A DNA stretch of 64,000 bases. It comes from Opitutales bacterium (GTDB lineage: Bacteria; Verrucomicrobiota; Verrucomicrobiia; Opitutales; UBA9783). The notes under the pieces were generated by a model. It did no database searches. It saw only the letters and a program-made list of their open reading frames with translations, and was not told the origin of the DNA. Both the position numbers and the translations under genes were made by a program. The stretch is taken from positions 238-64,237 of the forward strand of contig JBKSMP010000021.1 of the NCBI GenBank assembly GCA_046881885.1, read 5' to 3'. Of this stretch, positions 1 to 64,000 are shown one piece after another (within the stretch, counting starts at the first letter, position 1; the number at the start of each line of letters is the position of its first letter).

Positions 1-137
1 TTCCTGCTTGACTCCGCTGATCCTTCGTAAATACTTCTTCTTGAGTAGGGTTTTTTTCATATTTTACTTTTATCCTACTCACTTTGTTTTTCAATCCTTT
101 TATGCGTTTTCTTTTATTCAGACTTTTGCAGGATGTC
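1..137 (-). mobile_element. Outer end of an IS-like element: terminus plus the first 20 codons of a transposase-like ORF that runs off the window start
   Basis: Minus-strand ATG at 60..58 opens MKKTLLKKKYLRRISGVKQE with no stop before position 1. The reverse complement of 1..137 aligns by eye with 58342..58455 (GAC[A/C]TCCTGCAAAAGTCTGA ... CCTACTCAAGAA ... GGATCAGCGGAGTCAAG). In that second copy the downstream sequence carries an IS5/Harbinger-type HTH fragment. Confidence 0.45.
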
Positions 138-299
138 TATTATGCATGTTTTCAAAATATCTAAAAATTCTATAGCGAACAAGTTTGGCCTTGCGAACTT
201 GCTTCGATGTAGACCAAAAACCGTTTTTGGGTTTTTCCTTTGGAAAATTACTGCAGCCAAGTGTTCATTTTAAAGGCCTTGATAACTGAAATCTGCTAA

Positions 300-483
300 A
301 ATTGGAACAGACGAAAGCGGACCTTCCATTTCATGTATTTCGAAAAATTTCGCCTTAGTTCGCTTCCGATTGTACTTCGCGCTCGCCCAAGCTCCTCCGT
401 TATCAATTTTAGTTTGAACTTCTGGCTCGCGTTAATTTCTCGATGATTCTACGTTCTTCTTTAGAGATGGGTTTGTTGCGCAT
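300..483 (-). pseudogene. IS30-family transposase remnant (N-terminal HTH region only, frameshifted)
   Basis: Minus-strand ATG at 483..481 gives MRNKPISKEERRIIEKLTRARSSN followed by a stop. A shifted frame continues TEELGRARSTIGSELRRNFSKY, matching the IS30 HTH pattern (..EER..I..L......LGRs.STIsRE..RN). No catalytic region follows. Confidence 0.5.
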
Positions 484-783
484 TTTCTTCTTTTACCTTA
501 TCTGAAAATGCTAGCTTTTCATCTCTTTCCGCTTTTCGCAACCTTTTACTTCCTGTGTTGCTCTTCACAGTTGAACTTGCACTCTAAAAATCTTATTAAA
601 AAATGAGTATTTATGCAGGATTAAATGGCAAAGATAACAGGTTGTACTTCCTATGCTATATAGTTAAATAATCTATAACAAATCCAAATGTTATTTTCAT
701 ATCAATTTTAGCAAAAAAAATAACATAAAATAAGCGCTTAAATATTGACAAACTGTAGTTGGAATAGTTTCATAAACTAGTTT

Positions 784-1245
784 ATGGAAGGTGGGATTGA
801 CAATCAGGTAGAACCTAAGTCTAAGTTTTCGAAGCGCCAACGGCAGCGGCAGTGTATTGTAGAATGTCTTTATATGTGGGAAATGCAGCGGGATTTGCCA
901 GTGGAAGAGTTGTTTGCTGCTTATTGTGAGGAAAAGCGTGAGAACGTAGAAGAAGAGGTTTTACAAGCAGATTTTGTTTTAGATAGTTTAAAGGGCGTTT
1001 CAAATTATTCTGACGTTTTAGATGAAAAAATTCGTAATTGTGCAAAAAACTGGTCTTTTTCGCGCATTGCTAAAATGGATTTGGCAATTTTACGTTTAGC
1101 TATTTATGAGCTCTTTTTTGTAAAAACACCAGCTCCGATTGTCATCAATGAAGCAGTAGAATTGAGCAAAATTTACTCTTCAGATGATGCAAAACGCTTT
1201 ATTAATGGTATTTTAGATTATTTGTCGAAGGAAGCTGTGAAATGA
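784..1245 (+). CDS. nusB: Transcription antitermination factor NusB
   Basis: 153-aa ORF with a NusB-like core (WSFSRIAKMDLAILRLAIYELFF ... PAPIVINEAVELSKIYSSDDAKRFINGILD). It overlaps ftsY by an ATGA. Confidence 0.9.
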   Translation: MEGGIDNQVEPKSKFSKRQRQRQCIVECLYMWEMQRDLPVEELFAAYCEEKRENVEEEVLQADFVLDSLKGVSNYSDVLDEKIRNCAKNWSFSRIAKMDLAILRLAIYELFFVKTPAPIVINEAVELSKIYSSDDAKRFINGILDYLSKEAVK

Positions 1246-2162
1246 TTTTTAGTATTTTTAAACGCTTTAAAGAGGGATTTGTTAAGACGCAAAAGCAGTT
1301 GTTTTCTGGCTTAGCAAGTATTTTTTCAAAAGCTTTGATTTCAGAAGAAGATTGGCAGCGTTTTGAAGCAAATTTATACAGTGCGGATTTTGGGCCTGTT
1401 GTTGCTGAAGAAATTTTAAAGCGTATGCGACAGGTTTCAAAAGATCAGAAATTAGACGGTGCTGAAACCTTAAGGCAAGTTTTGGAGGATCTTTTGCAAG
1501 GGTCTGAAGGTCGTTTAGAAGGCTTAGAAAAGGATCTGCAAGTTGTTTTGTTGTTGGGGGTTAATGGTGTTGGTAAAACTACGACTGCGGCTAAATTGGG
1601 TTATAATTGGAAAAATGCTGGCAACAAGGTTTTATTAGGTTCTTGCGATACCTTTCGTGCTGCAGCAGATCAACAACTAAAAACTTGGGCTAGTCGCTTA
1701 GAATTAGATTGTGTAGGCAGTCATCAAGGGGCAGATGCAGCTGCAGTGGCTTATGATGTTTGTCAAGCTGGTATGCATCGCGAGTGTCGTTGGGTTTTAT
1801 TAGATACGGCGGGACGTTTGCATAATAAGATAGGCCTTGTAGAAGAATTAAAGAAGATGGTTCGTGTGTTAAAGAAGTGCGGCGAACAATTTCCTCAGCA
1901 TCGGTGGTTGGTTATTGATGGCTCTTTAGGTACGAATTCGATTGAGCAAGCAAAACTTTTTCATGAAGCAGTTGGATTGACTGGTCTTATTGTGACCAAA
2001 TTAGATGGTTCTAGTAAGGGTGGAGCGCTTGTAGGTATTTATAATGCTTTAAAAGTTCCGATTTATTATGTTGGTTTAGGAGAATCCCCAGAGGACTTGC
2101 AAGCGTTTTCCATACAGGCTTATGTGGATGCCATTGTTGGCGAACGTAAACCAGAAGCATAA
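1242..2162 (+). CDS. ftsY: Signal recognition particle receptor FtsY
   Basis: SRP-GTPase motifs are present: GVNGVGKTTTAAKLG, DTAGRL, TKLDGSSKGG, GLGE. Confidence 0.93.
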   Translation: MIFSIFKRFKEGFVKTQKQLFSGLASIFSKALISEEDWQRFEANLYSADFGPVVAEEILKRMRQVSKDQKLDGAETLRQVLEDLLQGSEGRLEGLEKDLQVVLLLGVNGVGKTTTAAKLGYNWKNAGNKVLLGSCDTFRAAADQQLKTWASRLELDCVGSHQGADAAAVAYDVCQAGMHRECRWVLLDTAGRLHNKIGLVEELKKMVRVLKKCGEQFPQHRWLVIDGSLGTNSIEQAKLFHEAVGLTGLIVTKLDGSSKGGALVGIYNALKVPIYYVGLGESPEDLQAFSIQAYVDAIVGERKPEA

Positions 2163-3442
2163 TGATTTTTTGGGGTATAGGTATTGGTGTTTTAGGCACT
2201 TGGCTGTTTTTTAGAAACCGTTTAGAGTGTGCCTGTAAATACGACCAAGAGCATGAAATAGCCATTCGTTTGCAGGCAGAATTAGCTGCAGAACGTGTTA
2301 TTACACAGAATTATCGGCAGCAATTGGAAGGTTTAGAAGAACGTTTATCGCACCAATTTAAGTCGGTTTCTCTTGAGTTGTTTAAAGAAAATGCCCAAGC
2401 TTTCGTACAATTAGCGGAACAAGGTGTTAAGCAATACAGTACGGAAGCAAAAGACGCCTTAAGCAATCAGCGGGTCATTTTGGAAAAAATGATGGAGCCC
2501 TTAAAGTTGGATTTGGAGCGTTTTACTCAAAAAGTAGAACAATTGGAGCGTGGACGTCAACAGACCGATATTACCTTTAAAGAGCAGTTGCAGCAACTTA
2601 ATCAAGTACAAGTAAAATTGGAAAATAAGACCGATTTATTGACCCATGCATTTTGTAATCCTAACCAAAGAGGACGTTGGGGCGAATTGCAATTGCGACG
2701 TATTGTGGAAGTTGCAGGCATGTTGGAATATGTTGATTTTGAAGTGCAAGTTTCAGTACAAGAAGGGGCCTTTCGTCCCGATATGGTGATTCGTTTGCCT
2801 AATGATCGTTGTGTTATTGTAGATGCCAAAACGCCGCAATTAGAAGATTATTTAGTAGCCTTACAAGAACAGAAGGATGAAGCAGCTCAGCAGAAAATCC
2901 TTAAAAACGCCTGCTTAAGAATTCGCGAACTTGTCGCTAAATTAAGTGCCAAGAATTATGGGGCGCAATTTGAGCAATCCGCAGATTTTGTGGTTTTATT
3001 TTTTCCGGGTGAATGGATTTTTAGTCACGCATTACAAGCAGATAGCGAATTAATTGAATATGCTTGCAAGCATAATGTGGTCTTTGCAACACCAACAACG
3101 CTTATTGCTTTGTTAAAGGCGATCCATTATGGTTGGCGACAAAATAAAATGATTGAGGAGGTCAGGGCTGTTGAACGTCTTGGGAGCGAATTGTACGAGC
3201 GAATGGTGAATTTTGCAGCTTATTTTCAAGATTTGCGAAAAAACCTAGGGAAAACTGTTGAAAGTTTTAATCAGGTACTCGGTTCTTTAGAAGCGCGTAT
3301 GTTGCCAGCAGCACGTAAATTAAATGCTTTTTCTAAGAAAAATTTAGAATTACACTTCCCAGAAACTTTGGAAATTACCTTAAAAGAAAGTAGTAAAACT
3401 TTAGGAATTAAGGGAAATTTTGAAGAAAATCTTGAAAAATAA
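2162..3442 (+). CDS. rmuC: DNA recombination protein RmuC
   Basis: N-terminal TM helix, long coiled coil, then an RmuC block (NQRGRWGELQLRRIVE ... VIVDAKTP ... FATPTTLIALLK). The start overlaps the ftsY stop (TAATG). Confidence 0.85.
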   Translation: MIFWGIGIGVLGTWLFFRNRLECACKYDQEHEIAIRLQAELAAERVITQNYRQQLEGLEERLSHQFKSVSLELFKENAQAFVQLAEQGVKQYSTEAKDALSNQRVILEKMMEPLKLDLERFTQKVEQLERGRQQTDITFKEQLQQLNQVQVKLENKTDLLTHAFCNPNQRGRWGELQLRRIVEVAGMLEYVDFEVQVSVQEGAFRPDMVIRLPNDRCVIVDAKTPQLEDYLVALQEQKDEAAQQKILKNACLRIRELVAKLSAKNYGAQFEQSADFVVLFFPGEWIFSHALQADSELIEYACKHNVVFATPTTLIALLKAIHYGWRQNKMIEEVRAVERLGSELYERMVNFAAYFQDLRKNLGKTVESFNQVLGSLEARMLPAARKLNAFSKKNLELHFPETLEITLKESSKTLGIKGNFEENLEK

Positions 3443-3540
3443 CACTTTTTCTTAAACTTTTGAAAAAAAGCGCCGTTTTTATTTATTAAAGTCTTGCGTG
3501 TTAAAAACAAAATAGGCATGATAACAAGACTTGAGGAATT

Positions 3541-4629
3541 ATGCAAACAAAGTTGGACATACATGATTTTTGGGTCAATCAGACAAAAGGTTCTAAGCAA
3601 GCTGTTTGGTTGCGAAGTCATGTTCGTTTATCGAGAAACCTTAATGGGTTTCCTTTTTCAGACCAAGCAAGACCTGAGCAGAAAAGTGAAATAACGCATC
3701 AGATACAAAAAGCGATACAGACCTTGCCAACGTTTTCGAAAGATTTTGTAAGTTTGGATTGGGGTACGTGCTCGGAACATGAAAGATCGCTTTTGAAAAC
3801 GCTTTGTTGTTTGCAGGATCCATGCGATGAGACACGAATTTGGTTAAACCGTAAAGAGCAGTATTGGTGTGTAAGTAATGATGGAGATCATTTGCGCTTG
3901 CATGCGCGTACGCACTTGTGGAATTTAAAGCATGTTTGGAAGAAGTTAGACGCCTTGGATTCGCAATTAGAATCTTTACTTGTATATACCTTTGATCCTA
4001 AAACGGGGTATGCAACCTGCGAGCCTGAAACTTATGGTAATGGATTAGCTATAACGGCAATTACACATTTGCCTGGAATCGGTTTTGTTCAAAAAACTCC
4101 GCAAATTACAGAGGCTTTAAATGAAATGGCCTTGAGTATAACAGCTCAACAGATGATCAATTCCAAGCCTTTAGGGCATTTATTTTTGATCACCAATAAA
4201 ACTGCTTTAGGTTGTAGTGAAGTGGAATTGTTGGAACATATGGATCAACAAATACGTCATTTAGTTGAAGTAGAAATGCGTACGCGGCATGAAATTTTCC
4301 AACAAAATACAAGCTTTTTGAAAGATAGCATCGGTCGTTCTCTGGGATTGTTAAGAAATTGCTTTGAATTAAATTTTGAGGAAGCAATGAATTTGTTGTC
4401 TTTGGTGCGAATGGCTATCGATTTGGAACTTATTCATGGCATAAAACCAGAAAGTTTAAATGCTCTTTGGAATATGATGCCATCAATGAATCTCAAAGAA
4501 TTTTGTCCAAGCGATTGTTTGGTAAAAGATGAAAATTGTGTACGTGCAGATGTTGTACGATCTTTTTTCTCAAAAATTTCAAATTTATCCTTAAAAAAAG
4601 GGTTAAAGGAGGTGTCTTATGCTTCATAA
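3541..4629 (+). CDS. mcsB: Protein arginine kinase McsB (ATP:guanido phosphotransferase family)
   Basis: Guanido-kinase-like blocks are present: RLSRNLNGFPF, SNDGDHLRLHA, GNGLAITAITHLPG. An SD (GAGGA) precedes the ATG. The stop overlaps the clpC start by 11 nt. Confidence 0.85.
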   Translation: MQTKLDIHDFWVNQTKGSKQAVWLRSHVRLSRNLNGFPFSDQARPEQKSEITHQIQKAIQTLPTFSKDFVSLDWGTCSEHERSLLKTLCCLQDPCDETRIWLNRKEQYWCVSNDGDHLRLHARTHLWNLKHVWKKLDALDSQLESLLVYTFDPKTGYATCEPETYGNGLAITAITHLPGIGFVQKTPQITEALNEMALSITAQQMINSKPLGHLFLITNKTALGCSEVELLEHMDQQIRHLVEVEMRTRHEIFQQNTSFLKDSIGRSLGLLRNCFELNFEEAMNLLSLVRMAIDLELIHGIKPESLNALWNMMPSMNLKEFCPSDCLVKDENCVRADVVRSFFSKISNLSLKKGLKEVSYAS

Positions 4630-7162
4630 TTTAACTCCAAAAGCACAACAAGTATTTGTACTAGCAAAGAAGGTTGTTTTAGATTTAAAGCAGAAATGTT
4701 TAGGAACAGATCATTTACTTCTGGGCTTGCTTGAACTGAGACAGGGAATTGCAGTGCGTGTTTTAGAACGCTTAGGCCTTGATATCGAAACGGTTCATGA
4801 TGCTTTAAAACAACATATTGCTTCAGAAAAGAATAAAACCGAAGGTTTTGTACAAGGCGAAGCAAAGGAGGAAGTTATTTTAACTCCACGTGTTCGTAAA
4901 GTTCTTACATTAGCAGAACAAAAAGCAAAAGAATTGCGTCATGCTTATATTGGAACTGAACACCTGCTTCTTGGGTTACTTGCAGAAGGTAAAGGTTTGG
5001 GAGCAAAGATTTTAAAAACGCTCGATATTGATCCTCAAGAATGTTGTCAGGAAATTCTGTCGGAATTAATTCCAGGGGATAACGATGATGACGATGATAT
5101 GGACTTTGATGACGATGAGGATGACGTATTTTCTGATGATGAAAGTTTTTCAGAAGATCCTTTTGGGGTAAGTCGTGGAGAAAATCGCGTACAAATCTTA
5201 AAGAATTTTGGTACTAATTTAACCTTAAAAGCGCAAAAAAATGAACTCGATCCGGTTATTGGCCGTGAACGAGAGATTGAACGTTTGATTCAAATTTTAT
5301 GTCGCCGGACTAAGAATAATCCTGTGCTTATTGGTGAGGCTGGTGTTGGAAAAACAGCGGTTGTTGAAGGATTAGCACAACGTATTGTTAATGGGAAAGT
5401 TCCTGATTTGTTGTTAGGAAAGTGTATTTTCAGCCTAGATTTGGCTTTGCTACTTTCAGGAACCAAATACCGCGGACAATTTGAAGAACGTTTAAAGCGT
5501 TTGATGGAAGAACTAAGAGATTCCAATGTTATTTTATTTTTAGATGAATTGCATACCATTGTTGGTGCTGGATCGGCTGAAGGTTCTATGGATGCCTCTA
5601 ATATTTTGAAGCCTGCATTGGCTCGTGGACAAATTCAGTGCATTGGGGCAACTACTTTGAGCGAGTATCGCAAGTATATTGAAAAGGATACAGCTCTCAA
5701 TCGGCGTTTTCAATCCGTTTTGGTAGAACAACCTTCGTCTTCGGAAACTTTAAAGATTTTGGAAGGTTTAAAGCTGCGTTATGAGGAATTTCATAGCGTA
5801 CATTATTCAGAATCCATTTTGAAGCAATCCGTTGGGCTAACACAACGCTATATTACCGATCGTTGTTTCCCTGATAAAGCTATTGATTTGTTGGATGAAG
5901 CAGGTGCACGTACACGTATTTTGGGAATGGATGAAGCCCCTTCTACAGCTTCATTAGACAAAGCGATTTCAGCAGCAAAAGATAAGAAAACAGCAGCTAT
6001 TTATTCACAGCAATTTGAAGAAGCTGCACGTTGGAGAGACGAAGAACGAGCGCTGATGGATGAGCGTGACGAGCTTATTCAATCTTGGCGTAAGCAAAAC
6101 CGTAATCAACGCGTTCCTGTTAAGGAAGAGACTTTGCAACGTATTATCTTTGATTGGACAGGTGTACCTTTGGAGCGTATGGGTGCAAAAGAAACGCAAC
6201 GTTACTTGAATTTGGACAAAATTCTTTCAAAGGAAGTTATTGGACAAACAGAAGCGGTACAAGTTGTTGCACGTGCCTTAAAGCGTTCTCGAGCGGATTT
6301 GAAAGATCCTCGTAGACCTATTGGTTCGTTCTTATTTTTAGGCCCGACAGGTGTGGGAAAAACCCATTTGGTCAAAATCTTGGCCGAGCAAGTTTATGGT
6401 AGCCGCGATGCTGTTGTTCAAATTGATATGTCTGAATATATGGAAAAGCATACCGTTTCCCGTTTGATTGGTTCCCCTCCAGGTTATATTGGACATGAAG
6501 AAGGCGGACAATTGACTGAAGTTATTCGTCGTAAGCCTTATGCACTTGTTCTTTTCGATGAAATAGAAAAGGCTCATCCAGACGTTATTCAAATTCTCCT
6601 ACAAGTTTTAGAAGAAGGGCGTTTAACGGATAGCTTAGGTCGTGTGGTTGATTTTAAAAATACAATCATTGTCATGACTTCCAATGTAGGAGCGCAAGAA
6701 TTGCAGCGTTCTGTGGGCTTAGGATTTGGTATTACTTCTGCAGAAATGGCTTTTGAACAACTAAAGGCTAATGTTCAATCGGCTATGAAAAATACTTTTT
6801 CGCCAGAATTTCTGAATCGTATCAATGATATTGTTATCTTCCGATCGTTGGATCGCGAACATATGCAGAAAATTGTTGATTTAGAATTAAAAGCAGTTAG
6901 CCAGAGATTGCAGAAACATAGCATTCGCTTACATTTAGGAGAAACTGCTAAGCAATTCTTAATCCAGAAAGGGTTTGATGCCAAATTAGGTGCGCGTCCT
7001 CTTAAACGTGCAATTGAACGGTATGTAGAAGACTTGCTGGCAGATGCACTATTAGCAAAAAAAATAAAGTCAGGTCAAAGGATTAATTTGGAAGTTGACA
7101 AAAAACATGACGAATTAATGTTGAAAAAAACTTCGAAATTATGTATAAAAGTTAATATATAA
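4619..7162 (+). CDS. clpC: ATP-dependent Clp protease ATP-binding subunit ClpC
   Basis: Two Clp_N repeats, Walker A GEAGVGKTA and GPTGVGKTH, a UVR-like M-domain (QQFEEAARWRDEE), and VLFDEIEKAHPDV. An unusual poly-Asp/Glu insertion lies after the N-domain. Confidence 0.95.
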   Translation: MLHNLTPKAQQVFVLAKKVVLDLKQKCLGTDHLLLGLLELRQGIAVRVLERLGLDIETVHDALKQHIASEKNKTEGFVQGEAKEEVILTPRVRKVLTLAEQKAKELRHAYIGTEHLLLGLLAEGKGLGAKILKTLDIDPQECCQEILSELIPGDNDDDDDMDFDDDEDDVFSDDESFSEDPFGVSRGENRVQILKNFGTNLTLKAQKNELDPVIGREREIERLIQILCRRTKNNPVLIGEAGVGKTAVVEGLAQRIVNGKVPDLLLGKCIFSLDLALLLSGTKYRGQFEERLKRLMEELRDSNVILFLDELHTIVGAGSAEGSMDASNILKPALARGQIQCIGATTLSEYRKYIEKDTALNRRFQSVLVEQPSSSETLKILEGLKLRYEEFHSVHYSESILKQSVGLTQRYITDRCFPDKAIDLLDEAGARTRILGMDEAPSTASLDKAISAAKDKKTAAIYSQQFEEAARWRDEERALMDERDELIQSWRKQNRNQRVPVKEETLQRIIFDWTGVPLERMGAKETQRYLNLDKILSKEVIGQTEAVQVVARALKRSRADLKDPRRPIGSFLFLGPTGVGKTHLVKILAEQVYGSRDAVVQIDMSEYMEKHTVSRLIGSPPGYIGHEEGGQLTEVIRRKPYALVLFDEIEKAHPDVIQILLQVLEEGRLTDSLGRVVDFKNTIIVMTSNVGAQELQRSVGLGFGITSAEMAFEQLKANVQSAMKNTFSPEFLNRINDIVIFRSLDREHMQKIVDLELKAVSQRLQKHSIRLHLGETAKQFLIQKGFDAKLGARPLKRAIERYVEDLLADALLAKKIKSGQRINLEVDKKHDELMLKKTSKLCIKVNI

Positions 7163-7171
7163 TGTGATAAA

Positions 7172-7633
7172 GTGGATATCAAAGAACAAGTTAACAGTTG
7201 GGTAATAAGCTTAGGAAATCGTTCGGGAAAACATTTCCGTTTGATCGATGGTGTTTTTGCTGCCAAAGATGAAAATGGACAAGAATATGTTATTGAAATA
7301 CCTGAAAGTTCAGAACAACTTTATTTTTGTGCGCCCATTGCAACTTTAAATGATGGCAACGAAAAAACGTCAGATTTTGAATGTTTGATGAAATGGAATT
7401 TGTATGGTCTTAAAACCTTTGGTGGAACCTTAAGTTATGAAGAATCTACAAATCGTATTATTTTTCACTATATTGTTCGAGTAGACGCCTTAGATGAAAA
7501 TAGTTTTTGTGATACCTTTAATCATTTTATTGGCATGGTACGTGATATTCAGAAGATGTGGCTGGAGTATTCTCAGACAAAAGTGAATACGAGTCAGCAA
7601 ATAGACGATTTTAATATGCTGATGCGAGTATAA
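7172..7633 (+). CDS. Class I type III secretion chaperone-like protein (CesT/SycE/Slc1-like)
   Basis: 153 aa with a GTG start and no signal peptide. It shows the size and pattern typical of T3S chaperones: an N-terminal helix QVNSWVISLG, then F.LIDGVFAAKDENGQEYVIEIPESSEQLYFCAPI, then NLYGLKTFGGTLSYEESTNRIIFHY. Confidence 0.6.
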   Translation: MDIKEQVNSWVISLGNRSGKHFRLIDGVFAAKDENGQEYVIEIPESSEQLYFCAPIATLNDGNEKTSDFECLMKWNLYGLKTFGGTLSYEESTNRIIFHYIVRVDALDENSFCDTFNHFIGMVRDIQKMWLEYSQTKVNTSQQIDDFNMLMRV

Positions 7634-7635
7634 AA

Positions 7636-9063
7636 ATGCATTTTAAATTATTTAATACTGAATCGAGAAATTACCAAATTTTAGAATATCCCAAAGGAAA
7701 ACCGTTTGGAGTCTATTGCTGCGGCCCTACAGTTTATGGGCCTGCGCATATTGGTAATTTTAGAACTTATGTCGTTCAAGATAGCATTTTGCGTCTCTTA
7801 AAATTGTTGGGCATTGATACCTGTTATGTCCGCAATTTGACAGATGTTGACGATAAAACGATCCGTGGAGCAGCAGAACATAAGCAAGCTCTTAAGGACT
7901 ATACACAACATTGGATTGAAGTGTTTGAGCGCGATTGCCAGCGTCTGAATTTATTAAAACCTACCGTAGCGCCGCGTGCGACAGAAACTATTTCTGCACA
8001 GCAAGACTTGATTCAGTTGCTAATCAATAAAGGACATGCCTACACGCGTGGTGGATCGGTTTACTTTCGTATCGCTTCATTTAAAAATTACGGGCGGTTA
8101 TCGCATTTAGAAACGCGATCTTTGCAAACCCAAAGTCAAAACAGTGCTGGAGAGTCTAATGATGCCGATGAATATGATCGTGAGCAAATTGGTGATTTTG
8201 TCCTTTGGAAAGCACATAAACCGGAAGATGGAGATGTATTTTGGGAAAGCCCTTGGGGAAAAGGACGTCCAGGTTGGCATATCGAATGTAGTGCCATGTC
8301 ACACCTTTATTTAGGGCAGACAGTTGATTTACATACCGGTGGAGTTGATTTGTGTTTCCCACATCATGAGAATGAAATTGCACAATCAGAAGCGGCTTAT
8401 GGGGGGCCTTTTGTACGTCATTGGCTACATATTGCTCATTTGAAAGTGGATGGACAAAAGATGTCAAAACGTTTGGGTAATCTACACACTTTAGATTCTC
8501 TCCAAGAAAAACAGTATACAGCTGATGTTGTCCGTTATGCCTTGTCTGCAGGTCATTATCGGCAGGCGCTTAATTTTACCTTTGAATTACTAAATGCTGC
8601 TCAGAGTGCTTTGCAAAAGATTCGTAATTATTCAGAGCAATTGTTGGCAAGCGCACACATGGATTTGCAGTCTTTTCAGGCTATTTACGATACGATTACT
8701 TTGCCAGAAAAATGCACTTTCTTAAAAGATTTCTTTGAAAGTTTATGTGAAGATTTAAATGTTCCTAAGGCTTTAGGATGCTTGTTTACATTTATGAATC
8801 GTACTAAACCGGCAGACATAAATTCCAAAGAGCAATTGATAAAGGAATGGGCTGCCTGTTTGTTTGCTTTAGGAATCGCATTGGAAGAAAAAAAGATCTT
8901 GGAAATTCCTGAAACGATTCGTGAATTGGCCGAGAAGCGGTGGCTTGCCAAAAAAGAACGTAATTTTCAAGAGGCTGATAGCTTACGAAAAACTTTAGAA
9001 GATTCGGGTTGGAAAATTTTGGACCAAAAAGATGGCTATCAAATCTTGCCTTTGGATAAGTAG
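7636..9063 (+). CDS. cysS: Cysteine--tRNA ligase
   Basis: Class I aaRS signatures HIGN and KMSKRLGN; the Cys-binding region WHIECS is present. Confidence 0.95.
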   Translation: MHFKLFNTESRNYQILEYPKGKPFGVYCCGPTVYGPAHIGNFRTYVVQDSILRLLKLLGIDTCYVRNLTDVDDKTIRGAAEHKQALKDYTQHWIEVFERDCQRLNLLKPTVAPRATETISAQQDLIQLLINKGHAYTRGGSVYFRIASFKNYGRLSHLETRSLQTQSQNSAGESNDADEYDREQIGDFVLWKAHKPEDGDVFWESPWGKGRPGWHIECSAMSHLYLGQTVDLHTGGVDLCFPHHENEIAQSEAAYGGPFVRHWLHIAHLKVDGQKMSKRLGNLHTLDSLQEKQYTADVVRYALSAGHYRQALNFTFELLNAAQSALQKIRNYSEQLLASAHMDLQSFQAIYDTITLPEKCTFLKDFFESLCEDLNVPKALGCLFTFMNRTKPADINSKEQLIKEWAACLFALGIALEEKKILEIPETIRELAEKRWLAKKERNFQEADSLRKTLEDSGWKILDQKDGYQILPLDK

Positions 9064-9068
9064 AAGTT

Positions 9069-9088
9069 TTAAGAAATTTCTTAATTTT
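9069..9088 (+). terminator. Possible weak intrinsic terminator after cysS
   Basis: Palindrome TTAAGAAATTTCTTAA followed by TTTT. The stem is entirely AT-rich, so it is weak. Confidence 0.35.
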
Positions 9089-9150
9089 GTAACAGTATTG
9101 CAAACAACCAAAACGCGGTTTTAGAAAAAAACTTCTTCAAAACTTTCTTC

Positions 9151-10164
9151 TCAACCGAACCAGCTTTGAACTTCAGAATTCAATTGCAAGATTTGCCAAC
9201 CTTTCGGAGTTAATTGCCGACCTTGGGGCGTCCGTTGAATGTAACCTTCTTGAATAAGGAAAGGCTCGTGGACTTCAGCCAAAGTTTCTGCCTCTTCGCC
9301 AACAGCAATTGCCAGCGTACTAACACCAACTGGCTTTCCATGAAAGTGATTAGCAAGCACAAATAAAATCTTTTTATCTAATTCATCCAAGCCATTTTCA
9401 TCGATATCAAGTAAGGCTAAAGCCTGTTCTGCAATTGCTTTATCGACATTTGCAGCCTTTTTTTGCTGAGCAAAATCTCGCACAAAATGAATCAAATTAT
9501 TTGCAATACGCGGAGTACCTCTCGAACGTGAGGCAATTTCGTAAGCCCCTTCAGCTTTTATAGAAAGGTCTAAAAGCTTTGCCGATCGAAGAATAATAGC
9601 CGTCAAATCTTCCTTATTATAATAATCAAGACGCGTTTGTAAGGTAAAACGACTTCGCAAAGGTGCTGTCAATAAACCACTTCGAGTGGTTGCTCCCAGC
9701 AAGGTAAATCGCGGAATATTCAAGCGAACGCTACGTGCATTCGGCCCTTGATCAATCATAATATCGATGCAAAAATCCTCCATTGCAGAAAAGAGATATT
9801 CTTCTACCGTCTTTGGCAAACGATGAATTTCATCAATAAATAAGACGTCACGTTCATTTAAATTCGTCAACAAACCCGCCAAATCGGCAGCCTTTTCAAT
9901 AATAGGTCCCGAAGTTACATGAACCCCTACTCCCATTTCATTACCTAAAATATGAGCTAAGGTTGTCTTCCCCAAACCTGGAGGTCCACTAAGTAAGATA
10001 TGATTTAAGGTATCCTGACGAGCCCTAGCCGCTCCTACCATAATTTTGAGCCGCTCTACCGTTTTTACCTGCCCTGTAAAATCCGAAAAACTCAAGGGCC
10101 GAAGCTTATTTTCTTCGGACGGATTAGCTTGATTAAATACCTCGCAAGGAGCTTTACTCTGCAT
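9151..10164 (-). CDS. ruvB: Holliday junction DNA helicase RuvB
   Basis: [20 protein letters not shown], and the RuvB C-terminal region ([17 protein letters not shown]). Confidence 0.95.
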
Positions 10165-11539
10165 TTTTAAATTCAGCCGCTAATTGCGTTAAAGTTGATT
10201 TAGCATCACCATAAATCATGCGGGTATTATCTTTTGTAAACAATTCGTTCTCCAAGCCAGAAAACCCTTTTCCTTGACCACGTTTAAGTACAAAAACGGT
10301 ACGCGCATTGAACACTTCTAAAATGGGCATTCCGTAAAGCGGCGAATCTGGATTCTCAACAGCCGCCGGATTAACAACGTCATTAGCCCCTACAACAATA
10401 GCCACATCGGTATCCGCAAAACGCGTATTCGCTGTTTCCAACTCTGTTAATTGATCATAATCCACATCAGCTTCGGCTAGCAATACATTCATATGGCCTG
10501 GCATACGTCCTGCAACCGGATGGATCGCATAAAAAACATCCGCACCATTTTGCATAAAACGCTGCGCTAGATCCTTGACCGCATGCTGAGCTTGTGCTAC
10601 CGCCAAACCATATCCCGGAACAATCGCAACCGTACGAGCTGCTTCAAGAATGTAATAAGCGTCTTCAACACTGATTGTCTTGGGCTCCAATTGCGTTCCA
10701 GCTTGCTTTTTAGTTTGTTTTTGAGCAAATCCTCCTAACAAAACTTTTTGCACAGAACGATTCATGGCCTTACACATAATCAGTGTTAAAATTAAACCAC
10801 TTGTACCCACCAAACAGCCTGCTACAATGAGCACTTTATTCAGCAAAATTAAACCCGCTGCACCGGCTGCAATACCGGACAAACTATTCAACAAAGAAAT
10901 AATTACCGGCATATCTCCACCACCGATATGCAAAACAAACAGGCCACCTCCGATTGTGCTCAATGCAATCAAGGTATAAAAAGCCCAAACATTATGGGCA
11001 TAAATCCATTCACAAGAAGCCACGACCAATAATACAACAAGAAAAGCGTCCACCCATTTCTGTCCACAAAAACAAATGGACCCCGTTGGCATCTTTTGGC
11101 TTAACTTACCGTAAGCAATCAAGCTTCCCGTAAATGTAATGGCACCAATAATAATGGTTAAACACGTTGCAACTTGGGCAAAATAAAGCTGAAAATCATA
11201 ATAAAACTGCGGAATGTAGTTTAATTTAATCCCTTCAACAATACCAACCGCAACACTGGCCAAACCTCCAAAACCATTAAATAAGGCCACCATTTCTGGC
11301 ATCGCAGTCATTTGAACACGAATCGCCATTAGAAGCCCCACATAAGCTCCTGCAAAAGCAACAGCAAATGTAACCGTTAAATTCTGCGGAGGAAAGCGAA
11401 GTAAAGTTACTAAAATCGCCAAAAACATACCTGCTGCCGAAATAAAATTACCCTTGCGGGCAGAAGCTGTTTTTCCGAGCAATTTAATCCCCCAAATTAA
11501 CAAAATGGCTGAAACAATATAAATAAAATCGCTATTCAC
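10154..11539 (-). CDS. pntB: NAD(P) transhydrogenase subunit beta PntB
   Basis: Multi-TM N-terminal part plus a dIII block ([15 protein letters not shown] ... [18 protein letters not shown] ... [10 protein letters not shown]). Confidence 0.92.
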
Positions 11540-11545
11540 AATGAC

Positions 11546-11833
11546 TTACTTTCGTTGATTTTTAGAATGAAACATCTTGAGCATACGATCGGTAACCCAA
11601 TAACCGCCAACGATATTAATCATGGCAAAAAAGATACCCACATAGCCCAAAATAAGCGTTAATGGCTCACGTGCCTGAGACAAGGTAACAATTGCGCCCA
11701 CCAAAGTAATACCGGAAATCGCATTTGTTCCCGACATAAGAGGTGTATGCAATTGCGATGGAATTTTAGCAATCAATTCAAATCCCAGCAAGCTTGCCAA
11801 TAAAATGCAAAAACTTAACCAACCATAATCCAT
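11546..11833 (-). CDS. pntAB: NAD(P) transhydrogenase alpha subunit part 2 (membrane dII piece)
   Basis: 95-aa, 3-TM protein with the hallmark LHTPLMSGTNAISGI. It lies directly upstream of pntB. Confidence 0.85.
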   Translation of the reverse strand: MDYGWLSFCILLASLLGFELIAKIPSQLHTPLMSGTNAISGITLVGAIVTLSQAREPLTLILGYVGIFFAMINIVGGYWVTDRMLKMFHSKNQRK

Positions 11834-11898
11834 GCAAGTTAATGTAAAACATTTAACAACAAAGGGAAGTTAAAAGTTAAAGAATTTAGCAAACTTGT

Positions 11899-12414
11899 TC
11901 AATTCGCAATAGTTAAACGAAAATAAGGCCAAGCTGTATTAAAAATGAAAGTTTCAAAACAGATATTTTCTTCATTTATTAATTTCAACCTAAGCGCAGG
12001 CGTTACTTTAGGCTCTTGATCCAAAAGACTCCATCGCTTCTCATTGGAGTCCCAATAAAACCAAACAGCCTGCTTCAACCCCTTTATCGGAATAAAAATT
12101 TCGTCCCTTTCTCTGAACTCTTTCTCTAAAAAACAAATTTTATAAACTCTCTGCGTATCTAATGTCTGAAAACTTAAACAATCATTTTCCATTTTAAAAC
12201 AAGCACCTTTTTTTACGTAAAAAAGGATTTTTGTAAAGCTATCTAAAGGCCTAACTTCCTCATATTTATGCGCTTTTTTTACCATAAAAAGCACTTGTGC
12301 AAAAATCGTTATGAACAGGCTCCAAACACTTAAAGCCAACAACACCTCCAAAAGTGTAAACGCTTTTGTTGCTTTTTTATCACACATTTTTCGCATTTTC
12401 TCATAAAATAACAT
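11899..12414 (-). CDS. Prepilin-type N-terminal cleavage/methylation domain protein (minor pseudopilin-like)
   Basis: KKATKAFTLLEVLLALSVWSLFITIF matches the class III signal pattern K-[G/A]-FTL[LI]E plus a hydrophobic helix. The true start may be an internal Met (12396 or 12387). Confidence 0.6.
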   Translation of the reverse strand: MLFYEKMRKMCDKKATKAFTLLEVLLALSVWSLFITIFAQVLFMVKKAHKYEEVRPLDSFTKILFYVKKGACFKMENDCLSFQTLDTQRVYKICFLEKEFRERDEIFIPIKGLKQAVWFYWDSNEKRWSLLDQEPKVTPALRLKLINEENICFETFIFNTAWPYFRLTIAN

Positions 12415-12461
12415 TGACCTTTTACCTTTTTCAATGTTTTATTAAAGTAAATATCAATATT

Positions 12462-12737
12462 ATGAATAAATCAGAACTTATCGTTGAAATTCAAAGTTTG
12501 TTAGGTGAAGGCGCAACAAAAGTTTGTGCAGAACGTGCTTTAGAAGCTGTATTAGGCGCATTTAAAGCTGGCATAAAGAAAGACAAAGCAGTTCAATTGG
12601 TCGGCTTTGGAACGTTTTCCATAACAGAACGTAAAGCTCGTAAAGGGGTTAATCCACAAACTGGAAAGACCATTCAAATTGCTGCTTCGAAGACAGTTAA
12701 GTTTAAGCCTAGCGCTCACCTAAAAGAGATTTGCTAA
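12462..12737 (+). CDS. hup: HU/IHF-family DNA-binding protein
   Basis: MNKSELIVEI ... GFGTFSITERKARKGVNPQTGKTIQIAASKTVKFKPS. I chose the ATG at 12462 rather than the longer track ORF starting at 12366. Confidence 0.9.
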   Translation: MNKSELIVEIQSLLGEGATKVCAERALEAVLGAFKAGIKKDKAVQLVGFGTFSITERKARKGVNPQTGKTIQIAASKTVKFKPSAHLKEIC

Positions 12738-12745
12738 TTTTAAAC

Positions 12746-12780
12746 GGTAAGGATTTGAAAAAATTCTTACCACTTCTTTC
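12746..12780 (+). terminator. Intrinsic terminator after hup
   Basis: Hairpin GGTAAGGATTT-GAAA-AAATTCTTACC (about 11 bp including one G.U pair), followed by a T-rich tract. Confidence 0.5.
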
Positions 12781-12795
12781 TTTCGAAATGCAGTT

Positions 12796-12987
12796 ATGAA
12801 GTATACACTATTAGACGAAGCAGTAAAAGTTGTTCCAAATTCTGGAATTCTTATTAATTTAATTTCAAAACGCGTTAAGCAATTACGCAATGGTGCAGAA
12901 CCTTTAGTTCATTCTTTGGAAAAGCTAACTTTAGAAGATATTGCTTTAAAAGAAATTATTGAAAAAAAGATCACTGCAACCTTTTAG
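12796..12987 (+). CDS. rpoZ: Probable RNA polymerase omega subunit
   Basis: 63 aa. LDEAVKVVPNSGILINLISKRVKQLRNG ... EDIALKEIIEKKI follows the RpoZ pattern (..PNR..LV.....RA.QL ... IAL.EI..G.I). Confidence 0.55.
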   Translation: MKYTLLDEAVKVVPNSGILINLISKRVKQLRNGAEPLVHSLEKLTLEDIALKEIIEKKITATF

Positions 12988-12999
12988 TTGCTGTGTTGA

Positions 13000-13476
13000 A
13001 TGAAAAAAAACGCATCAGAATATACTACCAAAACGGTTCTTAATCGTAAGTTAGCTCATGATTTTTTTATTGGCAAAAAGTTTGAAGCTGGTATTGTTTT
13101 ATGCGGAACAGAAATAAAATCCATACGAGCCGGTAATGTTACACTTAGCGAGTCTTTTATTCGCTTAGATCGCAACAATCGTCCGGTTTGGATTAATGCC
13201 TACATCAACGATTACAAATTTGGCAATGTCAATAACCATGAGCCCTCGCGTTCACGTTTTTTACTTCTAAAACATAGAGAAATTAATGAATTACGTGGAG
13301 CCCTAGAGCGCAAAGGCGAAAGTATTTTTCCCGTAAAACTATATTTTAAGTCGGGATTAGCCAAATTAGAAATTGCTATTTGCCGAGCAAAAAAATTGTT
13401 TGATAAGCGACGCGACTTAAAAGATAAGGCTGAAAGTCGAGATATGGAACGTGCCTTACGTTATAAATTTAAATGA
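13000..13476 (+). CDS. smpB: SsrA-binding protein SmpB
   Basis: NRKLAHDFFIGKKFEAGIVLCGTEIKSIRAGNVTLSESF ... LLLKHREINEL ... GESIFPVKLYF. Confidence 0.93.
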   Translation: MKKNASEYTTKTVLNRKLAHDFFIGKKFEAGIVLCGTEIKSIRAGNVTLSESFIRLDRNNRPVWINAYINDYKFGNVNNHEPSRSRFLLLKHREINELRGALERKGESIFPVKLYFKSGLAKLEIAICRAKKLFDKRRDLKDKAESRDMERALRYKFK

Positions 13477-13928
13477 TACACGTTGTTCTTTTTCGCCCAG
13501 AAATCCCACAAAACACAGGCAATATAGGTCGTTTGTGTGCTTGCACGAATACCTGTCTACATCTGATTCATCCGCTTGGATTTACCCTATCCGATCGCCA
13601 TTTAAAACGTAGTGGAATGGACTATTGGAATTATCTTCAGGTAAAAGAATACGCCAATTGGGAAGATTTCATGGCACGCAAAGAAGGCATCCAACGCATT
13701 TGGCTTCTCACTACACATGCAAAAAAATCCTATACTGACGTTTCTTTCCAGGATGGTGACGCCATTCTTTTCGGAAGTGAAGGCAAAGGTTGCCCGGAAG
13801 ACCTCCATCAAACCCTCAACGATTACCGCATTACCATCCCCCTACTCCACCCCAATGTACGCTCTCTAAATCTCAGTACAAGCGTCGGCATCGTCCGCTA
13901 CGAGATTTATCGTCAATGTAAGATTTAA
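13473..13928 (+). CDS. trmL: tRNA (cytidine/uridine-34 2'-O)-methyltransferase TrmL (SpoU family)
   Basis: VVLFRPEIPQNTGNIGRLCA ... HLIHPLGF ... LKRSGMDYW ... LFGSEGKG.P ... SLNLSTSVGI. Confidence 0.9.
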   Translation: MIHVVLFRPEIPQNTGNIGRLCACTNTCLHLIHPLGFTLSDRHLKRSGMDYWNYLQVKEYANWEDFMARKEGIQRIWLLTTHAKKSYTDVSFQDGDAILFGSEGKGCPEDLHQTLNDYRITIPLLHPNVRSLNLSTSVGIVRYEIYRQCKI

Positions 13929-14053
13929 TGCAACATTCTCTCATGTTTTTTAATTTCATTACAAAATCCAAACCTCAATATATAATATTTTGAAAAAATG
14001 CATTGACATCTTTTGGGTTTTATAATTCTTTTAGAAGGTAGTAGTGTTTTATT

Positions 14054-14182
14054 ATGAAAGTGGTTTCCTCTATTAAATCTTTGAAGAACCGAAATGCAAA
14101 ATGCCAAGTAGTACGTCGGAAAGGTCGCATTTATGTTATTTGCAAGACCAATCCTCGCTATAAGGCTCGACAAGGTTATTAA
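14054..14182 (+). CDS. rpmJ: 50S ribosomal protein L36 (Cys-poor, zinc-independent type)
   Basis: 42-codon ORF, too short to appear in the supplied ORF track: [42 protein letters not shown]. An SD AGAAGG lies upstream. It lacks the CxxC...C...H zinc knuckle. Confidence 0.85.
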
Positions 14183-14200
14183 TGTAGTTGTGTTTGAAAA

Positions 14201-14455
14201 ATGAAAAAAGATATCCATCCTGATTATCATCCTGTTTGCTTTGTTGATGTTTCAACAGGAAAAAGATTTTTAACGTATTCAACCATGTCTTCTAAAGAAA
14301 AAGAAGTGATTAATGGCGTAGAACATTTTATTGTTATACGAGATGTTACTTCAGATTCACATCCTGTTTATACAGGTGAAAAGCGTTTCGTTGACACAAC
14401 TGGACGTGTTGAAAAATTCCAAAAGAAGTTTGGTCGTCGTCCATCACACGCATAA
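14201..14455 (+). CDS. rpmE: 50S ribosomal protein L31, type B (no CxxC pairs)
   Basis: MKKDIHPDYHPVCFVD ... SDSHPVYTGEKRFVDTTGRVEKFQKKFG. It has a single Cys only. Confidence 0.9.
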   Translation: MKKDIHPDYHPVCFVDVSTGKRFLTYSTMSSKEKEVINGVEHFIVIRDVTSDSHPVYTGEKRFVDTTGRVEKFQKKFGRRPSHA

Positions 14456-14583
14456 GCTCAAGAAAAAGCAAAAAAGGAGGGCCTTAAGGGCTCTTATTTT
14501 TTTGATCTTCCGCTTGACTTTTGCAGTCAAATTTTACAATTTGTTTTAAGTTAAGTAAGTATTTCTGCGATAACGATTATTTT

Positions 14584-16344
14584 ATGCAAAATTTCGCAAA
14601 TCAATGTTTAGATATGGCCCGTTCTATTTTAGAGCATAATTTAGGGGCCATCGATGAAAATGGAATTATTCTACCGGTTGAAGGTGAACCATCTTTACCA
14701 GAAGAAAGCGCGCACGCATTGGCAGCTATTGGTGAATTTTACCGTGCTACGCGCGAGACAAAAATAAATGATTTTGACCTTGTTGAATTGGGGGCTCGTT
14801 GCCTCAAGCAGCAGATTTCTTGCGAAAATAACAATAGTCGCGCTTTGGCCTATTCTGCTTTAGGGCTTTTAGCTTTTGGCCCTGCAAAACAACGCAACCT
14901 TATTTGGGAAAAACTGGATGAAGAAACACGGGCTGAGCTCGACAAACGTCTTCTAACTCGAACCGAAGCCAAAGGATCATTGCAAGCGTTCAACATTGCT
15001 AAAGCAGTTGCGCGTTATAGCATGGGCCTCTCCAAAAAAGATGAAACAGGTCGCTTAATCGATGAATTTTTAGCACAAATAAAATCTTCAAGCACCAGTG
15101 GATTCTTGTCAGACGATTCCGAAGCAGGGTTGCCAGGTGTTTATGATGTTTCGGCATTAATGAGTTTCATCTTCATCCGACAGGCACTCAAACTGCATGT
15201 TAATTTGTCACTTTGTGAAAGAAAGTTGCCAAGTTTGCGTACATTTGCAGAAAAATTGGTTAAATTATTGCCAGATTTGGTACGTTCTGACGGTTTAGGT
15301 TGGGCTTATGGTCGTGGTGTTGGCATTTACGGTCAAATTTATTGCATAAGTATCATTTTGCAATTTTTACGTGATGGGTGGATTAGTGCCGACAAAAAAC
15401 CACTATATTTAGATTTATTACGTCGTTTGTTCCAATTTTTCTTTGTTTCTTATTTAGACCAAGAAAAAGGTGCTTTAGTCGTTAACGACGAGGAACGTTG
15501 CGCATTGCCTTCACAAACAACACGTATTGTAAGTTTTGATGTTGCACGTTATTTGTGCCAATGGTCACGTTTGGCAAACTTATTGGGCTTGTCCTTAAAC
15601 GTACCTGCATGCGTCACTAAAACGGGAGGTCGTTTTATTCTTTTTGACAAAACACCAAACAAAGAACAAGGCTTATTTGTTTATCAAGATGCGGCATCAG
15701 GCTTACACATTCAATTGCCACTTATGGGTGGTCGCGGAAAGAATGAATCCGATGCATTAGCATTTCCTCATTGTCCCGGCGTATTTGATTGGCCAGTTCA
15801 TGCTTATCTACCCGTTTTACTACCGGAATTGTCCCTAAATGGCGTAAAAACAATTCCTTCTTTTTACGGAAAACATTGTACAACAAGCTTGGGACTTAAG
15901 AATTCTTTTGTATTTTCTTATGAACAACCTGAGTTGATTTCTAAGGACGAAAAGATCTTGCCAGGCTTAGGTAGCTGCAAAGTTTCTTGGAAATTTTCTG
16001 GCTCTACACTTACAGCAGATTTCGCCTATAAATTCAAACAAGCTTTAACTTTAGATAGTTTCCATTTTATTATTCCTTTATCGGCACCTCACTCTACCTA
16101 TCGATTGGAACATTCGTTTACGTTAGGAGAAAATAGTTTGCAAGCTTCCGTCCTTAAAGATGATTTTGGTGCGTCTTGGACAGAGGTACAGGAAGTTTAT
16201 AACGATCCCAACTATAAAACTTATTATGGAAAGATTTGTTATTTGCAAATTCTGGAGCGCAAGATGCCTTTAAATGTAAAACCCGGAAAGACGTACCAGT
16301 TGCAAATTGAATTAACTCCTGATATTCAATTGATTGCGCATTAA
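14584..16344 (+). CDS. Hypothetical protein, 586 aa (helix-rich N-half, beta-rich C-half by composition)
   Basis: Long uninterrupted ORF with codon usage like its neighbours. I chose the ATG at 14584 over the alternative-start call at 14521. I recognise no catalytic motif. Confidence 0.7.
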   Translation: MQNFANQCLDMARSILEHNLGAIDENGIILPVEGEPSLPEESAHALAAIGEFYRATRETKINDFDLVELGARCLKQQISCENNNSRALAYSALGLLAFGPAKQRNLIWEKLDEETRAELDKRLLTRTEAKGSLQAFNIAKAVARYSMGLSKKDETGRLIDEFLAQIKSSSTSGFLSDDSEAGLPGVYDVSALMSFIFIRQALKLHVNLSLCERKLPSLRTFAEKLVKLLPDLVRSDGLGWAYGRGVGIYGQIYCISIILQFLRDGWISADKKPLYLDLLRRLFQFFFVSYLDQEKGALVVNDEERCALPSQTTRIVSFDVARYLCQWSRLANLLGLSLNVPACVTKTGGRFILFDKTPNKEQGLFVYQDAASGLHIQLPLMGGRGKNESDALAFPHCPGVFDWPVHAYLPVLLPELSLNGVKTIPSFYGKHCTTSLGLKNSFVFSYEQPELISKDEKILPGLGSCKVSWKFSGSTLTADFAYKFKQALTLDSFHFIIPLSAPHSTYRLEHSFTLGENSLQASVLKDDFGASWTEVQEVYNDPNYKTYYGKICYLQILERKMPLNVKPGKTYQLQIELTPDIQLIAH

Positions 16345-16446
16345 GCAATTTAAAAAAGATTCCTTCTTGAAAAAGGCGTTGTATGTAGCCTATTTTCAAG
16401 GAGTTTCCTTTCTACATCAAAGGCTATTTGAAAAACATCTAAAAAA

Positions 16447-16477
16447 AGAAACCTCTTAAAATTAAGAGGTTCTTTTG
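16447..16477. terminator. Bidirectional intrinsic terminator between convergent genes
   Basis: AAAAAAAG-AACCTCTTA-AAAT-TAAGAGGTT-CTTTT: a 9-bp stem flanked by an A-run on one side and a T-run on the other. Confidence 0.6.
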
Positions 16478-16510
16478 AACTTTATGAAACACACCAAATA
16501 AATTCTTTAA

Positions 16511-16681
16511 CTACGCCAGGTAATGTTTAGATTCCGTGTAGGAAATTCCTTGACGTGGTGCAGAAGGCGGCACTTGGTTGAGGTGCTGCAAGTGTTTTAT
16601 GGTGTGTTCGTTCAATCCTCCTACATTATTTACAAGTATAGGAGCGAATAGACTCTTTCCTGTTTTATTCATTTTTTGCAT
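16511..16681 (-). CDS. Small hypothetical protein (56 aa) directly downstream of a T3S chaperone gene
   Basis: Not in the ORF track because it is under 60 aa. The ATG at 16681..16679 is preceded by AGGA with 6-nt spacing and lies 23 nt after the chaperone stop. Translation: MQKMNKTGKSLFAPILVNNVGGLNEHTIKHLQHLNQVPPSAPRQGISYTESKHYLA. It is followed by the terminator at 16447..16477. Confidence 0.4.
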   Translation of the reverse strand: MQKMNKTGKSLFAPILVNNVGGLNEHTIKHLQHLNQVPPSAPRQGISYTESKHYLA

Positions 16682-16704
16682 AGTATATCCTGGGTTAAAA
16701 ATGT

Positions 16705-17130
16705 TTAAAGATCTCGTTCTTCTGCCTCTCTTAAAAAGGTTTCGATGCGATTAATCCATTTTTCAACAACTTCGACAAAGGTTGCCAATTGGTCTTCAAA
16801 CGCATTAAAATTATCGAGAGGAAGCGAAAACGCCTTTGCTAAAACAAGAGATTGTGACTGTTTGTCGATTCCTAAGGTTCCACCATCCGTTTCGTTCCAG
16901 AAAAAATTTCCTTCTAATGCTTTTTCGAAAATAACTTCTCGACATTCTAATGGGATTTCGCCGATATAAGCGTAAATCACCATCTTGTTCCCTTCTTCAT
17001 CGAGATCGATATTCAGAACAATTTTTTCATCGAAAAGCAAAATACAGTGGTTATTGTCGTCCAAACGCAATTCAGACAAATTCAAACCTTCTCCAATATG
17101 CCTCAAAAGCTCATTTACATGCTCTTTCAT
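16705..17130 (-). CDS. Class I type III secretion chaperone-like protein (SycE/CesT family)
   Basis: 141 aa and acidic. The pattern LLRHIGEGLNLSELRLDDNNHCILLFDEKIVLNIDLDEEGNKMVIYAYIGEIP ... ALEGNFFWNETDGGTLGIDKQSQSLVLAKAFSL is typical of this family. Confidence 0.65.
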   Translation of the reverse strand: MKEHVNELLRHIGEGLNLSELRLDDNNHCILLFDEKIVLNIDLDEEGNKMVIYAYIGEIPLECREVIFEKALEGNFFWNETDGGTLGIDKQSQSLVLAKAFSLPLDNFNAFEDQLATFVEVVEKWINRIETFLREAEERDL

Positions 17131-17141
17131 CTGTGAAATAT

Positions 17142-17171
17142 ATTGTAAGCACGTTTTTTCACAAGTCTCAA
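17142..17171 (-). promoter_or_regulatory. Putative sigma70-type promoter for the chaperone / small-ORF unit
   Basis: On the minus strand: TTGAGA, 18 nt, TACAAT, ending about 11 nt upstream of the ATG. This would give a very short leader. Confidence 0.35.
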
Positions 17172-17280
17172 GCTTAAAATGCGATTCTTTTAAAATTTAT
17201 TTTACTCCTAATAACTCCTTTACAAAACCTAAGATAGCTATAGCAATCCCCTACTTTATCGTTATTTTTACAAAACTAAA

Positions 17281-18252
17281 TTAATTATTAGGAAGAGAAA
17301 AGCAAGGAATAGCCGATTCCAAATTTGTCCTATTAGGGATGATATTAATAAAACGACAATCTTTTTGTTTAGCAATGAAGCTTTCCACTTTTTTCACCAT
17401 CGATTCAGGCAAACTATTAAAGTTTTCAATGGTAATAAGCCCCTTTTTAAACTTTTTCAACAACCCCTTTCGTTTTAAAATTTGGTTATTGTCGATTTCT
17501 TTTTGATATCCAAACAAAATTTCATTGGAAATTTCTGCTGGAATTTCTGAACAAGCTACCTTTAAATAGTTTAGATTTTTTGTCCGAGCAGATTGAAAGA
17601 AAAACTGCGATATAGAATGGTACAATTGCTCATCGCCAGCAAGAATACAAACATTCTGATTTTTGTTATAAAGCTCTTCCAAAAACTTAAGCTGATTTTG
17701 AGAAAGATAAGGATACACCACCTGCGGCTCTGCTTGAGAATCGCGAAATTCTTTTGGAGACTCATTTAACCAATCAATATCGCTGCAAGAATCCCCTTCT
17801 ATCGAATAATGTGACTCAATTTGGCAAATACGTGTTTTCATATTTAACGATGTCGACAACAAGAGCCAACAATCAAATAAATAATCATAAACAGGTGAAG
17901 GAAGTAAAAAAACAGGTTCTTCACATTCTTCACCCAAATAAGACTCATATTCTGACAATTTCGTTTTTAATTGGTAAAAAATATCCTTATAACAAGTAAG
18001 ATCCTGGATAGGTAGCACATGGCGTTTAACTGTAATTTTAGGATAATTTTTTACAATAAATTGCTCAGACAAAAAGGTGTTAAGTCGCCAAATTTGAAGA
18101 CCAAACAAAATCACTTCATCGAAATTCCCACCTTGCAATGCTTGCAAAATAGACCCCTCCTTATCCTTTCGTCCGGGAATATACGGATCTTGAAAGGTTG
18201 GGATTGCTAATAACACTTTCTTCTTTAACAACTTCCTTGCCACGTTAAACAC
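17281..18252 (-). CDS. RtcR-like protein: CARF-like N-terminal domain plus a degenerate, truncated sigma54-interaction (AAA+) domain
   Basis: Aligned by eye against my recollection of E. coli RtcR and bEBPs. NVCILAGDEQLYHS matches ILL.GPTGAGKS. YLKVACSEIPAEISNEILFGYQKE matches FVEVNCA......S.LFGH.KGAFTGA. KGLITIENFNSLPESMVKKVESFI matches GG.LFLDEIGEL......LL..I. CRFINIIPNRTNLE matches .R.IA.T.RDL. In the N-half, VFLLPSPVYDYLFDCWLLLST..NMKTRICQIE matches LIHITTGTHVAQICWFLLAEARYLPARLIQ. Confidence 0.55.
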   Translation of the reverse strand: MFNVARKLLKKKVLLAIPTFQDPYIPGRKDKEGSILQALQGGNFDEVILFGLQIWRLNTFLSEQFIVKNYPKITVKRHVLPIQDLTCYKDIFYQLKTKLSEYESYLGEECEEPVFLLPSPVYDYLFDCWLLLSTSLNMKTRICQIESHYSIEGDSCSDIDWLNESPKEFRDSQAEPQVVYPYLSQNQLKFLEELYNKNQNVCILAGDEQLYHSISQFFFQSARTKNLNYLKVACSEIPAEISNEILFGYQKEIDNNQILKRKGLLKKFKKGLITIENFNSLPESMVKKVESFIAKQKDCRFINIIPNRTNLESAIPCFSLPNN

Positions 18253-18367
18253 TAAAACTCTTGTTTAAGAATGAAATGATCTATGAAATTATGCAAGATG
18301 TTTTTTAAAATAAATTTTTATATTAAAATATTGCGTGTTTTTGTATAATGGACAGTCTTTTATATAA

Positions 18368-20731
18368 ATGGTTAAAACTACAATACCGGTTACGAAAGCG
18401 CGCCCTTTCTTAGGAATGTTTTTATTTTTAATAGGCTTATTTATGGCCTTATCACTATGGGATTATGAACCTCAATTCTCAAGCTTTTATCGCATATCTT
18501 CCCAAGAATGGAATTACGCTCAAGGTAATCGCTTAGGAACCGTAGGTGTTGGGTTTGCTTTTTATACCTGCCGTTATTTAGGCCGTTGCGCATGGTTGCT
18601 ACCCGTTTATTTTCTATGGACAGCACTACTTCTTTTAACACCTTACGCTTATAAGGTTCAGCGTAAAAATGTAATTTGTTTTATCTTAGCTTTACTCTTC
18701 ACACCTGCAACATTTGCTTTCTTTGAAGCTATAAAATGGTTAAATCCTTGTTATAAGTTCTATTCTTCAGGTATTGGCGGAAGTTTGGGGAATTATCTTT
18801 TTAGCCATCTCTTTGAAGGTTATTTGGGGCCTATAGGTAGCGCTTTAGTCTTAATCCCAGGAACTTGTTTGTCGTTGATTTTTACCTTTGCCAATTTAAA
18901 TTTTTTAGGACAAATGGTGTTGCGTGTTTGGACTTTGCTCAAACAGATCGGTAACTATGGAGCAAAATTATCAAAGCGCCTTATCAGTTCTTTTAAAGGT
19001 AGTTATCCCAAAATTAGTCCTACAAATACAGGAACAAAATACCTTAGATCTATAAAAGAAAAATTCTGTAAATGGACACAATGGTTGCGTAACCGATTAG
19101 AACGAAAGTCTTCGCAAACTTCAAAACTTGAGGCTCCTTCATTAGAAGAAAACTGGCAGCCTCCTTATGAAGAAAAAGTTATTCGTAAAAATCCTGTAAA
19201 ATCGGCACAAAACAAGCAAGACAAAGCTACGCCCCCTCCTAATCCAGACGAAGCTAAACCTAAAGAAATTCAGATTTTAGCAAGTGAAACGATAGAAAAA
19301 GCGACACAAAAAAGACCTGAGCAAACCGGAGACTACCTCTTGCCACCACTCCAATTGTTAAAAGATCCACCACCAACATTTAATGACGGAAGCGCAGAAG
19401 ATTACTATGAAACTGCGGAAGATTTGGTGCAAAAATTGGCTGAATTTGGTGTTGAGGTTAAAGTTGAGGCAATTCAATCCGGACCTGTTATAACACGTTA
19501 CGAGGTAACCCCAGCACGAGGTGTTCGTGTGGAAAAAATTGAGACCTTAGACAAAAATATTGCGCTAGGCTTAAAAGCACTTTCTGTGCGCATTCAAGCC
19601 CCCGTTCCAGGTAAAGGATGCGTAGGAATCGAAGTTCCCAATAAAAAACCACTGCCTGTATGCCTAAAAGAAATTTTAGAATCTAAAGCCTGGGCGCAGT
19701 CAGACGCGGAAATTCCGATCGTTTTGGGCAAAGAAGTAACCGGCAAACCGATTGTTGCGGATTTAACCAAAATGCCTCACTTGTTGATTGCAGGCTCTAC
19801 GGGATCCGGTAAAACCGTTTGCATCAACGCCATTATTGCATCCTTATTGTACCATTCGTCCCCTAAAGATCTACGTTTCATTATGGTCGATCCAAAAATC
19901 GTCGAAATGAAGCTCTACAACGATTTGCCACACATGCTTATTCCAGTGGTTACGGACCCTAAGCGCGTTCCGTCTGCTCTCAAGTGGCTAATTGGTGAAA
20001 TGGAACGGCGATATCAATTATTTGCGAATTACGGCGTACGCAATATCGCTGGGTTTAACGAAAAACTAAAGAAAATGACGCCCAACGAATTGTTGGCAGA
20101 ATCCTTGGAACACTTGCCTTATATCGTCTGTATTATTGACGAATTAGCGGATTTGATGATGGTTGCTCCTGGTGATATCGAAACTTGTATCGCACGTTTA
20201 GCACAATTAGCGCGTGCTGCTGGTATTCACCTTATTATTGCGACCCAAAGACCTTCTGTTAATGTTATTACAGGTATTATTAAGGCCAATTTACCGAGCC
20301 GTATTGCGTTCAAAGTTGCTTCTAAAGTGGATAGTCGCACGATTCTAGATATGGGTGGAGCCGACAGCCTTATTGGTAAAGGCGATATGTTGTTTATTCC
20401 GCCAGGAGCCTCACAATTGATTCGTGCGCAAGGTGCTTGGGTATCCGATGATGAAATCAATGCGATTGTGGACTTCCTTAAGTGCAATGGCGCACCACAA
20501 TTCGCTGAAGACGTACAACGCATTGTGGATACGGATTTTGACGAAGGTACGGACAATGAAGCCTTAGAAGGCGAAGATTCATTGCTTCCACAAGCATTAG
20601 ATGTGTTGAAAACCTCGGAAAGAATTTCCACATCCCTTTTGCAACGTCGTCTAAAGATTGGCTACAATCGTGCCGCACGCATCATGGAAACCCTGGATTC
20701 AAAGGGCTTACTACCTAAGAATATGGAGTAA
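18368..20731 (+). CDS. ftsK: DNA translocase FtsK
   Basis: N-terminal TM helices, a Pro/Lys-rich linker, a motor domain with GSTGSGKTV and IIDELADLMM, and a C-terminal gamma domain (LLQRRLKIGYNRAARIME). Confidence 0.95.
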   Translation: MVKTTIPVTKARPFLGMFLFLIGLFMALSLWDYEPQFSSFYRISSQEWNYAQGNRLGTVGVGFAFYTCRYLGRCAWLLPVYFLWTALLLLTPYAYKVQRKNVICFILALLFTPATFAFFEAIKWLNPCYKFYSSGIGGSLGNYLFSHLFEGYLGPIGSALVLIPGTCLSLIFTFANLNFLGQMVLRVWTLLKQIGNYGAKLSKRLISSFKGSYPKISPTNTGTKYLRSIKEKFCKWTQWLRNRLERKSSQTSKLEAPSLEENWQPPYEEKVIRKNPVKSAQNKQDKATPPPNPDEAKPKEIQILASETIEKATQKRPEQTGDYLLPPLQLLKDPPPTFNDGSAEDYYETAEDLVQKLAEFGVEVKVEAIQSGPVITRYEVTPARGVRVEKIETLDKNIALGLKALSVRIQAPVPGKGCVGIEVPNKKPLPVCLKEILESKAWAQSDAEIPIVLGKEVTGKPIVADLTKMPHLLIAGSTGSGKTVCINAIIASLLYHSSPKDLRFIMVDPKIVEMKLYNDLPHMLIPVVTDPKRVPSALKWLIGEMERRYQLFANYGVRNIAGFNEKLKKMTPNELLAESLEHLPYIVCIIDELADLMMVAPGDIETCIARLAQLARAAGIHLIIATQRPSVNVITGIIKANLPSRIAFKVASKVDSRTILDMGGADSLIGKGDMLFIPPGASQLIRAQGAWVSDDEINAIVDFLKCNGAPQFAEDVQRIVDTDFDEGTDNEALEGEDSLLPQALDVLKTSERISTSLLQRRLKIGYNRAARIMETLDSKGLLPKNME

Positions 20732-20833
20732 AACCTTAATATTTACTTATTGGTAAATTCTTTTAGTTTTAGCCTCTATTTTATTCATTGCCTTTTACTT
20801 GTCTTTTTGATTTAATCAAATTTGGAGGGATGT

Positions 20834-22180
20834 ATGATAAGAGTAAAGCTATTAACATGGATAAACTGTATTGTTATCTATTTCGTCACAAGTTTTTGCT
20901 TTTGTGATAAATTTGGTCAACTCGATACGTATTCGGCATTAATCGTTGGTTTTTACTTAAAAGATACCAAAGATGTGTTACATTTAATGCAGGTAAATTC
21001 CAAATTTGGAAAAGAGCAAATTCTTTCAAAAAAACAACAAAAACTTATTAAGGCGTCAGAAATTTTAAAGCAATATTTTGAAGATCAAGGGAATGAAGAG
21101 ATAAAAGAACTGTTGGAAATTGCTATGGAAAATGAATCAACGGTAATGGTTGAAGATGATTATGGGAAATTAGCAAAAATGTATCATGTAAATCCCATTC
21201 CATTGACTTTAGAAAATTATTCTTTATTTCCAAAAATTGAAACGCAATGTATCTTTGATATAGACGATTTTATTGTAGATGGATTAGAATGTTATGTTAT
21301 TAAAGCAGTACCATTTGAAGCTTATAAATATTTCAAACAACGATTCAAACATCTAAAGCAAAAGGGAGATAGGCCCGCTTTATGTTTTGAAGAAGTAATT
21401 GTTGCGCCAGATCGAAAAGTATTAGGTTATTATAATTTATTTTTACAACAAATTAATCAATTAAAAGCAGATGATACTGTAAAAGCTATTACTTTCTCTG
21501 AAGATTTTTTGCCAATGCAGCAGTGCAATACTTCAAAAAAGATGTTTGTTTATTTTAAAATTTTAAACGAATCTCAACTTAATGAAGATGGAGTAGATAC
21601 GGATATTTTTTGTACCTTATTGCATGTTAAAAGTGCTTTTCGACATACAAAATGTAGAAATTTTTACGGAATTAATTTAAGGACTATAGATGAAGATTCG
21701 TTTGTGCTTTCTGATTTTCAAGAAGCTTATTTGCCAACATTGGTAGATTTGATAGGATTAAAATCAGTCTCAAGAGATGCCATGGTAAGACATTTCAAGA
21801 AAATTTGGGTTTCAAGAATTCTTTTAGATAAGATTATCGATAGTGATATCCTTTTGAGTTGTTACAAAGTAAAATTTAGAGCATACAATATAAAACAAGA
21901 AAAAGCAATTGCAGACAAATTAAAGGAACTGCAATCGTTGTCTTCACGAGCAATCTATCAAAAAAGTTTAATAGATGTAATGCAAGGGAAGACGACTCCA
22001 AGACAAGAAGAAGTGATTCAATCCGCTTGGCAGGCTTTTGAAAAAGCCCAATGTGAGTATAAACAATTGCTTTTACAAAATGATACAACAGTAGAGTTTC
22101 AACAAGTGGTGCAGGATAAAAAAGAAGAAATTGCTATATTAAAAGCCACACTTATGGAAAATCTTTCGGGACAATTCTAA
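20834..22180 (+). CDS. Hypothetical protein with a eukaryote-like N-terminal motif and a C-terminal coiled coil
   Basis: ATG at 20834 with SD GGAGGG 4 nt upstream; the track ORF uses a TTG at 20822. Motifs: QLDTYSALIVGFYL...VLHLMQVNSKF and YHVNPIPLTLENYSLFPKIETQCIF. Confidence 0.7.
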   Translation: MIRVKLLTWINCIVIYFVTSFCFCDKFGQLDTYSALIVGFYLKDTKDVLHLMQVNSKFGKEQILSKKQQKLIKASEILKQYFEDQGNEEIKELLEIAMENESTVMVEDDYGKLAKMYHVNPIPLTLENYSLFPKIETQCIFDIDDFIVDGLECYVIKAVPFEAYKYFKQRFKHLKQKGDRPALCFEEVIVAPDRKVLGYYNLFLQQINQLKADDTVKAITFSEDFLPMQQCNTSKKMFVYFKILNESQLNEDGVDTDIFCTLLHVKSAFRHTKCRNFYGINLRTIDEDSFVLSDFQEAYLPTLVDLIGLKSVSRDAMVRHFKKIWVSRILLDKIIDSDILLSCYKVKFRAYNIKQEKAIADKLKELQSLSSRAIYQKSLIDVMQGKTTPRQEEVIQSAWQAFEKAQCEYKQLLLQNDTTVEFQQVVQDKKEEIAILKATLMENLSGQF

Positions 22181-22184
22181 TTCC

Positions 22185-22277
22185 TGGCGGAGAGAGAGGG
22201 ATTTGAACCCTCGAAGCCCTTTTTGAGGACTTACCTTCTTAGCAGGAAGGCGCTTTAGACCACTCAGCCATCTCTCC
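22185..22277 (-). tRNA. tRNA-Ser (anticodon GCU), CCA encoded
   Basis: Reverse complement: GGAGAGA-TG-GCTGAGTGGTCTAAAGC-G-CCTTC-CTGCTAA-GAAGG, a long variable arm, GAGGG-TTCAAAT-CCCTC, TCTCTCC-G-CCA. Confidence 0.93.
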
Positions 22278-22420
22278 TTTAAAGCGTATAAAATATACTT
22301 TAACTTTATTGTGCAAAAAAAGTCAATCAAGAATCTTCATCTTTTGTAATTGAAAATTACAAATAAGCTCTTTGTGGCATTTGGATTGACAGATGCAACA
22401 ATAAGGATTTTTCTAATACT

Positions 22421-24841
22421 ATGAAAGTTGCCCTGAGTTTGTTGAAAAACTATGTGAAAATTGAGGTTAGCGCGGAAGCTTTGGCAGAAGCGTTCGTGCA
22501 TCTCGGCTTCGAAGTCGAAGGCATGGAAAGCTTGGGGTACTGCGGCTCCGGACCTCTTGTCGTCGGCCAAGTCCTCCAAAAAGAAAAACATCCCAACTCA
22601 GATCACTTAAGCGTTTGTAAGGTTCAGGTCAACAACGACGAACCCCTCCAAATCGTCTGTGGCGCTTCCAATTTTAAAGTTGGTGATCGTGTCCCGGTCG
22701 CCCTCGAAGGTGCTCGTCTCGGCGACATCACCATCCAGAAAACTTCCATGCGTGGCTTCGATTCTTGCGGCATGATGTGTAGCGCTAGCGAACTTGGTCT
22801 CGAAGCAGCTGAAAGCCACGGCTTATACATCTTAAACGAGCTCAATCCAAATGTCGGAACCCCCATCGAGGAACTTTTTGGCAATAAAAAGGACGTCGTC
22901 TTCGACCTCTCGATTACTTCAAACCGCGGCGATTGCCTCAGTTATCTCGGTATCGCCAGAGAACTCAGCGCGTACTTTAACACCCCAGTGCTTGTGCCAA
23001 ACACCACAGAAGCTTTGCCGCAAGCCCAAACAACAGGCCTAACCGTCTCGTCCGACGCCTGCGATTACTACTCCGGCTGCACCATCGAAGCTATCCAAAT
23101 CATGGACAGCCCCGCTTGGATGCAAGAATTTTTGACCAAATCCGGCCTGCGCCCTATCAATAATGTTGTCGACGTAACCAACATCCTCTTACTCGAATTC
23201 GGCCAACCGCTTCACGCCTTTGACGCCGACAAACTCCAAGGCGATATTATTGTCCGCGAATCCCGTCCCAACGAAGCCATAAAAACCTTGGACGGCATCG
23301 ACCGTATTTTGCCCGAAAATACGCTTGTTATCGCCGATACATCTGGACCGATTGCCCTCGCAGGCATCATGGGAGGCGCCTCTAGTGAAATTTCTTCAAC
23401 CACCGGAAAAATTTTCCTCGAATGTGCCCACTTCTCTCATAAATCCATTCGCAAAACCCTTCGCAACTTGACCATTTCTTCCGATAGCGCTTACCGCTTC
23501 GAACGCTTCGTCGATAAAACCCAAGCTCCGCAAGTTCTTCAACGCGCAATCCACTTGCTCCGTGAAACCTGCCCCAGCCTTGTCGTAAAATCCTACGTCC
23601 AACAAGGCTCAGCAACGGAACCCTTACGAACGATCGAGCTTACGTTCGATAAAGTCCTAAATTTGTTAGGCTTCGAAATTTTGCCAGAAGATTTCCAAAA
23701 AACACTGGAACGCTTAAACTTTTCTTTTGAAACCATTGACGAAAACCATTGGAAGGTCGCTATTCCGTCCTATCGCGCGGATATCGAACAATTTCCGGAT
23801 CTTGTTGAAGAATTCATTCGACTTCAAGGAACCGAGCAAATTCCGTCCAAATTGCCCGATGGAGTCGCTTGCTCAATCGAAGATGCTCCCGAAAACGAAT
23901 TGCGTAATCGACATGCAGCAATCCTCTCAAATGCCGGCTTTTTTGAATGCTATACGGATTCTTTGCAGCCCAAAACATGGTACGAAAAAGTTTTGCCAGA
24001 AGCAGTTTTAACTCCTTTGCAGCTCCATAATCCCGTCAGCGAAGAACATAATTGCTTGCGTTATTCACTGATTCCTGGGCTTGTCGAATCGCTTTGCGAG
24101 AATCGTCGTCGCGGCAATCCAGTCGAACGTCTATTTGAAACCGGACGCATCTTTAAAGCAGATGCGAAAGGAAAACTGCACGAATTGTTTGCAACCGCTT
24201 TCGTTGTTTGTCCTTCCCAAGAACGCCATTGGTTAAAGCCAGAACCGTTCAATTTTTATGAAGGCCAAAATTATGTACGTTCCTTGATCGCTGCTAGCGG
24301 AAATGCCGCATCCGTACAATCCGCAAAAGCAGAAGCTTCACCTTTGTGGCAAAAAGGATATTGCGGAAAAATCGGATTATGGGAACAACGCGGCTTCGAA
24401 GCTAATTTGGGCTATCTAGATCTAAATTTCACACAGCAATGGTTCAAAAACGATATTATTTTTGCAGCAGAATGTGTTTGGTTGCCAGAACGTATCCGTT
24501 TTAAAGACGAAAAAACCTTCCAACCTTATTCGGAATGCCCTGTTGTGACAAAGGATTTGGCTCTTTGGGTACCGTTTGAGACTTTGGGAGAAGAAGTTCA
24601 TCAAGCCCTCATTAAACAGCTTAAAAAGCTCATAAAGAACCCGGTACAATTACGTGATGTACGTCTTTTTGATGTTTTCAAAGATGATAAAAATTTAACA
24701 CAAAAAAGTCTCGCCTTTAGTCTCGTTTTTGGCTCTAATAGTGGAACATTGACCGAAGAAATGATTAATCCCGTTTTTGAGGCATTACAGGAGGGCATTG
24801 AGAAGAATTATGGTTATCAAGTAAGGAAGCAGACAGTATGA
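22421..24841 (+). CDS. pheT: Phenylalanine--tRNA ligase beta subunit
   Basis: N-terminal tRNA-binding domain (GQVLQKEKHPNSDHLSVCKVQV), B3/4 and B5 blocks, and a C-terminal FDX-ACB-like domain (KSLAFSLVF). Confidence 0.95.
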   Translation: MKVALSLLKNYVKIEVSAEALAEAFVHLGFEVEGMESLGYCGSGPLVVGQVLQKEKHPNSDHLSVCKVQVNNDEPLQIVCGASNFKVGDRVPVALEGARLGDITIQKTSMRGFDSCGMMCSASELGLEAAESHGLYILNELNPNVGTPIEELFGNKKDVVFDLSITSNRGDCLSYLGIARELSAYFNTPVLVPNTTEALPQAQTTGLTVSSDACDYYSGCTIEAIQIMDSPAWMQEFLTKSGLRPINNVVDVTNILLLEFGQPLHAFDADKLQGDIIVRESRPNEAIKTLDGIDRILPENTLVIADTSGPIALAGIMGGASSEISSTTGKIFLECAHFSHKSIRKTLRNLTISSDSAYRFERFVDKTQAPQVLQRAIHLLRETCPSLVVKSYVQQGSATEPLRTIELTFDKVLNLLGFEILPEDFQKTLERLNFSFETIDENHWKVAIPSYRADIEQFPDLVEEFIRLQGTEQIPSKLPDGVACSIEDAPENELRNRHAAILSNAGFFECYTDSLQPKTWYEKVLPEAVLTPLQLHNPVSEEHNCLRYSLIPGLVESLCENRRRGNPVERLFETGRIFKADAKGKLHELFATAFVVCPSQERHWLKPEPFNFYEGQNYVRSLIAASGNAASVQSAKAEASPLWQKGYCGKIGLWEQRGFEANLGYLDLNFTQQWFKNDIIFAAECVWLPERIRFKDEKTFQPYSECPVVTKDLALWVPFETLGEEVHQALIKQLKKLIKNPVQLRDVRLFDVFKDDKNLTQKSLAFSLVFGSNSGTLTEEMINPVFEALQEGIEKNYGYQVRKQTV

Positions 24842-25125
24842 GCGATCAAAATTTAGATATAGATCATTTGGCAAAATTGGCGCGTATTCGCTTGTCGGAA
24901 GAGGAGAAAACGCAACTTTTACAGCAACTACAATCGATTGTTGGTTATTGCTCCAAAGTTGCAAATGCTCAAGTCGATGCATTGGAACCCATGGTTCATT
25001 CGTTCGATCATGACGAAAATATTTGGCATGAAGACACACCAAAAGCAACAGAGACAACGGATTATCTGACGCAAAATGCGCCCGAAATTAAAGAAAATCA
25101 AATTGTCGTTCCAAAGGTTTTATAA
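24838..25125 (+). CDS. gatC: Asp/Glu-tRNA amidotransferase subunit C
   Basis: IDHLAKLARIRLSEEEKTQLLQQLQSIVGY. It overlaps pheT by ATGA and is adjacent to gatA. Confidence 0.9.
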   Translation: MSDQNLDIDHLAKLARIRLSEEEKTQLLQQLQSIVGYCSKVANAQVDALEPMVHSFDHDENIWHEDTPKATETTDYLTQNAPEIKENQIVVPKVL

Positions 25126-26591
25126 TGAAAAGTTGGCTATTTAAACCCTTAGAAGAGCTCATCAATGGATTAAAACAAAAAAAGATTTCTTCCGTTGAGC
25201 TCACGCAAGCATACATTACTCAAACCAAAGCTACCGAAGGTGCAATTCAAGCCTTTCTAAGCTTTGACGAACAAAAAACCTTAGCTGAAGCAGCTGCGTC
25301 TGATAAACGTCGTGCTGAGGACAAATGCCTAAGTGAGTTGGATGGTATTCCTATTGGCTTAAAAGATATTTTTGCCGAAAAAGGTCAGCCGCTTACATGC
25401 GCTAGTCGTATGTTGGAAAATTTCGTAAGTCCTTACGATTCTACCGTTGTACAAAAACTACGACAAGCCGGAATGGTTCTTTGGGGACGTCTTAACATGG
25501 ATGAATTTGCCATGGGATCGTCTTCAGAAAACTCTGCCTTTAAGGTAACGAGCAATCCATGGGATTTAGAACGTATACCTGGTGGTAGTAGTGCCGGAAG
25601 TGCAGCAGCTGTAGCAGCCGGACAAGTCCCCTTATCCTTAGGAACCGATACGGGAGGCTCTATCCGTCAACCTGCTGCATTGTGCGGAATCGTAGGCATG
25701 AAGCCAACATATGGACGTATTAGCCGGTACGGCATTGTTGCCTATGCCAGTTCTTTAGACCAAGCTGGACCGTTTGCTAGAACTGTCGGAGGGGTCGCAC
25801 AATTACTGCAAGTTTTATGTGGAGCTGATGAAAAGGATGCCACAAGTGCTCGTAAACCTGTCCCTAATTTTACAGCAGACATGCAAGCAAATTTAGGACG
25901 CAAGTGGACTTTGGGTATCCCAGAAGAATATTTCGGAGAAGGCCTGGATCCTGAGATTCGTGCAAGTATTGAAGCCAGTATCGAGTTTTACAAGCAGCAA
26001 GGTTATACGATTAAGCCGATTCATTTGAAATCGATTGAATATGCTGTTCCTGTATATTACATTGTTGCAACAGCAGAGGCTTCTTCGAACTTGGCACGTT
26101 ATGATGGCATTCGTTATACTTACCGCAGTCCAAGCGCAAAAGACATTAACGAGGTGTTTGATGCGTCTCGAAGCGAAGGATTTGGTGCTGAAGTTAAACG
26201 TCGTATTTTATTAGGAACTTATGTTTTAAGCAGCGGTTATTATGATGCCTTTTATGGAAAAGCACAAAAGGTTCGTCGTCTTATTTACAACGACTTTATG
26301 GAAGCTTTTAAAGAGGTTGATGCTATTCTAACACCGACATCTCCCGTACCTGCTTTCAAAAAAGGCGAACGCACTTCCGATCCGCTTGCCATGTATTTGA
26401 GCGACATTTACACGATTTCAGTCAATTTGGCTGGTCTTCCAGGCATTTCCATTCCATGTGGCTTTACGAAAAGCCGTTTACCGATTGGAATGCAGCTCAT
26501 AGGACGCCCATTCGACGAAAGTTCTTTGTTGTCTATTGCGCACGACTTTGAAGCCCATCACGATTTTAATTTACAAACGCCACAATTCTAA
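25125..26591 (+). CDS. gatA: Asp/Glu-tRNA amidotransferase subunit A
   Basis: Amidase signature GGSSAGSAAAVAAG ... LGTDTGGSIRQPAA. Confidence 0.95.
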   Translation: MKSWLFKPLEELINGLKQKKISSVELTQAYITQTKATEGAIQAFLSFDEQKTLAEAAASDKRRAEDKCLSELDGIPIGLKDIFAEKGQPLTCASRMLENFVSPYDSTVVQKLRQAGMVLWGRLNMDEFAMGSSSENSAFKVTSNPWDLERIPGGSSAGSAAAVAAGQVPLSLGTDTGGSIRQPAALCGIVGMKPTYGRISRYGIVAYASSLDQAGPFARTVGGVAQLLQVLCGADEKDATSARKPVPNFTADMQANLGRKWTLGIPEEYFGEGLDPEIRASIEASIEFYKQQGYTIKPIHLKSIEYAVPVYYIVATAEASSNLARYDGIRYTYRSPSAKDINEVFDASRSEGFGAEVKRRILLGTYVLSSGYYDAFYGKAQKVRRLIYNDFMEAFKEVDAILTPTSPVPAFKKGERTSDPLAMYLSDIYTISVNLAGLPGISIPCGFTKSRLPIGMQLIGRPFDESSLLSIAHDFEAHHDFNLQTPQF

Positions 26592-26595
26592 GATT

Positions 26596-28053
26596 ATGGA
26601 AAAATACGAAGTTGTTATTGGATTAGAGGTACACGTTCAGTTAAAAACACGTACAAAACTATTTACACAAGTGGCGTATCAGTACGGACAAGCTCCAAAT
26701 ACTTTAGTAGATGAAGTCGTTCTAGGTTTGCCTGGAACTTTACCGGTACTCAATAAGGCAGCGATCTTAAAGACGGTCGAAGTCGGCTCTGTGTTTGGCT
26801 GTAAAATCGCCCGTAAATGCAAATGGGATCGTAAAAATTACTTTTATCCCGACGCTCCTAAAAACTACCAAATTTCGCAATATGATCAACCTTTATGCGC
26901 GGGTGGATTTGTCGAAATTGAGTTGGAAGGACCTGCACGCAATATTCAAGGAAAGCATCGTAAAGTCGCTTTAAATCGGATCCATCTAGAAGAAGATGTG
27001 GGGAAGCTGACCCATTTCGCCGACGAAAGCTGGATCGACTACAATCGTGCAGGAACGCCTCTTATTGAGATTGTTTCAGAACCTGACATGCATTCAACCG
27101 CCGAAGTATTTGCCTATTTGAAGTCCTTGGAAATGCATTTGAAGTACATTGGTGCTTCTGACTGCGATATGGAAAAAGGACAGATGCGCTGCGATGCAAA
27201 TATCAGTATTCGTCCTGTAGGCGCAGATTATTTAGGCACTAAGGTAGAATTAAAGAATTTGAATTCCATTTCCGGTGTTTGCAACGGCATCGAACATGAA
27301 ATTAAGCGTCAAATTCTTTGTGTAGAATCTGGAGGCAAAGTAGAGCAAGAAACACGTCGTTGGGATGCTGATAAGGGTACAAGTTATACCATGCGTTCCA
27401 AAGAAGATGCGCATGATTATCGCTATTTTACGGACCCAGATTTGTGTCCTATCGTGTTATCTGAAGAGCTTATCGCAGAACAAGTTGCAAACGTTTCTGA
27501 ACTACCTTTTGCTAAACAAGAACGTTATTTAAAGGAGCTAGAATTGCCCTATACGGTCACTTCTGTACTTTGTCCCGAAAAGAAGCTAAGCGACTTTTTC
27601 GAAGCAGCTTTGGCTGTTTACGACAAAAATCCACTCGCAATTGCGAACTGGATTGCTAATGATTTGCTACGTGAACTTTCTGGCCAGGACCTAAATTCCG
27701 CTTGGCAACAACTTAAATTAACCCCACAAGCCGTTGCAGAACTTGTGCAGTTAATTGACGATAAAGTTTTATCTAAACAAAGTGCTAAGGAAGTTTTCTT
27801 GGAAATGTTCAATACGGGAACATCTCCGAAAGAAATTGTACGTGAAAAGGGTCTGGAAATGCAGGTCGATGTTGAAGCTTTGCGTAAGTTATGCCAAGAA
27901 ACGATCGTCGAATTTCCTAAGCCAGTAGCTGAATTTCGTGCCGGTAAAGAGAAAGCGATTAATGTACTCAAAGGCCAAATGATGCGTAAAACACAAGGGA
28001 AAGCACCGGTAGAACTTATCGATCAATTGCTTCTGGAGTGTTTAAAGCGATAA
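26596..28053 (+). CDS. gatB: Asp/Glu-tRNA amidotransferase subunit B
   Basis: MEKYEVVIGLEVHVQLKT..KLF, RIHLEEDVGK, DYNRAGTPLIEIV. I chose the ATG at 26596 over the track ORF at 26536, which would overlap gatA. Confidence 0.95.
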   Translation: MEKYEVVIGLEVHVQLKTRTKLFTQVAYQYGQAPNTLVDEVVLGLPGTLPVLNKAAILKTVEVGSVFGCKIARKCKWDRKNYFYPDAPKNYQISQYDQPLCAGGFVEIELEGPARNIQGKHRKVALNRIHLEEDVGKLTHFADESWIDYNRAGTPLIEIVSEPDMHSTAEVFAYLKSLEMHLKYIGASDCDMEKGQMRCDANISIRPVGADYLGTKVELKNLNSISGVCNGIEHEIKRQILCVESGGKVEQETRRWDADKGTSYTMRSKEDAHDYRYFTDPDLCPIVLSEELIAEQVANVSELPFAKQERYLKELELPYTVTSVLCPEKKLSDFFEAALAVYDKNPLAIANWIANDLLRELSGQDLNSAWQQLKLTPQAVAELVQLIDDKVLSKQSAKEVFLEMFNTGTSPKEIVREKGLEMQVDVEALRKLCQETIVEFPKPVAEFRAGKEKAINVLKGQMMRKTQGKAPVELIDQLLLECLKR

Positions 28054-28441
28054 GGTAGGTTTGCATACTTTTGGGCAACAAGGGGTGCTTATGTAACTCT
28101 TTTACAGGCACCCATTCAAAAGTAATATGTGCTTGATTGCTTTTTACATCTTCATTTGCGTGCAATGAAGCACAATTAACTCGGTATAAAAACGTATATT
28201 CGTGATGTTTTCGCTCATCCGAATCCGTAAAACGTTCTTCAAAAAAATTTAAAAAAGACCCTACTTCGCAAGAACAATCCAACTCCTCTTGCCATTCGCG
28301 TTGAAGAGCTTCCTGAGCAGTTTCAAAAAATTCCACATGGCCTCCTGGAAGATAGCAGTAATTTTTACCAACAGGACGGCAAACGAGCAAGTATCCATCT
28401 TTTATAAGAACCCCACGTACAATCACTTCAATCGTATTCAT
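28016..28441 (-). CDS. NUDIX hydrolase
   Basis: Nudix box GGHVEFFETAQEALQREWQEELD. There is a 4-nt overlap with the upstream ABC exporter gene. Confidence 0.85.
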   Translation of the reverse strand: MNTIEVIVRGVLIKDGYLLVCRPVGKNYCYLPGGHVEFFETAQEALQREWQEELDCSCEVGSFLNFFEERFTDSDERKHHEYTFLYRVNCASLHANEDVKSNQAHITFEWVPVKELHKHPLLPKSMQTYLIALNTPEAIDR

Positions 28442-30204
28442 GTGTTTAAAAGCTGTTTAGCAACCAATTGCTGATAAAGTTTATTTTCCTCTAAAAGACG
28501 ATTATGCGTCCCCTGCCCCACTAAATTTCCCTGATCAAAAACAAAAATACAGTCCGCATTTTGAATCGTACTGATACGATGCGCAATCGCAATAACGGTC
28601 TTATTTTCTGCAATCTTTTCAATCGCCTTTTTTATACAAAATTCACTTTCAGAATCAAGCGCAGATGTCGCTTCATCCAGAACAAGAATCGGTGCATTTT
28701 TCAGAAAAGCGCGCGCAATTGCCAAACGCTGACGTTGACCGCCTGAAAAACGATTACCATTTTCGCCAATCATCACATCATAGCCACCCGCTTCCATAAT
28801 AAAATCATGTGCATAAGCAAGTTTCGCAGCTTCAATAACTTCGGCATCACTTGCTTCTGGTTTTCCAATTCGCAGGTTATTAAAAATGCTATCATTAAAT
28901 AAAACTGTTGCTTGTGAAACAATAGCAATTTGCTTTCTAAGAGCTTCTAAATCCCATTCTCTTAATTCCACACCATTGCAGCGAATACTACCACTAGAAA
29001 CATCATACAAGCGCGGCAATAGCTTAATAAAGGTCGACTTTCCTGCCCCACTTGGCCCAACTAAAGCACAGAACTGTTTTGACGAAATCTCGAGATTGAT
29101 TGCATTTAAAACATTTTCTTCTGAAGTAGCATATTTAAAGCAAACATTTTCCAATTGAAAGCTTCCATCGCAAGTATTTGTCTTAAAACCCGCTTGTGGA
29201 GATTGAATACTAAGCGGCTGATTCAAAATATCTACAATACGTTCTAAAGCTCCCGTAGTCCGTTGCATAGAACCGATTAAGTTGGTAATCTTCTTAATAG
29301 GATCAAACGCAAAGTACAAAGCCGTTCCCATTGCACTAAAAATTGAAAATGGGATTTTTTTCCAATAAGCATAAATAAAAATAACTGAAATAATGCCTGC
29401 AGAAACGACTTCCATAAGCGGTTGTTGCATCTTTTGCCACATAACCATTAACTCAATACGTTTTGTAAGCTTTTTCATAATGGCTTTTATACGTGCTAGA
29501 GCGCGTTCTTCCATGCAAAAATTACGAATTTCTTGCGCTGCTTGCAAATTTTCTGAAACGCATGCCGTAACCTCTGCTTCTGCTTGCTGCATTAAACGAC
29601 TGTTATTCTTAACACGAGAACGTAATAAACGTACAGGCAAAAAACAAATAGGAATTGCGACAAGAAAAATTCCAAGCAAAGCAGCATCACAATGTTTTAC
29701 CGAAAAATAGATAAGTCCTACAAAAGCCATAATCATCTGCAAAGGCTGCTTAATCGCTTCTGATGCCATTTCCAACAACACATCTTGCACGCTTTTAGGA
29801 TCTGAAACCACACGATGAATAAGATCGCCCGAAGCTTTTTTCTCAAAAAAACTTAAAGGGAGGTACTGTAATTTTTTAAAAATATCAGATCGCAATTCGG
29901 TAAGAACTTCCAAACCGCAACGATTCATCCAAAACGTACTTAAATATCCAAAAAGCCCCCTTACAAAAAATCCTAGAGGCACCATTGCGGCAATAAACAA
30001 AACAGTACTCATATTATAATCTTCAGGATTTTCAAAAATATTTTTAAAAACTTTTTCAAAAATAAGCGGCAATCCAAGACCACTCATAAGACCATAAATA
30101 CCTCCGCAAATAACCGCACAAATAAACAAAAACTTTCGATGCGACAAATAATGGATACAAAGTGACAATAATGAGACTTTTTTCATCTTGATTAATCCAA
30201 TCAA
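28438..30204 (-). CDS. ABC exporter, fused permease/ATPase (MsbA/lipid-export-like)
   Basis: Six-TM N-half; Walker A GPSGAGKST, signature FSGGQRQRLAIARA, Walker B ILVLDEATSALD. Confidence 0.9.
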   Translation of the reverse strand: MIGLIKMKKVSLLSLCIHYLSHRKFLFICAVICGGIYGLMSGLGLPLIFEKVFKNIFENPEDYNMSTVLFIAAMVPLGFFVRGLFGYLSTFWMNRCGLEVLTELRSDIFKKLQYLPLSFFEKKASGDLIHRVVSDPKSVQDVLLEMASEAIKQPLQMIMAFVGLIYFSVKHCDAALLGIFLVAIPICFLPVRLLRSRVKNNSRLMQQAEAEVTACVSENLQAAQEIRNFCMEERALARIKAIMKKLTKRIELMVMWQKMQQPLMEVVSAGIISVIFIYAYWKKIPFSIFSAMGTALYFAFDPIKKITNLIGSMQRTTGALERIVDILNQPLSIQSPQAGFKTNTCDGSFQLENVCFKYATSEENVLNAINLEISSKQFCALVGPSGAGKSTFIKLLPRLYDVSSGSIRCNGVELREWDLEALRKQIAIVSQATVLFNDSIFNNLRIGKPEASDAEVIEAAKLAYAHDFIMEAGGYDVMIGENGNRFSGGQRQRLAIARAFLKNAPILVLDEATSALDSESEFCIKKAIEKIAENKTVIAIAHRISTIQNADCIFVFDQGNLVGQGTHNRLLEENKLYQQLVAKQLLNT

Positions 30205-30253
30205 TTTTAAGATACAATAACAAGATTTTTTAAAAACTTTCGCAGAAATCCAC

Positions 30254-32578
30254 TTATTTGTTTATCAATTCATAAATTTTATTGAGCAAACTTTGCGGCT
30301 CGAACGGCTTTGTAAGCAACGCATTCATACCAATTGCAATCGCTTGATCATAGGTATCTTGTAAGGCACGAGCTGTTAAACCGAGAATTGGAATACCGGC
30401 TTTATCAAGTCCACATTCACCTGAACGAATATGTTGCGTTGCTTCAAAACCATCCATTTCGGGCATATTAATATCCATAATAATGATATCTACGAAATGC
30501 GTTTGCAACCAATCTAGACATTGCACACCATTTTCTGCAATCGTAACATCAAAACCTTTTTTCTCTAAAATTCTTTGAGCTACCTTCTGATTTTCACGAT
30601 TATCTTCTACTAAAAGAACTTTAGCAACGATCTTATTCGTAGTTGAAACAGCCATGGGCACAATGGATTCCACAACTTCTGCCTTAGGTAAAGCTTGTGG
30701 CATTCCCCGTTTTAAACGAATGCTAAAGTAAAAGATAGAACCTTGTTGGGGTTTACTGTATAACTTAAGCTTACCCCCTCCCATCAAATGAATAAGTGAT
30801 TGGGTAATAGATAAACCTAAACCGGTACCTCCTTTATTTTGATAAGCGACTTGTTCAAAAGCTTCAAAAATACGTTCTTGATCTTCTTTTGGAATACCAC
30901 AACCTTGATCTTTCACCGAAACAAACAGCTGATAATCGGATTCAGATATCCAACGTCCCGTCAATCTCAAGAAAATAGTTCCTTCTGCTGTAAACTTTAT
31001 CGCATTACTTAACAAATTCATTAAAATTTGACGTAAACGTTGTGGATCACCAACAAGCCATGATTCTAATTGAGGATGTTGCCATACGGACAAGGTTAAA
31101 TTCTTTTTTTGCAAGGACGGTTGAAATAAGTTACAAACTTCACGAATGCAGCTATCCAAATGGAAATTAATAGGTTCTAAGGTCAATTTATTAGCCTCAA
31201 TTTTAGACAGATCCAACACCTGATTTATCAAATCTAACAAAAGTTGCGTACTCGATGCAATCGTATTTACGTAATCGCTTTGTTCTTCATTGAGAGGGGT
31301 TTCCTTCAATAAATGCGTAAAACCAGAAATTCCGTTAATTGGAGTACGCAATTCGTGACTTATCGTTGCTAAAAAGGCAGTCTTGTCATGCATTGTCTTT
31401 AATGCAGCATCACGTGCCTTAGCCAATTTTTCGGCGTAATTTGCCAAACGTTTTTCGTTCTCTTTTCGTTCGGTAATATCTACTAAACACGAAATATATC
31501 CCTCAAAATGCCCATCCGAAAGAATCCGTGGTACACTTTGACAAAGCATCCAACGTGAATCACCATTTATACCTTTAATTCGACACTCAAAAACAGTTGC
31601 TTTACGCATTTTTTGAGCTTCCAAAAAGGTTTTCTGATAATGACGCGCCGTACTTGGATGAAGGAATTTCAACCAAGACCAATCGGTATAAGAAAGATAC
31701 TTTTGCCCAGTAAATTCACACCAACGTTGATTAAAATAAAAATGAGAATTCGTTTCATTAGTAGTCCACATAAGGATAGGAGCAATATCTACAATCTTTT
31801 GAAACAAATTTTCCGTTTTTTCTTGTGACCGGATCATTTCATTGAGCGTATTGGAAAGATCCCCAATTTCATCTTTATACAAAACGGGAGCCATCGCAAA
31901 AGCATTTCCTAAACGGCGCTTATTCATTTGCCGCTGAATCGCTTGCAAAGGCTTCAAAATCCAATAATTTATCTGCGCAACACTTACAACAATAAGGGCA
32001 ATTAAAATAAATAAAGAGAAGATAAATACTATAAAATTCTGTTGTAGAAGTTCTTTTTGCCAAGAATAAGTACTAATTTGCATAACAATGTAAACCGGAT
32101 CACCTGTAATACACGAATTAGGGGCAACATGAAAGGCCAAGGCATAATTAAACAAAAAACGTTCAGGAAGTAAATCATAAGCATCCTGCTCCTGGGGGAA
32201 ATTAGGCAAGCGAATACCCTCTGGTAAATTACGATGTTGCCAAGGTTTGTTCTTTAAAGCATTTCGATTACAAGCTAAAACTCTTAAAGGCGTCCCACCT
32301 AAAACGGCAACAAAACGAATGTGTTGTTCACTGGCAAAAGCATATACAATTCGTTGTAGCTCATAAGGATAATGTACAATTTGAACGCATGTTCCCAAAG
32401 AATGCGCTAATTGTTGCCCACGTGTAATCGCACTATTCAACAAATGCTTAGAATAAAAATATCTTGAAAAAAGGATAATTCCAGCCACACAAAAAAACGC
32501 ACAAACAATTAATGGAAATAAAATTTTTACCTTTAATGGACCCGTTTTAAAATTCTTAAAAAATCCAAAATTCATCAT
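30254..32578 (-). CDS. Hybrid sensor histidine kinase/response regulator (2 TM, periplasmic domain, HAMP, PAS, HisKA, HATPase, REC)
   Basis: H-box ISHELRTPINGI, N-box LLSNAIKFT, G-boxes DQGCGIP and GTGLGLSI. The receiver has VLLVEDN, IIIMDINMPEMDG and LTKPF. Confidence 0.9.
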   Translation of the reverse strand: MMNFGFFKNFKTGPLKVKILFPLIVCAFFCVAGIILFSRYFYSKHLLNSAITRGQQLAHSLGTCVQIVHYPYELQRIVYAFASEQHIRFVAVLGGTPLRVLACNRNALKNKPWQHRNLPEGIRLPNFPQEQDAYDLLPERFLFNYALAFHVAPNSCITGDPVYIVMQISTYSWQKELLQQNFIVFIFSLFILIALIVVSVAQINYWILKPLQAIQRQMNKRRLGNAFAMAPVLYKDEIGDLSNTLNEMIRSQEKTENLFQKIVDIAPILMWTTNETNSHFYFNQRWCEFTGQKYLSYTDWSWLKFLHPSTARHYQKTFLEAQKMRKATVFECRIKGINGDSRWMLCQSVPRILSDGHFEGYISCLVDITERKENEKRLANYAEKLAKARDAALKTMHDKTAFLATISHELRTPINGISGFTHLLKETPLNEEQSDYVNTIASSTQLLLDLINQVLDLSKIEANKLTLEPINFHLDSCIREVCNLFQPSLQKKNLTLSVWQHPQLESWLVGDPQRLRQILMNLLSNAIKFTAEGTIFLRLTGRWISESDYQLFVSVKDQGCGIPKEDQERIFEAFEQVAYQNKGGTGLGLSITQSLIHLMGGGKLKLYSKPQQGSIFYFSIRLKRGMPQALPKAEVVESIVPMAVSTTNKIVAKVLLVEDNRENQKVAQRILEKKGFDVTIAENGVQCLDWLQTHFVDIIIMDINMPEMDGFEATQHIRSGECGLDKAGIPILGLTARALQDTYDQAIAIGMNALLTKPFEPQSLLNKIYELINK

Positions 32579-33571
32579 CTATTGCTTTAAAGAATTACGA
32601 ATAACCGAAGAATCAAATATCGATTCAAAGGGTGCATTATATTCCAAATGGTTATGCACTAACATTTCTGTTTTTATATTTTCCATCAAATCCAAAACAT
32701 AACGATTGTTACAAATCAATGAAATTTGTTCACTAAGCGGAAGTGCATGTATTGTCCTTAAAGGGGCATAATAATCAGGTAAATTCATAAAATTTACTGG
32801 AGAATGATAATGAGCATATTCACGTTTATAAACAGATAAAATTTCATCCCATTTGCCAATAAATCGACTTAAATGTTTACGAAAAACTCTCAATTTTCCT
32901 TGCTGTATCAACAATACATTAAGCTTCATTTCTCGTGGCCATTCTTCTGTAGAATAAATAGAATGTAAACCGTTCTCTAAAACTTTCAAATCATTAATAA
33001 AGGGCCAATAAGTTACTACACAATCGACTTTTTCAGTTTGTAAAAAAGTTAAATGAGCAGTGGGATCAATAGGAACAATCTCAATATCCTGTAATGTTAA
33101 TCCCTGTGTTTTTAAAGCACGACAAAGTGCATAATTACTGAAAGAATTAATCTCAACCCCTACCCGCTTCCCTTTTAAATCCTTTATCGATTTTATAGTA
33201 GAACGTGCCATTAAATCCCATGAAAATTGTGTTCTATCATAAGACGTAAATAAAATAATTTTGGAATCATAATTACCGCTCTTACATTGCATAACCATCG
33301 CATCTACAAATGGGCAAATCATTGCATCTATTTGCTGCCATTCAAATGCTTGCTGAACATCTTGCAAAGAACCAAATTCAACAAACCTTACTCGCAAACC
33401 CGCTTTTTCAAAATATTTTTGCTCTAAAGCAATTTGTAAATATTCCGATCCTGAATGAGCATTAATCCCTATTTTAAATGCAGGCTTATATTCAACATAC
33501 TGAATAATCCAACAAGCCCCGATGCTTAATGCAAAAAAAATTATCGCAATTAAAAACTCCTTATAGCGCAC
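32579..33571 (-). CDS. Membrane-anchored periplasmic substrate-binding-protein-like protein (NMT1/NitT/TauT-type fold, inferred)
   Basis: N-terminal TM anchor, then an SBP-like pattern (FKIGINAHSGSEYLQIALEQKYFEKAGL.V.FVEFGS..DVQQAF...IDA). Its stop abuts the sensor-kinase start with zero spacing. Confidence 0.65.
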   Translation of the reverse strand: MRYKEFLIAIIFFALSIGACWIIQYVEYKPAFKIGINAHSGSEYLQIALEQKYFEKAGLRVRFVEFGSLQDVQQAFEWQQIDAMICPFVDAMVMQCKSGNYDSKIILFTSYDRTQFSWDLMARSTIKSIKDLKGKRVGVEINSFSNYALCRALKTQGLTLQDIEIVPIDPTAHLTFLQTEKVDCVVTYWPFINDLKVLENGLHSIYSTEEWPREMKLNVLLIQQGKLRVFRKHLSRFIGKWDEILSVYKREYAHYHSPVNFMNLPDYYAPLRTIHALPLSEQISLICNNRYVLDLMENIKTEMLVHNHLEYNAPFESIFDSSVIRNSLKQ

Positions 33572-33769
33572 GTACTCAAAATAAAATTTTCATTCCGCTC
33601 TTGCAAGCAAAATTTATTTGAGGTGCCAGAATCAAGTTTGAAGTGCAAGGTATCAAGAAGGCCGAGGCAGGAGATGCAAAACGTAAGCATTTTCTAAAAA
33701 GATGAAGTTAATTTTTTGGCGGCAATCAGCGAGGTATGCTTGTGTATAATTTGCTTTGGTTTTTTAGGA

Positions 33770-34191
33770 AAATACTGCAAGGTACGGCCTTGAGGGAGTC
33801 AATGGCCGTTGGCCATTTAAAAGTTTTTTGAAACCAATTCCGCATTCCAAAGGGCAATGCGGATGTGCAAAATACACCGTTGCATTCAAGTGATTAGCGA
33901 TGGTTTTATGGTCGGCGAATTCGGTGCCGTTGTTAAGTGTAACGGATTTTACGGCCTGAGGAAATGGTTCAAATGCCGATAAAATAGCATTTCGAACGGT
34001 TTCGGATTTTTGTTAAAGACAAGTTTTGTTGCTAAAAATCGAGTTTTTCGTTCAACTAATGTCACGAGATATCTTTGCCCACGAACAAGCTCGACCGTAT
34101 CGCCTTCCCAATGTCCGAATTCCGCACTTGCAGAAAGTAGAAAAATTTCCTTGCAATCATTTTTAGAATAAAGTACAACTGTTAGGTCCAT
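33770..34191 (-). pseudogene. IS30-family transposase remnant (catalytic-core portion, frameshifted, 5'-truncated)
   Basis: GHWEGDTVELVRGQRYLVTLVERKTRF (track ORF 33949..34191), then in other frames LNNGTEFADHKTIANHLNATVYFAHPH and LNGQRPLTPSRP. These match the IS30 DDE-core order (GHWEGD ... DNG.EFA ... VYFA.P ... LN.RPRK). Stops and frameshifts lie between the blocks. Confidence 0.7.
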
Positions 34192-34224
34192 TTTTAAGAC
34201 AAATTATAAAGTTAATTAAGGATT

Positions 34225-35748
34225 ATGAATACTAAAACAAATGAACCTGAGTTTTCTAAATTGAGAAGAATTTTCTTCCCAATTCATAGTTATGAATTGA
34301 AGAAAGCAATTCCTATGGGAATGATTTTTTTCTTCATTTTATTCAATTATACCTGCTTAAGGAATATTAAAGACTCGCTTATTGTTACGAATACTGGAGC
34401 AGAAGCATTGGCTTATTTGAAGTTGTTTTGCGTAACACCATCCGCAATCATTTTCATGCTCTTGTACGCTAAAGCAAGTAATATTTTGAGTAATGAAAAC
34501 CTATTTTACGCAACTTTATCGCCATTTATTTTATTCTTTGGCTTGTTTGCGTTCGTTATTTACCCAAATCGCGAATGGTTTCATCCAACCGTTGAAACAA
34601 TTACCGCTTTGCAAGCTCAATTCCCAACATTGTATTGGCCTTTAGCCTTATGTGGTGTTTGGAGTTATGCTATTTTCTACGTTTTGGCAGAACTTTGGGG
34701 AAGTGCATTGATTTCCTTGTCTTTCTGGCAGTTTGCTAACCAAATTACACGCGTTTCTGAAGCTAAACGTATGTATGCCTTCTTCGGTTTGATGGCTCAA
34801 ATTTCACTTTTGTTAGCTGGTGTTTTCGGAGACTATTTTTCCAATGTTAAGAATGTTGCAGAAGGTGTTGATCCTTGGCAAATTTCTCTTAATTGGTTGA
34901 TGAGTATCGTTGTTATTTTCGGTATTGCAACCATGGCTATCTACAAATGGATCTACAAAAACGTTTTAACTGATAAGCGTTTCTATGACAAACCAGAATT
35001 GCCAGGTGTTAAAAAAGGTAAGAAAAAAGCAGGTCTTATCCAAAGCTTGAAGACCATCTTCACCTCTCCTTATCTCGGTTTAATTGCTATGTTGATCATC
35101 TGCTATGGTATTAGCGTAAACTTAATCGAAGGTCTTTGGAAAAGCCAATTAAAGTTGCAATATGCAAATGAAAACGATTACAACACCTTTATGAGTCGCT
35201 TTACTATTTGGACCGGCGTTGCTTCTATGGTTATGTTGATCGTTGGTGGAAATGTTTTACGTGTTTGCCGTTGGGTTGTAGCCGCATTAGCAACTCCGCT
35301 TGTATTCCTCATTGGTGGTTTCACATTCTTCTCGTTCATCGTATTCCGTCAAGAATTGGGAGAAATTGTTGCCAACATGGGAACCAATCCAGTTGCTGTT
35401 GCCGTTATCTTGGGTGCCATCATCGTTGTTGCAGCAAAGTCCACAAAATATGCTTTGTTTGACTTAACCAAGGAAATGGCTTACATTCCTCTCGATGAAG
35501 AAATGAAAGTAAAAGGTAAAGCTGTTGTCGACGTTGTTGGTGGACGTCTTGGTAAATCCGGTGGTGCATTTATTCAAGTCGTACTATTCTCTGCAGTCAG
35601 CAGCATTATTGGTATGAAAGCAACTTATTACCAAATCGTACCTTACTTGTTTGCTCTTTTCATTCTTATTTGCATATTATGGATCTTATCTGTAAAGGCT
35701 CTTGGCAAACGTGTTGAAGCAGCCAATGCAGCAGCGAATGAAAAATAA
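34225..35748 (+). CDS. tlc: ADP/ATP (nucleotide) translocase, Tlc/Ntt family
   Basis: 507-aa 12-TM protein with the characteristic N-terminus FSKLRRIFFPIHSYELKKAIPMGMIFFFILFNYTCLRNIKDSLIVT and KYALFDLTKEMAYIPLDEE.K.KGKA.VDVVGGRLGKSGGA. Confidence 0.93.
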   Translation: MNTKTNEPEFSKLRRIFFPIHSYELKKAIPMGMIFFFILFNYTCLRNIKDSLIVTNTGAEALAYLKLFCVTPSAIIFMLLYAKASNILSNENLFYATLSPFILFFGLFAFVIYPNREWFHPTVETITALQAQFPTLYWPLALCGVWSYAIFYVLAELWGSALISLSFWQFANQITRVSEAKRMYAFFGLMAQISLLLAGVFGDYFSNVKNVAEGVDPWQISLNWLMSIVVIFGIATMAIYKWIYKNVLTDKRFYDKPELPGVKKGKKKAGLIQSLKTIFTSPYLGLIAMLIICYGISVNLIEGLWKSQLKLQYANENDYNTFMSRFTIWTGVASMVMLIVGGNVLRVCRWVVAALATPLVFLIGGFTFFSFIVFRQELGEIVANMGTNPVAVAVILGAIIVVAAKSTKYALFDLTKEMAYIPLDEEMKVKGKAVVDVVGGRLGKSGGAFIQVVLFSAVSSIIGMKATYYQIVPYLFALFILICILWILSVKALGKRVEAANAAANEK

Positions 35749-35781
35749 TAACATCTTTTTTAAAGCTATTAAATAATATCA

Positions 35782-35804
35782 AGAAGCTCCGTAAAGGAGC
35801 TTCT
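35782..35804. terminator. Bidirectional intrinsic terminator between tlc and radC
   Basis: Perfect 9-bp stem AGAAGCTCC-GTAAA-GGAGCTTCT in an AT-rich context. Confidence 0.6.
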
Positions 35805-35864
35805 AACATTTTAGATTACAAACAAAAAGCCAAAAATAAAAAAGTTCGCTATATTATAGGGATA

Positions 35865-36548
35865 TTAATCAAGAAAGCCGTCTTGCCGAAACGAATAAAA
35901 GTTATCTTTTGTAATGATGATATGATCCAACAAGCGCAAGGATAATGCATTACCAATATACCGTAAGGTTTGCGTCATCGAAAAATCCGCTTGTGACGGC
36001 TTTGGATCTCCGGAAGGATGATTGTGCGCGATAACAACATTACTGGCTCCACGCAAAAGTGCCGCTTCAATTACTTTACGAGGATAAACCTGTATTTTTG
36101 AAGTAACCCCTTCTTCCATGCGCACAATACCATCACTTAGCAATCGAAAACCACTATCCAAATAAGCAACCTCAAATACTTCATGTTTCAAGCCGCCTAA
36201 GCGTGCCTTCCAAAAATTCACGAGCGCTTCATTATTGTCAAAAATACAAATATCAGCCGTTTGTTGCTGTAAATAATAGGTAGAAAACGCCTTTATTAAT
36301 TGTAGGCAGGTTACAGAAACATCTCCCATCCCTGGAATCTGCACCAATTCCTCTGGTTTTGCATCAAAAACGCAACGTATATTTCCAAAGCGTTTTAACA
36401 GTACTTTTGCTAAAGATTTTACATCTTTTCTTGGAATACACAAAGTAAGAAGTAATTCTAAGACTTCATGTTCTGCGAACCCACGTAAACCATTTTTCTT
36501 AAAACGTTCACGTAAACGGGCCCTATGACCTGCCATATCTTCAGTCAT
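35865..36548 (-). CDS. radC: RadC-family (JAB/MPN) protein
   Basis: HhH region (ELVQIPGMG) and the JAMM motif HNHPSGDPKPSQADFSMT. Confidence 0.9.
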   Translation of the reverse strand: MTEDMAGHRARLRERFKKNGLRGFAEHEVLELLLTLCIPRKDVKSLAKVLLKRFGNIRCVFDAKPEELVQIPGMGDVSVTCLQLIKAFSTYYLQQQTADICIFDNNEALVNFWKARLGGLKHEVFEVAYLDSGFRLLSDGIVRMEEGVTSKIQVYPRKVIEAALLRGASNVVIAHNHPSGDPKPSQADFSMTQTLRYIGNALSLRLLDHIIITKDNFYSFRQDGFLD

Positions 36549-37548
36549 CGTTTTGCGCTAAAAACAATACTTTGCCATTACGTGATGATTTCTGTGAAGC
36601 TTCCAAAGCTTTTTTCCACTCCTCCAAAGGATAAGTCTCCCCTAACGGCACTACAAGCTTTTTCGTTTGCATAAGATTAAAGATTTGTTGCAAGCAGCTC
36701 TTTACCTCCAAAGCGGGACGTAAACGCGACCAAGCATCCATCCAAAAACCACGCAATTGGATATTTTTGAAAATCAATTCACGAGTAGGAAAACGAATCG
36801 CTTCCCCCGTCATTGCACCAAAAGTTACTAGGGTTCCATTTTCTGCTAAACTCTTTATAAGCCGCAAAGCACTGTTTCCTCCAACCGAATTTAAAGCCAA
36901 TTTGGGATACTCACCGTTCGTCCATTCCCGTACATCCGATAATTGCTCTAAGGTTATTACGCAATCCGCTCCTAAACGTTTCAAATGTTCTGCTTGAGCT
37001 AAATCGCGTACAACATTAATCGTTTTGTAGCCATAAACTCGAGCAATCTGAATAACACATTGACCTACACAAGAATTAGCAGCATTTTGGATTACCCAAT
37101 CGCCACTTTTTAAAGGCACAAAATCATTCAATAGTCGCAAAGCAGTCGGTGGATTAATAAAAGCTTGAGTAAGTTGTTCAACGGGAATATTGGATGGCAA
37201 AGGCCAAAGATCCGATTCTTCTGCAATAACGTAAGATTGCCAGGTACCCAATACTTCTGGAATACGTACACGCATACCAACTTTTAAAGAAGAAACCTTA
37301 GAACCCACTTCACAGATAACACCGATACCTTCGCGGCCGCCAACTGCCGGCAAGCTCGCAAGTTTTCCATACGTTCCTTGTATTTTTCCAAAATCAGACG
37401 GATGAATCACACTTGCAAGCAATTTTATCACAACTTGTTGCTCTTGAATCGGAGCAAGTTCCTTTGTTTGCAAAGCTAAAACCTCTTCTGGCTTACCAAA
37501 AGAATTATAGATAAGGGAAACATTCGTACGCATACATTTATAATGCAC
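36541..37548 (-). CDS. Medium-chain dehydrogenase/reductase, NADPH quinone oxidoreductase / 2-enoyl thioester reductase-like
   Basis: PAVGGREGIGVICEVG and a nucleotide-binding stretch WVIQNAANSCVGQCVIQIAR. No zinc ligands are evident. Confidence 0.8.
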   Translation of the reverse strand: MHYKCMRTNVSLIYNSFGKPEEVLALQTKELAPIQEQQVVIKLLASVIHPSDFGKIQGTYGKLASLPAVGGREGIGVICEVGSKVSSLKVGMRVRIPEVLGTWQSYVIAEESDLWPLPSNIPVEQLTQAFINPPTALRLLNDFVPLKSGDWVIQNAANSCVGQCVIQIARVYGYKTINVVRDLAQAEHLKRLGADCVITLEQLSDVREWTNGEYPKLALNSVGGNSALRLIKSLAENGTLVTFGAMTGEAIRFPTRELIFKNIQLRGFWMDAWSRLRPALEVKSCLQQIFNLMQTKKLVVPLGETYPLEEWKKALEASQKSSRNGKVLFLAQNDD

Positions 37549-37577
37549 TCAATTGCTTCCCTTGGGCAATACCAAAA

Positions 37578-38684
37578 TTACTGATTTTTAGGAATTAAAA
37601 TCGTATCTCCAACTCTTAAACCTTTGGAGTTTTGCAAACCATTAACCGCACGAATTTGCGCAGGCGTCGTACGATAACGTTGCGCAATAGACGAAAGCGA
37701 TTCTCCAGAAACAATCGTATGCTGCACACATTTAGCACAGCTGAGTGCATCTAATCCTGACTGCATTTGTTGGGCTAAACTCTGCAAACGATCATTAACT
37801 TGACGAATGGTTTCATCACAAGTGGTTTTACAAAATTCCCCCAATTTCTTTTCTATCTTCTGGAAAGAATGTTTTAGATTACTTTGAGTTCCATCGCCCT
37901 TTGAGAGTTGATAAATTTTTTGATCCTGCTCATTCAATTTTTGTCTAAATTGTTCAATTTTTTCTTCTGCAAAGAAATCAATAAGCTCTCTTACATGTTG
38001 CTCGTTTTCATTCTTAAAAGCTACAAAAGCATTTGAAGATACCCAATCATTAGATTTAGGTAAACTACGCTTTACCTCTTCTATAGAAGCATGATCAGCA
38101 TCTATTTTCCCTTCAGCTTGCTTACACCAATCCGCCAAAACTGCTAATATTTTTTGCTCAATTTGTGCGGAAAGATCCTTATTGGCTTGAAGTTCTTTTT
38201 GCATAAGCTCATACTTTTCCGTTCCAATATCGCTTACAAAATGACAAGTGTCTTCAAGTTTTTGCTCTAAATTAGCATAGCTTATTTTTAAGCTTTCTAA
38301 TTCTTGCTGCAAATTATTATTTTTTAATTTTTCATTTTCTTCTTCCAAAACCTTTACTCTCTCTGTCATTTCTGTAGAAAAATCTTTGTGCATTTGAAGC
38401 TCTTTCTGCATAAGCTCATACTTTTCTGTTCCGATATCACTTATAGAACGACATACCTCTTCAAGCTTTTGCTCCAAATTACTGTAGCTTGCTTTCAAAG
38501 TACTTAATTCCTCCTTTAACGTATCTACATCCTTTGTCAAAAGGCTAAGCTGCCGATAAGGCGAATTGGGAGAATTGGAAACGATTGGTGTTGTTTGACC
38601 TAGCAACAAATTTCCACATAAACTTGTAAAAACTAAAATTGAACGCATAGTAATCAGTATAAAATATTTCACTTGAAAAGTCAA
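37578..38684 (-). CDS. Secreted coiled-coil protein with a C-terminal LysM domain
   Basis: Signal peptide (ILITMRSILVFTSLCGNLLLG), an extended heptad-rich region with an internal 69-aa duplication, and a LysM at the C-terminus (HTIVSGESLSSIAQRYRTTPAQIRAVNGLQNSKGLRVGDTILIP). Confidence 0.75.
   Translation of the reverse strand: MTFQVKYFILITMRSILVFTSLCGNLLLGQTTPIVSNSPNSPYRQLSLLTKDVDTLKEELSTLKASYSNLEQKLEEVCRSISDIGTEKYELMQKELQMHKDFSTEMTERVKVLEEENEKLKNNNLQQELESLKISYANLEQKLEDTCHFVSDIGTEKYELMQKELQANKDLSAQIEQKILAVLADWCKQAEGKIDADHASIEEVKRSLPKSNDWVSSNAFVAFKNENEQHVRELIDFFAEEKIEQFRQKLNEQDQKIYQLSKGDGTQSNLKHSFQKIEKKLGEFCKTTCDETIRQVNDRLQSLAQQMQSGLDALSCAKCVQHTIVSGESLSSIAQRYRTTPAQIRAVNGLQNSKGLRVGDTILIPKNQ
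38187..38532 (-). repeat. Intragenic tandem duplication, period 207 nt (69 codons), two copies
   Basis: 38187.. (TTGAAGTTCTTTTTGCATAAGCTCATACTTTTCCGTTCC...) matches 38394.. (TTGAAGCTCTTTCTGCATAAGCTCATACTTTTCTGTTCC...). In protein: SYSNLEQKLEEVCRSISDIGTEKYELMQKELQMHKD versus SYANLEQKLEDTCHFVSDIGTEKYELMQKELQANKD. Confidence 0.85.
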
Positions 38685-38801
38685 AGGGTTATTTACAATA
38701 AGTTTTTAATATTGAAACATATTTTAAGAAATAAATTTAAAAAACAAAACATTTTCTTTTAACTTGTCAGGAGGGTTAAAAGTGTTAACTTTAGTGTGCG
38801 T

Positions 38802-40004
38802 ATGAATTATGGGTGGATTGTTTTGATACTGATAACGCTGATAGAGGCTTGCAGTGGATTTGGTAGAACATCCTCTTTAAGTCCTTATGTCAAAGATCTT
38901 TGTATTGATTTGGATTTAACACGTTCGCAATTGAGTGGAGCGTATACGTTGGCAAATTTGTTTGCAGGTTTTTTGTTGCCGTTTATTGGGAAGTTTTATG
39001 ACAAATGTACAACTCCTAATTTTTTGAGAATGCATATTACCATTTTTGGAGGTGCGTTTTTTACATTGAGTATGTTGCCTTTTTTACATTTTGGATCATT
39101 CGGTAATTTTCTTGCTTTTCTATTGTGTTTTGCTTGTGTTCGTTCATCAGTACATGCGTATGGGGTTGTTGGGCATTCTATGATCGCGACTTGGTTTGCA
39201 AAAAAGAGAGGGTTTGCAACCGGAATTACTTGCTTGGTATTGTCTACAATTGCCTCAGCAATGCCATGGATCAATCTACAACTTCATCAATTTTTCCGTT
39301 GGCAACATGTTTGGTTAACCGTTGCCATTTGTTGGTTTTGTTTTGTTTTTCCCTTATGTGGTTTTATCAAAAAACCTAAACATGCAGTTACTACCTCAAA
39401 AAAGGGAACTCATTTCGAATTAAACTCTATTAAGCAGTTTTTACGGCAGCCCATTTTTTGGCTAATTCTAGTAGCTTTATTCTTTCGTGCTGCTCAAAAT
39501 ACAGGCATTGCTTTCCATCTTATTCCCATTTGTGAAGAATTAGGCGCGCCTTCTCATCGAGTAACTTTTTGCTTCATGATTATTTCCATTTTTTCCATTT
39601 TAACGACATTTACATTTGGTCATTATCTCGATAAATGGGGGATACAATGGTCGCTTATGGTCTTCTTATTGGCAGATTTTATCTTTCTTTTTGCGCTTAG
39701 ATTTATTGGCCATTCGGGTGCTATTTACTTTTATATTCTCTTTGGTGGGCTTTATTGGGGGTTGGCACAAGTCGTTACCTATATGATTGTTCCAAAAATC
39801 TTTGGGGTTAAATGGATTGGAACCATAAATGGATGTGTTTCCGCAAGTACTTGCCTAGGAAGCTCTTTGGGCCCATTAATGTTAGGATTAATAAAAGACC
39901 ATTCTACTTATGCTTTAGGGCTTTCTGGGTTCGTTTGCGTAGCGCTTTTATTGGGAATAGGGAGTTACTTTTGTACCCAAAACTTAAAAACGAATAATGC
40001 ATAA
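38802..40004 (+). CDS. MFS transporter
   Basis: About 12 predicted TM helices across two 6-TM halves, with an MFS loop motif G.FYDK. The start is either ATG 38802 or GTG 38796. Confidence 0.8.
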   Translation: MNYGWIVLILITLIEACSGFGRTSSLSPYVKDLCIDLDLTRSQLSGAYTLANLFAGFLLPFIGKFYDKCTTPNFLRMHITIFGGAFFTLSMLPFLHFGSFGNFLAFLLCFACVRSSVHAYGVVGHSMIATWFAKKRGFATGITCLVLSTIASAMPWINLQLHQFFRWQHVWLTVAICWFCFVFPLCGFIKKPKHAVTTSKKGTHFELNSIKQFLRQPIFWLILVALFFRAAQNTGIAFHLIPICEELGAPSHRVTFCFMIISIFSILTTFTFGHYLDKWGIQWSLMVFLLADFIFLFALRFIGHSGAIYFYILFGGLYWGLAQVVTYMIVPKIFGVKWIGTINGCVSASTCLGSSLGPLMLGLIKDHSTYALGLSGFVCVALLLGIGSYFCTQNLKTNNA

Positions 40005-40638
40005 ACGGGCTAGAATTATTTTAGACCAACTCGATACTTTCTGTCAAGATCCCAAGCCTTCTTTAACCTATGAAACACCTTATCAATTGCTGATAGCTGT
40101 TCTCTTATCGGCTCAATGTAAAGATGAACGTGTTAATCGAGTTACTCCGAAATTGTTTCAGCAAGGACCGACTCCCCAATCTATGGTCAAATTGCCGATA
40201 GAAGCTCTTGAAACCATCATTTATCCTTGTGGTTTTTTCAAAGTAAAGGCGCGTTATATTCATGAACTTTCCCAACAATTATGCACCCAGTATAACGGAC
40301 AAGTTCCCTCGACCTTAGAAGCCTTGGAACGTTTGTCGGGTGTCGGTCATAAAACCGCTTCGGTTGTGATGAGTCATGCTTTTGGTGCAAAAACCTTTCC
40401 TGTGGATACTCATATTTATCGTTTATCGTTAAAGTGGGGATTAAGCAAAGGGCCTTCTGTAGAAAAGGTAGAAGCGGATTTAAAGCGTATTTTCCCAGAT
40501 TCTGTTTGGTATAAGTTACACTTGCAAATGATCGATTATGGCCGTAAATATTGCAATCGTTTTGCGTGTACTTCTCAAAAGCTTTGTCCTATCTGCAAAG
40601 CATTACTAGAGTTAGAAAAACCTTCTAAAACAAAGTAA
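39997..40638 (+). CDS. nth: Endonuclease III
   Basis: HhH-GPD (LSGVGHKTASVV), a catalytic region, and a C-terminal 4-Cys cluster (CNRFACTSQKLCPIC). Confidence 0.92.
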   Translation: MHKRARIILDQLDTFCQDPKPSLTYETPYQLLIAVLLSAQCKDERVNRVTPKLFQQGPTPQSMVKLPIEALETIIYPCGFFKVKARYIHELSQQLCTQYNGQVPSTLEALERLSGVGHKTASVVMSHAFGAKTFPVDTHIYRLSLKWGLSKGPSVEKVEADLKRIFPDSVWYKLHLQMIDYGRKYCNRFACTSQKLCPICKALLELEKPSKTK

Positions 40639-40720
40639 TTTTATTTTTTCAGAGCACCTTCTCTTTTTAGAATTCCCAATTTTATCCTTTACATAATCCG
40701 GTTTCTACAAGATAATAGAA

Positions 40721-43267
40721 ATGTTCATGGGGTCGCAAATTGAATCTTTTTTATCGTTTTCATCGGTTCGTTTTCAATTAGATAACGGACTCTCTGTCAT
40801 TTTTCTGCCAACAGAAAATACGCGTGTTTTGGCGCTTCAAATGTGGGTTAAAACAGGCAGTATTGATGAGGGAAATTATTTAGGATCCGGTATCTCACAT
40901 TTCGTTGAGCACATGGTGTTTAAGGGGACAGAACGTCGGAATTACGCGGATATTTTCAAGGAAACTCAAGCACAAGGGGCAAAGATTAATGCCTATACGT
41001 CTTTTGATCGTACTGTTTATACCTATGATGGTAGCATTGATTCTTTTGAGAAAGGATTGGATATTTTAGGCGACATGCTCTTTCATTCCATTTTTCCAGA
41101 AGAAGAACTTGTTAAGGAAAGAGAAGTGATTTTGCGGGAAATCAACATGAGCAATGACGATCCTGATGATCGGCTTAGTCAGATTTTATTTGAAACTGCA
41201 TTTCGCCAGCATCCGTATCGTTATCCAATCATTGGTATACGCAATCTATTTGAAAAATTGACGCGTGAGGATTTAATGCGTTACTGGCAATCTCGTTATG
41301 CGCCCAATAATATGACTTTAGTGCTTGCTGGAGCGCTTGATGTAGCCTTTGTTAAGGAAAAAGTGCAGAAATATTTAGGACAAGAAACGCCTCGATGCGT
41401 AACACCTGTCTTTATTCCAAGAGAACCTTTCCAGTTGGCCGAACGTACCTATCAAGAGTATGGTGATTATCAACTAGTTCGTGGTGCCATAGCCTACAAA
41501 ATACCGGGTATTGGACACAAAGATGGTGCGCGATTGCAAGTTCTTGCAAGCATTTTAGGGGATGGTGAAAGTTCTATCTTATACCAAAAAATGCGCGAAG
41601 AAAAGCAATTGGTGTATAGTATAGATGTATCATCTTGGATGGCAAATGGACAAGGTCTATTTTGGATCCAATATACCTGTGATCCTGGAAAACGTGAAAG
41701 TGTAGAGGAAACACTTAAAACTTATTTACCTAAATGGGTTGAAGCCGGCTTAACAGAGGCCAGTGTTCAAAAAGCTTTTAATCGAGCTCTTATGGCTGAA
41801 TTAGATGCCCGTAAAACGGTTTCGGGAAAGGCACATCACGTGGGTTGGGCAGAAGTCAGCTTAGGTGATGAAAATTATCCTAAACATTATTTAGAGCAAT
41901 TACAAAACCTAAGTGCTGCTTCGGTAAAATCGATTGTGGCTAAATACTTTAAAGAAATTTCTTGCACGCGAGTGGCCTTGGAACCATCTATACAGCAAGC
42001 AGAAGCTAAAACGATAACGTTTTCCTATGATGCCCAAGAAAATATTGAAGTTTTTGAGGTTTGCGGTGTAAAAATCTTTATTCAACGCTGTACAGATTTT
42101 CCAAAGACCCATGTACAGGCTCTATTTAAAGGAGGTTGTCTGTATGAACCCGCAACTAAGCGTGGTATAACACAACTTTTAGCCACTTTACTTACTAAAG
42201 ATACTCAATCGCAAACGGCCTTGGAAATTGCTGAACAAATCGAGGCAATTGGTGGCCAAATCAATAGCTTTTCTGGCGTTAACCATTTAGGGTTTTCCTT
42301 GGAAGTATTAGCCAAAGATACCGAATTAGGCTGTAAAATCTTACAGAATGCTCTCACTGAGCCGTTATTTTTGGAAAAAGTATTTGAAATTGAAAAGCAA
42401 GCACAATTAGCCGCCTTGCAAGAGCTAAAAGATGACGTTTTCTACTTAGGCTTTCAAAAAATTCGTCAACAGTTTTTCCAAGAACATCCTTATAATGTTG
42501 GCCAATTAGGAACTACAGAAGGTGTTCAAGCGATAACTTTGGAAGATGTAAAAAAGTATTTTGAACAGATTGTTGTTGCTAACAATTGTATTCTTTCGGT
42601 CGTTTCTCAGTTAGATTCAGCAACCTTATTAAACATACTAAGGCCTTTATGCGAAAAATTGTCGCAAAAAACCTTTCAAGCTGTTACAGATCCATTTCCG
42701 GCCTTAGAAGCCCGAAGGATTGAAGATGTGCTTAATAAGGAACAATCCATGGTGTTTAGTGCCTATCCAATTGCGGGAATAGCAGAAGAAGATTTTTATA
42801 TCGGTGAAATTTTGGAAGAGCTTTTTAATGGCCTTTCAAGTTCTTTTGTTGAGGAAGTACGCGAAAAACGTGGATTAGCTTATACCGTAGGAGCTACACG
42901 CTTGTTGGGCCTAAAGAATGGCATGTTCTGCTTGTTTGCAGGTACACAAAAAGAGCAAGTTCATATTGTTGAAGAAGAAATGTTTAAAGGCATTCGACGT
43001 GTTTTAGAACGGAAACTGACCCAGGAAGAATTCAATTTGTGTAAAACCTGCTTAAAAGTTAATCGGCAATTACGTCTACAAACGATTGGTCGTAAAGCAT
43101 TTGGTATTGGTTATAACGCTTTATTGGGCCTATCTATCGAACATTGGCTTGCTTATGATCAACAAATAGATGCGATCTCTTTAGAGGCATTTTATGACCG
43201 TTGTGCACCTTATTTAAGAGAAAATTTAGCGAACACACTTTTATTAACCCCATCTTCTAACTCATGA
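40721..43267 (+). CDS. M16-family zinc peptidase (double-length, insulinase-like)
   Basis: Inverted zinc motif HFVEHMVFKG; four M16 half-domains by length. Confidence 0.88.
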   Translation: MFMGSQIESFLSFSSVRFQLDNGLSVIFLPTENTRVLALQMWVKTGSIDEGNYLGSGISHFVEHMVFKGTERRNYADIFKETQAQGAKINAYTSFDRTVYTYDGSIDSFEKGLDILGDMLFHSIFPEEELVKEREVILREINMSNDDPDDRLSQILFETAFRQHPYRYPIIGIRNLFEKLTREDLMRYWQSRYAPNNMTLVLAGALDVAFVKEKVQKYLGQETPRCVTPVFIPREPFQLAERTYQEYGDYQLVRGAIAYKIPGIGHKDGARLQVLASILGDGESSILYQKMREEKQLVYSIDVSSWMANGQGLFWIQYTCDPGKRESVEETLKTYLPKWVEAGLTEASVQKAFNRALMAELDARKTVSGKAHHVGWAEVSLGDENYPKHYLEQLQNLSAASVKSIVAKYFKEISCTRVALEPSIQQAEAKTITFSYDAQENIEVFEVCGVKIFIQRCTDFPKTHVQALFKGGCLYEPATKRGITQLLATLLTKDTQSQTALEIAEQIEAIGGQINSFSGVNHLGFSLEVLAKDTELGCKILQNALTEPLFLEKVFEIEKQAQLAALQELKDDVFYLGFQKIRQQFFQEHPYNVGQLGTTEGVQAITLEDVKKYFEQIVVANNCILSVVSQLDSATLLNILRPLCEKLSQKTFQAVTDPFPALEARRIEDVLNKEQSMVFSAYPIAGIAEEDFYIGEILEELFNGLSSSFVEEVREKRGLAYTVGATRLLGLKNGMFCLFAGTQKEQVHIVEEEMFKGIRRVLERKLTQEEFNLCKTCLKVNRQLRLQTIGRKAFGIGYNALLGLSIEHWLAYDQQIDAISLEAFYDRCAPYLRENLANTLLLTPSSNS

Positions 43268-46125
43268 AAACAATTATCTATAGTTTATTCGTTTTATTCA
43301 CTTGCGGAAATTTGGTCCTAGGACGTCCTACACCTGCTCCTTCGAAGCAAACTGTTTCGGCAACCTCTCGTACTGCCAGAGATTTATTGCGCAAGTCCCT
43401 TAAGCAAGATTCACAAATAAAGCATGGTGTATTAAAGAATGGAATTCATTACTATTTCTTGCCGAAAAAAGGAGAACGTCTTAGTTTGCGGCTTATGGTA
43501 AATGCAGGGGCAGCTATGGAAGAACCACACCACGACGGAATTGCCCATTTTATCGAACATATGACTTTTAATGGAACAACACATTTTAAGCCAGGAACCT
43601 TGATTCAATATTTCCAAAAAAATGGGATGGGCTTTGGTAATGATACCAACGCTTTTACAAGTTATTTGCATACCGTTTACCAAATTGATCTCCCGAATAA
43701 TTTGGAACAAAACCTACGAGAAGGGCTAACAGTACTTTACGATCAAGGTTTTGGATGCCTATTTTTACCTCAAGAAATTGATCGTGAACGCGGCGTTATC
43801 TTATCCGAAATGAGGACTCGAGATAATGCAGCTTATCGTAGTTATAAAGCTTCTGCGCAATTTTTTTGTCCAGAAACGCTTTTAGCTAAGCGTTTTGTTA
43901 TTGGCTTGGAATCTACTATTAATGCGTTTCAACAAAATGATTTTTTTGAGTTTTATAAGCGCTGGTATACAACCGATCGTATGCGTTTAATTGTCACGGG
44001 AGATGCGGATTTCAAGTCGATAAAAAAGCTTGTAAACGAAGTTTTTGGTAAAGCTTCCAAGTCTAAGAAAGTACTAAAAGATCCTGATTTAGGTTATTTA
44101 AAGAAGCAAGCTTTCTCAGTTGGTGTCCACAAAGATACGGAATTACCCAATGTAACCTTGTTATTAAGGGCTCAAAAAACAGCTAAAAGAGACGTTAAAA
44201 CTTTAGCTGATTTACGTAAAGATTGCGCTTGGAAATTAATTGAAACGATACTTCATCATCGCCTAGAAAGTTTAAAGAAAAAAACCAACTTACAAAATGC
44301 TTATTGTACTTATGGTTCTGATTTAAATGTTCTGGAAGGTTGCGACTTAACCTTTTGTTGCACTAAAGATCATGTGTTTGCTTTAGTTAAAGAATTGGAA
44401 AAATTCAGCCGTCGCATTTCTACGTTTGGATTTTCACAATCGGAATTAGAAGATGCCAAACAAGCGTTCTGTGGTACCTTAAAAACCCATGCTGGAACCG
44501 AAGCTAACGATACCGTAAAAGAAGCAGCAGATCGTTTGGTATACCAATTTATGGACTTAGGATTTGTTTTATCCTCACAACAGAAATTAGACTATTTTAA
44601 TAAAATTGCTTTTACGATAACGCCCGACTACTGTTTAAGCCTATGGAAAGACTTGTGGGCTGAAAACCAAATTGCGTTGTTTGTAAGTGGGCCATTTGAT
44701 GCAACTTTTGCCGAAAAAGATGTGTTAAATGTCTTTAAAAACAGTCAAAAAGAGGTTTTAAAGTTGGAAGAAGCTTATCAAGCTCATACCTTTCAATCAC
44801 CATTTGTAAAAGATCGCAAAGTAACAATCATCGATCGATACGATCATCAAAATTTAGGGGTAGAATGTTTGCGATTAAGCAATAATCTTCGCATTAATCT
44901 AAAAAAGACGGATTTTGAAAAGAATCGTATTTTGGTACATTTAGCAATCGGTAATGGACTTGTGGAATTAAAAGACTCACCTTATCCTGGTATACAGTAT
45001 TTATTAAGTTCTTCCTTTATTTCTGGAGGCTTAAAGCAATGTGATCAACAAACCTTGAATCGCATTTTTGATGGTAAACTCATTTCGTTGGACTTCGATG
45101 TTGACGTTAATGGCTACTGTTTTAAAGCGCTTACCGATCGAGAAAATTTCCGTCAACAAATGGAGCTTATTGGAGCTTACATGGTAGAACCTGGTTATCG
45201 AGAAGAGGGGTTGTCGGAATTTAGAAAATGTCTGCCTACTTGGTATGAAAAGTTTGCAAAGACTCCAGAAGGCGTTTTTAAGGATAAAGTTACTCCGTTT
45301 TTAACTTTAAATGATCCACGGTTTACCTATCCTACTCAAACAGTTCTTTTAGAACGTACCTTTGAAGAAGCTCGTAAGCTTTTAGCTCCCGTATTTGCAA
45401 AACACTATATGGAATTAACCCTGGTCGGAGATTTTGATCGCAATGAAGTTATTGATGTTTTGACAGATACTTTGGGCCGATTAGATGATCGTGATGCACA
45501 AAAAAAGGAGCTTCCTGAAGATTGCAAGAAGTTAGCTTGGCCAGAAGCTCAAACGAAAGACTTTAGTTTTGATTCTGTTATCGACAAAGCCATTTCAGTT
45601 ATTGTTTGGCCTACAGAATCGGTTTGGAATCAGGAACATACGCGTATTTTAACGATTTTAAAGTCTATACTACAAAATCGACTTATTTTTGAAATTCGGC
45701 AAGCATTAGGAGACACCTATTCTCCTAGAGTCGATCTCGTAACGAATGAGGTTTGGGAGAATCGTGGAAGTATGACCTCCTTGATTTATGTAGATCCTAA
45801 AAAGTTGGATGATATTGCCGAGCGAACCTTAAAAATTGCGGAAGCAATTGCTAATGATGGTGTTTCACAGGATGAATTAGACCGTGCTATAAAACCTTAT
45901 ATCAATCAATTAAAGCAGAAAATGGAAACCAATGTTTTCTGGCTTGAGCTTATTAAAAATATTCAGCAATATCCACAAAAAGACGCATGGATGAAGGATA
46001 TTATTAACCATTATGAAGCCATAAAAACAGATGATATACAACGTTTGGCTCGCCTTTATTTGAAACGTAATCGTGCGATTTGCATCCACATTCAACCTAA
46101 ACCTTTAGATAATGCTCAACCATGA
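43264..46125 (+). CDS. M16-family zinc peptidase, secreted (double-length)
   Basis: Signal peptide plus HFIEHMTFNG. It overlaps the upstream M16 gene by ATGA. Confidence 0.88.
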   Translation: MKTIIYSLFVLFTCGNLVLGRPTPAPSKQTVSATSRTARDLLRKSLKQDSQIKHGVLKNGIHYYFLPKKGERLSLRLMVNAGAAMEEPHHDGIAHFIEHMTFNGTTHFKPGTLIQYFQKNGMGFGNDTNAFTSYLHTVYQIDLPNNLEQNLREGLTVLYDQGFGCLFLPQEIDRERGVILSEMRTRDNAAYRSYKASAQFFCPETLLAKRFVIGLESTINAFQQNDFFEFYKRWYTTDRMRLIVTGDADFKSIKKLVNEVFGKASKSKKVLKDPDLGYLKKQAFSVGVHKDTELPNVTLLLRAQKTAKRDVKTLADLRKDCAWKLIETILHHRLESLKKKTNLQNAYCTYGSDLNVLEGCDLTFCCTKDHVFALVKELEKFSRRISTFGFSQSELEDAKQAFCGTLKTHAGTEANDTVKEAADRLVYQFMDLGFVLSSQQKLDYFNKIAFTITPDYCLSLWKDLWAENQIALFVSGPFDATFAEKDVLNVFKNSQKEVLKLEEAYQAHTFQSPFVKDRKVTIIDRYDHQNLGVECLRLSNNLRINLKKTDFEKNRILVHLAIGNGLVELKDSPYPGIQYLLSSSFISGGLKQCDQQTLNRIFDGKLISLDFDVDVNGYCFKALTDRENFRQQMELIGAYMVEPGYREEGLSEFRKCLPTWYEKFAKTPEGVFKDKVTPFLTLNDPRFTYPTQTVLLERTFEEARKLLAPVFAKHYMELTLVGDFDRNEVIDVLTDTLGRLDDRDAQKKELPEDCKKLAWPEAQTKDFSFDSVIDKAISVIVWPTESVWNQEHTRILTILKSILQNRLIFEIRQALGDTYSPRVDLVTNEVWENRGSMTSLIYVDPKKLDDIAERTLKIAEAIANDGVSQDELDRAIKPYINQLKQKMETNVFWLELIKNIQQYPQKDAWMKDIINHYEAIKTDDIQRLARLYLKRNRAICIHIQPKPLDNAQP

Positions 46126-46577
46126 GAACGATCTATTTAGGTTCTGATCATGGCGGATTTGGGCTAAAAGCTGAACTTTTAAAGTATTTGTCCTCGTCCA
46201 ATATTACAATAAAGGATATAGGGACTTTTGATGCAAGTTCTTGTGATTATCCCGAAATTGCTCAGCATGTAGCTCAGGAAGTACAAAAAAATAAAGGTGC
46301 TTTGGGACTTTTGATTTGTCGATCGGGTGTGGGTATGTGCATAGCAGCTAACAAATTTAAAGGGATTTATGCTGCTTGTTTATCAACATACGATTCCGTT
46401 GTAAAAGCCCGTCAACATAACGCTATTAATGTATTATGTTTGTCGGGAACCCTAGATCTTGTTTTGGCAAAAACACTTGTAAAGGCCTTTTTAACAACAG
46501 ATTTGGATAGAGACGTACGACACTGTAAACGACGTGAACAAATTTATGCAATTGAATCGAAAAATTTTGTTGCTTAA
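46122..46577 (+). CDS. rpiB: Ribose-5-phosphate isomerase B
   Basis: IYLGSDHGGFGLKAELLKYL ... GLLICRSGVGMCIAANK. Confidence 0.9.
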   Translation: MRTIYLGSDHGGFGLKAELLKYLSSSNITIKDIGTFDASSCDYPEIAQHVAQEVQKNKGALGLLICRSGVGMCIAANKFKGIYAACLSTYDSVVKARQHNAINVLCLSGTLDLVLAKTLVKAFLTTDLDRDVRHCKRREQIYAIESKNFVA

Positions 46578-46619
46578 ACGCTTAAGTGTATTACACTTTT
46601 ACCAGTTTATTGATTTATT

Positions 46620-46814
46620 ATGAAAAATATACTTAATAAAATTTTATTTGGAAGTTCATTATTCTTGAGTGCTTTGGCTTTTGCTGAAACTGAAGAAAAC
46701 AAAGATGTAGAACCTGTTTCTGTGGTTTGCACTGGCGAAAACTGTCCAACTGAGCCGGTTTCACAAGAAGAAACTCCTGTTGAAGTTGAAGAACAACCAG
46801 CTGAAAACAAGTAA
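46620..46814 (+). CDS. Small secreted acidic protein (64 aa)
   Basis: Signal peptide MKNILNKILFGSSLFLSALAFA with an A-x-A site. The mature part is Glu/Pro/Val-rich with a CTGENC pair. It has its own terminator immediately downstream. Confidence 0.4.
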   Translation: MKNILNKILFGSSLFLSALAFAETEENKDVEPVSVVCTGENCPTEPVSQEETPVEVEEQPAENK

Positions 46815-46820
46815 ACCAGT

Positions 46821-46844
46821 GGCATGTTAGTCGCATGCCTTTTT
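46821..46844 (+). terminator. Intrinsic terminator after the small secreted-protein ORF
   Basis: GGCATG-TTAGTCG-CATGCC followed by TTTTT. Confidence 0.5.
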
Positions 46845-46850
46845 AATCCT

Positions 46851-47165
46851 ATGGAAATTTTAACCAAAGATACCTTTGAAGCTTTTACACAAAAGCCTTT
46901 TGCAATTGTTGATTTTTGGGCCCCTTGGTGTGGTCCTTGTCGGGCACTAATGCCTATTTTAGAGCGAATTTCAGAGCAAAAATCTGTTGCAATTGGCAAA
47001 ATGAGCATTGAAGATGAGGATGCACAAGAATGGGTACAACGTTATCAAGTACGTAGCATTCCTACATTGCTCTTTTTCAAAAAGGGTCAGTGTGTAGAAA
47101 CTCATGTCGGCCTTTTGACAGAAGAGGCTTTGCTCACTAAAATTGCGAATTATGCAGAACAGTAG
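46851..47165 (+). CDS. trxA: Thioredoxin
   Basis: WAPWCGPCR active site. I chose the ATG at 46851 (MEILTKDTF) because the longer track ORF would span the terminator hairpin. Confidence 0.9.
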   Translation: MEILTKDTFEAFTQKPFAIVDFWAPWCGPCRALMPILERISEQKSVAIGKMSIEDEDAQEWVQRYQVRSIPTLLFFKKGQCVETHVGLLTEEALLTKIANYAEQ

Positions 47166-47775
47166 AACCATCGAACTGTTTACGCGATATCCGCAATTAG
47201 AAGTTTGCCGTAATGCAATTGGTGATGTTTTTGCTATTTTATGCAAAACATTTGCGGGAAAAGGGAAGTTACTTATTGCCGGTAATGGTGGTAGTGCTTC
47301 AGACGCAGACCATATTGCTGGAGAGTTATTGAAGGCCTTTAAAGGCCCACATACCCTTACGGAGCCTTCTTTACCTCAAGATTTGGCCCTTCACTTACAG
47401 CACGCATTACCTGTCATTCCACTGCCTAATTTAAGCGGAATTTTAACGGCTTATAGCAACGATTGCGAGCCTGATTGGGCTTTTGCACAATTGGTTTGGG
47501 GATTGGGACAAACCGGTGATTGTTTCTTAGCACTAAGTACTTCCGGAAATTCCAAAAACATTTTAAATGCCGCTAAAGTAGCTCGAGCAAAAGGAATGTC
47601 AGTCATTGGATTAACAGGACAAAATGGAGGTACATTAAAGTCGCTATGTGATTGCTGTATCTGTGTTCCAGAAGAAGAAACTTTTAAAATTCAAGAATTA
47701 CATTTGCCCATTTATCACAACTTGTGTTTAGGTCTAGAGGAACATTTCTGGGGTAAAAAACCTGAAAATGCTTAA
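47143..47775 (+). CDS. gmhA: D-sedoheptulose-7-phosphate isomerase (SIS domain)
   Basis: LIAGNGGSASDADHIAGEL ... LSTSGNSKNIL.A...A...G..VIGLTG..GG. Confidence 0.85.
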   Translation: MRIMQNSRTIELFTRYPQLEVCRNAIGDVFAILCKTFAGKGKLLIAGNGGSASDADHIAGELLKAFKGPHTLTEPSLPQDLALHLQHALPVIPLPNLSGILTAYSNDCEPDWAFAQLVWGLGQTGDCFLALSTSGNSKNILNAAKVARAKGMSVIGLTGQNGGTLKSLCDCCICVPEEETFKIQELHLPIYHNLCLGLEEHFWGKKPENA

Positions 47776-48451
47776 CGGCTTCCAACAAAATTTACCTGCA
47801 CATGTTTTGGATTTTTGTAAGAAAATTCATGAAAATGGCGGAGAAGCTTGGATTGTTGGTGGTTGGGTACGTGATTGTTTTCTGAAAGAGAAATCGGTCT
47901 CGGATGTTGATATCGAGGTTTTTGGATTATCTTACGATGCATTAAAAATACTTTGTAAACCCATCTGTAAAACGGAATTTCCAAAATTTGGTATCTTCAA
48001 ATGTGAAGGTATGGATCTTTCTTTGCCACGAATAGAATACTGCATTGGGAAACGTTATAATAGCTTCAAAACCATTTTGTTACCACATTTATCTTTTCGT
48101 AAAGCTGCATTACGTAGAGATTTTACCATCAATACACTTGCTTGGAATCCGATAAGGTATGAATTACGCGACCCATTTCATGGAGTGAATGCCATAAAAA
48201 CGAAACGATTGTATCCTATCAGCAAACGTTTTACAGAAGATGCTTATCGTGTTTTGCGGGCAGCACAATTGATTGCACGATTTGGATTTGTTCCAACAAA
48301 ACCATTGATCTACTTGAGTTTAAAGATAAAATCTCCTATTTTGTCACAAGCCCACATAAAGCGTACGCTTGATTGCCTACATACCGCTCCTTATTCAAAT
48401 ACTGCCTGGCAATTCTTGGAACAAATTCATTGGGATAGGTTTTTAAGTTAA
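47768..48451 (+). CDS. Class II tRNA nucleotidyltransferase/poly(A) polymerase family protein, short form (head and neck only)
   Basis: GGEAWIVGGWVRDCFL....SDVDIEV and RRDFTINTLA. At 227 aa it is much shorter than full-length CCA-adding enzymes, which I recall being around 400 aa. Confidence 0.7.
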   Translation: MLNGFQQNLPAHVLDFCKKIHENGGEAWIVGGWVRDCFLKEKSVSDVDIEVFGLSYDALKILCKPICKTEFPKFGIFKCEGMDLSLPRIEYCIGKRYNSFKTILLPHLSFRKAALRRDFTINTLAWNPIRYELRDPFHGVNAIKTKRLYPISKRFTEDAYRVLRAAQLIARFGFVPTKPLIYLSLKIKSPILSQAHIKRTLDCLHTAPYSNTAWQFLEQIHWDRFLS

Positions 48452-48542
48452 CTGTACTAAGTACTACATTAAGATGAAAATATCCATAAATACAGTTGTA
48501 ATACAACTTAACGCATTTCTCTACTCAAATTTCTTAGGGATT

Positions 48543-50150
48543 TTATTCCAAATAAATACAATCGTAAGGGTGCCAATCGAGCAAATTGGTATGCCAATTT
48601 TGAACAGAAGGATGCACCAAATGCGACGTAGCGCTTGAATGAAGTGGCAACAAAGGAACTTCATCCAAAATAAGAGCTTCTGCTTTCTGTAAAGTATGCA
48701 TACGTTCTGAAACATCGTTCATGTTTGCGGCAGTATCTAACAAATGATCAAATACGTCGTTATGCCAATACGTGTAGTTGTTATAACTATTACTACGCCA
48801 TAAATCGAGAAAGGTCGTTGGATCATTATAATCGCCAACCCAGCCACCACGTGCAATTTCGAAATTTTTCTCACGACGTCGATTTAAATATACTTTCCAT
48901 TCCAAATTGATCGTTTCCACATCGATATTAAGTTCTTTTTTCCACATTTCTTGAATTGCAGAAGCAAGATACATTTGTCCTTCAGTTGTGTTAAAAATGA
49001 GCGATAATTTAGGGAAATTTTGACCATTCGGATAACCCGCTTCCGCTAATAACTTTCGAGCAAGATCTGCATCTTCTTCAATAGGATTAATACAGTGAAA
49101 ACCACAACAACCTTCAGGAACCAACTGAAAAGCCGAACGATGTTTAATACAAAAAAGGTCATTCCCCATTAAAGCATCGCGATGCAATGCCAGATTAAGT
49201 GCTTTACGAACACGGACATCGTCCAATGGTTTTATTTTTGTATTAAAGATATAATAAAACGTTCCAAGATAAGGATGGATTTTTAACTGTTCATCTTTTT
49301 TCTGGTAATATTCCTTTATTTTAGAATAAGGAACATTTTCCGTAATATGCAATTGTCCACGCCTAAAAGCACGCTCCTCAGTAGCATGATCACTAATCGG
49401 CTTGAAAACAATACCATTAAGCTTTACGCATGATTCGTTCCAATACAATTTATTTTTAGCAAGCTCAATTTTTTCACCCACTTTCCAGTGTTTAAGCACA
49501 AAAGGCCCATTACCAACAAAATCTTGTACACGCGTCCAAGTAGGATCTCGTGTAAATTCTCCATTACAACGTTTTAGCGTCTCACGATGAACCGGATAAG
49601 CTGCAGCTTGCATCAAGAGGGAAAGAAAGTAAGCCGTTGGACTTTCCAAAGTAAATTCTAAGGTTAAAGCATCAAGTACTTTAATACCAACCTTGTCAAA
49701 TGAGAGTTCATTGTTATAAAACTGTTTCGCATTTTTAATCACAAAAAAAGAAGTAGCTCCGGAAGCGCCAACAGCAGGTGTAAGCAAACGCTGAAATGAA
49801 AACAAAAAGTCTTCTGCTTCTATTTTATCGCCATTACTCCAAGTAGCATTTGGCCGCAAATAAAATGTATAACGTAAACCATCTGTACTTACTGTCCATC
49901 GCTCTGCCACACCTGGTTCTGGTTCCAAAGTCTTTGGATGTGGCTTAACTAAACCTTCAAAAAGAGACCTAAGTACATTTTGTTCGGTAACTCCTGAAAT
50001 ACAATGTGGATCTAGGCCTTCTGGATCAGGGCCTATACCAACAAGCAGGATACCATCACGATAAGCACGTTGAACTTCTGTTTCTTTTTTAGAGCATCCC
50101 AAAAGTCCCAAAAGACTTACGAGAACAATGTAAACCAATTTAATTTGCAT
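48543..50150 (-). CDS. oppA: ABC transporter substrate-binding lipoprotein, family 5 (oligopeptide/dipeptide type)
   Basis: Lipobox LLGLLGC; SBP_bac_5-like length and blocks (GPFVLKHWKVGEKIELAKNKLYWN). Confidence 0.85.
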   Translation of the reverse strand: MQIKLVYIVLVSLLGLLGCSKKETEVQRAYRDGILLVGIGPDPEGLDPHCISGVTEQNVLRSLFEGLVKPHPKTLEPEPGVAERWTVSTDGLRYTFYLRPNATWSNGDKIEAEDFLFSFQRLLTPAVGASGATSFFVIKNAKQFYNNELSFDKVGIKVLDALTLEFTLESPTAYFLSLLMQAAAYPVHRETLKRCNGEFTRDPTWTRVQDFVGNGPFVLKHWKVGEKIELAKNKLYWNESCVKLNGIVFKPISDHATEERAFRRGQLHITENVPYSKIKEYYQKKDEQLKIHPYLGTFYYIFNTKIKPLDDVRVRKALNLALHRDALMGNDLFCIKHRSAFQLVPEGCCGFHCINPIEEDADLARKLLAEAGYPNGQNFPKLSLIFNTTEGQMYLASAIQEMWKKELNIDVETINLEWKVYLNRRREKNFEIARGGWVGDYNDPTTFLDLWRSNSYNNYTYWHNDVFDHLLDTAANMNDVSERMHTLQKAEALILDEVPLLPLHSSATSHLVHPSVQNWHTNLLDWHPYDCIYLE

Positions 50151-51623
50151 CTAGTTTCAATAGTTTTACAGCTGCCAATACACGCTCTTTAACTTCATGA
50201 AAATTTCCTTTGGCGTCAATGGTTACAAAAGGCATCTTGCCTTTTAAGCTTTGTAATGCTGTGAAAGTTTCTTGCATAAAAATTTGATAACGTTGACGAG
50301 CGATTTCTGGATCTAAGTCAGTTTGACGAACCTCTTGCAAAACACCTTGGCCCGACTTGAGAATACGTTCATTATGTTCTTTAGCGCGTTCTCCACGATA
50401 CAATTGACGACGAACACTTTCATCCTCATCCAAAGTTAACACAATGACAGAAAACAAAGGATGGTAACCTTTTTCCTTCAAAGCACGATAAAGTCGATAA
50501 ATACTATAAACTTGCTCTTGGGTCCTTGGAAATCCATCAACGACAACACCATCTTTATAAATAGGATCTTGCAAAGCATTGAATACAGAAGAAATGACAG
50601 TAGCATCATCCAAAAGCACTCCACGATTAATTTTCTCACGCATCTCTGGAGTATTGAACAAACTACTTGCAATTAATGGATTGGGACATAAATGTCCATA
50701 TTCAATAATATAACGCTCATTTGTACCTTTTCCTGCGCCTGGTGCTCCACTTAACCAAACAATCTTATTGGGAATGCTTTCCAAGCTAATGGAATCTATT
50801 AAAAGAGATTGTTCGGAATTCTCTGAAATACAATGCGGATCTAGACTTTCTGAATCAGCGCCCGTACCTATAAAAAGGATACCATCACGATGAACCTCTT
50901 GAATTTTCGCTGCTTTTTTGGAGCATCCCAAAAGTCCCAAAAAGCTTACAAGCACAATATAAACAAGTTTATTTTTCATTTTTCGTCTAATTTCAATAAT
51001 TTTACAGCTGCCAATACACGCTCTTTAACTTCACGCAAACTTCCATTACTATCAATGGTTATAAAGGGCATCTTACCTTTTAAACTTTGCAATGCAACAA
51101 ACGTCTCTTGCATAAAAATTTGATAACGTTGACGAGCAATTTCTGGATCTAAATCCGTTGGTCGCACCTCTTTCAAAACCCCTTGTCCGGTCTTACGTAT
51201 ACGTGCATTATATTCTTTAGCACGTTCTCCACGATACAATTGACGACGGACACTTTCTTCCTCATCTAAAGTCAAAACAATCACAGAAAACAAGGGATTG
51301 TAACTTTTTTCCTGCATTGCACGATAAAGCCAATAAATGCTATAAGCTTGCCCTTGAGTCCTTGGAAATCCATCAACCACTAATCCATCCTCATAAATTG
51401 GATCTTGCAAGCCACTAAATACAGAAGAAATAACGGTAGCATCATCTAGAAGCAGCCCACGATTAATTTTTTCACGCATCTCTGGACTATTGAGCAAACT
51501 ACTTGCGATCAAAGGACTCGGATATAAATGTCCATACTCAATGATATAACGCTCGTTAGTACCTTTCCCTGCACCCGGTGCTCCGCTTAACCAAACTATC
51601 TTATTGGGAATGCTTTCCAACAA
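49971..51623 (-). repeat. Tandem duplication, two units of roughly 830-840 nt
   Basis: Unit 1 is about 50800..51623 and unit 2 about 49971..50784. Each unit holds the kinase core plus the first ~180 nt of an oppA-type leader. For example, TTGGGACTTTTGGGATGCTC is identical in both leaders. Confidence 0.85.
50140..50979 (-). CDS. Chimeric protein: OppA-type lipoprotein leader (about 60 aa) fused to an adenylate-kinase-family P-loop kinase
   Basis: Residues 1-60 (MKNKLVYIVLVSFLGLLGCSKK...RDGILFIGTGADSESLDPHCISENSEQSLL) parallel OppA residues 1-60. From LESIPNKIVWLSGAPGAGKGT onward the sequence parallels the upstream kinase paralog. The ORF is intact. Confidence 0.8.
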   Translation of the reverse strand: MKNKLVYIVLVSFLGLLGCSKKAAKIQEVHRDGILFIGTGADSESLDPHCISENSEQSLLIDSISLESIPNKIVWLSGAPGAGKGTNERYIIEYGHLCPNPLIASSLFNTPEMREKINRGVLLDDATVISSVFNALQDPIYKDGVVVDGFPRTQEQVYSIYRLYRALKEKGYHPLFSVIVLTLDEDESVRRQLYRGERAKEHNERILKSGQGVLQEVRQTDLDPEIARQRYQIFMQETFTALQSLKGKMPFVTIDAKGNFHEVKERVLAAVKLLKLDAN

Positions 51624-51677
51624 ATGACCATCCGTGTCTAATTTTTTTAAAAAAGAGTCTAACTGTTGTGCTTCCAT
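50976..51677 (-). CDS. Adenylate-kinase-family nucleoside monophosphate kinase-like protein (cytoplasmic paralog)
   Basis: P-loop GAPGAGKGT, VVDGFPRTQGQ, and Arg-rich LID-like and C-terminal segments (RRQLYRGERAKE, RPTDLDPEIARQRY). It has no signal peptide. Confidence 0.8.
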   Translation of the reverse strand: MEAQQLDSFLKKLDTDGHLLESIPNKIVWLSGAPGAGKGTNERYIIEYGHLYPSPLIASSLLNSPEMREKINRGLLLDDATVISSVFSGLQDPIYEDGLVVDGFPRTQGQAYSIYWLYRAMQEKSYNPLFSVIVLTLDEEESVRRQLYRGERAKEYNARIRKTGQGVLKEVRPTDLDPEIARQRYQIFMQETFVALQSLKGKMPFITIDSNGSLREVKERVLAAVKLLKLDEK

Positions 51678-51749
51678 AAATCTTTCCTTTCCAAACTAAT
51701 ACATCTAATACAATAAAACGGCACTTTTCTAGAAAAAAATAGGAATTTT

Positions 51750-52574
51750 TTATAAAAAATAATTTCTTTGACGTTCCGAAATTGGCATTTGCAAAAATTC
51801 CATTACCTTCAACATATCTTCCCAAACAATACGTTTTGAAGCATTTGTAGCGTTTCGAAGCAGATAAGATGGATGATAAGTAATCATCAAAGGAACACCA
51901 TTGAATTCAAACCAATTACCACGACAATCCCGCATACGTCTTTGAGAATCATGTCCAAGTAAGCCACTAACAGCCGTTGCGCCTAAAGCCACAATAACTT
52001 TAGGTTTTACAATATTCAATTGCCCTTTCAAATATGGCAAGCAAAACTGCATTTCCTCTTGTGTCGGCGGACGATTTCCAATGTGATTCGGCGTTTCTGG
52101 CCGCCAATTCATAATGTTTCCAATATAAACATCAGAACGTTTCAGCCCCATTGCTTCAATGATTTTTGTAAGCAACTGCCCTGCTCTTCCGACAAATACC
52201 TCACCTTGCTCTTCTTCGTCCGCTCCAGGCGCTTCTCCACAAAAAAAGATATCTGCATCCAAATTTCCACTGCCAAACACAAGCTTTTTGCCTGGATACA
52301 AATGCTTCAAACAATGCGGACAGGTTAAAACACGCTGCTTAAGCCACTTCCATTGTTCTTCTTTTGTCCCTTCGGGTAAAGTAAAAGCTTCAGGTTGTTC
52401 CATTTTACTTTCGACTTGCATGACTTCAATTCCTTCCACTTCATGATCTTCCTCTATGTGCGAGGCTTGCAAATACTGCTTTAAAACGTCCGGATTGAGT
52501 GGAAAATGGACCTCTCCTAAAGCTTTTTGTGCTTTCAAAATCGTCTTTAACAAATCCTGTATGGGATCCGTCAT
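51750..52574 (-). CDS. Uracil-DNA glycosylase, family 4
   Basis: GEAPGADEEEQGEVFVGRAGQLL motif, upstream Cys residues (CPHC) and HPSYLLRN. Confidence 0.88.
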   Translation of the reverse strand: MTDPIQDLLKTILKAQKALGEVHFPLNPDVLKQYLQASHIEEDHEVEGIEVMQVESKMEQPEAFTLPEGTKEEQWKWLKQRVLTCPHCLKHLYPGKKLVFGSGNLDADIFFCGEAPGADEEEQGEVFVGRAGQLLTKIIEAMGLKRSDVYIGNIMNWRPETPNHIGNRPPTQEEMQFCLPYLKGQLNIVKPKVIVALGATAVSGLLGHDSQRRMRDCRGNWFEFNGVPLMITYHPSYLLRNATNASKRIVWEDMLKVMEFLQMPISERQRNYFL

Positions 52575-53770
52575 GCATTCAACAAATGCTTTATAGGACG
52601 TTGAGCTTCAACATCTGCATCGTAATCGATACCCGCACATTCAAAGCCAAACAACTGCAAGAAGTTTTCTTGATAACCATCAAAATCACTCAATTGATGC
52701 AAATTTTCCGTGTTTATCTTCGCCCAAATCGCTTGTACTTCTTCTTGCACTTCTGGAAGTAGTTCACGATCGTCTAAACGAACACAGGTTTCACGATCTT
52801 GCTGCAAAGGAACTTTATGATCAAACAAGCCTGCAAACAAACGATAAATTTGCTCAATACAATCTTCATGCAAGCCCTTCTCTTTCATCACTTTAAACAG
52901 GACGGAATTGTATAAAGGAACAACTGGAATGGCAGAACTTGCTTGAGTTACAACCGCCTTATTTACCGAAATAAGCGCACGACCTTGGAGCTTTTCCTGC
53001 AGGAATTGATTCAATTTTTCAGCAGTTTGCGCGAGATGTTCCTTAGCACGACCAATCGTTCCCGACTTGTAAATCGGCCAAGTAACTTCAGGACCAATAT
53101 AAGAATAAGCTATCGTACTTGCTCCTTTTTCCAATAAATTTTCTGCAACCAAAAGCTGGATCCATTCTTCCCAATCTTCACCTCCCATAACCTTGACCGT
53201 TTGAAAAACATCGTCTTCGGTAGCCGGTTCTAAAGATGTTTCATAGACTTCACCTTTATCGGTATTAACAGTTTTGCTCGTAAATGTCTGCCCAACTGGT
53301 TTTAAAACAGATTTGTACATATTGCCATCTTTATCGGTACGACGCGGTGCTGCCAAACTGTAAATAACACAATCAACGCTTCCCATTTTTTCGCGCAGTT
53401 CACGAACAACTTGAGCCTTAAAATCTGCCGAAAAAGCATCACCATTCATCGAATAGGCCTTTAAACCTTGAACCTCAGCAGCTTTTTCAAAAGCAACCGT
53501 ATTGTACCATCCTGGAGAAGCAGGTTTGGTATCATCCCCTGGTCTCTCAAAAAATACACCAAAAGTATCAGCTTTACCTCCCATTGCACTTACAATACGA
53601 CTGGCAAGTCCATAACCCGTTGAAGCTCCCAAAATAAGTACGCGCTTCGGCGCCTTTTCAAAAGCTCCTTGTTGCAAAACATACTCCACTTGCTTATTTA
53701 CTTGAGCTTCACAACCATCTGGATGGGCTGTAATACATATAAATCCTCGAACTCTCGGTTTTATGATCAT
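52571..53770 (-). CDS. fabV: Enoyl-[acyl-carrier-protein] reductase FabV (trans-2-enoyl-CoA reductase family)
   Basis: MIIKPRVRGFICITAHPDGCEAQV ... ILGASTGYGLASRI, a characteristic FabV/TER N-terminus. Confidence 0.92.
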   Translation of the reverse strand: MIIKPRVRGFICITAHPDGCEAQVNKQVEYVLQQGAFEKAPKRVLILGASTGYGLASRIVSAMGGKADTFGVFFERPGDDTKPASPGWYNTVAFEKAAEVQGLKAYSMNGDAFSADFKAQVVRELREKMGSVDCVIYSLAAPRRTDKDGNMYKSVLKPVGQTFTSKTVNTDKGEVYETSLEPATEDDVFQTVKVMGGEDWEEWIQLLVAENLLEKGASTIAYSYIGPEVTWPIYKSGTIGRAKEHLAQTAEKLNQFLQEKLQGRALISVNKAVVTQASSAIPVVPLYNSVLFKVMKEKGLHEDCIEQIYRLFAGLFDHKVPLQQDRETCVRLDDRELLPEVQEEVQAIWAKINTENLHQLSDFDGYQENFLQLFGFECAGIDYDADVEAQRPIKHLLNA

Positions 53771-54155
53771 GATTACAGTGTGACAAGTTCTGCCAGAAGG
53801 TCAAAAATTTTCTTATGAAAAATAGAGGTTATGAAAAATGAAAGCCAAAACATTATAAAACATCCTGTAAAACTCGGAGAATAAAAAAGAAAACAAGTGG
53901 TGATAGTACTTAAGCTAAGGTATCTGGCCAAGGGAAAGTCCGCGATCATTTAAAAATTTGGGAATGGATGTCGATGTACAATGGTAGCGCACAGCACAAA
54001 TATGCCATTTTCGAGGTGTGAAAAAGTATGTTTGATTATAAACATCCTGCAAACAAAAGGTAAAAAATTTTCTTCAATTTTTGCAGAATATTCATTTCTT
54101 AAGCAAAAAAATCTTTACAGAAGGCTCAAGCTCGTTTAAATTTTAAGTAATAAAA

Positions 54156-55145
54156 ATGAAAGTAAATAAAATTTTACATCTGGTAGGTGGTGCTTGTTTA
54201 TTTTTACAAGGTTGTGAAACTTTGCATTTCAAAAGCAACGATAAAGAAACAAGTAACTTGAATGAAAAAAGTACGTTAATTGCTTCAGAAGCTGAAGAAA
54301 CTGAACAAGCGGTTTCTGTTCACGAGTTAGAAGCAACAACGCAATTAAGCAAGCAACACTTTCGTGCTCAACCCCGTCGTCCTATTTTAGAAAAACAAAT
54401 CGACGAAGTTGTAGAAGACGATTCTCAATCAGATGCAAAAGCCACATCGTATACAGTCCAAAAAGGTGATACCTTATACAAAATTGCTAAAAAATTTAAT
54501 GTAACTGTTGCAAAATTGGTACAAGTTAACAATTTAAATGACCGGAATCGTTTGTCCATTGGAATGGAATTGATAATCCCTAATGGAACAAACAGTTTCT
54601 CCACAACACCTACTCATGTTTATGTGGTTCAAAAAGGTGATACCTTAACCTCTATAGCCAACCGCTTTCAAACAACAATTGCTGCACTTAAGCAAAATAA
54701 CAAACTGACGAAAGATACGATTTATAGTGGGCAAAAGCTCTACGTTAATGGTACTGCAGAAGCGCAACCTTCTTCAAAAGAATCAAGTTCTAGCTTACCC
54801 CCTATAGACACTGAAAAGTATGTTGTAAAAGCAGGTGATGTGCTTTACAATATTGCTAAACGTTGCCGGATGACCGTCCAAGAATTAATGCAAATCAATA
54901 ACATCCAGGATCCTAAAGCTTTACAAATTGGACAAGTGCTTTATTTAAAGAAAACGATCACACCAGATCCTGTATCACCTATAGAAAATGCGTCCTCATC
55001 CCAGATAGAACCTCAACCAGAAGTTGTTTTGGCAGAGCCTACACCTGTTCCACAAAACTCTTCTATGGTTGAAGAAGATAATTTCGAAGATCTTTTTGAA
55101 GAAGGAAACGACATTCCAGTTGTTCCTTTAGAAGATATCAAATAA
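54156..55145 (+). CDS. Lipoprotein with three LysM domains and an acidic C-terminal tail (no peptidase domain)
   Basis: Lipobox LFLQGC. LysM 1 is YTVQKGDTLYKIAKKFNVTVAKLVQVNNL; LysM 2 is YVVQKGDTLTSIANRFQTTIAALKQNNKL; LysM 3 is YVVKAGDVLYNIAKRCRMTVQELMQINNI. The stop abuts the ftsW start. Confidence 0.85.
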   Translation: MKVNKILHLVGGACLFLQGCETLHFKSNDKETSNLNEKSTLIASEAEETEQAVSVHELEATTQLSKQHFRAQPRRPILEKQIDEVVEDDSQSDAKATSYTVQKGDTLYKIAKKFNVTVAKLVQVNNLNDRNRLSIGMELIIPNGTNSFSTTPTHVYVVQKGDTLTSIANRFQTTIAALKQNNKLTKDTIYSGQKLYVNGTAEAQPSSKESSSSLPPIDTEKYVVKAGDVLYNIAKRCRMTVQELMQINNIQDPKALQIGQVLYLKKTITPDPVSPIENASSSQIEPQPEVVLAEPTPVPQNSSMVEEDNFEDLFEEGNDIPVVPLEDIK

Positions 55146-56258
55146 ATGACGGCTAATCTACGAGTTTCTTATCGTTTGCTCGTAGCACTTAGCCTTATCT
55201 TAACAACCTACGGATTAGTTATTCTTTTCAGCACATCCCAAGCTCTTCAGAATGGGATGTCTTTGCTTTATAAACAATGTATTTGGCTAATAATTTCGCT
55301 AGGTGCTTTTTGGGTTTGTGCTCATGTTAATTTAATAAAGCTAAAGCCATTCTCCAATTGGATTGGCGGATTAACGCTTGTCATTCTAACACTTGTACTC
55401 ATTCCTGGCCTTAGTCGATCTGTAAAAGGTGCCCATCGTTGGCTTGAATTCGGTGGCTTACGCATTCAACCTTCTGAACCTGCTAAAATAGGTTTTATCA
55501 TCTTTTTTTCCTATTTCCTAACCCATTACATGGATCAAATGGAAGACTTTATAAAAGGCTTTTTAAGACCTTTAGTTGTTGTTGGTATTTTTTGCCTACT
55601 TCTTATCTTAGAACCGGATTTTGGAACAACCGCATTATTTGGTACAGTAGCCGTCATTTTACTATTTGTGCGCGGGGTAAAATTGAAATTCATCCTTCCA
55701 GCTTCTGTCCTTTGCTTAACACTTTTTGGCCTAGCTATCTTTTTTAATCCAGTACGTATGAATCGGATTATCGCTTTCTTGGACCTCGAAAATAACCGTT
55801 TAAGCGGTGCCTATCAACTATGGCAAAGCTTGATTGCATTTTCTTCTGGAGGCTGGATAGGTAAAGGACTTGGACAAGGCCGCCAGCAATTTTTCTTTTT
55901 ACCAGAAGCACATACAGACTTTATTGGAGCCATTTTAGGCGAAGAACTGGGTATTTTTCACGTTCTTTTTATTCTTTCTTGTTTCGGTCTCATCTGCTTA
56001 CATAGCTTTCGCATCCTAAAACAATTAGGCGATTCTTTTCTTTTTTACTTAGGTCTTGGCGCAATCAGTTTTTTAACAATGCAAGTCTTTATAAATTTAG
56101 GCGTTATAACAGGCCTACTCCCCACAAAGGGGATTGCACTCCCGTTTTTGAGCTATGGAGGCTCCAATTTATTAACAAGCTTCTGCTTAATCGGACTTAT
56201 TGTAAACCTTTCCAGGCCAATCTATTCCCCCATTAACCTTATTAATACCTCATCATGA
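55146..56258 (+). CDS. ftsW: SEDS-family peptidoglycan glycosyltransferase FtsW (FtsW/RodA)
   Basis: 10-TM protein with RIQPSEPAKIGFIIF, PDFGT, HTDFIGAILGEELG and LPFLSYGGSNLL. Located upstream of murG. Confidence 0.88.
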   Translation: MTANLRVSYRLLVALSLILTTYGLVILFSTSQALQNGMSLLYKQCIWLIISLGAFWVCAHVNLIKLKPFSNWIGGLTLVILTLVLIPGLSRSVKGAHRWLEFGGLRIQPSEPAKIGFIIFFSYFLTHYMDQMEDFIKGFLRPLVVVGIFCLLLILEPDFGTTALFGTVAVILLFVRGVKLKFILPASVLCLTLFGLAIFFNPVRMNRIIAFLDLENNRLSGAYQLWQSLIAFSSGGWIGKGLGQGRQQFFFLPEAHTDFIGAILGEELGIFHVLFILSCFGLICLHSFRILKQLGDSFLFYLGLGAISFLTMQVFINLGVITGLLPTKGIALPFLSYGGSNLLTSFCLIGLIVNLSRPIYSPINLINTSS

Positions 56259-57343
56259 GTACCTTTATTATTGCTTGTGGAGGAACAGGCGGCCATCTAT
56301 CTCCAGGAATTGCTTTGGCCGAAAAATTACGTGAAAATGGACATAAGTGCATCCTAATTACTTCACAAAAACGAGTCGATCAAGAGCTTTGTCAAGCGTA
56401 TCCAGAATTACCTTTTATACAATTCCCGGGTATTGGCTTCTCAAAAAACATTTTTAAATGGCCGCGTTTCTTCTATCTGCAAATCAAAAACTTTCTGTAT
56501 TCTATCCATCTTATCAAAACAACACAAACAGATGCGGTGGTTGGGTTTGGAGGCTTTTTAAACGCAGGGGTAATTATTGCAGCTTTTTTACTGAGAAAAC
56601 ATTGTTTTTTACACGAAGCTAATTACATTCCAGGAAAAGCGGTTCGTTTTTTAAGTATTTTCGCTAAAAGAATTTACCTACCTGAAGGCGTACACCTCAA
56701 AAATATTTTTACGAAAACAGTTTTAAGTTGTGGTATGCCTATTCGCAAAGAAATTCAAAAAATCAATCAAGAAAAAGCAAAAGCACAACTTAATTTCTCA
56801 CCTCATCAAAAATTGGTTGTAGTTGTAGGAGGAAGTCAAGGGGCCAGCAGACTCAATAAATGGGTTATTGATCATTTCGAAATCCTTAATAATAAAAACA
56901 TCAATGTCCTTTGTGTAACAGGATTAAATAAAGGGAAAGCGCATTCAATGGAAAAAACAAATGCAGAAGGTATTCGTACGCAAGTTACCTTTGTCCCCTT
57001 TTGCAATCAAATGCATCAACTTTATTCAGCAGCAGATCTTGTAATCAGTCGTGCCGGTGCTGGAACACTTGCAGAACTAGCAAAATGCGAAACACCATCT
57101 ATCATTATCCCCTATCCACATGCTGCCGAAAATCATCAATTAGCAAATGCTACCCATTTTGAACAACGTGGTTGCTGCCTTATGTTAGAACAAAGCAATA
57201 TCGATAACCTACTTAATGAAACCTTAAATTTACTGGAAAATCCCAAATTACTCGAAAAACTATCACACAATTTAAAACAACTTAACCAATTAGATGCTAC
57301 AAACTTTCTCGCAAATGATATCGAAAGCGTTTTAAAAGCATAG
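56255..57343 (+). CDS. murG: UDP-N-acetylglucosamine--N-acetylmuramyl-(pentapeptide) pyrophosphoryl-undecaprenol GlcNAc transferase MurG
   Basis: GGTGGHLSPGIALAE ... VVGGSQGA ... ISRAGAGTLAELA ... P.P.A..NHQ..NA. Confidence 0.93.
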   Translation: MSTFIIACGGTGGHLSPGIALAEKLRENGHKCILITSQKRVDQELCQAYPELPFIQFPGIGFSKNIFKWPRFFYLQIKNFLYSIHLIKTTQTDAVVGFGGFLNAGVIIAAFLLRKHCFLHEANYIPGKAVRFLSIFAKRIYLPEGVHLKNIFTKTVLSCGMPIRKEIQKINQEKAKAQLNFSPHQKLVVVVGGSQGASRLNKWVIDHFEILNNKNINVLCVTGLNKGKAHSMEKTNAEGIRTQVTFVPFCNQMHQLYSAADLVISRAGAGTLAELAKCETPSIIIPYPHAAENHQLANATHFEQRGCCLMLEQSNIDNLLNETLNLLENPKLLEKLSHNLKQLNQLDATNFLANDIESVLKA

Positions 57344-57386
57344 TCCATCAAATCTGTATCGCCTTACAAAATAACGACAAAAATGT

Positions 57387-57415
57387 TTGACATTACAAAT
57401 AGATTTTCGTTGTAT
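57387..57415 (+). promoter_or_regulatory. Putative promoter of tRNA-His
   Basis: TTGACA (57387..57392), 17 nt, TTGTAT (57410..57415), ending 11 nt upstream of the tRNA 5' end. The -10 element is weak. Confidence 0.35.
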
Positions 57416-57426
57416 TGTTTTGGAGT

Positions 57427-57504
57427 GGTGGTTGTAGCTCAATTGGTCAGAGCACTGGATTGTGGTTCCAGGGGTTGCCGGTTCGAGCCCGGTCTACCAC
57501 CCCA
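57427..57504 (+). tRNA. tRNA-His (anticodon GUG) with G-1 and encoded CCA
   Basis: G-GTGGTTG-TA-GCTC..GAGC-A-CTGGA-TTGTGGT-TCCAG-GGGTT-GCCGG-TTCGAGC-CCGGT-CTACCAC-C-CCA. Confidence 0.93.
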
Positions 57505-57595
57505 GTTTGTCTTTAATCGCTTTTCATAATAAGCTTATTTTGAAACTGTTACATAATCATTTGACTTTTTTGTCGTTTTTTTATTTAATGAGTAT

Positions 57596-57802
57596 ATGAA
57601 TGTAGTTTCTTCTAGTACACAAACCCCCCTTATTCAAAACAATTCAAGCGTAACAACTCCTAAACAAGGTACATACGGAAAGTATACTCTTTCCTCAGGA
57701 AATGCAATGCTTATAAATACGACATCCATGCATCACGATTTTTCAATCACTTCTCTACCAGCTCACGAAATTGCTATCCTACATCGGCAACAAAACTTCT
57801 AA
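57596..57802 (+). CDS. Hypothetical small Ser/Thr-rich protein (68 aa), uncertain
   Basis: ORF only; it is the first ORF after tRNA-His and I recognise no motifs. Confidence 0.25.
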   Translation: MNVVSSSTQTPLIQNNSSVTTPKQGTYGKYTLSSGNAMLINTTSMHHDFSITSLPAHEIAILHRQQNF

Positions 57803-57887
57803 AAATTAAAGATTCCTCACTAAGACACGTATAAAAGTGCATTTACAAGGAATCTTCTACGCTATAATTTTTTCAGAACGTTCAGTA

Positions 57888-58217
57888 TTACTGCCTCGGA
57901 ATAACCGATAAATACAATACATCCATATCGGTATCATTGATAAGTGTATGGGTATGTCCTTGAGGACAATAATGAAGATTACCTGCTGTAATACGTTCTT
58001 CAACACCATCACAAATCGCTTTTATACTCCCCTTAAACACATAGAACATTTCACAGTTATCGGTATGAGTATGTTCGCCTATCGACGCACCTGCAGGTAA
58101 AGTTCCATACATAATCTTATTCTTATCTTCCAAAACAATTTTAGCAAACACACTCCCCTCCCCTTTGTAGAAATTCTTAAGCTCTTTTACAGGTAATTTT
58201 GAAAAATCAATATACAT
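57888..58217 (-). CDS. Cupin-domain protein
   Basis: Cupin motifs G.SIGEHTHTDNCEMFYVFKG and GNLHYCPQGHTHTLIN. Confidence 0.75.
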   Translation of the reverse strand: MYIDFSKLPVKELKNFYKGEGSVFAKIVLEDKNKIMYGTLPAGASIGEHTHTDNCEMFYVFKGSIKAICDGVEERITAGNLHYCPQGHTHTLINDTDMDVLYLSVIPRQ

Positions 58218-58341
58218 ACCAAATCCTTTCTATATTAGCATTTATTTATAAATTTAATTACAAACATCTGCGCCCGCTAAATTAGCCCTGCTATTTATAG
58301 GTTGTCAACTTTAAAAATGGTAAATTTAATTATATTTATTA

Positions 58342-58690
58342 GACCTCCTGCAAAAGTCTGAGAGGCAAGAATGCCAAGGATAAAAAAGGATTGAAATAAT
58401 AAACCTCCTACTCAAGAAACAGTATTTATGACGGATCAGCGGAGTCAAGTAAGAAAAGTTTTAAAAATGTGTGAGCAGGCTAAAACGGGCTTGGGGAGAT
58501 GGCACAGAGGCAGAAGCGCGTTGCCAGCCGACGGTATGGAATTGGTGACTTACGGGAACATTTGCTATTGTTGTTGATGTATTATCGGACGTATACGACA
58601 CATTTGTTTTTAGCGCAAATTTTCAAGGTGGATGAGAAATGCGAAACTGTTCCTGAAATTCGCTTCTCTAGGTTTGCAAGGTCTTGTTGA
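58342..58690 (+). pseudogene. IS5/Harbinger-type (DDE_Tnp_4-like) transposase 5' fragment, degraded
   Basis: The terminus and leader match the reverse complement of 1..137, but with a ~27-nt deletion that removes the ATG and with in-frame TGA/TAA stops. A downstream frame gives RRYGIGDLREHLLLLLMYYRTYTTHLFLAQIFKVDE, an HTH_Tnp_4-like pattern (L.e.LL.tLmYlR.Y.T...la..FgV.e). No DDE domain follows. Confidence 0.55.
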
Positions 58691-59028
58691 ACTGTTTCCA
58701 AAATAGAAATGGTTGATAGTTTATTCAATTTTTTCTCTGTAGATATTAGCAAAAATTAATTGAGCAATTTGTCTATTTATCTGTTATTATCAGGCAAATA
58801 GCTGAAAATTGCAAAAGATTATTCGTTGTTTTTAGAACTAACATTCCGTCAAGCATTAAGTAAAAATGACTAAAACCACCATCATTTTTTCAAAATAGGG
58901 CATCATTTTAGGTGAAGCTTGAACACTTTGTAAAATGTCAATATTTTTAAAGTATGCTTTAAAAACTCTGCAGAAAAAACTTTTTTACAAAAATTTCTAA
59001 AGATTGTTCAAAACACGTCATTATTTTA

Positions 59029-59821
59029 CTAATTATGTCTTATTTTTGTGTTACCAAAGTTGTTTTTTCCTGTACCAGAACGGTCTGTTATCAGTAAATC
59101 GGCCTCATAGAGACTATTTTCACTTAGGAGTTGATCTTCCCAAATAAAATTGGGCAATGTTTTTATCTTTTGCTCTAATTGAATTGCTAATACTTTACGA
59201 CGCTTTAAAAACTCAGGATGCGGTCTAACAATAACACGGTAATCCGTTTTACTTAATTCTTCAATAATGGTTTCAATGCCGTTTTCTAGCAAACTAGCCA
59301 TGCTCCAAGTCGGCGCAATTAATATCGTTTTTTGTTTAAATTGCTTTTTATACGTTTGAAAATTTCTATATACAATATCCATTCTTGGATAGCCTATTGG
59401 CAATAATTTTTTTGAGGCAAATTGTAAACCTGTTCACGTTTTTGTATTTCCTTAACATGATGCGGACCTACACAAAAAATGGTATCATACGCATCAAAAG
59501 ATTTTTCATTATATTGCAAATGAGTACTTGAAAAAGCATGAAACAAATAGATATATTCTTTCGTATGTTTTGATTTTTCAGATGATACGTATTTAAATCC
59601 GGCATTGTAAACACAAAACACCTTGCATCCATTTTATCAAAAACAGATTTTAAGAAAAAATTAAAATAAAAAGGATATAAACGTTCATGGTGGCTTTTTA
59701 ATATGGGATCATTAATATCTGATGTTATATAACTGCATGTTATAGAAGGATCTTTTAATAATTTCTCCAAAAAAGGACCAAAAGTTTGATAATAAATGCT
59801 TCTTTCCGAATAGAAACCCAC
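59029..59821 (-). pseudogene. TagF-like CDP-glycerol glycerophosphotransferase-family gene, broken into three frames
   Basis: Three overlapping track ORFs (59468..59821, 59394..59621, 59029..59403) read consecutively. They give LFHAFSSTH, IGYPRMD, ILIAPTWS, RPHPE and DLLITDRSG, which correspond to TagF-family blocks (GYPR.D, I.YAPT[WF], HP, D.LITDYSS). Confidence 0.6.
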
Positions 59822-59843
59822 GGGTAAAACCCGTGGGTTTCTA
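59811..59843. repeat. Perfect 14-bp inverted repeat (hairpin) at a gene-fragment junction
   Basis: TAGAAACCCACGGG-TAAAA-CCCGTGGGTTTCTA. Confidence 0.85.
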
Positions 59844-59992
59844 TTGGTTGTATTTATCTAAAACCTTCAGCGCTTAAAATTTTAAAAGAAAATAATTGTT
59901 TTTGTGATCAGCTTAATGAACATCGTTTATCGGGCATAGTTGATTGCTTACAACAAAAAGGATTCAAGGTAGCTTCTGTAAACGCTCACGGT

Positions 59993-61873
59993 TTGTGGAC
60001 CGAAGTTGACAATCCCATTGATGTTGCACGTTTCGTTTTAACAACGAAAGCTCAAACCTTACATGCACTTAGAACGCATGTTAAAAAATCCAAAATTCTC
60101 GACCAAATTCATTTTTCAACCCAGCAATGGTTCAAGAATCAAGATGAAGTAATCCGTACGATAATGGAACATTTTGGCAACAAACCACTTGTTGTGCGAA
60201 GCAGTTCTTTACAAGAAGATAGCTTTACTAAAGCCAATGCAGGAAAATTTGAAAGCCTATTAAATGTTTTACCAGAACGTAGTGCCTTGGTTAAAGCTAT
60301 TACTACGGTTATTCATTCTTATGGGACCAAAAACAATGCTGATTTGGTATTGGTGCAACCTATGTTGCATGATGTCAATGTCAGTGGTGTTGTTTTCACA
60401 CGAAGCCTTAATTACGGAGCACCTTATTACATTGTCAATTACGACAAAAAAGATACAGCAGCTATCACAAGTTGCGCTAGCAAAACGGATGAAATCTTTT
60501 ATCATTGGAAGTATGCAAACATTCCTGTGCACGCCCCTGATTTTTACAAAAAATTATTCGAAGCTATCCAAGAAATCGAAAAGTTAACACAATTTGATGC
60601 TCTTGATATTGAATTTGCGGTTACAAATGATGGGGAATTGTATATTTTCCAAGTTCGCCCCATTGCATCCCAACATTTGAGAGAGGTTGGCGATCATCGT
60701 TTAAATGAATATTTAGAATGTGCTGCAAAACGATTTGAAGATTATCAGCTAGCACAGCCTGATGTACAGGGCAATACTACAATCTTTGGTGTAATGCCTG
60801 ATTGGAACCCGGCTGAAATTGTTGGAACAAAGCCGCATCGCTTGGCTATTTCTCTTTATCAGCCATTGATTACGAATGATATTTGGGCACAGCAGCGTGC
60901 AGAATTTGGTTACAAAGATGTACGCCCTTATCCGCTTATTATTAATTTTGTTGGACATCCATATGTCGATGTACGCGCAAGTATACATTCGTTTTTGCCA
61001 AATAGCTTATCTAGCGATACCACTCATAAATTAGTCAATTTTTATGTAAATCGCTTGAGAAATAATTCCGAATGGCATGATAAGTTAGAATTCATGGTAA
61101 TGCCAACGTGTTACACGGCTGATTTTAAAGATCGTTGGTATGATCTTCTTATAAATGAGGCAAAACTTTCCGCAAATGAATATCAGCAGTATGAAAAAGC
61201 TTTATTTGATTTAACGCTATCTGCCTTTGAAAAATGCCAAAAGTGTTACGAAGAAATGGATGCTATCGAGAAACGATTTTCACGTATTTCCGATACGCAT
61301 CTAAAACCTTTAGATAAAATTTATGTTTTGATGCAAACTTGCAGAAAAGGTACACTTAACTTCTCTCATTTGGCACGTTGTGGTTTTATTGCAAGTTCAT
61401 TCTTGAAGTCCTTTGTTGCTAAGGGTATCATTTCTGAGGAAGAAAAGATCTCACTTGTGGAAAATATCCAAACGATTACAGGACAATTTTTTGAAAAGAC
61501 ACAGCAAGCTGTTGATAAAGAAGATTGCATCAAAACGTATGGTCATTTGAGACCTGGAACATACGACATTACTTCACCTACCTACCGTTCCGATCCCGAT
61601 AAATATCTGTTTTGTAATGCCAGTGGTAAAGCTATTGAACCAGAAAAAACTACAAACATTGTCCAAAATTACAATGCATTAGAGAAATACCTTAAACAAA
61701 CTTTTGATATCTCTTTAAATGGTTTTAAGTTGTTTTTGAAGCAAGCCATCGCGGGACGTGAATATTCCAAGTTTGTTTTCACAAAATATATTTCTTTAAT
61801 TTTGGATCTCATAGAAGAAATGGGGAAAGCTTACGGTTTTACGGCGAATGATATGGCGCACGTACTGGAATAA
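59993..61873 (+). CDS. PPDK_N-type (PEP/pyruvate-binding ATP-grasp) domain protein; its reading frame is continuous upstream with a nucleotidyltransferase C-terminal fragment (59828..59992)
   Basis: LVVRSSSLQEDSFTKANAGKFESLLNV and LVQPMLHDVNVSGVVFTR match PPDK_N blocks (VAVRSSA..ED....AG...T.LNV and VQ.MV....SGV.FT). The in-frame upstream sequence SIGCIYLKPSALKIL...GFKVASVNAHGLWTEVDNPIDVARF looks like the end of a sugar/phospho-base nucleotidyltransferase. I see no phospho-His swivel domain. Confidence 0.65.
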   Translation: MWTEVDNPIDVARFVLTTKAQTLHALRTHVKKSKILDQIHFSTQQWFKNQDEVIRTIMEHFGNKPLVVRSSSLQEDSFTKANAGKFESLLNVLPERSALVKAITTVIHSYGTKNNADLVLVQPMLHDVNVSGVVFTRSLNYGAPYYIVNYDKKDTAAITSCASKTDEIFYHWKYANIPVHAPDFYKKLFEAIQEIEKLTQFDALDIEFAVTNDGELYIFQVRPIASQHLREVGDHRLNEYLECAAKRFEDYQLAQPDVQGNTTIFGVMPDWNPAEIVGTKPHRLAISLYQPLITNDIWAQQRAEFGYKDVRPYPLIINFVGHPYVDVRASIHSFLPNSLSSDTTHKLVNFYVNRLRNNSEWHDKLEFMVMPTCYTADFKDRWYDLLINEAKLSANEYQQYEKALFDLTLSAFEKCQKCYEEMDAIEKRFSRISDTHLKPLDKIYVLMQTCRKGTLNFSHLARCGFIASSFLKSFVAKGIISEEEKISLVENIQTITGQFFEKTQQAVDKEDCIKTYGHLRPGTYDITSPTYRSDPDKYLFCNASGKAIEPEKTTNIVQNYNALEKYLKQTFDISLNGFKLFLKQAIAGREYSKFVFTKYISLILDLIEEMGKAYGFTANDMAHVLE

Positions 61874-62207
61874 TCGTATGGAAGATCCGCTTAAAGATGC
61901 CGAAACATTTCGTTGGGATCTGGCTTCACGGAAAATTTTTGAATTGGGTAAAAAACCAAAAACCTTGGATGATATTCAAGGTCAATATATTGGTTTGTTT
62001 AAAATTTCAGCCCCGTTTATTAAAACATTTAAGCAAATATACGAAACATTTAAAGCTGTTCATCTAAATTATAAAAATGCGTACATGACAGACTTTTTGC
62101 AATTCCTCATTGATAAAAACTTTCCTGTATTTGGTGTTCCCGTACGCAATAAATGGGCAGAGTTTGATACCGTTAACGATTTAAATTTGGAACTTGATTG
62201 GTTATGA
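61848..62207 (+). pseudogene. Nucleotidyltransferase C-terminal fragment (second copy)
   Basis: GQYIGLFKISAPFIKTF ... YMTDFLQFLIDKNFPVFGVPVRNKWAEFDTVNDL matches the C-terminal pattern of LicC/cytidylyltransferase-like enzymes (G.Y.G..K ... MTD.L..LI..G..V..V.I.G.W.EIDT.EDL). The N-terminal catalytic part is missing. Confidence 0.5.
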
Positions 62208-62692
62208 AAAAATCTTTTAAATCTTCATTATTTGTATCTTTATTCCCTTGGGCATTCTTTTGTTTTCAATACAATCAATGCCATGGATATTTTGCAGAAA
62301 GTTACGAAGTTTTGTTCAGCTTTTTTTGGCTTATTTAATGGCTTACGGCACTAAGGAAAAGAAATTAGAGAACTTCGATACGTCATGCTTTAGCTTGTGA
62401 CAGTGTTTTACGAGTGATCATGCCGGATAGAGGACGTTTTTGACGACTGTCACAGTTGTCAAAAAGGAGATAAATACAACAACCGATTGTAGAAATTTCA
62501 CCGCGGAAAGTTTTCATAACCTGTGCTAAACACAAAGACGAATATTGGGTGTTAGTCATTTGATAGAATCTGTAAGATTCTTTGCAAGTATTCCCTCCCA
62601 ACCTTAAATTAAAAGCAACATCCAAATCTTACCACACTGGATATATTTTGACAAATTTTTATCTAAAAGGTTGCAACAGAAAGAATAAGTTT

Positions 62693-63319
62693 ATGGCAAC
62701 GTATAAGGAAAATTTAACCCAAGGTTTTATTGATAAAATTTCTACCCATAAAACCAACGGAAGCAAATCTGCATTCGATAGTTATTATGACACCAAAGAG
62801 CGCGGATTGGTTTTGTTGGTAACGACGAATGGCGTAAAAACGTTTTATCTGCTTACGAAAATTCAAGGTCGTACTCGGTGGATAAAGATAGGACGTTTTC
62901 CGGAATTGACCGTTACAAATGCCCGTGAGGTAGCTCAATTGTACAAAGCGCAATTGGCTAAGGGGGAAGATCCTGAAGTTAAAAAGAAGCAATTGAAAGC
63001 GGAATTAACGTTCGGCGAGCTCTTTAAAATGTTCATGGAACGCTACTCCAAACCGCAGAAACGATCTTGGAAGGAAGATGATCGGACCATCAACAAATAC
63101 TATCACCATTGGTTCAATCGCAAATTGTCTGCGATTTCCAAATACGATGTTAATTTGTACCACAACCAATTGCGTGCTGAACGCGGAATTTACGTTGCTA
63201 ATCGAATGCTGGAGCGATTGAAGACCATGTACAACAAAGCGATCGAATGTGGTTGGAACGGCGAAAATCCGGCCATCGGCATTAAAATGTTCAAAAGACC
63301 TACTCTTTACTTTGGATAA
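62693..63319 (+). pseudogene. int: P4-type tyrosine integrase, N-terminal arm-binding and SAM-like part only (truncated)
   Basis: From the ATG at 62693: LTQGFIDKI...YYDTKERGLVLLVTTNGVKTFYLLTKIQGRTRWIKIGRFPELTVTNAREVAQLYKAQLAKGEDP (DUF4102-like), followed by a core-binding region. It stops after about 208 aa with no catalytic R..HxxR..Y domain. Confidence 0.8.
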
Positions 63320-63514
63320 TGAGATTATTACTTCTTACGAAAAGGTACTTGTGGATTTTTTGAAAATCTTAAAAAAAATCAATATAACACACGAAAAAAC
63401 AAACTTCAAGAATTCCTTAAAGTTGTACAATCAAGTCAATTTGTTAAAATATTAGGAATAATACAAAAGATTCAGATATTTTCTTATGTTTGTTTATGTA
63501 AAAAAAATAGCCTA

Positions 63515-64000
63515 ATGGAATTGAGAAAAAATATTTCAGAAGCCAAAGTTGGTCTCGAACAATGTGCCAATGCATTATTAAAAATATGGGAAAAAATCAG
63601 ACAAGATAAGGATTTTCCCCAAAATCTAGATCTTTGGGAGCCAAAAATAAAAAATTTACTTCAAGTGTTCTATAACACAGCGTCCGATATTTATGCCCTA
63701 AATAAGGATTGCGAGACAAAAGATCTTATCTTTAATGCACAAACAGAAAATGTAAAATTGCTGGAATATGAGGATTTTTTAAATAATTCTTGCAGCTATA
63801 CCGAAACAGAGTTTGGGCTGGTTGATGTAAACTTGCATCAATTTTTTACAAATAACTACAATAGTCCTCATTGGTTATGGATCGCAGAGTTTTTAAACTG
63901 TTTATTTGACCGCGCAGAAACAGAAAGTTCAATGAGAAATAATTTAAAAAACCAATTGCAACAAACTGTAGTATTGTTACCACACATCGGTCTTTATTAT
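63515..64000 (+). CDS. Hypothetical protein, partial (continues beyond the window end)
   Basis: The frame is open from the ATG at 63515 to position 64000 (162 codons; MELRKNISEAKVGLEQCANALLKIWEK...). It is absent from the ORF track, presumably because it has no stop. No motifs recognised. Confidence 0.5.
   Translation, partial: MELRKNISEAKVGLEQCANALLKIWEKIRQDKDFPQNLDLWEPKIKNLLQVFYNTASDIYALNKDCETKDLIFNAQTENVKLLEYEDFLNNSCSYTETEFGLVDVNLHQFFTNNYNSPHWLWIAEFLNCLFDRAETESSMRNNLKNQLQQTVVLLPHIGLYY

Follow-up and report, generated by a model that had tools for sequence, protein, structure and literature searches.

The DNA analysed here (the window) is a 64,000-nt stretch of contig JBKSMP010000021.1 (assembly GCA_046881885.1). 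Its source is an Opitutales MAG (Verrucomicrobiota), and the placement among Chlamydiae given in a first-pass annotation was mistaken. Three overlapping, co-directional genes lie on the minus strand, and an ORF check returned the same coordinates and sequences as that annotation. These genes and their context are:

34225..35748, plus strand: Tlc-family nucleotide transporter, context only (Pfam PF03219 TLC)
48543..50150, minus strand: oppA-like lipoprotein gene, 535 aa, SBP_bac_5, the leader donor (ORF and Pfam)
50140..50979, minus strand: chimeric gene, 279 aa, consisting of OppA leader, tether and kinase core (ORF)
50976..51677, minus strand: parental kinase gene, 233 aa, without a leader (ORF; ADK/NMP-kinase fold; cytoplasmic)
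51750..52574, minus strand: UDG-family gene, upstream context (Pfam)
52571..53770, minus strand: FabV-type enoyl reductase gene, upstream context (Pfam)

The kinase and the chimera match the Pfam ADK family (PF00406) with 40.2 and 39.7 bits, respectively (gathering cut-off, 26.8). The oppA-like gene matches SBP_bac_5 (E 9e-92); the Pfam search found no SBP_bac_5 in the chimera, whose OppA-derived part comprises residues 1-60 only. The TLC match of the transporter is full-length (E 7.3e-183), which makes the tlc gene previously called at 34225 genuine. The kinase and chimeric genes overlap by 4 nt (ATGA), and the chimeric and oppA-like genes by 11 nt. Wherever a related locus extends sufficiently far upstream, FabV and UDG precede the kinase, and this holds for the distant L006/L014 clade too. 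The chimera is identical (100%) to protein P0001 of an NCBI Opitutales MAG.

The chimera had been ascribed to a tandem duplication, and the repeat structure of the locus was delimited as follows:

49980..50784, minus strand: tandem repeat copy 2, chimera kinase core, junction and oppA leader (local alignment)
50809..51620, minus strand: tandem repeat copy 1, kinase codons 20-233, junction and chimera leader (local alignment)
50140..50784, minus strand: complete kinase core, chimera codons 66-279 plus stop, 85% aa identity to the parental copy
50785..50799, minus strand: novel joint IDSIS, chimera codons 61-65, without significant similarity to either parent
50971..50984, minus strand: 7-nt tandem repeat GAAAAAT-GAAAAAT at the kinase/chimera junction (junction comparison)
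51000..51033, partner 50164..50197, minus strand: longest run of perfect identity between the repeat copies, 34 nt (run-length scan)

A unit of ~810 bp is tandemly repeated with 84% identity and a period of 836 bp. When 51620..50809 was aligned locally with 50784..49980, 681 of 813 columns were identical (83.8%); a 7-nt indel lies where the genes meet and a 1-nt gap pair close to the end. This similarity is far above chance. The correspondence of blocks noted at first pass holds at the protein level as well: 182 of 214 residues (85%) are identical between the parental and chimeric kinase blocks (dN/dS 0.113), and 39 of 60 between the leader blocks of the chimera and the oppA-like protein. Two direct repeat units, one new in-frame joint and intact parents on both sides are present, and these, with the unduplicated locus found in relatives, support the birth of the chimera by tandem duplication across the kinase-oppA boundary.

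The joint had been called unique; it is indeed dissimilar to both parents but adds no length (60 + 5 + 214 = 279 aa), and its sequence would be a diverged version of kinase codons 15-19 or else of OppA codons 61-65. The breakpoint in the kinase, previously put at about codon 19, is resolvable only to kinase codons 15-20. The upstream and downstream junctions differ (4-nt versus 11-nt overlap) because of the GAAAAAT tandem repeat in the upstream one, which converted the ancestral 11-nt overlap into the ATGA overlap. The junctions of the unduplicated loci L003, L007, L011 and L012 show the ancestral GATGCAAATTAA.

A second organism (L001, ENA assembly) encodes an orthologous 279-aa chimera, P0002, which carries the identical 7-nt insertion and reads GDSVK where the window has IDSIS. 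The two chimeras are grouped as one clade (bootstrap support 100%) and have 22 of 30 derived polarised sites in common. The three-gene arrangement with a 279-aa chimera also occurs in L002 (Logan assembly), although L001 and L002 may derive from one and the same sample. With a MAG as the source of the window and a relative from a co-assembly (L018) that is without the chimera, strain mixing or haplotype mis-joining during metagenome assembly might be suspected. However, the two copies of the repeat diverge at 16% of their positions in a coding-type pattern (dN/dS 0.11) rather than at strain level, the arrangement was assembled separately in L001 and L002, and the L001 chimera is just 85% identical to that of the window. 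We regard an assembly artefact as extremely improbable.

The unduplicated kinase-oppA state that the first-pass annotation had predicted for related genomes was found. Six relatives have an unduplicated FabV-UDG-kinase-oppA locus, and kinase-oppA pairs with the same upstream FabV-UDG and the 11-nt overlap are seen in L003, L007-L010, L011, L012, L018 and L019. Over the aligned core, the parental kinase has 90-92.5% amino acid identity to its counterparts in unduplicated loci. Kinase-domain dS is at least 1.0 to L011/L007/L012 and 0.64-0.75 at the window/L001 split, and the duplication dates from after the L011/L007/L012 split, at about the window/L001 split. Its age corresponds to a dS of about 0.65-0.75 and puts it basal to a clade of four lineages. 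L018 is ~96% identical to the window at the nucleotide level in both flanks, yet it is without exactly 836 bp, corresponding to window 50154..50989. L018 and L019, both without the fusion, branch between the two carriers; the fusion is therefore dispensable and accessory, and to explain its distribution two or more losses, or else lateral exchange, are required. The first-pass annotation foresaw neither this absence in close relatives nor the recurrence of the same kind of event elsewhere (L006). A precise excision of the chimera would likely proceed by crossover in the 34-nt identical run, given that an exchange there would yield the L018 arrangement.

Such a distribution raises the question of whether the chimera is a functionless, tolerated by-product of an unstable duplication, persisting by chance and being lost. 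Besides its lack in the close relatives L018 and L019 and the ease of precise loss at the 34-nt run, the chimera has undergone about twice as many amino acid changes as the parental copy, some at residues invariant elsewhere. Nevertheless, the kinase core of the one ortholog pair, window and L001, has a dN/dS of 0.074 (bootstrap 0.04-0.13) at a dS of 0.73, its 214 codons contain no stop or frameshift, and all 51 family-invariant residues, including those of the P-loop, are kept, as the first-pass annotation had anticipated in describing the chimera as retained rather than debris. The paralog value of 0.113 is likewise far from 1 and too low for either copy to be evolving neutrally. The kinase core of the chimera is thus under strong purifying selection. 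For the whole chimera, dN/dS against the L001 ortholog is 0.136; the relaxation is limited to the OppA-derived segment, as functional re-use predicts, and the lipobox is intact in both lineages. A second, independent leader-kinase fusion (L006, below) is constrained as well. The by-product reading is already strongly disfavoured by this evidence, and we consider it very unlikely.

The OppA-derived part of the chimera contains two features:

50923..50979, minus strand: signal peptide, chimera codons 1-19, with lipobox L-L-G-C (Cys19), conforming to the PROSITE PS51257 rule
50800..50922, minus strand: tether, chimera codons 20-60, formerly the N-terminus of mature OppA, relaxed

The leader reads MKNK-LVYIVLVSFLG-LLG-C19, with a basic n-region and an uncharged hydrophobic core of ~14 residues (Kyte-Doolittle mean 2.66). 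The PS51257 rule (basic n-region, uncharged hydrophobic core, [LVI][ASTVI][GAS]C, Cys at positions 15-35) applies to both chimeras and to the six OppA orthologs checked, and to only 4 of the 49 large ORFs of the window. The two chimeras have one and the same lipobox, which they share with the OppA proteins encoded in the window and in L001; five of the six OppA orthologs keep Cys19 and a lipobox ending in G-C, the exception being L003 with Cys18. An exported, lipid-anchored product fits this sequence. The tether, by comparison, has a dN/dS of 0.71 between the orthologous chimeras versus 0.027 for the corresponding codons of OppA proper, and amino acid differences at 12 of 38 versus 2 of 38 positions (Fisher P = 0.006); the oppA-like gene as a whole has a dN/dS of 0.061 against its L001 ortholog. 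The OppA-derived segment of the chimera is thus under relaxed constraint. With a pLDDT below 50 in the AF2 model, the tether is probably disordered.

The periplasm is normally thought to be without ATP, and ATP-dependent enzymes are unusual there. It might accordingly be asked whether the chimera functions elsewhere, either with an uncleaved leader serving as a membrane holder or as a leaderless cytoplasmic kinase translated from an internal start, for which a TTG codon (Leu66) at the beginning of the kinase core is a candidate. No Shine-Dalgarno-like sequence lies ahead of Leu66, however, and the leader has the standard Sec lipoprotein layout (MKNK, ~14-residue core, LLGC) with a core that would be too short for a stable anchor and an orientation that would put the domain outside. 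An unused leader should moreover decay like the tether, yet the four differences between the window and L001 signal peptides are all conservative (V/I, V/A, F/L, K/R), even though signal peptide and tether (4/22 versus 15/43 differences, P = 0.25) are not statistically separable in conservation. The donor segment in L006 has also evolved toward a signal peptide. A functional but non-periplasmic chimera appears quite unlikely to us.

The nature of the presumably exported enzyme was examined by comparison with the Adk/UMP-CMP kinase family (PF00406), which includes E. coli Adk (1ake), human AK1 (2c95) and yeast uridylate kinase (1uky). The AF2 model of the parental kinase has a pLDDT of 92.1, and the kinase core of the chimera 90-97; as modelled, the kinase has the three-domain NMP-kinase fold (core, NMP-binding domain and LID). 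The top Foldseek matches in the PDB are 1uky, 2c95 and 5xz2 (UMP kinase, AK1; probability 1.0), the target-normalised TM scores being 0.74-0.79, whereas sequence identity to the family is only 18-26% and the Opitutales kinase has an extra N-terminal helix. The GxPGxGKGT P-loop, DGFPRT-x-x-Q, the LID arginines and R-x-T-D-L-D are conserved. Both copies have the P-loop GAPGAGKGT (pattern G-x-P-G-x-G-K-G-T), which is invariant or nearly so across 25 aligned family members (G35 > 90%). Within the motifs DGFPRT, RxxxR and RxTDLD, R106, R145, R149, R172, D175 and R184 are invariant and D177 nearly so; their equivalence to E. coli R88, R123, R156, D158/D159 and R167 is assigned by motif, not by structural superposition. 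The canonical AMP-site motif (S/T)-G-D-x-x-R, with its Arg36 equivalent, is absent; the aligned segment is Y-P-S-P-L-I-A, and across the whole family the motif is replaced by the consensus PLIASSLL. For this reason the protein is filed as ADK-fold rather than as a bona fide adenylate kinase. Free-living Opitutales relatives of the kinase are longer (405 aa) and carry a further region at the C-terminus, for which Pfam gives no match.

The two chimeras have 13 derived replacements in common, including L62F and W116R/Q at residues invariant elsewhere in the family. These replacements and the altered AMP site make the substrate and the catalytic activity of the exported copy uncertain. Re-purposing might, for example, have turned the protein into a periplasmic binder of nucleotides or phosphate, or into a kinase that acts on something other than a nucleotide. 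In addition to the missing AMP-binding arginine, this reading can draw on the long stem branch of the chimera clade and on the position of the changes: L62F falls within ASSLL, the replacement for the canonical motif, and A111V, also in both chimeras, adjoins the invariant Gln110 of DGFPRTxxQA. On the other hand, the invariant residues, namely the P-loop Lys, the arginines of DGFPR and the LID and the aspartates of TDLD, have all been preserved, a pattern intelligible only if phosphotransfer continues, and the L006 fusion is without L62F, A111V and W116R/Q. We consider re-purposing unlikely, although conceivable.

In the separate lineage of L006, a leader-kinase fusion arose independently by tandem duplication. 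The duplicated unit (5315..6063 / 6082..6835) is 81.6% identical, and codons 1-21 of the downstream MFS transporter, its first hydrophobic segment, are joined to the whole kinase; the unduplicated state of this clade is seen in L014/L015. The leader has gained KK in its n-region and lost Glu from its hydrophobic core, and both kinase copies are constrained (dN/dS 0.074). A third paralog with a signal-like leader and linker is P0121 in L036, and some more distant family members have lipobox or signal-like N-termini. Since L006 independently fused another donor's leader, the recurrence suggests selection for, and benefit from, an extracytoplasmic copy of the kinase.

Collectively, we consider it likely that the chimera is a duplication-born, retained, exported and lipid-anchored kinase of recurrent and accessory character. 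In a gut-associated Opitutales lineage, the gene of a cytoplasmic ADK-fold kinase stood directly upstream of an oppA-like gene, with an 11-nt overlap. A tandem duplication of ~829 bp, with endpoints in kinase codons 15-20 and oppA codons 60-65, then inserted a new in-frame gene between them, which joins the OppA signal peptide with lipobox Cys19 and ~45 residues from what had been the N-terminus of OppA to the entire kinase core. To judge from its leader, the product would leave the cytoplasm via Sec, undergo lipidation through the Lgt/LspA pathway and be kept at a membrane face in the periplasm by the flexible tether; there it might act as a phosphotransferase on nucleotides reaching the periplasm, while the parental copy would retain its cytoplasmic job. 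Clean loss of the fusion may then have followed by crossover at the 34-nt stretch. The locus would be a well-documented natural example of an enzyme moved to a new compartment by one mutational step, in which a boundary-crossing duplication puts a neighbour's export signal on a spare enzyme copy with both parents left intact, and sampled relatives show every stage, from the ancestral state through the product and its subsequent refinement to its loss.

A role alongside the Tlc transporter is speculation. In the extended form, gut Opitutales would repeatedly (at least two, perhaps at least three times) have built a periplasmic, membrane-tethered kinase from a downstream gene's leader as a partner of Tlc, the counterpart of mitochondrial intermembrane-space AK2 and the ADP-ATP carrier; it might, for example, turn exported or host ADP into AMP and ATP that can be imported, and energy parasitism would thereby become more productive. 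We consider this extended form unlikely, although a true periplasmic nucleotide kinase beside Tlc would suggest a new nucleotide- or energy-scavenging element in host-associated Verrucomicrobia. The analogy of the chimera and Tlc with AK2 and its carrier may be drawn because AK2 (IMS; PDB 2c9y, 1ak2) and Plasmodium falciparum AK2 are likewise second AK isoforms just outside a membrane bearing an ATP/ADP carrier, and the best PDB sequence matches of the kinase are AK2-type proteins. P. falciparum AK2 (PDB 3tlx) is N-acylated and translocated to the parasitophorous vacuole, and, with its N-terminal lipid anchor, resembles the predicted form of the chimera (PMC4409355). These enzymes differ in being eukaryotic and targeted by N-myristoylation/palmitoylation or IMS import. 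We know of no characterised Adk with a lipoprotein leader.

Among bacteria, Pseudomonas aeruginosa and Burkholderia cepacia are reported to secrete adenylate kinase and Ndk (Markaryan et al. 2001, as cited in PMC4141199), and the likeness lies in a nucleotide kinase that acts outside the cytoplasm on host-derived adenine nucleotides. The Opitutales chimera, in contrast, is a separate, diverged paralog with an encoded Sec/lipoprotein signal and is predicted to be cell-bound. To our knowledge, the Pseudomonas and Burkholderia enzymes are released housekeeping proteins, with no dedicated signal peptide or separate gene.

With genes born from boundary-spanning tandem duplications the chimera shares the exact mechanism, the fusion of a downstream 5' end to an upstream 3' part. 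A limited literature search found no description of a bacterial case in which an export signal was captured in this way. Unusual in the Opitutales are the payload, an export signal that would retarget an enzyme to another compartment, and the recurrence, twice at one locus with an OppA lipoprotein signal and an MFS TM1 as donors. The OppA of Mycoplasma hominis, a surface lipoprotein with ecto-ATPase activity (PMC2323007), resembles the chimera as predicted in being a lipid-anchored, OppA-related surface protein, one that handles extracellular host-cell ATP; in M. hominis the ATPase resides in OppA itself, whereas the chimera uses the first 60 OppA residues as leader and tether.

Three co-directional ORFs lie on the minus strand of the window, exactly where the first-pass annotation had placed them, and the middle one is a real fusion gene:

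50976..51677, minus strand: kinase ORF, 233 aa
50140..50979, minus strand: chimera ORF, 279 aa (OppA lipoprotein leader, tether and a second copy of the ADK-fold kinase core)
48543..50150, minus strand: oppA-like ORF, 535 aa, matching SBP_bac_5 (E 9e-92)

Local alignment of the repeat copies 51620..50809 and 50784..49980 gave 681 identical positions in 813 columns (83.8%), with a tandem period of 836 bp. Both kinase copies scored above the Pfam ADK cut-off of 26.8 bits (40.2 and 39.7 bits), and the Pfam search returned no SBP_bac_5 match in the chimera. The breakpoints could be resolved to kinase codons 15-20 and oppA codons 60-65. The five residues IDSIS at the junction, previously described as unique, are present but are not added sequence: the chimera is fully accounted for as 60 + 5 + 214 = 279 residues, so that the junction contributes no extra length, and IDSIS represents five diverged codons from either the kinase or the oppA parent. 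Stop and start overlap by 4 nt (ATGA) between kinase and chimera and by 11 nt between chimera and oppA, a difference due to a 7-nt tandem repeat (GAAAAAT GAAAAAT) at the kinase/chimera boundary; the ancestral kinase/oppA junction, GATGCAAATTAA (...D-A-N-stop / M-Q-I-K), is preserved at the chimera/oppA boundary.

The kinase-oppA state predicted to precede the duplication was found in many relatives. The unduplicated loci L003, L007-L010, L011, L012 and L019 carry a FabV-type enoyl reductase gene, a UDG-family gene, a 233-aa kinase and a 535-537-aa OppA, and the FabV and UDG genes lie upstream in the window too. In L018, a short contig, the UDG-kinase-oppA portion was seen. Together with the 83.8% identity of the repeat units, these loci support the tandem duplication originally proposed; the core interpretation is thus upheld, extended by an independent recurrence, and qualified by a patchy distribution and a corrected taxon. 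The 11-nt overlap of kinase stop and oppA start (window 50140..50150) was kept in all of the unduplicated loci and in L018, which implies that translation of a cytoplasmic kinase has long been coupled to that of a lipoprotein gene, with no evident functional reason. Since no oppBCDF permease genes adjoin the window oppA, its OppA-like product is an orphan binding protein. Just downstream of oppA, on the opposite strand (47768..48451, plus), lies a gene for a 227-aa protein consisting only of a poly(A) polymerase/CCA-adding head domain.

The same gene order, with a kinase fragment, a 279-aa chimera and oppA, was found in a second organism, L001, whose chimera is 85% identical to that of the window and shares the 7-nt junction repeat; an identical protein is encoded on L002. 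The paralogous kinase blocks of the window gave a dN/dS of 0.113 (0.07-0.18), too low for neutral evolution of one copy, and an assembly artefact was rejected on this coding-type divergence and the L001 chimera. Between the two orthologous chimeras, the kinase core (codons 66-279) gave a dN/dS of 0.074 (bootstrap 0.04-0.13; dS 0.73), and all 51 columns that do not vary in an alignment of 25 family members, the P-loop included, were intact in both, bearing out the earlier claims that the chimera has been retained and that its P-loop is intact. The OppA-derived segment (codons 23-65) gave 0.71, against 0.027 for codons 23-60 of the two real OppA genes, and was relaxed in the chimeras (12/38 versus 2/38 amino acid differences, P = 0.006). 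The signal peptides differed at four positions, all conservatively, with an identical lipobox; their greater conservation relative to the tether was not significant (P = 0.25). The leader has thus been kept, the tether relaxed and the enzyme core conserved. The AF2 model of the chimera, with a pLDDT below 50 for residues 1-50 and of 90-97 for the kinase core, pictures an intact enzyme joined to a leader by a flexible tether. In L001, oppA begins with MKNKLVY, as in the chimera leader and not the ancestral MQIK, and the chimera ends in LDEK, resembling the first kinase copy (L001 1056..1096 and 222..262), which suggests that the repeat copies of this lineage have undergone gene conversion with each other.

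In the kinase tree the two chimeras grouped together with 100% support, on a long stem branch arising from within the kinases of unduplicated loci. Of the derived nucleotide states that were polarised, 30 in all, 22 were common to both chimeras and none of these 22 occurred in L018. The dS matrix was used directly instead of a dS-based NJ tree; distances to L003 were saturated.

Synonymous divergence (dS) over the kinase domain (214 codons) unless stated otherwise; W, window
Chimera vs parental-type kinases (W, L018, L019): 0.64-0.73
W vs L001 (chimera orthologs; W kinase vs L001 chimera; kinase C-terminal 80 codons; oppA): 0.73-0.79
W or L018 vs L019: 0.54-0.71
W vs L018: 0.22
W kinase or W chimera vs L011, L007, L012: at least 1.0

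These comparisons place the origin of the fusion at about the base of the clade comprising the window, L018, L019 and L001. The oppA tree was (((W, L018), L019), L001) with 100% support at each node, and the UDG tree, built without an L001 sequence, was ((W, L018), L019), also with 100% support. L018 (CAZIZB010000112.1) and L019 (CAZOPT010000012.1), the closest relatives, each lack one 836-bp unit and have no chimera despite branching between the carriers, which calls for two losses, for lateral exchange or for a presence/absence polymorphism that has persisted over a long time. In L018 exactly 836 bp are absent (window 50154..50989), and its identity to the window is 95-97% on each side. The mechanism of loss is simple: the repeat copies share a perfectly identical run of 34 nt (51033..51000), their longest, just upstream of the junction, and a crossover there would delete one unit, leaving no chimera-derived sequence, which is the exact L018 structure. 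A view of deletion in L018 as improbable, based on an apparent 4-nt crossover interval, was dropped because the 34-nt run sits exactly there; the two 'informative' sites flanking the interval are changes specific to the window chimera. For lateral import, no recombination tract was seen between the window and L018, their identity being uniform at 92-98% up to both junctions, and loss and lateral exchange cannot be told apart from this comparison. Given its absence from L018 and L019, the fusion is accessory, selected where present yet dispensable. Its presence varies among lineages that are 88-97% identical in flanking genes.

Fusion of a leader to the kinase by tandem duplication has recurred independently at the same conserved locus. 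L006, from a horse-faeces MAG (GCA_024407725.1, JAKSVZ010000010.1; locus at 5309..6741), belongs to a clade deeply separated within the kinase family (100% bootstrap) and reads FabV-UDG-kinase (221 aa)-kinase (246 aa)-MFS-MFS; its relatives L014 and L015 are unduplicated, FabV-UDG-kinase (220 aa)-MFS-MFS (5001..6892). Positions 5315..6063 of L006 are repeated at 6082..6835 (81.6% identity, 755 columns), and each unit extends from codon 3 of the kinase to codon 21 of the MFS gene; the 246-aa protein accordingly comprises MFS residues 1-21 (the start of TM1) and the whole kinase. The captured segment changed from MHYGWVVLCVVTLLEGLSGFG to MHYKKLILLGAIMFQGLCGFG, with 16.5 nonsynonymous differences in 20 codons versus 3 between MFS orthologs; the gain of a basic n-region and the loss of an internal Glu indicate a move towards a signal peptide. 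The two kinase cores gave a dN/dS of 0.074 (dS 0.95). A third lineage contains a non-tandem paralog, P0121 (295 aa; L036 241..1128, CAZDSI010000054.1), with the signal-like N-terminal sequence MKSMLKRLQKIIFVKAFMGLSFILNLQAGG and about 50 residues of low-complexity linker; the same MAG encodes a plain 236-aa kinase elsewhere (on L027). In a screen of 135 sequences by a crude rule, 10 were flagged as having a leader-like N-terminus, counting the three that belong to the loci described above, namely the two chimeras and P0030. The distant family member P0137 has the lipobox LLAVGC, and several others have classic signal-like N-termini. Judging from these N-termini, exported forms may be a wider theme in the family. 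Distant metagenomic members with lipobox or signal-peptide-like starts are P0137, P0143, P0145, P0198, P0219, P0231 and P0301; some of the leader-bearing ones may be eukaryotic.

The Chlamydiae origin assumed in the first-pass annotation was rejected: an 'Opitutales bacterium' MAG has an NCBI protein that matches the chimera at 100% identity, and when species-representative genomes were scanned, the kinase family turned up only in MAGs of Opitutales, Puniceicoccales and Verrucomicrobia. By record title, the samples were human (Hadza), horse faeces, and yak and roe-deer rumen, and further bins seem to derive from the guts of chickens and termites. The best PDB sequence matches of the kinase were all adenylate kinases (E about 1e-8). 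For the parental copy, the AF2 model (pLDDT 92.1) matched uridylate kinase, AK1 and further adenylate kinases (probability 1.0, 18-26% identity). Throughout the family, the P-loop, DGFPRT-x-x-Q, LID arginines and R-x-T-D-L-D do not vary. The canonical AMP-site motif (S/T-G-D-x-x-R) is replaced by PLIASSLL family-wide, and the protein is therefore filed as a putative ADK-fold phosphotransferase with no assigned NMP specificity and not as a proven adenylate kinase. The two chimeras share 13 derived replacements. Among them are L62F and W116R/Q, whose positions do not vary in any of the 23 other aligned members, and A111V, which adjoins the invariant Gln110. The 13 could reflect life in a new compartment, a shift in substrate, or compensation for losing the N-terminal helix of residues 3-13; the W116R/Q change would be compensatory if W116 packs against that helix. 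In free-living Opitutales (Coraliomargarita, Lentimonas, Ruficoccus) the kinase is 405 aa long; this version (P0035, P0074 and about 100 other homology-search matches) has some 150 extra C-terminal residues, lost in the gut clade, in which no Pfam match was found.

The evolutionary history read from these sequences is unusually complete and convergent; the compartment, substrate and physiological role set out below are proposed ones. The chimera leader satisfies the PROSITE lipoprotein rule, as one of only 4 among the 49 large ORFs in the window. Besides the locus genes, only two pass it:

54156..55145, plus strand: three-LysM-domain protein
32579..33571, minus strand: NMT1/THI5-like binding protein, on the strand opposite tlc and some 650 bp upstream of it

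The chimera would be exported by Sec, lipidated at Cys19 and tethered in the periplasm, where it would perform phosphotransfer on periplasmic nucleotides. Fusion genes born by tandem duplication and extracytoplasmic nucleotide kinases are both already known kinds. In the part of the literature consulted, Pseudomonas and Burkholderia are described as secreting housekeeping Adk, a nucleotide kinase active outside the cell (PMC4141199), and Plasmodium falciparum PfAK2 is lipid-anchored and translocated to the parasitophorous vacuole (PMC4409355). Limited literature searches yielded no directly relevant report of a bacterial adenylate kinase that is periplasmic or carries a signal peptide, of a tandem duplication that captured a signal peptide, or of Tlc in Opitutales. 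Cooperation of the chimera with Tlc, modelled on PfAK2 and on AK2 of the mitochondrial intermembrane space, is speculative. The tlc gene itself was confirmed, as 34225..35748 (plus) matches Pfam TLC over its full length (E 7e-183), and it hints at nucleotide scavenging or at an intracellular or epibiotic lifestyle. A full-length Tlc in a gut Opitutales MAG is unexpected outside the classic intracellular lineages.
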